DNA of 55,270 nt, the filler included, from Bipalium vagum (Eukaryota): the NCBI GenBank assembly GCA_037834085.1. It is 3 parts of 3 records of this genome, joined end to end, with 100 filler letters (N's around TTAATTAATTAA, not from the genome) between each part and the next. Parts side by side here need not be neighbours in the genome. Positions count along the whole stretch, not along the records: positions 16,246 to 34,779 come from JBBMKC010026130.1; 2 more parts are not named here. One strand, written 5' to 3'. The notes under the pieces were generated by a model, which saw only the letters and a list, made by a program, of their open reading frames with translations, was not told where the DNA came from and ran no database searches. How positions within the stretch are numbered: the first letter of the stretch is position 1; every line of letters begins with the position of its first letter. Position numbers and translations under genes: made by a program. Below, in pieces: positions 1 through 55,270 of this stretch.

Positions 1-16
1 TAATAATAATAATAAC

Positions 17-76
<60 letters not shown>

Positions 77-120
77 TGATAAATAATGATAAATAATGAT
101 AAATAATGATAAAAATAATA
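1..120. repeat. (TAA)n microsatellite grading into (AAATAATGAT)x4
   Basis: Directly visible. Confidence 0.95.
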
Positions 121-1994
121 ATATAAGTAACAACAGTAATAACATCTTTTTATTTAACTTCTTTCATGAGCAGTAATGATACAATTTATACTAAAAAATT
201 TGGTTTTATTGTTCGCAACCTGACAATTATGCAGCCGAAAAATTTCAGTTCATAACTAAAAACTATGTCCAGTTATAAAATATCATAAATAATCTTTAAA
301 ATATATTAGAAATAATGAAAAAAATCACTGTTATCAAAGGTAAAAATGAAATTTATTTCAAACAATTGTTGTCCATAAACTTTTTTTGTTTTAATTTTAA
401 TATTTTTTAATAATAATATTTTTATTTTAATGACAGTAAAAATTATAAAAAAGAAATTTTTGTATAATTTTTTTGAAGTTATGTAAACATCAGAAATGGA
501 TGAGCATTGTTTATATAATTCAATTGAAATAAAAATATCTCACATCACCAATGAAAAAAGGTAAGCAAAAACACTTTCAGTCGGCTAAAAATAACGAGAT
601 GTTTTCAGTGAGCTCAAACCAAAAACATCAGCAATTATTAACAATAAACGGTCTTGAGAATTTTAATAACAATTAATTTAATCAATGTTTAATTCCATTG
701 GTGCTTAATTAAATAAATACTACTGGAAGGTTTGTGGAATTTGAAAAACCCTGACCACAAACAAGCCAAACAATAAATACGTTCACTATTTTCTTTCTTT
801 TTTATATAAAAAATCACCCTTTAAGGTTAAATTTTAATTTTTTAAAAAAATAGTTAAAAATGTAATAGTAAAAATACATTAATAATACATAAATAATAGT
901 GAATAGCTCTTGTCGGAAATCATGGGTTGTAAACTAAATCTACGTGTACCTCGTTTCTTAAGTTGATTCTTAATTTTTTAAAAAAAAGTAAACATTAGTT
1001 GAGACTTTTATTATAAAGCTTATTTGACACTTCAATGGGACTCTATTCAATCCAGTCTTTACTTTTATATCTATATAATAACGATTATATTGTTACGCTT
1101 TATTTTACTTTGAAACCTTTCGTAACACTTAGCTCGTTAGTTTACTGACCTTTTCACTTTTTTCAAGAAAGTATTCGAAAATAATTGAATTAAAATGATC
1201 ACAATAAAACTTTATTTTGCTAGCACAGGTACACGAGTGGATTTCAACACCACAAATCGATCTCAATTTGAAAAATGTGTCTAAAAATTAATGAGCCAAT
1301 CAAATACAATCAATAAATATAAAATCGAGTGAAATATCAATAAATAAAATCAAATGTACTCAAGTCAAATGTAATCAAAGCAAATCAAGTCAAATATAAT
1401 CGATTGATCAAAATAAAATGTTAATTAAATAAAACAAAGTACTAAGAATCTAACCGATTTAGAAGACGATAGATCCTAGGGTCATTTGATGAGCCCGAAC
1501 GGGTGCGCACATGAGGTCCCTAACACCACAGAACCCTCGCTGGCTCCTGTTGCATAAAAATAATAGGTATAATGAAAAGTAATTTTAAAAGTTTCGTCCA
1601 ATGATGAGAGTTCTTCTGACACAGTTTCTTCAACGTAATATCTTCTTTAACATATTCAGTGTTAGAAAATCTCTGAATAATTTCATGACAGTCCATTAAG
1701 GACTTCAGTGCCTTTTATCAGACACTACTCATCCTATATTTGGAATGTCTATTTCATTTTCAGGTACTTAATACTAAATCGGTCTTTAATTGCGGACCCT
1801 GATATAATCTTGGCAATTTGACATTCACCAGTGTTAAGTTTAGATCATTCAACATAAAAAATATTTAATTATTATTTTTGGTATTATTATTACTATTATA
1901 TTTTTCTGACCCTTTAGCGGTCTTAAAATTCAAAGGGTTTGAGGGATGTAACCTTGGTAAACCAAACAGTATAAATAGATGAATGAATTTATAT

Positions 1995-3915
1995 AGGGTG
2001 TTTCAGAAAGAATCTGGTAGGTGTGAATATGAGAATAAATATAATAAAATTAAATTTAATTAACTTTAATTTATTTATAAATTTATATATTCTTACAATA
2101 TATTAGGTTTCCAAATAAGTTCTTGCCGATTTTTAAAAAAAAAAGTAAAAGTCAATTTTTTAAATTTATACTTATTAATCAAAATATGATCAATGACATT
2201 GTATGACTTTGTCCGAACGGTCTTGCAACTTGATAATGTCATTTTCTTAAAAATCTTTTTTCTTACTGAGGAAGAAATTGGACACTTCCATTTTTAATTC
2301 CATTTCATTTGTGAACTTCTTTCCTCCCAAATGATTATCAAGATTAAGAAATAAGTGAAAATCTGTAGGCGAGAGATCAGAGGAATATGGTGGATGGCAC
2401 ATGATCTCTCACCAAAATTGCGTTATTTTGTCAAGATTTTTTCTTGCCACACGCGGCCGAGCATTGTCTTGAAGAAATAAAACCTTTTATCTGATCACTA
2501 AAGCCGGTTGTTTTTCTAACAGTTTTTGGTGAACTTTTTCTAATTGAGAACAATAGATTTCACAGGTTATTGTTTCTTTCGGTTTAAGGAACTCTTGATC
2601 AATAATTCCTTCACAAGTCCACCAAAAAGCTTTTTCTGAAATAGTCCATCTTTTGGAACTTGTGGCAAAAAATCCGTAGGAGATAATCAATGATGTGTTC
2701 TCTTTTGTTTAGAATACATAATCCACTTTTCATCGCATGTCAGTATTCTACTGAAAAATGGCTTTACCTTTAACCGACTGAGATAAGAGCATATTGTCAG
2801 TCTCTGAAATCTATTCTCTGGTGTTAGATCATGTGGAACCTATTTGCTTAATTTTAATCTCTTTCCAATCTGATGCATATTCAATCTGATTGTTTCTTCG
2901 CTGACATTAAATATCAAACCAAGTTCCTTACATGTTTGACTTGCATCTGACTTGATTGTCTTTCTCAAATGATCATTGTTCATTTGAATGGGCCTCCTAG
3001 ATCTGGGTGCATCTTCCAGATTTTCATCACCGGAACTGAACTTCTCAAACTAATAACGAGCAGTTCTTTCCTTTAGTGCACCTTCTCCAAATGCCGTACA
3101 CATTTTTCGACTAGCTTCTGAAGCATTGGACCCAAGCCTAAACTCATAGAGTAAGCAGGAACGAATGATTGAATTTCTGTTCGCCATTTTGACTGCTGAA
3201 AAGCTTTTAATATGACTTAATGATATTTGAAAAACCAAATTACATTCTTGATTGAATTTAATCTAATAAAACAAATTGATTTTCTGAGTAATAATAATAA
3301 AATATTTCATGAAACTTCAATTTAATAAAATCGGCAAGAACTTATTTGGACACCTAATATATATTTTTTTAAAATATATAGACGCAAATCAATTTCTGCG
3401 GCAAAAAATCCTACCATTAGATTTCAGTTTGCCCATGAGTGTCTTTACATTCTTCATGTTGATCATATTATCTTTATTATCCCATTTAAGCCGGTAATCG
3501 TTAAGGTTAGTTGTTTTGAAATTCGTTTCTTATTTTTATGATGACCCAATAGCACTCGATCGAAATTAATACTTTTTTCTTTCTATTTTCTTATTTACGG
3601 GCTGATTTTCTGCCAAAACTTTTTTTCCTCTCTATGGTTAATGTTTGCCTAAAATCTGCTGAAACATTTTGTACTGCTGATCGAGGTACTTTTATTTGTT
3701 TGACTATGTTACATTGTGAAATTTTATTCTTCTCTGTATATTTCCACGATTCATTTTTGAATAAAAATTTCATTGTCTGCCATATTGATTATCATTAATG
3801 TGATTAAAAAAATGAGAATTATTTTAAATATAATCATATACCAAATCTGCATACAATATAATTAAAATTGCGCACATCCAAAAAATTATAGTATTATTAA
3901 CATGCCAGATTTTTT
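1995..3915 (-). mobile_element. Older, internally deleted Tc1/mariner-superfamily element interrupted by a mariner
   Basis: TA-TAGGGTGTTTCAGAAAGAATCTGG terminus at 1995, partial complement CCAGATTTTT near 3905; HTH-like ORF 3591-3773 (IVKQIKVPRSAVQNV...TIERKKSFGRK). Confidence 0.45.
2103..3357 (-). mobile_element. Full-length defective mariner (DD34D) transposon, 1255 bp
   Basis: 31-bp TIRs TTAGGT(T/G)TCCAAATAAGTTCTTGCCGATTTT with 1 mismatch, TA duplication; transposase pieces MANRNSIIRSCLLYEF, *VPHDL, TCDEKW, QDNARP, HPPYSSDLSPTDFHLF broken by stops and frameshifts. Confidence 0.93.
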
Positions 3916-3959
3916 ATTAATTTTATTTTATTATTAAAAAAATTCCTCTTATATATATA

Positions 3960-5346
3960 CAGGGTGGCTTTTTATCATTACATGAAACTTTCTTAGGAAT
4001 AATTCAGTTAATTCGAATTCAAAAAACTCAAAATTTGGCAGAACTATATTTTATTATATAACAATCAATTTATTTACAAAATATTTTCGAAGAAACACCC
4101 TTTGGCTTTGATACAGACTTTCAAAGGTTTGGGAAAGCTTGAAAGCCATTGCCGCTAATTCTGCAGTAGAAAATGAGTCCAAAGTTTTTTGAATATCGGT
4201 TTTTAATGTCTCCAAGTTGTTGTAGGAGTTCTTAAGTTTCTGTTCCATGATTCCCCAAATAGAGTAATTCATAGTATTTAAATCAGGAGAATTAGAAGGC
4301 CACGTATTTTTGTCCCAAAATGATGGATAAAGTTCCTGGCACAACGCAATAGTGCTTGCAGCAGAATGTGAAGTAGCCCAATCCTGTTGTAATGACTAGT
4401 TGTGTTAACCAAAACGTATTTTAGCCCAAGGGTATAATACAGCTTTCAAAATGTTTTCTTGGTATCTTCTTGCATTCATTTTTACACCTCTTTCTACAAA
4501 GACCAAATGAGTTTTGCTCGAATCCGTTATATCACCTAGAGCCATTACAGATTTTGGAAAACGACTTCGCATTACAATTGCGCGATCTTTGGTACCTTTT
4601 TTCAGCAATTGTCTGTCATTCTGTGTGTTGTGACAGCCTTCTAACATAAATATCTATTCATCTGTAAACAATGTCGATTTATGGCGGCCCTTGAAGTCAA
4701 CTGCAACATTATCTTACAATCCCGCCAAAAGTCTTTGGCCACTCTTAAAATTCTAGTAAAAAGCATTTATATGATTCTAGTCATTAATATTTATTAAGTA
4801 CAAATGTAAAGAACGTTAACGACATTAGAAATAAGTTGACAAGAACATTTATTTATTTATCAATAAAAAAAGAAATAGCTAAAGAATAAATAACTAAAAG
4901 GTAAAGTAGGCTTTTTTAGATGGTGGCCAAAGACTTTTGGCGGGGACTGTACATTTTCCAATCGATTTTTTATCATCCTCAAATTTAGTGTTTGTGCTTT
5001 GTAGAATTTGTAGATCACTTTTCACAATTTTGTCAACAGAAGTTCGGCTGATATTCATTGATTTTGCTAAAGTTCGTTTCGAAATTGTTACATTGCGCTT
5101 AATGCGTTTTCTGATGCGTTCCCGTATGTTTCTTGTAGTAGTAGTGACTTTTCTGCCTCTTCCAGAACGGTCTGAATCAGTTCCAAGCTCTAAAAATCTC
5201 TTTATTGCCCGCGAGACTGTTGATTGTGGAACTTTCAGCAGTTTTACTATAGCCGACTGTGACTTTCTTTGTTTGTATAATTCCAATATAGCAGTCCGAA
5301 GAGGATTAATTTTCATTTTATTAAATATTATTAACAAAATAAGCAA
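3960..5346 (-). mobile_element. maT/DD37D-type transposon, defective
   Basis: TA-CAGGGTG terminus; paired-like HTH (AIVKLLKVPQSTVSRAIKRF..RSGRGRK), LFTDE, then QQD followed by exactly 37 residues to WPSNSPDLNTM-N-YSIW (third Asp mutated to Asn). Confidence 0.88.
4717..4949. mobile_element. Tc1/mariner-derived MITE (233 bp) nested in the DD37D transposase
   Basis: TIRs CA(A/G)TCCC(C)GCCAAAAGTCTTTGGCCAC, TA on both sides; removing it rejoins the host frame ...KCKIMLQLT. Confidence 0.85.
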
Positions 5347-5902
5347 TCTATATTTATAAATGAGAGGTCTTTCAGCAATGTGAATTAGTAGCTGAATTAC
5401 TAGATCAATTAATAGAAAAATAAACTATAAAACATGTTTACATTAATAATTTTATTTTTATACTTTAACAGATTTATTAATTTATTCCAAATTTTGATAC
5501 ACAAAGTTAGTTCATTGTTATCTTCATCTAATCATTTGCATCATTATTCATGAACAAGGAGATAAGTACGCAGATATCAGACCAAAAATCAACATTCAGT
5601 TTGAAGAATTGTAATATTTGAAGACATAATTTTAGATTTGTCTTCAAAACATGATGACTTATGTTGGTTCAGTGATATCGAATGAAAAGATGTCTCAACT
5701 TCCTTTATGTATTCCTTTTCCAAATATTCCGTATCATCAATGACTCCAACAACATGTGCTAGCCATAAGAGTTTAGAAGAAAATTCATCTTGTATCAGAT
5801 TCAGGCACATTGATAGAATGGCTAACCCAAGGAAACAATAAATTGCTCCAATTAACAGTTCAATACAAGTTTCAACCTAAAAATTAAAAATGTGAAAATG
5901 AT

Positions 5903-6047
5903 NNNNNNNNNNNNNNNNNNNNNNNNNNNNNNNNNNNNNNNNNNNNNNNNNNNNNNNNNNNNNNNNNNNNNNNNNNNNNNNNNNNNNNNNNNNNNNNNNN
6001 NNNNNNNNNNNNNNNNNNNNNNNNNNNNNNNNNNNNNNNNNNNNNNN
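5903..6047. other. Assembly gap (145 N)
   Basis: Run of N. Confidence 0.99.
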
Positions 6048-9000
6048 TAATCATAATGCATAGTTAGTTGTAAATTTAAATAAAACCATCAGATTTCAGA
6101 TTTAAGGTCAAAAGATCTTAGAATTCAAGAAAAAATATTATTTCCTTCGGCTAATTTACTGAAATGATATCTTCTTTAATTAATTTTACTTCATTAGGTT
6201 TCTATCGGTTATAACTGTCTTGTTTGACCCCTTGTTTTCTTTTCAAGTGTTTTCTATATAAATAAATTTGCAGACTAATTAAATTTTCTTAAGAAAAAGG
6301 AAAACTTAATATATTAATTTTCTTGGCAAACATAAGAAGCTGAGAATAAATAATATAAATTCCTCTTTATCATTGATTCAAGCGTTTTATTTATTTTAGA
6401 ATACTTTTCCAAACAACGCTCTTTAATTTTGATAATGCGAATCTTAATATTTATTCAGCTAAGCCAGATAGAACACCATACATGTAAGAAGTTGATAACA
6501 ACTCTCCCTTGCAACTGAAGAATAGTCTAACGTTTGCAGCAATAACTAAATGCGGATTAAACTCTTTAAAATGTATTAAATATTTTCGAGTTAGTGTAGA
6601 CGTTAAAAAAGACTTACAAACAATGTTCTACTCGAAATAATAAAGAGTAATCTTTAAACATTAATTTGTGGTGATCTATCTGGCTCAGTTTACTTCTGAT
6701 TGACACCGTACTTTAGTTGTGAAGTGCAAAATCAGCTGTCACTAGCTGACGACAACCAGTGGTGATAGTTAAAGAGCATCTCGATTAAAGCATATTACTT
6801 ATATATGGATTAATTCTACATATTCCAGTAAGAAGTCAGGCATAGAAATTTCATCTTTCAAAATTTTGTTTCTTTGTAATTCATGTGCAGTATGCCTCAT
6901 AAATACTTGTGAATTTAAAAAAGCAATAAATAATTACTTAATTCATTAATTATATACATGGTAATTATAATAAAAAGCAGAACAAGAGGGGTTAAGAAAA
7001 ATAGTAGTGTGATAAAACAAAACTCCACATTATATACATTTACAAAATAAAATAGTTTTCAAAAAGTAAAATTTGAAACAGTTATTGAGTTTTAAATTTC
7101 ACAAGTATTTATGGGACATACCATAACACCACCATACTTGGGCCTTGTTAATTATTCTCAGCTGATAAAATCGTCTTGAAACTGTTCACTTCTTAACTCT
7201 AAGTATTCTGTTACTAATAATAATTTCGGATAATCATTCATAATATCGCCATGGTAAAATTGAATTTTTAACGAAAATGTCTGAACCACTTACGGCAGAT
7301 GGAATTATCAAACAGTCTCAGAGCACTACAGAAATCAGACTAACCAACCGTAGCGATATCTTTTCTTTATCTGAACGATTGGTTCATTGAAACAAAATTA
7401 CAACTCTATGGTTCCTATTGTATAATCTTGTGTAAAACATTTTTATATAAAAGATAAAAAACACAATGAAATTATTTTTCAACCATTCGCATTTTTCTGA
7501 TATATTTAAGGAAAACCTATATTATTTTTTATTTTATTATTTGATGATTTTATATATTAATTCATTATAATAGAAAAATCGGAATTCTGTACGACATGGT
7601 TTTAAAAAATGAGTTGAAAAATGTGACAAACATAAAGAATTAAAAGTTAAACATCGTAATTCATTGAGATGGATCATTTCTGATAAATCATTTCGGCTTG
7701 GATAAAAATACTTAAATGTTTATATTACAGATCATAGTATAATTTTAATTAATTGTTTTGCCAGACATCCATAAGGAACTCTCTTTATCAGATTGAGAAA
7801 ATTACGGAGAATATATAAATACATTAAGATATTACATTAATAATTATGATTTATTTGTTTTAATCATTACTTTTATTTTAATGAAATAACAATTCAATTT
7901 TCCATTAAAATGTGATTTAAAGACAAGATTAATAAATAATAAAAATAAAATAAAATACATACCTACTATTGTCGCAAAAACGAATACCCCTATGAGATAG
8001 CTGACAATAGTGAACAGGTACCTTAAAACAATTGAAAATTGAATTTAAAAAATTACATTTTAGTGGTGAATAATTTATAAAAATATAAAATATAAAATAA
8101 TTATAGTATATTTATAAACGTTATTATTTTTAATTATTTATGGATTTTGTCACATAATTTCAGAATATAATTCTAGAAATAATATTTTACATCTCTGGTT
8201 ACCAAGAATGGTGTAAAAGATCCTTTTATAACCGATTTTAAATTGATTTATGATAGATATCGAATTTCGAAGATGAATAAATAATATTATCAACATCCAT
8301 ATTCAATAACATGTCTCAATACTTTTATGAAGATATATTGTTTACACTGAGAATGTTTCGTTATTTAACCTAATTAAATTTTTTAATTATTAATTAATCA
8401 ATATTTAAATTCGAAAAAATATTTTAAAAAAAAATTATTTGATCTAATATCTCTGTTTGGAAATTAAAGAAACTGAAGAACATGATTGTTGACAGGATAT
8501 AACATAAAATTTATTTTTCTCTCCAATGTTTTCTCCCGAGAATGTCTTAATTCATAGGAAATGGAAGATTTTTTGGTGATCGACCCTGCCACATTCTCCA
8601 TCACAAATAGTGTTTATTGTTTAAATTGACGTTTTTATTTTAAATGATTTTCTTACTTCGAAAAATTATAATTTAATGATAAAAAATATTCCCTCACATT
8701 GACGTGTTAAAATTAATTATTATTATAATTATACAACTAATGATGAAGTGATTATTAATTAGCTCATATTAGTTAAGTTGTTAAGTTAATAAAAAATTAT
8801 TAAATAATTATTAAAAATACGCGAAGTATTTAATTAGTCTGAATAAAGTAACATAATCATCTTTCAGTGATAATTTTAAATGAAATTATGTTGATAATCT
8901 ATAATTGATTCTGAATTGAGATTTATTATTAATTAATTAAATTAAATAGAATATTTATCTTTTAAATAAATTACTTGAACAATTTCAGACTGGTTTTGTT

Positions 9001-9689
9001 TGAATAATCAAAAATAGAAAATAATAATTAAAAAATAAATAAAATTTTTTTATTGTTGCTTGTGAGAAATATATAATATAATATCGATAAAAGAATTTAT
9101 TACATTTAATATGTCAATTATATTCCTGAACTTTATATCATATGCTTCTGAGCAACCATTCAAACCCTTTGAGACTTTCATTTTAGTACTTATTTATTTA
9201 ACATCACTGTACCAATTTAGTAAGAAAAAAATATGAATAAAAATATAATGAGTTTTAGCAATAAATTAATTTTATATTACATTTATTCTTCATTCGGATT
9301 TCAATTAGTACTTTCTGATGATAATTCAATATGATGTAGAACAAATTATGTGTACTTCGAGTCACGAGAAAATGAGACAGAAACGTCGATTATTTTGTTA
9401 TATAACATTGTTAATAATTATTTATTCAATAAAACTGACTAACGTTGATTTATGAGTTTCAATTTCACATTATATCTTTACTTTTAAATAGTGAACGATC
9501 ATGTTCGACGGTAAAAATAGTCTTCCAATATGTAAGATTGCATTTTTCTAATGGAAAATAAATAAAAAATAATAATAAAAGCTAAATTGAAAATTCTAAT
9601 TATGGAATTTGTTTAAACTAGGTAATTTGTTTATTTATAATTTAAAAATACTAGACAATATTTTAAAAATAAGGTAATTAGCTAATCAG

Positions 9690-9860
9690 ATGGGTTCAAA
9701 GAATGGGGACACAATTACGGATGAAAGAAAAATAATTATTGGCAAAGGGAAATCCATACTAAAGATTTAGGAGATCGTTAATATTAAGAAAACAACGGTA
9801 AATCAAATAATTAAAAAACATTTTTATGAAGAAATTTTGAAAAAAAAGAAGAGACGTATG
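9690..9860 (+). mobile_element. Tc1-like transposase N-terminal fragment
   Basis: MGSKNGDTITDERKIII..GKSILKI*EIVNIKKTTVNQIIKK, an HTH-like pattern with an internal stop. Confidence 0.5.
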
Positions 9861-12489
9861 TACCACAAAATATATATGTTATTCCTGTGATATTGTATTT
9901 AAAATGGCTGATATAATTAAAACAAATGGATAAATCCTATTTAAATATAAAATAAAATAAATAATACGGTATTAAACTTCAAGTAGAAAACGGTGACAGA
10001 AAAAGACTAATGCAAGAAAATCAGTGAAAATAATATTGTCCGAAACTTCACCTTGAAATGCATCAATAGTTTTCTAGGCAGGATAATCATCTAATGGATT
10101 ACGGTACGATCATATGGAGAAGAATATGTTTAAAATAATATGTAATTATTAGGCCTCCTACAGAAATATTTATATTTTTGTACATTGCTCTTTGCAGGTC
10201 ACGAAAACCAGGACAAATCAAAGACAATAATATTTCATAATATAGCTGAGACGTAACTTGCAGGAAGAATAATTCAATCTTGAATTTCATATATAACATT
10301 GAGAAAATGAAAGGAAGCAAATACGGAAAATGCATAAAATATAAATATTTTAACAGAAACTGTCTGCAATTAAATCATTTATGTCTTTTTCATAAAATTT
10401 CATAATAGTACTAATTGCTACTAATTTATTTTTATTTTTCTATATAAAAAAATAGAATTTTATTTTTTAAATAGAAATATTAAAATCAATTATAAATATC
10501 TAGGAAATATAATATTACAAAAAAATAAAATTAAAATAAAAATTAATTAAAAATCTTTTAATTTTTCTCAATATTTATTGATTGTCTTTTGTACAGCTTT
10601 GAAATTTGAAATCTTTTTTATTTTATTTCTTAGAAATATTTTTCAGAATTTCGTAGTATTATTTATTTGAAAAATATGTTTATCATTTTATAATCTACAC
10701 TAATTATAAAAGAACCATAAAATATATGTTAATTGTTAAAATTAGGTAAAATTAATTTTGGTGAATTCATGCTGGGATTATACCAATAATGATAATAATT
10801 ATTTTAAAAAAAAATATTAATTTATATTTAATTTAAGTCCTTCAATCACTTATTTACCACTTATTATTTTTTTGTTTCTCTAAATTATGTTAAAATTAGT
10901 TAATAAATAAAAATATTTAATTAATTCGATTTATAAAACTGTTAATTAATTTAAGAAAAATTCTGGATCAAAACAGATAATACTAAGTATTATGAAATCA
11001 TTTAATTAATTTAATTAATTTAATTAATTTAATAAAATAAATTCAAATAAAAATCGTTTTTTAATCTGAAATCTTTACGATTTAATCTGAAAAAGGATTC
11101 CATTGGTAACTTTGAAAAAAATTATATTTATTAATGATATTTTTTTATTTAAATAATAATGAAGATGAGGAAAATGATGTACATCTCAAGAGACAATGAT
11201 CTTATGGTGAGCAAATCGAAGCGAAAAGGAATAGTGTGAACTATCTTTAAATATAAACCTGAAAATAGAAAATACATTGCAAAAGGAAATTGATAAGCGT
11301 TCAGGATAAAATCTGTTATTTATGGTTGTACAAGTATCCATAGCCACCCTTGTTCTTATTAAGAAATGATAAAATCTTGCTTATAAAATGATAACTTCTA
11401 TGTGAAACGTCACAGATATAAATTTCCTAAATTAAAATATAATTAAAATCCCATGTTACTTTTTGGATAGAGTAAATGAGGAAAACAGAGTTCCCCTTGA
11501 ACGTGTTGGGTAATGAATGAATATGAGGCAGAATTTAGTTGACAAAAATCAGAATATAATTTATCAAACGTATCATTTCATTACGATAAGCTGCTTTTAT
11601 TTCAAACCTTAAACAAAATCTGCATGTTTCCAGTACAATTCGAGGGACCATATTTACCAAAAAGTGAAAATAAAAGAAAAAATAATTAATTTTATTTATA
11701 GTAAAAAAGTTTCGTAGTCATAACTGAAATTAAGAAGTAATTTTTAAAAATATTTTTTCCTCTTTTCTACATTAATTTAAGAAATAATTTATATTATTTT
11801 TGGAATTGCTTTTGAACCTGACATGAATTTTTAATTATAATTCTTTTTATTTTTCTCTCTACTTCCACCTATGCCTTAAAATAGTTTCATTTTACTTTTA
11901 TAGTTATTAATAACAGTGTAACCTCGTTTTGATAATAGGCAATGAATGCCTCATTATTATGGGAAAATTCACTTTTTGAATCAGTTCTTAAAATTTTCAA
12001 TTTTTTTATATAAACTATTGGTCTAATAGAGAAAATATGAACTTCAAATACTCCCAAATGTAAATCATTTTACGGTACGGTCTTAAATATTGTCAATTTA
12101 ACTAATGAAAATTATATAAGAAGTTAACCCCGTGTGTTCTGTTATTTTAACTATTTATTTTATAGTAAAATATATTTAAATAATTTTATTAAAAAATCAA
12201 TATTTCAAATTTTGTCAAAAAATTTTACTGTAAACCAGGAATAGTAAGTATCGAAAAATTAAACAAAGATATTTCAGAAAGTATTTTTAAATTTTATTTG
12301 CTTTTATCTTTTTTGTTCAAAATATTGTGCTTTCCATGAAAAAAATATAAATTAAAATTCATTTTTCAAATATTTAAAATAATATAATAAATCATATAAA
12401 TGTATAAAAATTATTTACAATTAAAACTGGTTAAATTAAAATTTTTAATTTTTTTAAGACTTCAAAATGATTATTTTAAAGAATAATAA

Positions 12490-12819
12490 ATCACGTGCAC
12501 GAAATAACTTGGTCGACAATAATGTATAATGAAAAATTAAGCTCTTTGAATAAAATAGGATGGCATATTACTAAAAAATTTAACAGCAATAGAAAATCTT
12601 TATGTAGTTAGCACATTATTTGTATGTTTTGTATGCAAAACCTTGAAAGTTAGACTTCATGCTCCAAACAAACGTTGCAAATAAAATTGATTTTGAATTT
12701 TATTTATATTATAACTAACACAACACTGGCTAGTGGCGTATTTAAACAATTGATATATTATTTAACATGTATGAGTTTTAAGTGTTTTTTTTTCGATAAA
12801 GCTATTTCGTGCACATGCT
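12490..12819. mobile_element. Non-autonomous TIR element, Kolobok-like (TTAA target)
   Basis: Imperfect ~27-bp inverted ends ATCACGTGCACGAAATAACTTGGTCGA / TCGATAAAGCTATTTCGTGCACATGCT; right end reads CT-TTAA, left flank degenerate (ATAA). Confidence 0.45.
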
Positions 12820-14119
12820 TTAAATGAATTTAAAAATTCTTTTTATTAAAATTAAATATTTTCCTTTATTTTAATTTCGGAACAGTTTTCCATATGAGTC
12901 TGATAAATTTTAAAAATATTTATATTTTTTAAATAAATTTAAAATAATTTAATTTAATTCATTAAAAAATGCAGATTTTTAAATTTTGACGATTAATTAT
13001 ATCTTATTAAATATTAACCATTATATATCATTATATTTAATTATTTATTTTAAATGCTAAAATCGTAATACTGGCCAACTTTACTTTTAGTGATTACATT
13101 TCTGCTGAGACTCTGTGAAATCAAATAAAATATTAAACAAAAAATATTAAATAAAACCCTTAACAAATACACGGTGTACGTATAAATAGACACAGCTTGG
13201 CAGCCAAGAATATGTTTGAAAGATAACGCCTGTGGCACTTTTACAATAATCAAAAAGAGTCAGTCGAGGGTATAGTGGAAGTTCATTTATTAGCAGAGAT
13301 TGCACAGGAATAATAAATCTCTAAATGAAGAAAAGTGTAAAAGTGAAGAAGTTTAACAATTAGTTGCGGGAAGAGCTTAATCAAAATCTATAACATAAGC
13401 ACTTAAAGGCTGTGTCTACCTTTCTTACATTCCAAAAGTGATCAAATTTTCTCTTCAAATTTTAATGGACAACATTGTACTTAGCTAAAAGGTTCCTCAA
13501 TATAATATGAAACAAAAGAGAATCGTGAGGACTTTTTCGTTGGATGTAAGTTGATGCTTTAGGGCATTCTGAGGTGACAAATTGTTCGAACAATTTCGTA
13601 GTTCTAAAATGTTACAGTTAAACTTGAAGAGCCCTGTATTATTTTTGATCCAATCTAGTAATAATTGAAATAAGTAAACATTATAAAAATGTGTAAGATG
13701 GAGTGTCTCCACTTTATAAATTGACGTGTTCATGCATCAGACTAAAGCGTTTATTACGCTTAAAAATTATACAACAAAAACAATAATGATTATACAGGTG
13801 AAGCTTTTTAAATGTCATTTTATATGCACTCCAAAAATATTTTGAAACATTTATCTAGCTACAAAAAAATCAACATAAAATATAACACATGACAGAAGCA
13901 AGACCTGCCTACCATTGGGTCGACAATGGATCCTTGTTACGATGCCTGCATTAAAAAGTGTGAAATATATCGGTTACTGTTAAAACAAAATAAGGTTCAT
14001 AACATTGAAACCTTGATGATTGACAATAATAGTAATATATTGATATAAAATAATTTATTTATTACCAAGTCAGGTATTATGAAGATAGAGATCAATTTCA
14101 AAAACTAACATTTATCATA

Positions 14120-15068
14120 TGTAGGTCAGTCGAAAAGTTTCGGGAATGACACGAAAACATCATTTATTTAGTATAATAATTAACATTATTGTTTTTAGAA
14201 GTATTCACCGTCAAAATATATTTAATTTTGCATTCTGTAAAACCAGTCATTGAAACATTTCTTCCAATCCTAAGTTGGTATGTCCAAAACATGCGATTTG
14301 AACGCTTGTTCGGGACATGAAAACCGCAACTCACGCAATTTTTTTGGAACAAAATGTGTATAAGCCAACAGAACTATGAGATGAATGGCTTAATAATGTT
14401 TTGAGTCCTCAAAAAATAGATTGTTTTATGGTCTGTTTCGGAAGTGGCATTATCATGATGAAGCATAAAGGGGTCGTTTCGAGCTGTTTTTTCCATTCTT
14501 TAAGGACTTCAGGCAAGTAAACTGTGGTATACCAATTTGAAGTAACTGTGCGACAAGCATTTCAATAGAATAGGTGATTTTTCTCCCTGAAACATCCATA
14601 CAGTTAAATACTGCTTTGTTTCGGTCTCATATGAGTATATCCATGATTCATCGCCACTAACGACACTGTTAACATGTTTTGTGGTTCCCTGCTTAAATTT
14701 ATTGACCACAGGTTTTTACCAATTACCGGGATCTCATTTTTGAGCAATTGTAAGAATATGCGGTATCGAAGAAGGACATAGCTTTCTGACACCCAACTGT
14801 TCATTGAAGTCCGAGATATGTCTGAGATATCTCTGAATTTTATCATATGTTGTCCTAAGATCTTCTTTAATTAATTTCCAAAGAACTTCAAAATTTTCAT
14901 CGGATATATCTGTTCTTGGACCACATTCTCTGAAATTATGAGCCAAAGAGACGTGTCAAAAACCTAAATTCGTGAAACCATCGATACAGTGTGTTTTATG
15001 ATTATTTTTTTCGTTTTTTACTAAACTTTTCCATATTCTTCATTCTCGAAATTTTTCGACTGTCGTCG
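14120..15068 (-). mobile_element. Degenerate, internally deleted mariner
   Basis: Imperfect TIRs CAGTCGAAAA(G/A)TTTCG(G/A)GAATG with TA; motifs SSIPHILT, VSGDESWIY, LHHDNA. Confidence 0.85.
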
Positions 15069-16145
15069 TAACATTCAAATTAAATTTTTTGATAATTTTT
15101 TCAGTTTTAATATTTATATTTTAAGGCACCTTACTTTTTAAATATACTTTTAAATGAAGTTTAGACGATTATTTCAATTATTTTCCAAAAACAATCAATT
15201 TTTCCTAAGGTATTCTTCAAGGCGTCTTTTCAGTCTATAAGTTTTTTTGACAAGATTATTTTTTAGACAGTAATTTTAGCTCAAGAATTGAGGAACCCTC
15301 TTCGAAATTGATTTATATGTTTTTAACAAAATAATTGAATTATATATTTTATTTAACTTTGTTTCTTATACCATTTAATATCTATAAACTACATCTATAT
15401 ATGTTCGTGTAATGATTTTCATTGGTTGTTCTGGTGCTATGTCCATTTTAGGAATTAAAACATTAAAAAATTCTAAAAATAGATAAGTTCACATTAATTT
15501 GCACAATATTGTAAATTTAACATCTTGCGAACTTCAGAGTAACTGTAAAAATAATTCAGAACAGGACAATAAAAAACAATAATTGCTAAAAAAATATTAG
15601 TTACTTAAAGAAATACTTCTTTGTATCTGTTTTATTTAGTAAAATTGAATGAAGACAATCGAAACCAGCAAAACAAATCAATAAAATGGATAAATTAAGC
15701 AAATCTTTATAATTTTCGTGTACTATTTTTCTTAGCCCTATCACAATATTAGTGTTCAATAATAAATTATATCAATTTAAGATTTTATTAAAAAAAACCT
15801 AATATTTTCATTGCTATTAGATTGTTCATATGTTTGATATTTTAATAGAAATTTTTTAAAGCGTACATTCATTTCGTTATGTGTACTATAATCTTTGTTG
15901 AGTACCTTAATGCCCTTCATAAAACCTAAGTATCAGTATAGTTAATTTTCAGTAGTTAATTTTTAATTTTGACCAATTTCAGAATTTAAACAAATTAAGG
16001 AAATTATAAGCCATATTTCTGTGGATTTTGATAAAAATCAAAACTTTATTTATCGCTTTTAAATTACTTAATAAAAATAAAAATTTTAGTTAAATATAAT
16101 TCGTATATTTAAAAATTTTTATATTTCCTCTTTCATCTTCTTCCT

Positions 16146-16245
16146 NNNNNNNNNNNNNNNNNNNNNNNNNNNNNNNNNNNNNNNNNNNNTTAATTAATTA
16201 ANNNNNNNNNNNNNNNNNNNNNNNNNNNNNNNNNNNNNNNNNNNN
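16146..16245. other. Artificial scaffold linker 44N-TTAATTAATTAA-44N
   Basis: Exactly 100 bp; the central palindrome gives stops in all six frames; identical copy at 34780-34879. Confidence 0.95.
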
Positions 16246-17922
16246 AAAAATCGATTTTGACTGATTTTTATAAAATAATAAATAAAACGATAATTAAATA
16301 ATAGTAAATAATAAACAAAAAGAAAGTGAAATATCATAATAAATAAGATAAGGTATAGTAATAACATGTATGAATATTAGTATTAGTATTGATCATATTT
16401 ATTTATTTATATGTCGAAATTATTAATTATATTAAAAAAATAATAAGGCAACATTAAGTTACCATTAATAGAAAACCAATAAAAACTTTTATTTTAAAAA
16501 AGGAAAAAATGCTAAAAATAGAAAGAAAGATATTATATACAGAATTATATTAAGAAAGAGAAACTTACTAATTATGGAAAAGGAGGAAAAAAGTGTATAA
16601 AAGCAAACAGAAATTACAGGATAAACAGAAACAAAAAAATTTATATAACAGATTGTACGAGGAGAACAAACGGACGTAAACGAATAGACAGACCAAGAAA
16701 CCACGGCTTAATCAGTGCTCTAACCAATCTACGGATTAAGGTCAAACAGCGGAACAGATCAAATTCTAACAAAGCAGAGAATAAACCTACAACTTATATT
16801 CTACCGTTACGAAAAACTTGTCAACGCCACCACGACGAAAATGATAATAATAAATATCTCTAACGAGTCAGTCAAGAAAAAAGATTAAAGAACTGCAACA
16901 ACACTTAAGACAGGACAATTACAACATTCCAGACACGTAACAAGGCAAACCAGAACTTTCAATTCCGGAAATAAAAGGAACCTTCAAGTAGACAAATATA
17001 TACCATTTTTGTTTAATTGAGAAAGTAAAATTTTATATTTAAGAACTTGTTACATCATTGTAACAAAGTTTTATTATATTAATAAATTTTTATAACTTCT
17101 AATATTGTTATTCTATTATTGTCATTAGTTGTAAGTGTTTTAAACCTTGATAACGATTTGAAAGAGCTAAATAAAAGAATTTGATTTTTATCATTAAGTA
17201 AATCTTATTGACACTTGTTACATTCTTGTAACAAAGTTCTAGTATAAAGTTTATACATATATTAATAATATAATATAAAACTATCTTGGAACCAAAGCTT
17301 CACAAGAATAGTATCGATCTTTAATAAGCGTTTATAATTGTTATTTCATTCCTTTATTAAACAGGTGTGTCTTGTTAGACAAGACAGTTTGTAATAATTA
17401 AATAATTAAATACTCAAGGCCAGGACCTGAGGATCATTTAACTTTTTTCAGTTCCTATTTCTTATTACCTTTTTCGTTTATTTGTTGTTACTTCGCACAC
17501 TAAGTAGGATAGTGAAGTATATTTTTTCTTCTTTTACTGAGGACCTCTGAGCCTAAGAGCGAGAGGATTTTTTCTAAATAATAATAATTATAAGTAATAA
17601 AATCACTTTAAAGCCCTTAAATCAGTCAGAACCGATATCATGTAATTGTAACTTTATTTTGAATAAACTAAAAGTATTTAAAAGTCAAGCGTTTTCTTAG
17701 TCATTTCAACCGAACACACTTATAAACAACCTTCAACCGTTAAGACCTATGTAATAGCAAGCTCCACCTTTAACATCAACTCACGTTATCTTAACACGTT
17801 ATTAATGAATATGTAATATTTAAAATAATAATCTTCAAAGCTTTTTGCTTAAACTTGCTTCAATTTTTAAGAAACTTAACAATCATATAAAATAATTGAT
17901 TTAATAATTTATATTTGTAGTA

Positions 17923-18065
17923 CAGGGGTCCGCAAAAAAACTTTGTTTTTACAAAATGAAGCAAATGGTGATTACATTTAATTTTACCAATTTTGAGTTG
18001 TATGTTTCATGTTTTTGTAGTATAATAAATAATTTAGTAAAACGAAGTTTTTTTGCAGACCCCTA
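17923..18065. mobile_element. 143-bp Tc1/mariner-type MITE
   Basis: TA-CAGGGGTCCGCAAAAAAACTT ... AAGTTTTTTTGCAGACCCCTA-TA, 21-bp TIR with 2 mismatches. Confidence 0.85.
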
Positions 18066-19427
18066 TATAAAAACATAAAATAGTACAAGTTTAAAAGATA
18101 ACCTAAATTAATAAAATAAAAGTAAACACTAACAAGGAAATAAATAGATAAAAAATAATATCAGATCAGTGATTAGTTCTCAATTCGGGGAATCTGACAA
18201 ATTTTATTAATATTTATATGAAATTCACAATGAAATTATAATATACAGAGTCGTTATCAACAATTTTTTTACAAATTAGAGCTATAGAAAAATAAGTTGT
18301 CACAGGAACGATTCGTTAATTGGGTTCGTTTTCATTTATGATGAAAAATTTCTTATAATAATTCAAGAAGTTGTTTGATATCCTAAAAGTTGAAAACAAT
18401 TATAAAATTTAACAATAACTATAAATTTTTAAATGTTCTAAATATATTAAAATTGCAGAAATTTCAATTCTGAACAAGACCAAATATTAAATATCACAAA
18501 ATAAAATAGTAAGTCATTTCAAAATTTCTTTCATTTAAATTTTTAAAAATATATAATTATAAAAATAACTTCTTTTAAAGAGGGACAAAATATCAATCAA
18601 TTTAAAAGTTGGAATATTTTACTTACTCATAGTCAATGTAAAATTTTCTTATATTATTTAAAGTCTTTAATATTCTTTTTGAAAATAAAATAAGTTCCAT
18701 ATTTCTATGTTGGATGAAAAGTAAATAATGAAGCAACATCTTTAAAACAGGGTAAAACAAAATATTTCTATATTCATATTTCAACATAATAGATTTAACA
18801 TTTTGTTTGAATCAATCATTTTATTATTGTTTATCAACGGTGTAAATATTAGATTTATGATTTATTATTTTTAGTATGGAAAAATTCGAGTATTGCGCAG
18901 CTAAAAATTTTTTATTTGATAAGGATTAACTTATAGCAGGAATTGTCAGTAAAATGTTTAAGATATTAGACGAAATTGTACCTTCATTTTCGTACTTTCC
19001 GGAATCGTACTTCAAAAATGGCATAGAAATATGGAAGAACTTGACTAATTGTGCTTAAATTTTAGAAGACTATATTCAATAATAAAAAACAATTTTTATT
19101 AAAAAATTCATGTTTCATTTTGGCTTCTATAACTTTATACGAAACCTCTATATAAAAATAATTTAAGATAACTAAATATCAGAAACTACTAAAATAATTT
19201 TAATATCAGATTTTTTAAATATTATCAAAAAAGTTAAATCATTAGGAGATATACCAAAATAAAATAATTTAGATAATAATATTCAATATTTACTAGTCGA
19301 TATATTTTAGCGATATTAAAGGAATGAAAAACCAAAATGTCTTTCACCCAAATCGTACATTTTTTTGAAAAATATATTATCTAAGATATAGGAATCTAAG
19401 AAATAAATATTTATATTATAGATACTA

Positions 19428-19589
19428 TCAATACATGAAAAAATACTTTCTGTTAGTTTCTGAAATATCTTCTAGAATACTATTTTCCTGATTCTCTCGC
19501 ACAACAATTCTTTCTTTAACAGCCGTTTCTGTTACCATATCTAATGTTTTACCTTTGTCTAATTCTTTTACTATTTCTTCTTCAGGTTT
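19428..19589 (-). CDS. CACNA1: Probable terminal exon of the Cav1-like gene (acidic tail, TGA)
   Basis: In-phase cag acceptor; [53 protein letters not shown]. No recognisable homology. A possible 51-nt intron 19396-19446 would give a similarly short end (KFLYLR*). Confidence 0.6.
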   Translation of the reverse strand, partial: KPEEEIVKELDKGKTLDMVTETAVKERIVVRENQENSILEDISETNRKYFFMY

Positions 19590-22500
19590 CTGTAAACACA
19601 ATCATTAACACAATTAAAGGAAAAAGTAAATTAAATAAAATTACACCATAAAGGATAAATTGGTCAAGCGTATTTCTAGCAATTATTTGTAATAATTATG
19701 AAGTAAATAAAATTTCTTAGTAAATCATTGAAAGATAAATTAAATGAAATTCAAGTGAAAATTTATTTTAATATTTTATCTTCACATCTCTCCATAACCA
19801 ATAAAATAAAAATTGCATAAATAAACTTGTTTCAGTAATGAAATTTTGAAAAGATTTTATTTTATTTTATATATTCATAATTTTCTAATTACACAAATAA
19901 AAAATAATTTTGTTCTTTAATTTGAATTATTAGTAATAATTAATTAAAAGATGCATTCAATAAATAAAGAACAACAAATACTGATCCTTTCACGGGTTGC
20001 TCTTCTTCAACTTTTTCATTCTTTTTATCTTTATTTCTCAATTTCCACATTCTGTATTTATTTTGAATAATTAAAGTACCGTAATACTTTCCGACCGTCA
20101 CCGTACTTTTAACTAAAACAATAAATCTATCAAACTCTTATCAATAAAATAATCAATATGTTTTAGGAGGAATGGTTTACAAAAATTGGAATTAGATATC
20201 AATCTTAAAATAGTGTGAGGAAAAAATTATTTCATTTCAACAATAAATGTTAAATGAATAATAGACACAATTTTAAATAAAGATTTGCTTAATCTCACAT
20301 CTCTCAATTCATTAAGTGTAATAAATTAAAATAATATAATAATAAAAAATAATATAATAATAAATAATAATAATAACTGATGAAAAAGGTATTCGTACAC
20401 TTCACTTTTTAAGACAAAATAGGTTTTTATTGTCTAAATCTTTTACGTTTTCTCACAAGTTGTAATTAGAAAAAGAACGAAAAATAAGAAAAAAACACAA
20501 AAATTTATTTATTTGAAATAGTTTTAATAAAAAGTTTTAAGACTCCTAAATTTCATTTGGAAAAAACTATTGTGCACATTTATATTTGAAAAGGAAGTGA
20601 TTTTCGGCACAAACATCGTATCTAATAATTTTTATGCAGTCCATTAGTGTAAATTATAATTTGGGGTATTCTAGGCATTGATTCTACTAAATGGTTTGTA
20701 ATTTGCGTCCACAAATTTTCTTTAGAGTTAATATCTGGTGATTTTGGCAGAGTAATCAATGTTTCTGGTCTTATATAGCAAAACTTTCTTGGTTATTTTC
20801 GCATTTTGCTTCGGACTAGTCTTATTGGAACAAGAAATGTTTTAATACCTATTTTTAAGACTTTATTAAATTGTCTTGGATTATTTTAATGTACACCAGG
20901 GAAGGCATAATACTCTTTATTATCACAAATTTTCATACACCAATCCAAAACCATATTACTATTGCTTCCATGTTTCACAGTTGGAATGATATTTTGAAGT
21001 AAAATTTCTGTCTTAGGTTTTCTTTGAAGAAATTTTTGCCCATCAGAATCAAAAATATTGTATTTATTTTCATCAGTTAATAGAACAACATACCAGAATT
21101 CCACAGGCTTCTCGGTATGAAGTTTAGAAAAGTCAATTGTCGGTTTATTTGATATATTTAGTGATTTGCTTCTTGTACCGATTTCGAGTGGTTACCGATG
21201 AAAAATAATTCCTGAAATTCAAGCGAGGTCCTCTGCAAGTTTTTGAAAACTTATTTGTGGATTTTTCATTACTCTTTAAAAAATTTTCTTTTTTTCTCTG
21301 TTATTAACTTTGGACTGCGTTATTTATTCTCATTTGCAGAAAACAAAATTTTTTTATTACACATCAAACTGTAGAATAAGATAGTATCAATTCATTTCCA
21401 ATATTGCGAAAGTTAATTTTGTTTTTAAAAAATGACACTTCAACGTTTTGTTACTTTATCCAATTCGGCTTTTTAAAAATTAAGTTGATTACAATTAAGC
21501 AAAATAGATGATTGAAACAAGTTTCATTTTGTTCAATTAAATATTTTCATTTTCAAATCAGAAACATGAATTTGTTAAAGAAAACTGTAAAAATACCTTT
21601 TTCCCAATGAAATGTATCACTTCTATTTTTTTATGAAAACTATTATGATTCAAAGTTTTTTCTAACAATTTTTTAAAAATTTCTCCTTTTCTTTGAGTTA
21701 ATCAAAAATTTAACATACTTTGATTATTACAACCTGTTTAAGTATACAAATACGTTTTCCCACACTGAATACTTCATTTTCTTACAAAAACAAGTTTCTG
21801 TGAAATGAATAAAAAGAATTAACTCTGGCAGATAGATACCCGACCCAGCATTTAATTCAGATTGTGTACTGTATGGATCTATATCAAGTAATATCGTTAG
21901 TTTTCTATCTTCAATTTTTACAATTTTTTATAATTTTTGCTACTGATATCATAATTGTATGCATTGGGGTCTTAAACATATTTTTTTGTTTGAGATTTTA
22001 GAGAATAAGAGTGTCTAGATCTTTCAAATAAATAACTTTTACAACAGATATAACATTATTCCAAATTTCAAGTGAACACCCGTTATGATTAAAAAGTGCA
22101 AATATTTTTTATATCTTCTAGAAATGTGACATCAGTTTTGAAACACTAACAGGAATAGGTTTTAATTTTTAAGAAATAAATGTATGTAAAGTATTTAAAG
22201 AAACCACTTACTGTTTCTGGGAATAAGTTGTTCGATTAGTGCTGAACTAGTCTTTGGCCATAATCTTTTGATAAGAATGCGTAATTCTTCGTTATATTCA
22301 CTTACAGACTTTGGATCTTTTGCTTTAAAATAAAGGTGTTTAGCAAAAAAATTATAAAGCTTGACTTCAAAAAATAAACATAAGAATGAATTTTACTAAG
22401 AACTTACAATTCATGAAATATAAGACGTAATATTTAAATTATTAAAAAAACTGAAATTCGAAAAATTATAATAATTCCACAAATAGCAAATAAATATCAT

Positions 22501-25500
22501 AGTTATCTGGTTTCATGAAGCCGATGTATTTTATAAGGTTTTAACTTCTCTTCCTTTAACATTCGTTGAACCAAAGTAGATGGAATATTAGTTACCAATC
22601 ATAATGTTGAAAGGCTGTCTCACCATTCATATCAGCAATTGATTATTTAATATCGATTTTATGTTCACTTGCCAAAGAATACTTTCAGTTTTCTTAAAGT
22701 TCACATATTTGGATAATGCAGAACATGTATATGAGTCCTTAAACGCCATTTTTTTGGCGTTTGATTTCCCTAGTTGTAGCTTTGAGAGTTTCCATTACCA
22801 TAAGAACATCGAGTTAAATCAATTTTCAAACCTAGATTCATATCTAAATTTAAAAGATTTTTCATCAGTTATTCATTTAAACAAAACCTGTTTTTATGAA
22901 GTTACTAAAGATAAGTAGATTTAAAAATATATTTATTTTATATAAAGTTGACAGGCAAAAAGTTAACTTCATCGGTTTTGATACAACCGATATATGTAAT
23001 ATCTGGTTTTTATCATTAAAAATTTCACGGAACCAGTCTGACATATTAGCACTTTATAAAATTTATAATCGGTGTTTATTTTAAATTATTACAAAAATTC
23101 AATGAATAAATGAACAAATTCCAAGTTTTGTCTTAATTTTAAAAAAGTATCACCAAAAACATTGCACATCATTAAAATTACCTATTGTAATAAAGATATC
23201 ACGAGGCACCAGAGTTTTTTGAAGTGGTATTCTAAATTTTAATAGAGAGAATTTTCAAGAGAGAATTCAAGGCCATCTTTGATTCGACCCTACTGTGATT
23301 ATAAAATTTGATGAAAATTTGCAAAAAGTGTGAAGTTCTTAGAAAAGTTCTATATATGTATCTTGCACACTCATTGGGAAAATCACTAAGATTCTGCATT
23401 ATAATTTAACATTTGCACGTGTTGTACTTCATTTACTGAGAGAGAATAAATAAAAGACAAAGTAATTCATTTTTGGACAAGAACCAATTAGGTAAATCAA
23501 ACGAAAAATACATTGAGAACATTGTAACTATTGACAAAGCGAAATCATTTAAAGATAGTGTCATAAAATATTTTTCTTCAAATAATTAAAGACTGAAAAT
23601 ACAATTCTTTCATAGTCGAATAAATACATCGCAAATACTTTCTTCGAATCTAGAATTTATTGAACGATTAATCACAACGATAAGTTTAAGTAATTGTCAA
23701 GGTCGATCTTATATAACAATGTTATCTCAAACAAATGAAAATAATTGAGTGAAATTTTGGTTGAAAAATATTTCCCCAATATTCAGCTAATTTGGGACAA
23801 TGTGATTTTCGCTATTGCCAAGACTTAAGAAACAAATTCCTGGTTAAAATCAGGATTGATTGATTTTTCTGAAATATTTCAGGGAATTTCTTTGTTTGAA
23901 AAATTTTGTAACAGTTTCCAAAGCTGTATTGAATTTCAAGGAATGTTTTTGGATAGCTGTACTTAAATAAATGTTCATATTTTACTATTTCTCTTTATTT
24001 CACTCCTTTCGCTCTTCCAATGGGATATTGTGTATAATACTTAAATGTATTAATATTACTTTAATCATACTTTTATGCAAAATTAAAAAGAATGAAATAA
24101 ATAAATAATATTAGACTACCTCCAAATGGTAACTTAAATCGTAAATTTCTTCTAATCAGGCTAAATAACATTGTACGAAAAAGAATGGTTCCATCTGGTT
24201 CTAATGGCATATCCATATGCATTAATTTCTGAAAATAAAGGTTTAAAATAGCCCTATTTTTGAAAGTCATAAATTACAAGGGTGGGGTGAAGAGTTCTTG
24301 ACCTAACAAGAAAGGAACACAAATTAAATAAAATAGATATTATTTTTGAAAGATGCAAGTCTTTTTAATTTAATTTCATAATTCTTTTGTAACAGTTGTT
24401 TGAGTTGAACAGTTATCGTATTTTTTCAAAAAACTGATAAAATAGAACAAGGTGTTGTAATTACGTATTTCATTTTGTACGGATTAAGTCCAACCAAAAA
24501 TGAAATACATCATTTTCAAAAATCAAAAAATAGGTAGTTGAATTTAAGCGTGTTAACGCATGAATTGAAGATGATGAATGTTCGGGAAGACCATGTTCAA
24601 CAACAAATGATAAAGTTTTGAAAAACTTCAAAGAATAGTTTCGGATGATAGTCCTATATAAGTTGATAAATTTGCTGAAATCGCAAAGATTGGTGCGCGT
24701 GTGTTGACAATTGATCAAAAGCCTCTATAAATCTATCAAAAAAATACTTTTCGATACTGCAGCTTAATTCAGTTGAATTCCTTAGGCGATTCTTTACTGT
24801 TGAAAAAACACGGGTACATCATTACACCCTTGAAACAAATCAGCAGTGAAAGCAATGGGTAGAAGGACGTTCCAGTGCACCAAAGAAGACAAAAGGTTTT
24901 CCATCAACAGAAAAAATATGACAACGTTTTTCGGGACGCAAATAGCATGATATTGATTGATTATCTGGAAAAAGGAAAAACAATTACTGGATTATATATT
25001 ATGTATCATTATCGAGCAAGTTGAATGACAATATCCAGAATAAACGTCCGCATATAGAAAAGAAAAAAGCACTTTTACATCATGACAATACATCAGTTCA
25101 TTCTTCAACAGTTTCACATGGAAACCTGTATGAAGTATTATTTGAATTGCTTCTTCATTCACCATACTCTCCGGATTTAACACCGAGATATTTCTTCTGT
25201 TTTCTAAACTTGAAAAAAAAAGGCTTTCGGAAAATAATTCAGCTCAAATCAGGTAATTCAATAGAAAATGAATGCATATTTTAAGGCTCTTGATAATTCA
25301 TAATATGCTGATGGGATTAAAAAAACTTGAATATCATTGGAAGTAATACATTGTATTTCAAGGAGACTATGTAGTAAAATAAATAAAAATTTTGTCAAAA
25401 AATTGTTCTTTCTTTATTAGGCCGAGAACTTTCAACCCAACCATCGTAGATGACAAGGCATTTTTGAACACCAATATAAATAAAATTCTTTATTAATCTT

Positions 25501-28500
25501 AGAAGAAAAAAAAAGTACATTAACATTTTCAATATTATAAAAAATATTTATATAATTCATATAAATATTTTTTTATAAAATTATTATATTTTTATTTTAA
25601 TTTTGGAAATAAAGAAAAATATACAGTATATTATATATTACCATAATAATATTATTATAAAAAAATACAATGCATTTTCAAATACACCTTTAATTAAATT
25701 AAATGTCAATAAAGTGTCGAAAATATTTTTGATAATATTCATCAATAAAGATCATTTTTAAGGGACACAATAATATTAGAATATTCTTACGTTCATGCAT
25801 CTATCATGAGGACACATTTTACCAAATCCCAAAGGTGGATCAATTTTTAACAACAAATTAACAGCATCCAGTGGCTTTATGCGACCCCTTGTGTTTAAAT
25901 AAATAAATATTAAGAGTTAAGAAATAGAGTCTTTAAACCTTCCTTCAAAGTCATATCCTGACCAATGTTCAATGAACTCAATCAAATTATGGGGATTCAG
26001 TAAAGAATGATCTTTTATTAAAAAGTCAAAATTATCAATTATTATCGCCAAGAAAAGTTGCAAAATCTGAAATATAAAAAAAACTATTTTTCCATAAAAT
26101 TATTGGCAATATGATTTATTTTAAAAGGATCAGGTTAGCAACAAGCAATGAGTTTCTAAAGATTATACACAATATACATTTATTTTAAAATTTTAGAATT
26201 ATGATTAGAAAATGATAACTTTGTACGTAAACATGTTTTATTTGATAAAACTAAAAATTTACAATGTAAAAAAATAAAATAAAACGGGTTTTCAACTATC
26301 TGAATTAACGATTTCACCTGGATTTAAAAGTTCATAATACACCACACCCTTCTTTATCTCACCAAACTCAGAGCGTTATTTTCTTCTTAAAGCACTGTGA
26401 CTTTGAAATCTGCTTCGAAAATAAATTCAAATTTCATCTGATGTCACCATGAAAGGAAAAAACGATTTTCTTTTTGTCTTTTGCTTATTGATTGTGTTGC
26501 AGTTCAAAACCTTTTACAAATTAATTCTGTAATTTTGTGATTGTGGAAAAATAAAGATTATTGTCCAGTTATTGTTAATAAAAGTATTGACATAACCAAA
26601 CCTAGTGAGGAAAACTTATATAACGGCTTGGTTAATATAAATATTAACAGACAACATTTTGAAATATTTTTTAGATCATCTTCAATATGCAGTTTTGAGA
26701 AAAAACATGATCCTAATAATTCAAAAAATTAATTTAATTAGAATTAATTTTGACATTCTAAAGTGTACATTTATAAAAATAACACGGAATCCTGTAGTTT
26801 AAGTCCCTAACTTTCATAAAAAAATTTAATTTTTAAAAAGTTTTCAACTACTTATAATAATACAGCACTACTTACAATTATAAGTAGTTGAAAACGTTTT
26901 AAAAATTAATTTTTTTATAAAAGTTAGAGACCTAAACTACAGGATTACCAATAACACCTTCAGAAAATTGGATATGAGAGTTATAAATGATGAAATATGT
27001 AAAATTTGATATAATTTGATAACAGAATATCTATTTTGAAATAAAAATATTAACCTAAATTATTTAAAATGATTTAATGAACTTAAACAAACCGTAGAAT
27101 TTTAAATGTAACATGATATAAATTAAAGGTTAACATTGACTATCTTCTAAAATATCAGATTTAAAATAACTAAATAAATATTTTTCAATTAAATGAAAAA
27201 CTTACCAAATAAGAACTAATTATCATGAATGAAGGAAAATAAAAATATGAAAAGAAACTCCCACAACTCGCAGAGCTGTTATTACATTTAGATAAATCTA
27301 TAAAATTTTTAGATGTTTTGATTATTTATTGTTAAATCACTTCACCTGGATCATAACAGCTGATCATGATTTCGTGCCATTTTCCACCAGTTGCACACCT
27401 GAAATATTTAAAAAGTAATTATTATAAATTAAATAATATCACTAAATCTAAAAAGATACCCCGTTTTAATTTACATAATTATAAAATTTTTTGACAAAGT
27501 GAAATGAAAAAAAATATACAACCAATGAGCGTAGTTAAACATTGTTGCATTTAAAGTTATCATATGCCTATATATAATATTTCTAATCAGATTCCAAGAA
27601 ATCGGAAATACATCAAAGGTTTGAAACTGATCATCTGGTTCACCACACTAGTTCCTTCCAATCGTTGATCCGAAAACTCTCGCTAAAGTCTATGGGAGCT
27701 TGGAACATGAATTAAGAGTACTATTTGTATATTGATAAAAAATTATGTAAGAGGTTTTCGGAGGTCTTTTATTATAGAAAAGATTATTAATGAAAGAAGA
27801 ATATTTATGAATACAAAATAGAATTATCTATGAAATATAAGATTTCATGGCTTATACCTTCATTATTTTTTTAAGAATACTAGGTTTTTCGGAAAGTCCT
27901 TGTGCATAATTAGTTTCTAATTTTATATTAATATTTAAAGTAAATTACATTTTGTTTTGTTAAGTGTTATACATTATTTTAAAGCTCGATTTTAATATAA
28001 CGTAATATTATTTGAAATGAATGAAGATAATTAAATCATATATTGAATGATATTTTTTATAAATTTTTTTTCCACATCCCTTAAGCAAATTTTCTTCAAA
28101 GTATCCTAATCAATGTGATTTTATTCTCAATTTTTAAAGTTTGAGAAATTGAAGATCTGAAGAGCTTAGCAAATTTTATAAAAATAAATAGGTAGTTTTG
28201 GTAAAAGCAATAATTAAAAAGGAATACATAATATAGGGTCATTTTATGAAAATAAAAGATGAACGTTACCTTAAAAGAACTAAGAAAGAATTAAATACAT
28301 TTTGGAAATTGTTATTAATGGTAATAGCACTGTTGGGATTATCTAAGCCAATTTTTGCAAAGAACTCTACTCCTATAATTGCAAATGCGAAAAAGATCAT
28401 AAAAACAAAAAATATCAACCAAGGCATGGTCTAGAAATAATAAGTAATGATTAATAAAATATAAAATATGTTTTACTTTAAATGATTTCATAAAGGTCCA

Positions 28501-29787
28501 CAAAAGTTTTTGAAATGATTTAAACTTCATCAGCAATTTTACAAGTCGGAAAACTCGAAGCAACCGAAATATATTTATATTAGCAGTTTCTGGAGCAATC
28601 TGAGATTTGAAAAAAGTAGATTAAAATATTATTTTTGACTGAAAATTTTATTTATTTATATTATTTGAACACAAAAAGTGAGTTCTATAATCTGTATTAC
28701 TTGATTATTTAGAAATTTTGCTTGATAATAAAACCATTTAATTGAAGTATTTATAACTATTTTAACCCTGTTGTTCTCCTCGGGTATATATGACCCAAAA
28801 CGAATTTTAAAATTAAATTCCTTGGCCAAATTTCAGATGAGAAGAGTTTCAGTGAAACTAAAATTTGTTATTATATGTGCTAATTATTAACGAAATTTTT
28901 AATTATTAAAATCTGAAAGCCATTCTTGAAAGATTTGACGCATCATCCACCCATTTTTATTGTGAGTGTATTTCACATTTAGATCTGACACGTTGACATT
29001 CTTAAAACATCGAGGTTTAGCATGCTTTCCTATATAATAGCAGGGTTAACCTGTCTTTTTTATTTTAATGCCTTTACTTTCTTCATGTGGTAATACGAAA
29101 CTTCTGCTGCTGATTGATCTGTAGTATAAAGCGATTTTGTCGCAGTTATATACATTATCAGCTGTATATTGACTAACTTTTTCTTTCATTATATTTCGGA
29201 AGTTTTCAGTTTGAGAGTGATCAACTGATTTCATTTCTCCGGATAAAACTTTCCAACTGATTTTATGCCGCCTCTTAAATTTATCCAACCAACATGTCGA
29301 TGCTTTGAAATCAATTCTATTTGTTTTTTTTGCTACATATTAAGCAATTCTTTTTAATGTCGGACCATTTATCGGGAAGTTTCTCTCACGTAACCTTTGA
29401 AACATCTCTAAAATAGTACTGTCAAAGCCTGTTCCTGAATTTTCTAAAGGATTTATTTCGATTTCAGTATAAATTCTTTGAATTGTTGACTTGCTAGTTT
29501 TATATTTCTTGCATAGCATTTGCTGGGAAGATTCTTTATTGCGAAGTTGCTTGGTAATATTATATTTATCTTGATAAGATAATTTCTTATTCATTCCTGA
29601 TTTTGAAAATGTTATATACCAAAATATTATTAAAACAAATTATTGAATTTTGGGACCAAGAATTTTATTTTTTATATGAAAATATCGAGAAATATGATAA
29701 GTACAAATAATTGTTCCAAATATGGAGTTTGGTTTGATTATAGAAGTGGTCCATTTCAGAAATTGGTCCAAAACAGAAGTTGCACTG

Positions 29788-29818
<31 letters not shown>

Positions 29819-32800
29819 GTTCAGTATGATATGTCGTATTTAAACAGTAAATAAAACAAGTCATAAAAACTGGTAAATAAAATCTATTAATTAAAATATT
29901 TACCATTACTGTTTAAACACTCTTGCCAACGATATAAAGTTTAATTATTCAAATTTGATTAAATTCCGTAGTTCTGGGTTCAAAAAACTGGTCTATGTTC
30001 TTTTGAATAGAATCTTGGTCGCGCAAGGTTTTATTGAGAAGATATCATTCATGTCCTTGAACCGATCATAATTTGCTGGTGACAGGTCTAGAGTATAAGG
30101 TGGATGAGGTAAAACCTCGTACTACAAGTCATGTAATTTTTGTACAGTCATTTTAGAAATATGAGGTCTTACGTTATCATAAAGGAAAATTGGCCCGTGT
30201 CGTAATGGACTTAGAAAAATATTCTTTGTCATATATTTTACATCAATAACTTCTCAAACGTAAAACGTATGTTTTCTTTCAATAATAAATAGGCGGATAA
30301 CAGAAATTTATCGATTGAATTGACGTATAAAATGTAATTGTTTAATTATTGATTTTAATGTAAATATTAATAAAATTAAGATTATACAATGTCGGTGATT
30401 CTGGTCAAAAACCAAACTAAAAGTTTTTCATTGTTAATAGGAGAAGATAGTACTTACATTTATTTGTAAGAAGATCATGTCCACATAGCTGCCAATGATA
30501 ACGATACAATCAAAAATGTTCATAGGATCATTAAAATAATTCTGAAATTTTAATTTTTTAACATATTTTTAATGAAAACTGATATTTACTCTGACTTTGA
30601 AGGCAATTATTTTCAGAATGGCATCAAATGTAAATAAAAGAACAAAAATATAATTCAAAACCATTAAAATGTTATTTTGGGTGATGGAACTCAAATCATT
30701 CTAAAAACAACTTTCGGCTTACTAGAAAAACATAACAATAAGTACAAACCACTGCGGTCATGGAAATTGTATTCAATATTATTACTGAAAAGATGAAGTT
30801 CTCAAAGATTTTCGAATCCACAATTTTCCAGATTCGATATCTTATGCGACCAGTCGGAATATATCGACGAATTGGTCGGGCTTGTAGTACAAAAGAGATG
30901 CATTGTTTCTGAAACGATTTCTTTCATCAAAACTTGGCTTAAATATTAAATGTGAATGATTATTAAAAACAATTCATTTTTCTTTAAAGTAGCTTAAAAT
31001 TCTAATTAAAATACTTTTCCTTCCATAATTTCTGGAAAAAATTTAAAAGATTGCTTTTTAGGGATTTTTACTGGGAAATTAAAATAAAACCTTTTTCTAC
31101 TATAAAACCTGTAAGCCACCGTACAATCTTGCTTCAAAAATGATAGCTTCAGAACCATTTCTAACAATAACTAATTTTACTGTTTTTTACTTCCTATAGA
31201 ATGTATTACTTACTTTTTTCTCTTTCTTATTAATTACGAAAATGAGATATTTAATAATTAACTTTTTAATTGGTGTAAGTCAGACAATATTTCTTATTAA
31301 AATTTAATATTAAATTCACCAATAAACCTATATTAACTCTAAGCGTACCACAGGGACTTCTGAGGCCCCATATAATATTTGAAATGTTTACAGATTTTTC
31401 ATAGTTTGATAATAAGCGTTTGTTTAACTTAAGTATTTTTATAGAAATTCAAAAACTTTCAAAATCAAAAAATGCAGAATTCTTCGATGAGTCCAGCAAC
31501 GAAGAATGTAAAGATATCAATTATGAATCATCAACTAACGATTCAGAGAATGATAACGAAATCATTTATTTAAACATAGAATAAGAAAACACAAAAGACA
31601 ACAACCGCAATGATAGCACGGGTAATAGTTTTATCTATAAAAAAAAACAGTTTGGTCAAAAGAACCATTTATTAATAACCAAATAACGAAGATTTTTTTG
31701 CTATTCGTTAATTTTATAAATTATCTCTATCACAGCTTACTTCATTTTTATCCAATTCGTCGCTTTTGTTCTGAGACTCTCGAGATTTTTGATAGGATAG
31801 AATGACATATCCTATAAATATGTTTAACATGAAGAACTTTATAATGATGAAGAAAACTAAGTAGAACAAAAACATTGTGCGATTATTATTGAAATATGGC
31901 CCATAATTGGGACTTGTAGCATCAATGGTTCTGTATAATAACCTAAAAAGTAATTTAAACAAATATTCTTTTGTGAACATTTATCATACTCCGGATATCC
32001 GGCATAAGTAGTGATCACAAACAAAGTTAACATGGAGCGAAAAATATTATCAAAATTTAAATCGTAATTATGCCAAGTTCTGTTTTTCACTCTTGCGACA
32101 TATAACCCATCAAAAGAATAAGAGATGTAGGTGCCCCTAAAAGACATAAATTTATCAAGAAAAAAAGTCGATAAGAATTTAACATGCAATCCTCTTTTGT
32201 CATTCGAGATTCATCAGAACAGTAATGCAACTTTCCACCGAATAAATTGATTCCGATTACTGAAAACATAAATGTCAACAGAAGCATCACAAGCATGATT
32301 CTCCAAATCTTCCCCACTGCTATTATCAAGGAATTGATTATATTCTGAATAAAATAGTTTCTTACGTCTAGAAATAGACCATTAAATAAAATATCATACT
32401 GATAAAGTTCACTCGTTTATTTTTATTTTTTTATCCTGAAGAAATTACTTAAATAAAAACTCATTGAAGTGATCTTGTGTCATTAAAACCAGAAAAATGT
32501 TGCTGATTTTTAGTGTTGAATGTACATGAAGATCCAGTTGAAAATGTATCAGGAGAAACTTGATAATTTTAAATTGGGAGGTCCCAGTATTATTAATCGA
32601 AATCAGATTTTGGTAAAATTTTATGAAAATTTATCATTGTGTGAGGCAAAATGGCGGGTTCTTGAAAGTGGCTTAATCCAAAAAGAGCTAAAAGCAGGTA
32701 TTCACATAAAGACGATAATGTATGCTATATTCTTTCGTTCGACAGGAATTGTTATCAAGTTCGGAAAGTAAAAGAAGATCACGAAGGAATGACATACAAA

Positions 32801-33815
32801 TATCTGTTTGACTATAGCTTTTGCAGTAGTTTCTGACAGACGCCAAAAGTGTGATGTAAATAGGATAATTCTGCACCATGATAATGCCCGTCCTCATAAA
32901 TCTTCAATAACGACTGAATACTTGAATGGTATGGGATTCCAGTTTCTTCAACACTCTCCTTGCACTCAGAACTTATCTCCCTGTGACTGTTGGCTCAAAT
33001 ATCTGAATGAACATTTTAAGGGGTCAAAAATTTGTGACAGAAAAAAGTTAGAAACAGCTGTTTTCTTTCTTTGACAACATTCTTTCTGATGACTGGAGCA
33101 CAGTCTTTGGGAAATTTCAAAATCGGATTAGACGGTGTATTGCAGTTTTATGAGATTACGTTTAAAGATTTTGTAAAAAATTTCAATAAACTTTTTGTCT
33201 TCTTACTTATACCAAAGACCTTTCAAATATACTAATAATTTTCAGAGTATGGTTCAATTAACAGTTAAAAATAATGTAACTTGGTTAATTTTCTCATAAA
33301 AATAGTTCAAAATCATTAAAGTTTAATAATCCGGTAAGTTTAGTCTTCCTTTTTATTTATTTAAGAAATTAAAAATTGATTATTTGCAAAATTACATTCT
33401 CAACAAAAGTAATTAATTAATAAAAGAAAAGAAAACTCAGTAAAATCTTACTGAAAAGTTTCACTGAAACCATGGACATTTTTAATAATTTAATGAAGAA
33501 TTATACCAAACTGAAAAACATTTTCAACATTATTAATGTTTCATATTTTAAAAGTACAAGGGGTCTACCTTGGATAAATTACAGATCTATCACCTGTTTA
33601 TATTATAAGCCTCACCATATTGTGGATGACTTTAATGGTGTCTCGTGAATAATAATAAAAATATATATAAATAACTTATAAATTAATGAATCTAAACTAT
33701 ACAATAACCATAAATCGAAATTAAAATATAAACCTTTAATTCTTTTGCCTTTTCAATTGTTCTTAGAGTCTTTAGAATTCTTAGTATCCTTAAAGTTTTC
33801 AACCCTGATAATTCA
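19428..33815 (-). CDS. CACNA1: Voltage-gated calcium channel alpha-1 subunit, Cav1/L-type-like, 5'-partial (IIIS4 to C-terminus), 17 exons, ~703 aa visible
   Basis: Manually spliced exons (minus strand): 33734-33815, 32184-32344, 31990-32136, 31741-31942, 30750-30908, 30590-30700, 30458-30541, 28477-28599, 28270-28430, 27346-27398, 27206-27297, 25939-26066, 25791-25887, 24120-24228, 22212-22322, 19982-20112, 19428-19589. All introns are GT-AG with consistent phases and there are no internal stops. Motifs: S4 [13 protein letters not shown] and [66 protein letters not shown] and the Cav1-type [22 protein letters not shown]. Junctions fall where I recall them in vertebrate Cav1 genes. Confidence 0.93.
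19982..20112 (-). CDS. CACNA1: Cav1-like exon: IQ calmodulin-binding motif
   Basis: (I)[43 protein letters not shown]. Confidence 0.9.
20375..21768 (-). mobile_element. Decayed Tc1 (DD34E) transposon in Cav intron
   Basis: [31 protein letters not shown]; degenerate ends resembling CAGTGTGGGAAAACGTATTTGTATACTT. Confidence 0.8.
22212..22322 (-). CDS. CACNA1: Cav1-like exon: pre-IQ
   Basis: (A)[36 protein letters not shown]|gtaagt. Confidence 0.9.
23200..23950 (-). mobile_element. Possible heavily decayed hAT transposase C-terminal fragment (intronic)
   Basis: Fragmentary resemblance to the hAT dimerisation region (FP...RTFL...LLKILSIK); many stops. Confidence 0.3.
24120..24228 (-). CDS. CACNA1: Cav1-like exon: GPHH/proximal C-terminal domain
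   Basis: [36 protein letters not shown]. Confidence 0.9.
24277..25446 (+). mobile_element. Near full-length decayed mariner in Cav intron, antisense to the gene
   Basis: TA-flanked imperfect TIRs; [49 protein letters not shown]. Confidence 0.88.
25791..25887 (-). CDS. CACNA1: Cav1-like exon: proximal C-terminus
   Basis: [32 protein letters not shown]; aag acceptor, 51-nt intron. Confidence 0.92.
25939..26066 (-). CDS. CACNA1: Cav1-like exon: end of IVS6 and EF-hand region
   Basis: [42 protein letters not shown](R). Confidence 0.92.
26786..26949. mobile_element. Palindromic (foldback) MITE with 8-bp TSD, Merlin-like
   Basis: ~70-bp inverted arms around an ~18-bp spacer, GG...CC termini, direct repeat AATAACAC at 26778-26785 and 26950-26957. 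Confidence 0.85.
27206..27297 (-). CDS. CACNA1: Cav1-like exon: loop and first half of IVS6
   Basis: (D)[30 protein letters not shown]|gtaagt. Confidence 0.9.
27346..27398 (-). CDS. CACNA1: Cav1-like exon: repeat IV selectivity-filter segment
   Basis: ttcag|G TGT GCA ACT GGT GGA AAA TGG = (R)[17 protein letters not shown]. Confidence 0.9.
28270..28430 (-). CDS. CACNA1: Cav1-like exon: IVS5 and P1 helix
   Basis: [53 protein letters not shown](R). Confidence 0.92.
28477..28599 (-). CDS. CACNA1: Cav1-like exon: IVS4 and S4-S5 linker
   Basis: [41 protein letters not shown]. Confidence 0.92.
28900..29787 (-). mobile_element. pogo/Tigger (CENP-B-like) transposon remnant in Cav intron
   Basis: TA-CAGTGCAACTTC terminus; psq-like HTH, CENP-B HTH ([28 protein letters not shown]), [27 protein letters not shown]; stop codons and a deletion. 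Confidence 0.88.
29788..29813. repeat. (TA)13 microsatellite at the pogo target site
   Basis: Directly visible. Confidence 0.95.
29900..30205 (-). mobile_element. mariner 3' fragment
   Basis: [10 protein letters not shown]...[15 protein letters not shown]. Confidence 0.75.
30458..30541 (-). CDS. CACNA1: Cav1-like exon: IVS3
   Basis: [28 protein letters not shown], 84 nt, |gtaagt donor. Confidence 0.9.
30590..30700 (-). CDS. CACNA1: Cav1-like exon: IVS2
   Basis: [37 protein letters not shown]; 49- and 48-nt flanking introns. Confidence 0.9.
30750..30908 (-). CDS. CACNA1: Cav1-like exon: III-IV linker and IVS1
   Basis: [53 protein letters not shown]. Confidence 0.92.
31337..31700 (+). mobile_element. 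piggyBac-like 5' end remnant
   Basis: TTAA-CTCT terminus with subterminal imperfect palindrome GGGACTTCTGAGGCCCC, then an acidic stretch [28 protein letters not shown] and KTVWSK. A similar TTAA-CCCTG terminus lies at 28762. Confidence 0.45.
31741..31942 (-). CDS. CACNA1: Cav1-like exon: P2, IIIS6, start of III-IV linker
   Basis: [67 protein letters not shown]|gtaagc. Confidence 0.93.
31990..32136 (-). CDS. CACNA1: Cav1-like exon: repeat III pore loop
   Basis: GTYISY...[30 protein letters not shown](E); flanked by 47-nt GT-AG introns. Confidence 0.92.
32184..32344 (-). CDS. CACNA1: Cav1-like exon: III S4-S5 linker, IIIS5, start of extracellular loop
   Basis: [53 protein letters not shown]; cag/gt boundaries. 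Confidence 0.92.
32400..33235 (+). mobile_element. Decayed mariner in Cav intron
   Basis: [34 protein letters not shown]. Confidence 0.8.
33500..33650 (+). mobile_element. Short non-LTR (LINE) reverse transcriptase scrap
   Basis: [11 protein letters not shown] resembles the RT motif NYRPITCL..YK. Confidence 0.4.
33734..33815 (-). CDS. CACNA1: Cav1-like exon: IIIS4 voltage sensor
   Basis: ttcag|T GAA...AAG|gtt; [27 protein letters not shown], with R/K every third residue. Confidence 0.88.
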
Positions 33816-33834
33816 CTGAAATAAAATTAAACAA

Positions 33835-33883
<49 letters not shown>
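33835..33883. repeat. (ATT)16 microsatellite
   Basis: Directly visible. Confidence 0.95.
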
Positions 33884-33884
<1 letters not shown>

Positions 33885-34329
33885 ACAAAATAGTATTTCT
33901 GTTTCTAGAAAAATTGTACATTTGAGCTCTTTTATCAACCAAACGGAAATGTAAAAATTATGAATGACAAACTCAAAAATAGTTTGTGAAATATTGCCGT
34001 ATAATCTTTTGCGATTTGTCGTCTTGTTTAGTCAGTAGAATTTCTAAAGCACTCTGTGGTCTTTCATTATCATCAATTTTACGTCCAAACTTTAATACTA
34101 CGTACATTCTTCAGTCCTTTTCTTCGACTACCTTAATTGTTATCCAGACAGACATTACATGTCTTCCCACCAATGAGATACGGAATTATGTCTGTTATTA
34201 AAGTGAATTGAATAATTCTACTACACTTGTAGATTTTTATCTGTATCTTACCTAAAACGATCTTCTGGTTGTTATTCGCATATTTTAAAAGATGTATAGA
34301 ACAAAAAATTTTTTATAAAAACAATAATA

Positions 34330-34670
34330 TTTTTTTCGATAATATAATGCCCATTGTTATCAATTATCTTTGTCCAACGTTCAGGCAAAAGTTCAATAGC
34401 AAGCTTGAATAACTTCTGTTCCTTTGGCAATTTCAACAGCACATTTGCTGTTGAATTCTTTTCCCTGTAAGAAGTGGTGTAATGAACGGAAAATAATAAT
34501 CTGTTGGAGCCAAACCTGGACTAAATGGTGAGTGAGGACGAAGTTTTCAGCCAAACTCTTTTAGTTTCTCCCTGTTCATTTTTGATGTGTGCGGTTTTGC
34601 ATTATCTTGTTGAAGAGTAACGCCTGGTCGATTGAGCAGAAATGGACTGGTAAGTTTCAATTTATCACAT
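34330..34670 (-). mobile_element. mariner 3' fragment
   Basis: LQQDNAKPHT, PHSPFSPGLAPTDYYF, ELLPERWTK. Confidence 0.8.
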
Positions 34671-34779
34671 ACAGTGCCGTCCAAAATATTAGCAATTTTT
34701 TAAAAAAATATGTTAAAAATAAGGCACAAGTTGAATTATTTATTAAAACATTTTTATAAGTACAAAAACAAAAATCACA

Positions 34780-34879
34780 NNNNNNNNNNNNNNNNNNNNN
34801 NNNNNNNNNNNNNNNNNNNNNNNTTAATTAATTAANNNNNNNNNNNNNNNNNNNNNNNNNNNNNNNNNNNNNNNNNNNN
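34780..34879. other. Artificial scaffold linker 44N-TTAATTAATTAA-44N
   Basis: Identical structure to 16146-16245. Confidence 0.95.
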
Positions 34880-37368
34880 TTATTATTAATATATTTTATT
34901 TATTATTATTATTTATATTTTTTATTATTATTATCATATACAAAGATTTTTCGAAATTTAATTGTACTCAACCTCTGTTTACCTTCTTCTTATAGTGATT
35001 GATTTGATTTGATTTCATATAATTAATAATTTAAAAGGTTGAATAAATTAGATAGTTCAATATTCTCAAACGGTAATGATATATATATTATATTGGTTAG
35101 TTCCAGGAGATTTGCAATTGCAGGTGGGAAATGTATTGGGTAAGGAAAAGTGTAGGATTAGAATTAAAATCCAAGAGAGCTCAAATAATCTCTCAATCCA
35201 GTCGGGTCTGGGCGTAAGCAGAAATAAATTATAAAAAAATATATTTTTTACAATTTTAAGAAAAGAATAAATTTGGTAATTTCTTCCATAAAAATTATAA
35301 TTCCGATTTCAATTATAATTTATAATGAAAAAACGATTAATATATAAATTGTTATAAAATGATATCTGATGGTATACTGATAACATTGGGAATTAATTCA
35401 GCTTAAATTCAATAAATATAATACCACAAATGAACAAAATAATATCTGAAGATGGATTGATAAGATCCAGAATAAATTAAGCTCAAATTCAGTAAATAAA
35501 AAATATATGAATGAAGCAAATCTAATTGGCCATTTGAATATAAAATAATATATTACCTAAAGTAATTTAATTCAAATTTTTGACCGAATTATTTCCTTTT
35601 CAATTTAAATCCGGTGAGCAACAGAACTTTGTTTAAATACACGCCTTTTAGTAAGTCAAAACAAAATTCACTTAATAATTCATTTTAATTGAAGTTGTTT
35701 CAGACTTTTTTCCAATTCCTCATCAGCCGCCAATAATATTTAACATTGTAAATTTTAATTATTAATATTTAATAATTAATTTATAATAATTAATATTTTA
35801 ATAAAATACTTTTGAAAATTATTTTAATTTTAAAATATTAAAATTATTTTACAAAATTTATTATTTCTCAAAAATTATATTTGTTAATTAATCTGAGAAA
35901 GCAGTATTTACTGACTTTTACGTTCCCGGTTTGTATATTGACTGACTTTCTTTTTCTAATCAATTATGACTCATAGTTTATTTCATCATTATCAAAATCT
36001 CTTATGATCACTAATTTCTTCAGCATTGAATTTTCTGTTTCTCACAGGGATAATAATGAAATAATTTATTTATATTTAATTATTATATTTTTATATTGTT
36101 TATTATATATAATTTATTAATTTTATTTTAAGATATTTCTAAATAGACTCTTCTTTAGCCTTCTTCTAGACTCTAAGTCTATCTGGAAAATATATTTTTA
36201 ATTTTATTTTACATTAGCATTATTTTCCCATTTCTTTTGCAGTAATTTTTTAAAATTATATATAATAATAATAATAATATAAATTATTTTATTTTTATAC
36301 ACTCCCTGGAAAATTTAATAAAATGTAAGCAAAACTTATATTTTAAATTTTGTTAAAAATATTAATATTTTTCCTTTCACCATTTTAATCTTATATACAT
36401 CTGAATACACGTCTAGAATTTCAATTTCTGAACATTTGGATCAGGGAATGAAGAAAGTATTTTACATGGTTTATAGAAAAATACTTTTGTATTCGATACA
36501 TGCAATTTAATAAAAAAAATTCAATATTTTTCATTATAATGTTCACTCTTTGGTAAAATTTGAAAAAGATATAAAATAATCAATATTTTATTTTAAAGAA
36601 ATTACTGGATATTTATTTCAATATATCCAGCAGAAAATTTTATTTAAAAATACATTATTTAAACTTTTCATAAATATACTAAGTGCCCCAAAAGTTTTTA
36701 ACCCAAAATAAATAAAATTTAAAATATATTTGCTAAATACATATATCTAAACTTAAAGTGCCCGCCATCGTTAGCTTGACTTTTTTCTGACTTTGAATCT
36801 GCAAAAACCATCTCTGAATTTTCTATTATCAACATATTCGAATAGATTTGATTAATTAACCTTGCAGATTCTGATGTTGCTAAATCATAAACCATGTTTT
36901 TTTAATTTGTGATCTTCATTTCACATTTTTCTGTAATTTTCACATTTATTACATTTTCAACAAAATATTTTTGATATATTTAAACAATTTATTAATTTAT
37001 TGATTATAAATTATTAAAAATAATCTTCATTACATACGTATTGAACTAATAAAATCATCAAATATGATTCATTATTAATCTTAGTTTATTTATTTAAAAA
37101 TACAATTATAATTTTTTATATTTATTTATTTTACAATAAAATATTGAAAAACGTTCAAGATTTATTGTGAAATTTGAAAAATAATTATCCCAAAACTTTT
37201 TAAATGTTGTTACCTTTATTGAGAATTATATTTAGATTTTGCTTTGTGAATACCAACACTTATACATTGATTTTAATATATAAAAATTAAAATGAACCAT
37301 GATACTTATACATAATAAAATTAAATCGAAAAAATTAGAAACGCATTCAATACGGTTCTAATTTCATA

Positions 37369-37880
37369 CGTGGTGACGTCAAAAAGTATCTAGAATGAAA
37401 GACATAATTAACAGATAAATTAATTTAAACTTACTTAAAAATAAATCTGTATATATACATCAATAAAATCAGTATATGTCTATAAATAATATGCCTTATC
37501 CAATTTAATTTTAATTTTATTGCAGAAAATGTCATTCGAGCTACAATATCGTTCATTTATTCGTTTTTTTAGTTTTACGAAAAATAAAGTCATCAAAAAT
37601 CATGCAACAACTTCAAGAAGCATATAATGATGAAGTCCCATCCCAAGCTACAATTTACTTCTGGATTCAACAATTTAAAAGAGGTCTGACAAATGTAAAT
37701 GATGATGTTAGAAGCGGTAGGTCTGTTGAAATTTCCGGGAAAAAAAATAAAAAAATTGCAGAATATTGTGCAAAATGAACGAAGAATCACCAAAAGAGCC
37801 TTAGCAGATCGACTAAATGTTAGTTATGGGTCCATTCATGCGATTCTGAAACAGTTAGGAATAAGAAAACTATGTTCACA
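37369..37880 (+). mobile_element. mariner 5' half
   Basis: TA-CGTGGTGACGTCAAAAAGT terminus; MQQLQEAYNDEVPSQATIYFWIQQFKRG..DDVRSGR, LGIRKLCS. Confidence 0.8.
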
Positions 37881-38129
37881 TATATTAAAATTTATTATAT
37901 AATATAAGTTAGGTTCCGAGAAAGATTTTGGAATCTGGTTTTTAAAGTGTTATAACTCTTAAAAACTGGCATAATCATAAAAGTCGACATTTAATTATTC
38001 TAAATCATTTGAATTAAACTAAATTAATTATTTTCTCTTAAATAGGTAAACATTTGAAAAAGAACTTATAAATAAAACTTAAAACTGTCCCAGGAAAATT
38101 ATCCATTTTGATCTACCATGATTTTACTT

Positions 38130-39620
38130 TAAGTGTGATCTTAGACCGAATCACTGTCTAGGTAGAATTCATTTAGCCTCTTGGCATGAAACTACCAAAG
38201 AGCATGTTTACAAATGGTTCTCATAATTTCAGCACGGTTGCATAAGTCTGGAAGGACTAATTTCGAATGGGTAATTCTTCAACCTCCGTTTTAGTTAATA
38301 ATATTGATGATGTACATGAAATAATTAAAAAGAGATTGGCATATCACATACCGTTCAATTAAGATTGGTGTTGGAATGAAAGCAATTGAAAGCAATTGAA
38401 AGCAATTGAAAGCACTTTGTACTTGCATCTAAAAGTAGGAAAGCCGTGGAGTGGTTGGATCGTGTTATTGGTTCCAAAAATTCACCAGAAGTCGTTGAAA
38501 TTTAATTACAAAATTGTCATTGTACCACTATCAAAGTAAACTATAATTCATATTTTTAATATTTTCATCTGAATACAGCCCAACAGACTTTGTTAAGTCC
38601 ACCAATGCTGCCAAGAAAATAATATAATAACTATCACATAACCTCACTATTTTTTTATCCCCTTAGTATTACCATGAATGAACACCTGAAATTCTAATAC
38701 CTTTTTAATAACCTTTAAAGTTGCCATGTTTACTAATTTTCTTATTTTCCCATCTTCCTAATTCATACTTGCTGTAACTTGTACGTGACCAACTGAACTC
38801 TAATTTCCTTTGATTTTATTTTTTCATACCACAACTTTACCCACATATAATAATATTGGATTGGCAAGAAAGTAATAGTCGATTTTGCATAAAGACATTT
38901 AACTTCATTTAAACTGTATTTTAAATAAAAATCATAGTTTAAATAATATTTAAAGATGGTTGTTGGATTCAAATTTCAATCAATAAGTCAATTTCATAGA
39001 TTTTTTATATCGATTTTTATTTTTCAGCTTTAGTATGAAAGATTGGGCATGTATTTGACGTAGGATTTAATTTTCTTTTATTGAAAAGGAAAAAATTAAT
39101 CAGAAGGTTGAGAAAAAAAAGCAAGAATGCATTAAAAGAACATCAATGTCAAACTGTTTTGAAAATTTGTATTAATTCTAATGTTTACATTGATCAATTA
39201 ACAAAGTTGAACACAGAAGACGCCCACAAGTGGCAAGCCATGAAGTGATTTTTTCAGACAATGGAGAAATCACACAATCTTTAGCCACACGGCAAAAATT
39301 ACTGAATCATACTTGGAACTTATTACAACATACTCCGGATCTCGCCCCTCTCGATTATAATTATTTTAGCTATTGATATATATACATAGAATCTTGAATG
39401 GGTTAAACTGTTCCAAAAATGAAGTCCTCAAATCTGACTTGAATTTTATGTAGATAAACCCAAAAAAAATTTTAAGCGAGAAAATTTTATGCTTCTTGGA
39501 AGATGATAACAAATCCTTGATAGCAATGGGCAAGTCATAATTTAATAAAAATATATTGTTTCAAGTCCTTTGTGTCATCAGAAAAATCTGTAATTATTTA
39601 CTTTTTTGCTAACCAAATAA
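38130..39620 (+). mobile_element. Cluster of mariner fragments (5' piece ~38130-38470 with a (TGAAAGCAAT)x3.8 slippage; 3' piece ~39080-39620)
   Basis: VYKWFS*FQHG-like HTH piece; DN..SH, PDLAPLDY, W*QILDSNG. Confidence 0.6.
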
Positions 39621-39969
39621 TATGAGTACTTGATCTGATTTCTTTCTACATTTACATTTTTAAAATCTTTTCTCTTTTAATTCTAAATAAAGAAATAGAT
39701 TTAAATGAGCTCTAAATTTAAAGAAATTTTAAATATTCTCTTCATTTCATTTAAATAATTAATCACATCTTTCTTTTAATATCTTGTAAAAAAAATAATA
39801 TAAATAAATAATAATATAATTTAATATCTTTTAATAATGTTAAAAAGTTAACATTAATCATTTAACCCAGAGGGGTTTCGTTATATTTAATTAAGTTAAT
39901 TAATTATTATTAATATTTTACTAATTGTATTAATATCTTCTCAATTTTATTTATGCACACTCTACACCC

Positions 39970-39976
39970 ATTATTA

Positions 39977-40014
<38 letters not shown>

Positions 40015-40040
40015 AATTATTATTACAATTATTATTATTA
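39970..40040. repeat. Imperfect (ATT)n microsatellite
   Basis: Directly visible. Confidence 0.9.
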
Positions 40041-40638
40041 TAGATTTTTCTATTCATTACACAAAAAAAATAATTCAAAATTTTTATAAGAAACCGTTTT
40101 AAATAAATATTTTTTTAAAAAATTATTTTTGACGAAATGTGTAAAATTAAATACGATTTAATCTGTATGGCTTCTTTAAAGTTTCAAATAAAATTATATC
40201 TCGATTCATTAATTTTTATGGGAAGAAAATAAATATAATGAAAATTTTTGTGGATTTCTTTTATCAAACATTGTCATAAAATTCTCTACTTTGAGCAAAG
40301 AAGTTCAATTAAGAGCTTGACTGCTTACGTTCAAAAGAAACTGAACTAATAAACTAAAAATCCTCGTTTGTAAAGGATCAAGTATTATTTTAAATCTTTA
40401 AATAGATCACACTTTATATATTGATGATTGTTTATATTGATTCAGAACGAAGTGAAAGTTTGGAAACTAAAGTTTTCGATTTTAAAGATTTTGCATCCGC
40501 AGTTTATTTTGAAAATTATTTTTTATTATAATTTATATTTTTGAATTTTAGTATTTTTTAAAAATTATTTTCTAGATTTCATTATATATTTTTATTCCTT
40601 TAATTATTTACTAAACCAATGTAATATTATTTATTAAT

Positions 40639-40775
40639 NNNNNNNNNNNNNNNNNNNNNNNNNNNNNNNNNNNNNNNNNNNNNNNNNNNNNNNNNNNNNN
40701 NNNNNNNNNNNNNNNNNNNNNNNNNNNNNNNNNNNNNNNNNNNNNNNNNNNNNNNNNNNNNNNNNNNNNNNNNNN
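40639..40775. other. Assembly gap (137 N)
   Basis: Run of N. Confidence 0.99.
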
Positions 40776-42379
40776 TTATACTTTGCTTCTTTACAATATG
40801 TGAAATTACAAATAATAATTTTATTATGTTGAAAGAGATGTCATATTCCGTGACTACCGGAATCAATAAATCATTTTATAGATTTAAAAGAAAATCAAAT
40901 AGTTATGGGTAATATTATCCTTTATTTGTATAGATTTTATTGTAAAAAACAATAATTAATAATAGGATCATTTTTTGAGAAAAATATTATTAGTTATTTA
41001 TTCATGTATTTTTAGGTTTTTAAAAACATTTTTACTTTAATTATAAGATGCTTCTAATCACTATAACTTAAAATATTTAAAAAAATTATAGAAATGATAA
41101 TAATTAGTTTATTGTTGACATTATTATCTTTGAAATTTTTAAAAAGGAAAATAATTTTTTATTCTAATATATCGACACAAGCGCGGTCGATAGACAGCAG
41201 TTTCTGGTCAAAAATGTTTTCCTATAAATACTTTTTATCAGGTTTCTGTGACTACACCAGATGTAGAACTGTAATCCAACTCAGGAGCTCCTGATTCTTT
41301 GTCTCTTATTGTTTTTTCTCAGTAGTGGTGATATTGCCTCAGTACTCCTTTCACGGAGCACTCGATAACTTCAAAAATAAATAAATCACGCTACCAACAT
41401 GAAGGACAACTGTTAGTATAAATTATAAATCTCTATAAATTAGTATTCATATCAGGTTAAGTTAAAGAACAAATCAAATATCATGTTTATTACTAAGGTA
41501 ATAATAAATTTGAAATCGCTCGAATAGTAATTCGCAAAGAGAACCAAAACAGTAAAACAAAACTGCTTTATGCTTGATTTTGCAACGTTTGGTACGATTG
41601 AATAAAGGTGTTATTGATTTTAAACGGGTGCTGTGCATTTGCGGACAAAATCATAAGATTATGGAATCAAGTTCTTTGCGGACTTGAGTAATATAAATAT
41701 TAACAATTATAAGATTATTAATTAAGTATATCTCTATATTATTATATTAAATATAATATAACAAAAATTATGGAAGATTTATTACTTTTACCCAACGCTT
41801 AAATTATTTGAAATATTAAAAACGGATATGATCTCATTTTATTTAAAGACAACGTTGAACTTAATGCATTAGGAAAAGCTACCAAAAAGACAAATCAGGA
41901 TTTCACAATATTTGTCCGACTTAGTACTGGCTGGTTTCCATTGATTTTATGAAGACGTTTATTTTTACCAGTCACGAAAACAAATGCACGGTTGTTTTTA
42001 TTCACAAATTTCAGATTTCTTTGAAAAATAAGGATAATTAATTAAAAGCTATTGGAATTAATTAGGAATAAAAAAAAATATTTTATTCAATCTTTTCTAT
42101 TTTAATTGACCAATAAAGTCTTAATTTTTGCATCAACGTGACAAAAAAAGAAAAATATTAAATATAAATAAAAATTAATTTTATCTTGCTATGAGGAAGT
42201 CGAGAAATCATTTTCAATAGAATCTGTTGATATTGTCAATTGTAGTAAGACATATATGTGGCCAAGTTTGAAACCTAAATTATGTCATTAACTAGGTCAA
42301 ATAAAAGAAAGTACTTAATTAAGTCGGTCCACTATGCCAACTAGGTAACATTTGGTCATGTTTACAAAATTTATTTAAA

Positions 42380-43320
42380 TAACTTTTTATCATGAAGTCA
42401 TAAACCCCTCTCTTAAATACATTGAGCTAACATTTGATCTTCTTGAAGACGAATAACCTGCTATTGAAGTCTTGAGGGATAACTAGCACTGAGAGCATGT
42501 GGATAGTTTTCTTAAACATTATGAGAAATATTTTTAAATTTTCAATCCAAATTTCTATTCCAATTAGGATTGCATTAAAATTATCCGTTTGAATAATTTC
42601 CGAAAAACAATTAATCTCTTTGGTGAAAGTCTTCCTTCATGGAAATATCTGTTTTCTCGAAAGTACTTTTAATGTTTTGCTTTAGATTCAATTGATTCTT
42701 GTTTGGATTCTTGATAATTAGTGTTTTCATTTTCCGATGAAGAAAAATCAACTTCTTTGAAAAATTACTTGATCAGTTCCTTGTCAAAGTTGAAAACATC
42801 CTTTGTAAGTTCCACAGATCTGATAAGAATTGTGCTCAAAATGATTCTTTTTCAAAATCAATAGTTTCAGAACTATGAATAAATTTGAATTTCCGCTTAA
42901 AATGGTTTTGTAAATTATTCACCATACAGCCGTATTCTGAAGACTTTTCTATCTTAGAGCACCCGTATCGTCCAACTCAATAATTGTAAGGACTAGTGCA
43001 GAACATGATCCATGATTATTTTGAGTTATATCCGTTGTTTTGTGGAATGGTTTTAGAATTTCAATAAATTCATGAGCTTTTTGTCAGGTAAGGCTGACAG
43101 ATAGATCAAATTCAGTTGATAGTAGAAGAAACTCATTTTCGCTATTTAATCCTGTCCAAAGGAAAAAACAATTCCTTCTTGTTGAGGAACATCTGAACAA
43201 TTTTTCATTTTGTATTTTTAGTAAATGGAATTTTTTGCAGATTGATTGACCTTTGGTGAAAGTATCAACCAAGAGTGCAGGTACTTCTTAAAGATAAGGG
43301 AATGTGAACCAAATATTTAT
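42380..43320 (-). mobile_element. Decayed hAT transposase
   Basis: STRRNC (cf. TRWNS), EFIEILKPFHKTTDITQ, and C-terminal SVLVIP resembling the hAT dimerisation domain; multiple stops. Confidence 0.55.
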
Positions 43321-43679
43321 TTCTTTTCTGCAATAGATATGTATAACATTTTTAGTGTTTTCAGTTTAATAAATCAATATTCTTTTATTCAATAATGAAT
43401 TAAGTAAAAATCATTTTAAATTGAATTTATGATTAAAATACCATATTTTTTTGTTTGAGTCTTTTTCAATGACCAGTTCCTGTACTTCTTTGTAGTCCGA
43501 ATTTCGCCTAATATTATTTTTAGACATTTAAATTTCGAAATCAACGTTACAGGCTTACCAAAAAAGAATTAATCTCTAAGGTCACCGTTACCCTCTATAG
43601 AATTTGTTGAAATAAATCTGCGCTATCTGAATATCATATTGGCTAATAAGTTCTTAGATTTATTGTGATCAAACTAGAC

Positions 43680-44020
43680 AACTATATGGACCAACCAAAG
43701 AGATTTAAATAGAAAAAAGAAAATCAATGGTCGTTCTCTATCACCATTTTACAATTTTCTGATAGACTCTTGATTCTTTTCAGAAGATCAGCGACTTTGA
43801 TTCAAATAGAATTTAATATAATTTTTGAACTCTTTGTTACTAATAGAAACATGAAGTGCCCTAAACAAGTGGTAATCAGTTGGCGATAAATCAAGAGTAC
43901 ATGATTTCACAGTCAATTTTTTAAATTTTGTAAAATTGTTTTTGAGAGATGCGCTGGTGAGTTATCATGATGATGGAATTTTTTCATATAATAATTTTCA
44001 TATTTTTTTTCATGGCATAA
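43680..44020 (-). mobile_element. mariner 3' fragment
   Basis: FHHHDNSPAH, DLSPTDYHLFR. Confidence 0.75.
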
Positions 44021-44810
44021 GAAAATTGGAAACCTTAGAAGATTTTTTTTAAAATATAAAGAAATTGAGGCATTTTTTCAACGATTTTTAATTAGACTTG
44101 CAATTCCGTGATATATTAATTATATTTTATTATTATCATAATAATATTATATTATTTTATATTATTACTTCGTCATTAAATACCGGTAATAAATTAAGCG
44201 AATTGTAAAAGCAAAGTGAAAAGAAATTTTCTATCATGAGACTCGTGACCCTTCTCAACTTCGCGAGACTTCAAATCAAGCGGTTTGAAAGAGTTTAATT
44301 CGATTAGTGAAAACTACATATAAAAGAAGTGACAGGACTCCTCAAACAGAAATCTAGGCTGTGGAGGTTTTTTATAATTTTGTTATTATTTTTCAACAAA
44401 ACATTGCAGAAAGTAATTACAACTAAATTAAGAGAAGCCCTTAATCCGCAGAAAAGTATTGATTACAATCAATTATCAGAATTATTCCTTATTTAAATTA
44501 GGTTCTTTCTCCAATGTTAAGCGAAATGTATTGTGACTTCTTTCGGAATTAGAGTGAGAATTTATCTCATAAAAGGTTTTCTAATGTTGCTACGCTATGC
44601 TTGAAATCTGAGTGAAAATGAGAATAGAACCTTTTATCTATTCATCTCTTGTTAACTTTTAAGTAATTTTGCTTTCGAAAAAATATTTTGTTAACTTTTT
44701 AACCGTCTCTTTTCTGAACTGATCAAAACATTTCTTTTTAACGTAAGCGTTTAATTGTTTTAACAAATCGGTGTTATCGATTTTAATTGCAGTAAATTCA
44801 AATTCTATTA

Positions 44811-45316
44811 ATGTTCTCCATTGGAGAAAGAATGAAAATTGTTTTACTGATAGTTAAGATGGAATCAAGCACTTTAGTCAGACGGCATTTAAAGCACATG
44901 GAATGGAAAAAGATAACTAAAGCGAGGAAAATGAGGAAGATATTTGAAAAATTCAAAGAGACCGGAAGTGTTTGTGATCTTTGGAAGTCTGAAAGACCAT
45001 CAATTGGAGGTTAAAACAATATGCGGTGTAAGTCATGTTTATGAAGAGTCATCTGAGACACCTGAAGACACAGGTAAATAGAAGAAAACTAAAATATATT
45101 CAAGATCTGAAAGATATTAAACAAATTGAGGGATCTAGAATATCACCAGAAATGTTTCAAAATATTATGAATGGCTTTTATAATCGCTTAGATGAGTTTA
45201 TGAAGCGTATTGTTCTTATTTATTAAAATATCGAATTTTAATAAATAAATTTTTCTGTGTCAAAACTTTGCAGTCTTATGTTAAATATATTACTTACTAA
45301 CCTAATACACACCCTA
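44811..45316 (+). mobile_element. Internally deleted Tc1/mariner-superfamily element (rosa/DD41D-like N-terminus)
   Basis: MFSIGERMKIV..STLVRR..KIFEKFKETGSVCDLWKSERP; C-terminal ISPEMFQNIMNGFYNRL; ends CACCCTA-TA. Confidence 0.65.
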
Positions 45317-48300
45317 TACTACTCTTTATTAAAGCCCAAGTCAATTAAGAGTACATTTTAGAGATTTACAGAGAAAAAGCAAGCAGTGTTTTGTGTGACT
45401 TCCATTATGTTCTGGGATATTTAGGCAAAGGTTTTAAATGAGCAAAATCATTTCCGCTAAAATTTTTCTTTTGCTGATAAAATGATAATAAGCATTTATG
45501 AGGGTATTTTAAAATATGATTAAAGGCTTATATCAACATGGACACATAATGCTTTAATGTAATTATTTTCTTACCTACATTTCCCGAGTTTCTCTGAGAT
45601 TTTTTGCTTTTCCTAGACAGCTATGATGAAAAAAATATTAACAAAATTTGCATTATCATTAAGAAAATTATATTATGCATTAAAAAACTAAGACGAGATA
45701 TATATTTTTTAGATCAATTTTATTGAGTTTCTATTTTTACTATTTTTTTTCCAGCAATAAATCAATTTTAAAATAATCGGAACTTTTTTGTATTTTCGTA
45801 ATTAAATTAAAATTAATTATTAATTTAATAATTAATTATTATATTAATTTTTATATTATATTAATTAGAATATTATTAAATTAAATTAAATATTAATATT
45901 ATTAAATTATTATTATTAAATTAATTATTATAATAAATATCTAACAAAAACTGAAAATGGTTATAAATACTCAGTTATTTTGTTATATAAGCTCAAAAGG
46001 TTTTATAAACTATGAACTTTTATGTTTCCAGGAAAATGGCAACCGGTCTTTGATAACAATGGGCAATTCATGATTTAATAAAAAGATATTGGTTCATTTA
46101 ATTTCATGTGTTTTCTCTCTTCAAAAAATCATCCATTATTATCTTCAAAACCCAATAGATACTTAACAATATAGCTTAGAACAACATGTATATGACCCCA
46201 TTATTTTGTTTTGAGAGCTCTTCGTTCAATGATAATAACAGAAAACCGTTTAATTAGATTAATACAAAATCTGAAAATAAAATAAAATCGATTTTAATTT
46301 TTTTTTTATTTTATTTTTCACTATTAAATAATGAATAATTTTATTTCCCACTGAAAAATAAATTATTTTACAAATAATTATTTAAATAAAAAGATACATA
46401 TTAATAAAATAATATAATTAAATGGAATTATTTTTTAATATAAATATAATATATACTTATTAGAGAAAATGAAGAATTATTCAGTCTGGTATCTTATCAC
46501 TTTTAAAGGCCGTATCTGTTGAGAAATAACATATAAAACTGTAAAATATTTAACTGCTTTTTTTTAATAATTTATATTTACAAAAAAAGAAAAAATCATA
46601 AATCAGTGATAAAAAAATTCATTTTTATTTTGTGATGAAAATTAATCATTTTAAAATTTTGTGGAGCTTAGTTTTTATTATAATATTTTATTTTAATTAA
46701 TTAGACCTTTCAAGACTGACTTCGTCACAATTCTATAGAGAAAGATTAGCAAATCAAAAGTATATATGAAAATCAATTAAAAAATTTTAACCAGACTCGA
46801 GTCTTTGGGGTGAAGCGGAAACGTTGTAAGATTTAATTATCATTATTAGTCTCAAAATATTTCACATTATCCGAGGACTTCACTGAATTCACTGTCAAGT
46901 AATTGTTATAAATGAAGAACACTCTTTAAAGATTAAATGAATTCCTATCCAATTTGGTAATATTATTTTATTATATTTTGGCAAGAAAAAATTTTGATCG
47001 GAATTTAAACCCAGTGGCTGTCTTTGGAAGCACTGGATTTTTGAGAATTCATACAGAAGGAGAAGATATAATTAGAACAACTTCCTCTCTGCTTATTAAA
47101 GAAAATAAAACCTATATTGTATTTTACATGTCGACTTTCTTATAATGTGTAATATATTTCATCAGTTTGAGAATATATTTTTTCTGAGAAAATGCTCAGA
47201 ATTAACCAAGAAAATGCAGCTTGTTTCTCTTTTTAGAAGAACGCGTTTTTTCACAACAAATTACATATTTTATGTTAGCATAATAGATTTTCTCTTTAAT
47301 CTTCTGAATTTCATTATTAACTCATAGTAATCTTTAGAATTGTTTGAGATGGAAGTGAGGGATGATGAGAAATACTTGTCCATTTGACATTGAATTCTTC
47401 ACCGTTATATATTTTCGTCTATAGAGTTTGTTATTGATTGCAAGTTATCACTGTTTTCGACATTCGGTAAATTTTTATGAAAATAAAGCACAATCGATAA
47501 TATTTACCAATATATGCATACTATTTACAAAATATCCTCAATAGTTTCTCAGACCCAGATTAACTTAATAAATAAATAAATAAATAATCCCATAAAAATA
47601 ATCGTTTTTGATTTATCCAGATTAAGGTTAAATAACTTGTAATAAAGATTAATAACGTATTGATTGATTGAATGAAAAATTACATAGCTTGCTTAATAAA
47701 ATGGTAAAATTAACTTTATTGATATTTGTTTTAATAATCATTTTAGCGCTCAATTAAAATGACTATAAATTATGAAATTCGTGTGGTTCTTCAAAATTAT
47801 TGCAACAGACAGATATCAGCCGTTGAATGTACCAGGTTAATAATAGACGTTTAGGATCCAATTGCTCTCAATGAGAGGACAACAAGGCGCTGGTTTTTCA
47901 AATTCAATTCCTGTGACATCTGCCATCAATATGCATAAGGATCTGGATAAAAAATTATTTTTCTAGTTTTCTAAAGCATTAATTATAAACTATAAATTTC
48001 GAATCTTCCAATCAAACTTAATAAAACTTATTGACAATTTTATTTTCAGTAAATTAATTTTAAAAAATCCATTGATATTTATGCTTTCAAATCGGATCTT
48101 TGTCAGTCTCAAACTCATGACTTTTAAACTTGAATCAATGTTGTGTTGGTGACTTGAATTTGTACATTAATCTCATCTATCAGCTTTATTGAAATACTTA
48201 AGTTATATTAATAAAATAATTTTTTTATTAAATTATCTTGAAAATAAATATGGAGAAAAAAAATTATTTTTACAGAATTTTTTTCATTTATATTATATTT

Positions 48301-48689
48301 ATATGAATAAAAACGATCCTAGCATTTTAATGAAAGGAAAAGTTAATAAAATCGATAAAAACCCTTAAATCAAAATAATTAAACCTGAATAATAATAAAA
48401 AATAATAATAATAACTTTAATGTAATAAAATTTTGAATTTTGAATTTTCATTTTTATTTTAATGGTGAAATAAAAAAAAGAATTTGGATAAAAATAAATG
48501 TAACAAAGTAATAAACATTTGATAAAAAAACCTAATCGGATTTGACATGGTAATAATACATTATTATTATTACTAACGTTATTATTATCTGATGTCAAAC
48601 TGCTCAGTTTAATTAATTTTTTCTTACGAAGAATTTTTTCTACAAGAATCATTTTTATTAAATTGTTTAAAAAAACGTCGGTTTTGACC

Positions 48690-49771
48690 TTAAACTTTCA
48701 ATGTATATTTTTTAAGTAAGACAAAACTTTATTGATTAAAATAAAAACCATTCATTTTAATACATTTTGACCAACAAAACAAAAGTTTTTTCCAGTAACG
48801 TAAATTCAGTAGTCTTAGAAGCAATGAAATGATTCGATTTCGAGACAAAGTAAAATTTTTAGTATCTTCGTACCTTTTGAAGTTCTGTTCCAGCTAATCG
48901 TACCATCGAGTGAACAAGTTATAATCAGACAAACCAATGTGAATTAAGAAGACATATGATGGGATATATTCAACATTAGTGTCTTTAAGGTATCTGTGAC
49001 AAGTTGGTATGTCTGACAACTCATTCTGATAACTTTACCTTTAGTTTATGAATTGACTCCATTTCCTGATGGTCATAGTGATTGTTTCTTTTTATTAATT
49101 TATACCTTAACAATTGCAACAAAAAATACGTACAAAAGAGTGATTTGTTGGTTAGTCTAAATTAATCCAATATATTTTACGCTTATGTTTACCAAAAAAT
49201 CCACTTTCATCACTAATGATCATGCTATACTCAGTTTGTATTCCCTTTTATCAACATTTTGGAAATCGTTTCTTTTTCTTTTCCTTCTCTCAATCATAAA
49301 ACATCAAAAATTTTCTTTTTGAATCTTTCGTTTATCACGTAAGCAATATTTAATTGCTTTTCTAAAGAACAAGGTTTTTGCGCATTCATTTTTGCTTTTG
49401 TTCATTTTATTTATAGAGTAACACTTGTAGTTCACCATATTCAGATATTTTTCTATTGTACCTATCGTTTAAAAATACTAATCTCCGGCTTTTAATCTCT
49501 GAAACCATTCTAGAAAATTTCCTTCAGCTGAAGCACATTTGACACAAGTTTCTACAATCAACTTATGTGTATTAATCTTCAAGTTGAATATAAAAAGTAC
49601 AACGTTCAGCAAATGGGGACAAATTTCGTTATCTAGAACGTAGTGTATAAATCTGTATAAACTTTTATAAAATTTTAAATACTAACATATACTGGTTTAT
49701 ATTAACTGAGTTAAGTAATTAACTTTAAATAAGCATATGTTAAATAATTGATTACTTTCCGGTCCACCTGA
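48690..49771 (-). mobile_element. Decayed mariner
   Basis: TA-TCAGGTGGACCGGAAAGTAAT terminus; ISDESGFF-like first-Asp motif; FHCF*DY*IY end. Confidence 0.65.
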
Positions 49772-49899
49772 TATTATAATATTAATGACCCACTGTATTA
49801 TAATGTAAATATAATTTTAAAATTTAAAAATACCAAGACCTGATTACAGTTCTTATAATAAAATATAACTATTAGATCAAAAAGTATGAAATGCATAGA

Positions 49900-50500
49900 T
49901 TTAATGCCAAACTTTAACGAGAAACTTAAAAACTTCTGCTGTGATTAACTGATGTCAACTCGCCATTTGTCCACCAACAGAAAATATCAGCTTCTTTTTA
50001 TGACTTTTTGACGTTGGATAATATTTAGGAGGTTCATCAGTATCCAACAATTGTCGCACAGCATTCTTTTTTCGTCACAACTATGCAAAAATTGATCATT
50101 CATATTTCTTTAGCGTAGAGAAATGCATGCATCGAAACGTCTTGGCATATATCTCAGTTATTTCATTTGGAATCCATCGGACGATTTTCTTGACTTTATT
50201 TATTTTTCATATATTTTCTAAAATGGTTGGGATATAAGCATGAAATATTGCTGCTAATTCTGTTTTAGATTGGGACGTGTTGCTTTCCACTAAAGCTTTC
50301 AATTTGTCATTGTTGACTTCGCTTACATGTTTTTTCAAGTTAAAGTAATCAGATTTGAATTTTGCAAACCAATGACTGATGGTGATTCCATTAAGCCCAC
50401 TATCACCAAACACATCTTTCATGCTCATGATGGTTTGGATAGTGCTGGAACTTCAACGGAACTCATATTCCATGCCAATACGAATTTTTGATTTTTCCAT
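49900..50500 (-). mobile_element. mariner 5' half
   Basis: MEKSKIRIGMEYEF, VFGDSGLNGITISHWFAKFKS, RWIPNEI, SCDEK. Confidence 0.8.
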
Positions 50501-52183
50501 TACCTATAAACCATAAACTAAAAATTATATTTAATATAAAATAATGTCTTCTTTATTTTTTAAATTGTGTGGTCCTGACAAAATATTAAAACAATAATTA
50601 TTAATTTGCAATAAAAATTCGCAGAGATAATCAATTAAAATGTGACCAGATAAAATTATCCATTTCACATTTTACTACCTCATAGATCGGTCTGAACTAG
50701 TATGTCAGACAAGCAGTACAAATTGCAGCAATTTCTTTATTCAAAATTTAATAAATATTTAGTGAAAACCGAGTTTTACTTGAGTTCCGATTATCAAAAG
50801 TAAATATGAAATTTTCAAATTTGGATTTGACAGTACTTTCTTTTGTAAGGCATGAAAGAGGTTTGTTGATGAGATTCATTTTCGGTTAAAATGAAAAACA
50901 AAAATCTTTTAATTATAAGTAAAATTGAACAAATGAGATCAAAGCAAACCTGATCAAGTGCAATATATTAACAATAAAAGGGAATCATGACAGTTTGCTT
51001 TTCTCATTCTAAATTGTTTCACAGAAAAATATAGGCAAATTAAAGACAATTTCATGCAAGTGCTCCTTTGAAAGGGAAAATAATTTTTAACAGAAATTTG
51101 GTATAAATGTCAAAATAGTTTAACGAATATTTGATGATGTCCAGATTTTAAATGAAGAAGATCGGATCCAGAAATATATCTCAGCATATTTAGACAAACA
51201 ATAAAGTATAATGATGATTATAATAATAATTATTATTTATTATAATTATTATTAATATTTATTAGTAGAAAAATAATATAAAATATTAAGGATTGTGAGA
51301 ATAAATAAAATATAACGTTTTCGTTATTCATATTTTGTTTGTAAAACCATGTTTTCTTTATTTAAAAGATTATCCAGATCAACCCTAATCATAATGTGAC
51401 TTTACAATAATGAGTCTATATGGAGCACCAGTGCTACAGAAGCCGTTTGAGAATTACGTACTGATCGAAGAAAATCAAATCTACCTTGAGTAGAGATTAA
51501 GAAGTCTCCAGCAGCTTTAACTCATCAAACTTCATCACTGACAAATCCTTGCAGAAGCTGTGAGGTAAACGAGGACTTTTCCTTAATCTTGCTAATAGAT
51601 TCTGATGCGTATCATAGTCAAATGATTTTCTTCATAATACCAGGGGGAGCGTGATAATTGGTTAAAACTTCTGTTCTAAATAGGAAGCCAAGGGGTGACA
51701 GAAGTATAATGATTGAAATAGCATAAATAAATGAAATTCTTTCGCCCATTTTCTAACACATCTTCCACACAGTTCAGCTGAATTCAGCCCTTCGCTGATG
51801 GATATGAAAATTGCCTTGGGAAAATTGAATGTTTTTTCATTCACTTAAAATTGTTTCATGTACTCTGGAAACATTTCAAAATATAATAAATAATCATTTT
51901 TATTTTATTTCAGTCAATAATTTTGCACCGTTAAAACCATTTCTTTGCCATAACGGATTTCAATACGCAACATTGATTATTCTCAAAATAATTGATTGAA
52001 AATAAAATTGTTTAAATAAATCACTCATATTACTTATTAGATTTGTTTATGTAGCTTTTTTTTTATTAAAGAGGAGTACTTGGTTATGGTGAATATAATA
52101 AATAATTCTAATTTCCTTGTCTAAAAATTATCTTAATAACAATAATAAATTAATTAATTAAGGAACGATCAATTAAGTAAATA

Positions 52184-53462
52184 TTAAGTGTAGGCATAAG
52201 TTTTAGTCCATTTTATTTTTTAAAAAATAAATGTTATTCAAAAAGGTAATATACTTATTTTTATATGACAGGGATTCAAAAAATCAGTCATCAGCATAAT
52301 ATCCATTATTGGAAATCACTTTTTGCCATCTGTCAGGTAATTGCCGAATCCCGGAATGATAGAAAGATATTGGTTTAGACGCAAGATAATTCCTGAAAAA
52401 ATCTCTTATCTGGTCAACATTTTTGAAATGATATCCGGATAATTCATGTTGCATTGAGCGAAACAAATGAAAATCTGTAGGAACAAGGTCTGGAGAATAA
52501 GCAACGTGAGGTACAACTTTCCAGCGCAGCTTTAAAATTGTTTCCTGAATATGTTTCGCTACATGCGGTCTGGTATTGTCATGTAGCAGGACAATCTTAC
52601 GCGACCCATTCCCGAAATAAAGTCTTTTTTTCTCGATTTGTTTAGCTATAACGTTCCGCATTAATGGTTTCACCAGCTTGGGGGAGGTCATAATGAATGG
52701 GTCCTTCCATATCCCACCAGATGCAAAGAATCACTTTTTTATTGCGAATATTTGTTTTGACAACTGAAGTAGCTGACTTTCCAGGATCCACTCACGAATG
52801 TTTGCGTTTTGGATTATTGTAATTAATTCATTTTTCATCTCCAGTGATGATTTTCCATAAAAAGTCTTTTTTTATTAGTCTAGCAATAAGGGATGCGCAT
52901 GTTGATAATCGGCATAAAATATTACTTTCGGAAAGTTCGTGCGAAATTCATTTTCCAGCCTTCTTATATTTTCCCATGTCTTGTAACCGTCTTCCAACAG
53001 TTCTATGATCAACTGAAGGTTGTCTAGCGAGTCCTGCTTTCGTCTGGGCTGTATTTTCATTCAGCAGGTCTTCCAATTTGACTGATTCCAATATCTGTGG
53101 AGCACCACTACGTGGTCGATTGGTAACATCAAAATTTTCGTCTTTGAATCGACGATACCAATATTTAGATGTACTGTGGAAAAGGGCATTATTACCAAGA
53201 ACGGAACATATTGGTTTAAATTCCTGGGATGCATTTTTGCCTTGATCAAATTCATATTTTATGTAATACCGATCGTAAAATTTTCATCACTAATTTTAAA
53301 GACTGATATTTTGGTTTTTAAAAAATAACTTATGTATAAAATTAATATATTTTAAATTTAATATATTGATTACCGATGTAAAATTTCGAGGCAGTTATTT
53401 GATAATATTTAGATTAGTAAAACAACAATGAAAAATGGGTTAAAACTTATGCCTATACCTAA
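52184..53462 (-). mobile_element. Full-length defective mariner (DD34D), 1279 bp
   Basis: 31-bp TIRs with 4 mismatches, TA duplication; [50 protein letters not shown]; frameshifted. Confidence 0.93.
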
Positions 53463-53539
53463 TAATTAAAAAAAAAGTTAGGGTTAAATATAAAACACTT
53501 TAAATTTAATTTATATTTTCTTTATCAATATCACTTTTC

Positions 53540-54010
53540 AGAGAGTTGAAAAACACACCGATTGATGCAATATCAGTGTCTTATATTTTCCCGTCGAAAA
53601 ATACCAATATACTTATCTAATTTTTGTCTATTTCTATAAGAATTAGATCTTTGGAAATTTTTCAACTTCATCCATAAATTTTCAATTAACTTTGTATTGG
53701 CATCTGTTTGAGGATCTGCAATGTTTTCTGAATGATTAACAGTTCTAGTATGCTCGCAATCCATCAGTCAAAAATAAAGTATCATTTTGAAAATGATGGA
53801 TAAGAGCTTGTTGATTCAATATTTTTTGAAAAATTTAATTACCGCATCTTTTGATATAGTATCTATCATTCCTACGTCCCATTTCTCGGAATTCACCCGT
53901 CATCTATTGTATTTTCGTTTATTTATCACTGTTTCGTCAATGTTTCGTCAATATGACTAGATTCACGTAAAGTGATATTTAGTCTATCCATATGCTTCAT
54001 AATGAAAGTT
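53540..54010 (-). mobile_element. Merlin (IS1016/ISXO2-like) transposase remnant
   Basis: IDETVINKRKYNR, KWDVGMID, RTVNHSENIADPQTDANTKLIENLW; 11-bp tandem duplication at the DET codons. Confidence 0.8.
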
Positions 54011-55197
54011 CATAATAGTGAATTGAACATTTCAAATTTATATAAAGATTTACTATTTAAACAAACTTTATATAAATACAAATTTATAAAAAGTGTCTTA
54101 TATTTAACCTTAGAATATTAGTCCAATAATAATAAATCTTGATTATAATATTCCATGATCAGAGTATATGTCTCAATGAGATGAGCAGTATTTTTATACA
54201 ATAAAAAACAGAATAAAGGATAAAACTAAAACAAAATAATCGACATACATAATCCGTGTATTCATTTATTTAAGAATAAATTAATTATGAAAAATATGTG
54301 GAAATTCCTAAGGAAATATTGTTAACATTGATCCATTTTTTTGTGCCCTTCTCATTAGTCTCACTGTTTATTAAAATCTATTGTGTTTTCTATCCATTGT
54401 CTGTTTCCAGTTGACTTCATTATTAAGGATTCATTGAAGTTTGTTTACTTATTATGTAAATATAAATTTGAAAACTCCCAATAAACTTGGTAATAATAAT
54501 AAAAAATAATATAAAAAACTTTCCACTATTTTTTGGCTTTTCAATAGTAATTATGAGGTAAAATAAAATTAAAAATTATAATAATAATTATTATTATTAT
54601 AACTATTTATTACATGTATATTATAATTATTTATAATTATTACACAAAAATAAAAAATAATAAAATAAATAATCTATGAGTGATATTATTACTTAAAACT
54701 ATTTATCGAGAAACCAAGACAAATCGAAATTCATGGCCAGACAATGCTGCACTGTTGTAATATGGAATATCATCTTGTTGAACAGCTTATCACTAGCTAC
54801 CGGGATGGTCGACCTCTTTACCTTCTATTTTAGGATTTTAAGAAATATTTTCGTCTTTACATTCCTATACTTCAAGAAAAAAAATGCATCATATAAGTTT
54901 CATAAGAAACTATTATTAATTTGTGCATAAAAGGATCATTACCTTTTCCGATATTTCACTGGCACATTGTCAGCATTTCTGACAATTGACCTTTTGGTCC
55001 AAGTAGAAAAGATGCTGATTTACCTAACCAACTGGAAAGTGAGATGGACCGAAAGTTTCTAGTTTTCTAGTTTACTGCAAAGCAACAAGTGTACCTTAGC
55101 TTACCCATCTTGTCTAACCATGGTAGATTGCTCTGCTGATAATGATATCATTTTTAACACTCATTAAATGTAAAAATAAAAGAATGAAATAAAATTT

Positions 55198-55198
<1 letters not shown>

Positions 55199-55270
<72 letters not shown>
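55199..55270. repeat. (TAA)n microsatellite at window end
   Basis: Directly visible. Confidence 0.95.

What the first reader, a model, noticed from the sequence alone, without database searches (positions are those of the whole stretch)
27346..32136. Cav1-like channel that has lost both visible selectivity-filter glutamates (xxAG instead of EEEE)
Seen: the repeat III pore reads [10 protein letters not shown] (Ala codon GCC, 32001-32003) and repeat IV reads [12 protein letters not shown] (Gly codon GGA, 27383-27385). Known: Cav1/Cav2 channels have Glu at both positions (STF-E-GWP, ATG-E-AW), and the EEEE ring confers Ca2+ selectivity, with the repeat III Glu the most influential. Cav3 (EEDD), NALCN (EEKE) and Nav (DEKA/DEEA) do not match this pattern either. 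The near-invariant Trp after the repeat III filter is Tyr, and a Lys sits directly after the repeat IV position. A-to-I editing cannot convert GCC or GGA into Glu codons. Inference: this is a functionally re-purposed L-type paralogue (monovalent/non-selective or non-conducting), not a decayed copy, because 17 exons keep frame and splice sites while neighbouring transposons are full of stops.
Basis: partly seen in the sequence, partly recalled or inferred. Interest (0 to 1): 0.9.

Follow-up and report, generated by a model that had tools for sequence, protein, structure and literature searches.

The report
L-type-like channel missing two pore glutamates
An intact, evidently selected but extremely diverged L-type (Cav1) calcium-channel gene carries alanine and glycine where two of the four calcium-selecting glutamates should be, so it probably no longer works as a calcium-selective channel.

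Summary
On the minus strand lies the 3' half (IIIS4 to the IQ motif) of a four-repeat voltage-gated channel gene: 16 exons, all GT-AG, 660 codons without a stop. GCC (32001-32003) aligns to the repeat III filter Glu (E1014 of rabbit Cav1.1) and GGA (27383-27385) to the repeat IV Glu (E1323). A Lys follows the Gly, and Tyr replaces the Trp after the repeat III site.

Exon-by-exon scores and a tree put the gene in the Cav1 type, next to flatworm Cav1 (support 96/91). Its branch is about 40 times the median length.

It keeps 62% of the columns that are invariant in 20 bilaterian Cav1 sequences; control sequences keep 96-98%. Retention falls in step with column conservation, and the S4 charges, S6 gates, GPHH and IQ remain. 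This is a constrained gene, not a decaying copy.

The only closer relative found is a 69-residue UniParc fragment, 60% identical.

Not shown: repeats I-II (off the contig), transcription, a canonical paralogue in the same genome, dN/dS, and any permeation property.

Most likely it is a voltage-gated channel with poor Ca2+ selectivity. A non-conducting voltage sensor is the main rival. I rate it a new variant of a known kind.

The parts
33734..33815 (-). Exon 1 of the visible part: IIIS4 voltage sensor (K/R at every third position kept)
32184..32344 (-). Exon 2: IIIS4-S5 linker, IIIS5 and start of the turret
31990..32136 (-). Exon 3: repeat III turret, pore helix and selectivity filter
32001..32003 (-). 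GCC = Ala at the repeat III filter position (E1014 of Cav1.1)
31995..31997 (-). TAT = Tyr in place of the conserved Trp two residues after the repeat III filter position
31741..31942 (-). Exon 4: P2 helix, IIIS6 and start of the III-IV linker; Pfam Ion_trans
31837..31839 (-). AAG = Lys in mid IIIS6 where all canonical Cav1 have Ala; shared with the only closer relative, P0001
30753..30908 (-). Exon 5: III-IV linker and IVS1
30596..30700 (-). Exon 6: IVS1-S2 loop and IVS2
30458..30541 (-). Exon 7: IVS3
28660..30250 (-). Broken pogo/Tigger-like transposon (HTH_Tnp_Tc5 and DDE_1) inside intron 7; high copy number in run X1
28477..28599 (-). Exon 8: IVS4 voltage sensor (R, R, R, K, K kept)
28270..28430 (-). 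Exon 9: IVS5, turret and pore helix of repeat IV
27346..27398 (-). Exon 10: repeat IV selectivity filter
27383..27385 (-). GGA = Gly at the repeat IV filter position (E1323 of Cav1.1)
27380..27382 (-). AAA = Lys directly after the repeat IV filter position (Ala in most canonical Cav1 of the alignment, Gly in one)
27206..27297 (-). Exon 11: IVS5-S6 loop end and first part of IVS6
25939..26066 (-). Exon 12: end of IVS6 (conserved Asn is Gln, codon 26058-26060) and proximal C-terminus
25791..25887 (-). Exon 13: GPHH / EF-hand region (Pfam PF16905, above its cut-off)
24120..24228 (-). Exon 14: pre-IQ region
22212..22322 (-). Exon 15: pre-IQ region
19943..20112 (-). Exon 16: IQ motif (Ile-Gln kept; Pfam Ca_chan_IQ at 20 bits, below its cut-off of 26.7); end of exon unresolved
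19431..19589 (-). Tentative exon 17 (C-terminal tail); in frame if the donor after codon TCA near 19985 is used; no homology support

Best explanation
This is the 3' half of a live, protein-coding, highly derived Cav1-type alpha-1 subunit gene, probably a lineage-specific copy in a flatworm-related animal. The voltage sensors of repeats III and IV, the S5/S6 pore scaffold, the pore helices, the GPHH/EF-hand region and the IQ motif are retained. The protein should therefore still fold, sense voltage and open (inferred). Two of the four glutamates that build the single high-affinity Ca2+ site are replaced by the small neutral residues Ala (III) and Gly (IV), and a Lys sits directly above the repeat IV position. 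Established mutagenesis of Cav1.2 shows that neutralising the repeat III and IV glutamates lowers Ca2+ affinity by orders of magnitude and abolishes Ca2+ selection over monovalent ions (my own knowledge, not from a paper read here). On that basis the channel cannot hold Ca2+ tightly. If it conducts, it should pass monovalent cations (Na+, perhaps K+) with weak divalent block. That would make it a voltage-gated depolarising or non-selective cation channel and not a Ca2+ entry channel. Shown here: gene structure, family type, residue identities and the constraint pattern. Inferred: folding, gating and permeation.
For: The model is intact: 16 GT-AG exons and 660 codons with no in-frame stop, against 70 and 57 stops out of frame. 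Introns carry 7.1% stop codons, which gives about 1e-21 for a chance open frame. The gene is of Cav1 type: exon 4 scores 60 bits to Cav1.1 and 38 to Cav2.3, exon 5 scores 53 against 32, and no NALCN chain matches even at E<=10. Pfam GPHH passes its cut-off. In the tree the model joins eight flatworm Cav1 sequences with support 96/91. Constraint is graded: the model equals the consensus in 62%, 41%, 27% and 16% of columns from invariant to variable, and 75% of replacements at invariant columns score BLOSUM62 >= 0. Ala and Gly align to E1014 and E1323. The piece holds no second copy of either pore exon. A 69-residue relative from another source (P0001, 60% identical) shares derived features, including the IIIS6 Lys and the same exon start. 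This suggests, from one fragment only, that the lineage exists in more than one species. The two filter changes run against the AT-driven amino-acid drift of the protein.
Against: Repeats I and II are not on the contig, so the full filter is unknown. No RNA run holds the locus, so transcription is unproven. No orthologous DNA is available, so dN/dS was not computed. The branch is so long (4.57 against a median of 0.12 changes per column) that relaxed constraint is also part of the picture. The Trp to Tyr change in P-loop III, the Lys in IIIS6 and the Asn to Gln change in IVS6 might prevent conduction altogether. The read support comes from one run, which may be the assembly's own sample.
Confidence: 0.45

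Rival explanations
1. It is a non-conducting voltage sensor. The protein keeps its voltage-sensing and cytoplasmic coupling parts but no longer passes ions. It would signal by conformational coupling or scaffolding, as the two Cav1.1 paralogues of teleost skeletal muscle do.
For: S4 charges of repeats III and IV, the III-IV linker, GPHH and IQ are kept. The pore carries several changes at otherwise invariant positions: E to A, E to G, W to Y, a Lys in IIIS6 and Asn to Gln in IVS6. There is a precedent: teleost Cav1.1 copies are made non-conductive by single substitutions in or near the filter (PMC5330888).
Against: The pore helices, S5 and S6 are still among the better conserved parts. That would be unnecessary for a pure sensor. 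Small residues at the filter widen a pore and do not plug it. No coupling partner is known.
Confidence: 0.2
2. It is still mainly a Ca2+-permeable channel. Glutamates in repeats I and II, plus other acidic residues such as the Glu four residues after each filter position, would give a lower-affinity but still Ca2+-preferring pore.
For: Acidic residues remain at +4 in both P-loops. Cav3 channels work with EEDD, and outer-vestibule residues can shift selectivity (PMC4436565; PMC10120453 and PMC9694082 abstracts).
Against: All Cav1/Cav2 surveyed keep EEEE (PMC4436565). All five planarian Cav alpha-1 subunits keep an all-acidic ring (PMC5124351 supplement). The added Lys next to the repeat IV site lowers the negative charge further.
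Confidence: 0.1
3. It is a dispensable or recently inactivated copy. The gene drifted under relaxed constraint and is, or is becoming, functionless. The break could lie in the unseen 5' half or in regulation.
For: The end branch is about 40 times the median. 38% of universally invariant residues are changed. There is no expression evidence. D. japonica transcriptome mining listed only five Cav alpha-1 subunits, all with canonical rings.
Against: At this divergence a neutral sequence would be full of stops and frameshifts, and none is seen in 660 codons and 30 splice sites. Retention tracks column conservation. A diverged relative exists elsewhere.
Confidence: 0.12
4. It is not an extra paralogue but the only (or the Cav1B-type) L-type gene of an unusually fast-evolving animal.
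For: Only one contig is visible, so no canonical copy was seen. The amino-acid make-up is strongly AT-driven (FYMINK 43% against 33-36%). The tree places it as sister to the sampled flatworm Cav1 clade, which lacks Cav1B sequences.
Against: Flatworm Cav1A and Cav1B are both E/E/E/E where examined. Every other animal Cav1 in the alignment, including those of parasitic flatworms, keeps 96-98% of the invariant columns.
Confidence: 0.1
5. It is a sequencing or assembly error at the two codons.
For: Coverage of the repeat III codon by the run's contigs is only partial.
Against: These are two separate substitutions, not indels. One needs two base changes from any Glu codon. No differing letters were found in run X1. 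Neighbouring residues are also altered in a coherent way.
Confidence: 0.02

Closest known systems
Canonical Cav1 (L-type) alpha-1 subunits, e.g. Cav1.1 (5GJV), Cav1.3 (7UHF), flatworm Cav1A/Cav1B
   Same: Best exon-by-exon matches. Same order of IIIS4-S6, III-IV linker, IVS1-S6, GPHH/EF-hand, pre-IQ and IQ. S4 charges are kept. The exon 4 start coincides with the first residue of many single-exon fragments from other animals. It groups with flatworm Cav1 in the tree.
   Different: Ala and Gly replace the repeat III and IV filter glutamates, with a Lys after the repeat IV site. Only 37-47% identity where other bilaterian Cav1 are very alike (they keep 96-98% of the invariant columns). 118 of 313 invariant residues are changed.
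Non-conducting Cav1.1 paralogues of teleost skeletal muscle (Schredelseker et al. 2010, as reviewed in PMC5330888)
   Same: A Cav1 copy whose pore has lost its normal Ca2+ handling through filter-region substitutions while the voltage sensors are kept.
   Different: The teleost copies carry single substitutions in an otherwise ordinary Cav1.1. Here two ring positions are neutral and the whole protein is remodelled. This is an invertebrate (flatworm-like) lineage, and no functional data exist.
NALCN (EEKE / EKEE / EEEE rings)
   Same: A four-repeat channel whose ring departs from EEEE and includes a lysine, giving non-selective or Na+-leaning permeation.
   Different: No NALCN chain matched the pore III exon even at E<=10. 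This gene has full S4 charge sets and Cav-type GPHH and IQ. Its Lys is next to the ring, not in it.
Nav1 (DEKA / DEKG) and Nav2 (DEEA)
   Same: A small neutral residue (Ala or Gly) at the repeat IV ring position, as in DEKA and in the flatworm DEKG.
   Different: Repeat III carries Ala, not Lys or Glu. Sequence similarity to Nav chains is far weaker than to Cav1. A Cav-type C-terminus is present.
Cav3 T-type splice forms with exon 12a (Na+-permeable)
   Same: A Cav-family channel that has shifted towards monovalent permeation.
   Different: That shift comes from an extracellular turret with the EEDD ring unchanged. Here the ring itself is altered and the gene is of Cav1 type.

Membership tests
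Cav1 (L-type) alpha-1 subunit | Closer in sequence to Cav1 than to Cav2, Cav3, Nav or NALCN | tested here: met
   Exon 3: 35 bits to Cav1.3 against 27 to Cav2.2. Exon 4: 60 against 38. Exon 5: 53 against 32. The tree joins it to flatworm Cav1 with support 96/91. The tree held no Cav2 or Cav3, so the type call rests on the PDB scores.
Cav1 (L-type) alpha-1 subunit | EEEE ring: Glu at the filter position of all four repeats | tested here: not met
   Ala in repeat III and Gly in repeat IV. Repeats I and II are not on the contig.
Cav1 (L-type) alpha-1 subunit | Four homologous 6-TM repeats | tested here: inconclusive
   Only IIIS4-S6 and all of repeat IV are present. The contig ends about 960 bases upstream of exon 1, and no IIIS1-S3 exon was found there.
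Cav1 (L-type) alpha-1 subunit | Positively charged S4 voltage sensors | tested here: met
   IIIS4 has K, R, R, K, R and IVS4 has R, R, R, K, K at three-residue spacing.
Cav1 (L-type) alpha-1 subunit | C-terminal EF-hand/GPHH, pre-IQ and IQ calmodulin-binding region | tested here: met
   Pfam GPHH scores 33.6 bits (cut-off 26.8). Ca_chan_IQ scores 20 bits, below its cut-off of 26.7, but the Ile-Gln pair and flanking aromatic residues align.
Cav1 (L-type) alpha-1 subunit | AID helix in the I-II linker for the beta subunit | not testable with these tools
   The region lies outside the available contig.
Non-conducting Cav1.1 type (teleost) | Gating charge movement without ionic current; coupling to a release channel | not testable with these tools
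   This needs electrophysiology. Only the sequence precedent is available.
NALCN | NALCN-type sequence with reduced S4 charges, no IQ, and a ring of EEKE or EKEE | tested here: not met
   No NALCN chain appears among the PDB matches at E<=10. Full S4 charges and GPHH/IQ are present.
Nav1 / Nav2 | DEKA / DEKG / DEEA ring and a Nav-type III-IV inactivation linker | tested here: not met
   Repeat III has Ala, not Lys or Glu. The III-IV linker aligns to the Cav1 linker. Nav chains score 22 bits or less on the pore III exon.

The most novel reading that the evidence does not exclude
A flatworm-lineage Cav1 duplicate has been converted into a new kind of voltage-gated monovalent-cation (Na+-leaning) channel. 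Its filter has neutral Ala and Gly in repeats III and IV and a Lys just above the ring. This would be an origin of sodium or non-selective permeability from an L-type scaffold that is independent of Nav1, NALCN and Cav3 exon 12a.
Probability: 0.25. Interest if true: 0.85.

Novelty: new variant of a known kind. Interest (0 to 1): 0.62.

Why it matters
[quoted passage not shown] The known exceptions are the non-conducting teleost Cav1.1 copies. A constrained Cav1-type gene with two neutral ring positions would be a natural experiment on how a Ca2+-selective pore can be re-purposed. It offers ready-made P-loops to graft into Cav1.2. If the host is a flatworm, it would add an unlisted member to a channel set that is studied as an anthelmintic target. 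It also warns annotators that 'L-type calcium channel' labels given by homology can hide pores that cannot select Ca2+.

Tried and rejected
- Word-indexed homologue searches with exon 4 and exon 3 found no candidate. The third search, with a flatworm Cav1, served only to collect reference sequences.
- The exhaustive HMMER search with exon 4 gave one closer relative (P0001, 69 aa, UniParc only). Everything else was at 51% identity or less.
- The first metagenome scan found nothing. The second found four loci (L001-L004) that encode other four-repeat channels, all with Glu at the site and none a close relative.
- Exact look-ups of two window ORFs and of P0001 in public assemblies were not on record.
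- No RNA run holds the locus. The one DNA run is available as contigs only.
- A tblastn search for alternative, mutually exclusive pore exons in the piece found none.
- An Rfam scan found nothing.
- NALCN, Nav and Cav3 membership were considered and rejected on scores and domain content.
- Not done: the joined 660-residue model was built only inside scripts from window coordinates, for local BLAST, MAFFT and IQ-TREE. It was not sent to any search, fold or complex tool, so there is no whole-protein database search and no structure prediction.
Full report
WHAT IS THERE. The piece (16246-34779) is AT-rich, about 25% G+C. Six-frame reading showed a series of stop-free blocks on the minus strand that read like repeats III and IV of a voltage-gated calcium channel. 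I fixed exon borders from the sequence and checked them in a script.

There are 16 exons between 33815 and 19943. Every acceptor is AG and every donor that is used is GT; the end of exon 16 is unresolved. The phases are compatible, giving 660 codons with no stop. The other two frames of the same exons hold 70 and 57 stops. Introns on the same strand carry 7.1% stop codons, so a chance open frame of this length has a probability near 1e-21.

Introns fall into two classes. The short class is 46-54 nt. The long class is 0.8-2.1 kb and holds transposon remains. Intron 7 contains a broken pogo/Tigger-like element (Pfam HTH_Tnp_Tc5 and DDE_1). Its depth in the one public run reaches about a thousand times that of the exons.

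A 17th exon (19431-19589) is possible but has no homology support. The contig ends about 960 bases upstream of exon 1, and no IIIS1-S3 exon is found there. Repeats I and II cannot be read.

THE OBSERVATION.
- Against PDB chains, the pore III exon aligns end to end with Cav1.3 and Cav1.2. Its Ala falls on the filter Glu, which is residue 1014 in the rabbit Cav1.1 chain.
- A stop-free stretch around exon 10 aligns with Cav1.3, Cav1.1 and Cav2.2. Its Gly falls on the repeat IV Glu, residue 1323 of Cav1.1.
- In a MAFFT alignment with flatworm, mollusc, arthropod and vertebrate Cav1 and two diplonemid channels, every sequence that genuinely covers the columns has Glu at both. The only other letter, in the Danionella entry at the repeat III column, lies in the spurious start of a truncated entry.
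- The Trp two residues after the repeat III site is Tyr, and a Lys follows the repeat IV Gly.
- tblastn with three canonical Cav1 proteins found each pore exon only once in the piece. There is therefore no NALCN-style alternative exon that could supply Glu.
- Contigs of run X1 report no other letter at either codon. The repeat IV bin is at single-copy depth and the repeat III bin is about half covered. The run may be the assembly's own sample.

WHICH FAMILY. Exon by exon, Cav1 chains outscore Cav2, Cav3 and Nav chains. The scores are 35 against 27 bits for exon 3, 60 against 38 for exon 4, and 53 against 32 for exon 5. Exon 12 does not discriminate. No NALCN chain matched at E<=10. Pfam finds Ion_trans, GPHH above its cut-off, and Ca_chan_IQ below its cut-off.

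A maximum-likelihood tree (24 rows, 702 columns, LG+C20) joins the model to eight flatworm Cav1 sequences with support 96/91, as their sister. Signature columns lean the same way but weakly: 3 to 1, with 8 matching neither. The tree contained no Cav2, Cav3 or flatworm Cav1B, so the Cav1 call rests on the PDB scores. The flatworm affinity is provisional, and the organism is not identified.

HOW UNUSUAL THE PROTEIN IS. Identity to any Cav1 is 37-47% over repeats III-IV and the C-terminus. The model's end branch is 4.57 changes per column against a median of 0.12. Of 313 columns invariant in 20 bilaterian Cav1, the model keeps 62%. Left-out control sequences keep 96-98%.

Retention falls stepwise with column conservation: 62%, 41%, 27% and 16%. 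Three quarters of the replacements at invariant columns are conservative. The S4 charge ladders of repeats III and IV, the S6 Asn of repeat III, the DNF gate end, GPHH and the IQ pair are present.

Part of the drift follows AT pressure: FYMINK residues make up 43% against 33-36% in the references. The two filter changes go the other way. Together with the open frame, this is the signature of a gene still under selection with changed or relaxed demands, not of a pseudogene.

RELATIVES. The exhaustive HMMER search of 1.84 billion representatives with exon 4 returned one protein closer than the general Cav1 background. This is P0001: 69 residues, UniParc-only, 60% identical. It starts at the same exon border and shares derived features, such as the Lys in mid IIIS6.

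No other relative was found by word-indexed searches, two metagenome scans or exact look-ups. The lineage therefore appears to exist in at least one other species, on the evidence of that one fragment, but it is almost unsampled.

LITERATURE.
- Cav1 duplicated in flatworms into Cav1A and Cav1B (PMC8980814).
- The curated Dugesia japonica channel table lists Cav1A, Cav1B, Cav2A and Cav2B as E/E/E/E and Cav3 as E/E/D/D, with no sixth alpha-1 subunit (PMC5124351 supplement).
- The known precedent for a Cav1 with a disabled pore is the pair of teleost Cav1.1 paralogues. They are made non-conductive by single substitutions in or near the filter (PMC5330888).
- Free-living flatworms keep Nav1 (ring DEKG), while parasitic ones such as Schistosoma lack it (PMC6259924).

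HOW IT MOST LIKELY WORKS. Shown: an intact Cav1-type gene with neutral, small residues at two ring positions and a Lys beside one of them.

Inferred: the protein folds and gates by voltage. It cannot form the high-affinity Ca2+ site, because in Cav1.2 neutralising the repeat III and IV glutamates removes micromolar Ca2+ binding and Ca2+ selection.

I therefore favour a voltage-gated channel that passes monovalent cations with weak divalent block (0.45). The main rival is a non-conducting voltage sensor (0.2). The other rivals are residual Ca2+ preference through other acidic residues (0.1), a dispensable or freshly dead copy (0.12), the sole fast-evolving Cav1 of an odd animal rather than a paralogue (0.1), and sequence error (0.02).

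LIMITS. There are no repeats I-II, no transcript evidence, no orthologous DNA for dN/dS, no named organism and no canonical paralogue in view.

The joined model was made only inside scripts from coordinates.

VERDICT. It is a new variant of a known kind, of solid interest to channel specialists, pending cDNA and electrophysiology.

Noticed in passing
window 28660-30250 (minus strand, inside intron 7): A broken pogo/Tigger-like DNA transposon (Pfam HTH_Tnp_Tc5 and DDE_1). Its depth in run X1 reaches about 27,000 against about 23 for unique sequence, so the genome holds roughly a thousand copies.
   Followed up: partly
window 34275-34700 (-), 32793-33071 (+), 24961-25281 (+), 29996-30253 (-), 20889-21191 (-): Further transposase-like fragments with mariner/Tc1-type motifs, all interrupted by stops. 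Pfam support is weak (DDE_3 at E=0.06) or absent.
   Followed up: partly
window 31837-31839 and P0001: A Lys in the middle of IIIS6, where all canonical Cav1 have Ala, is shared by this gene and its only known relative. It may line the inner pore or the drug-binding fenestration.
   Followed up: no
window 26058-26060: The S6 asparagine of repeat IV, invariant in the reference Cav1 set, is glutamine here. The repeat III S6 asparagine is kept.
   Followed up: no
window 33835-33883: A perfect (ATT)16 microsatellite lies 20 bases upstream of the exon 1 acceptor. A (TA)13 run lies at 29788-29813 inside the transposon.
   Followed up: no
introns 2, 3, 5, 6, 8, 10, 12 of the gene: A tight class of 46-54 nt introns sits beside introns of 0.8-2.1 kb. 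Every long intron that was inspected holds repeat remains, which suggests the gene was once compact and was later inflated by insertions.
   Followed up: no
L001:1308-1403, L002:1432-1527, L003:6639-6719, L004:9735-9815: Metagenome contigs encode pore III-like exons of other four-repeat channels (motifs STQEGWP and STTEGW). All keep the filter Glu. Their origin is unknown, possibly protist.
   Followed up: partly
run X1, joints table: Several contigs of the run skip parts of the transposon-bearing intron, for example 28666 to 30545. This is what collapsed or polymorphic repeat copies would give. No exon is affected.
   Followed up: no
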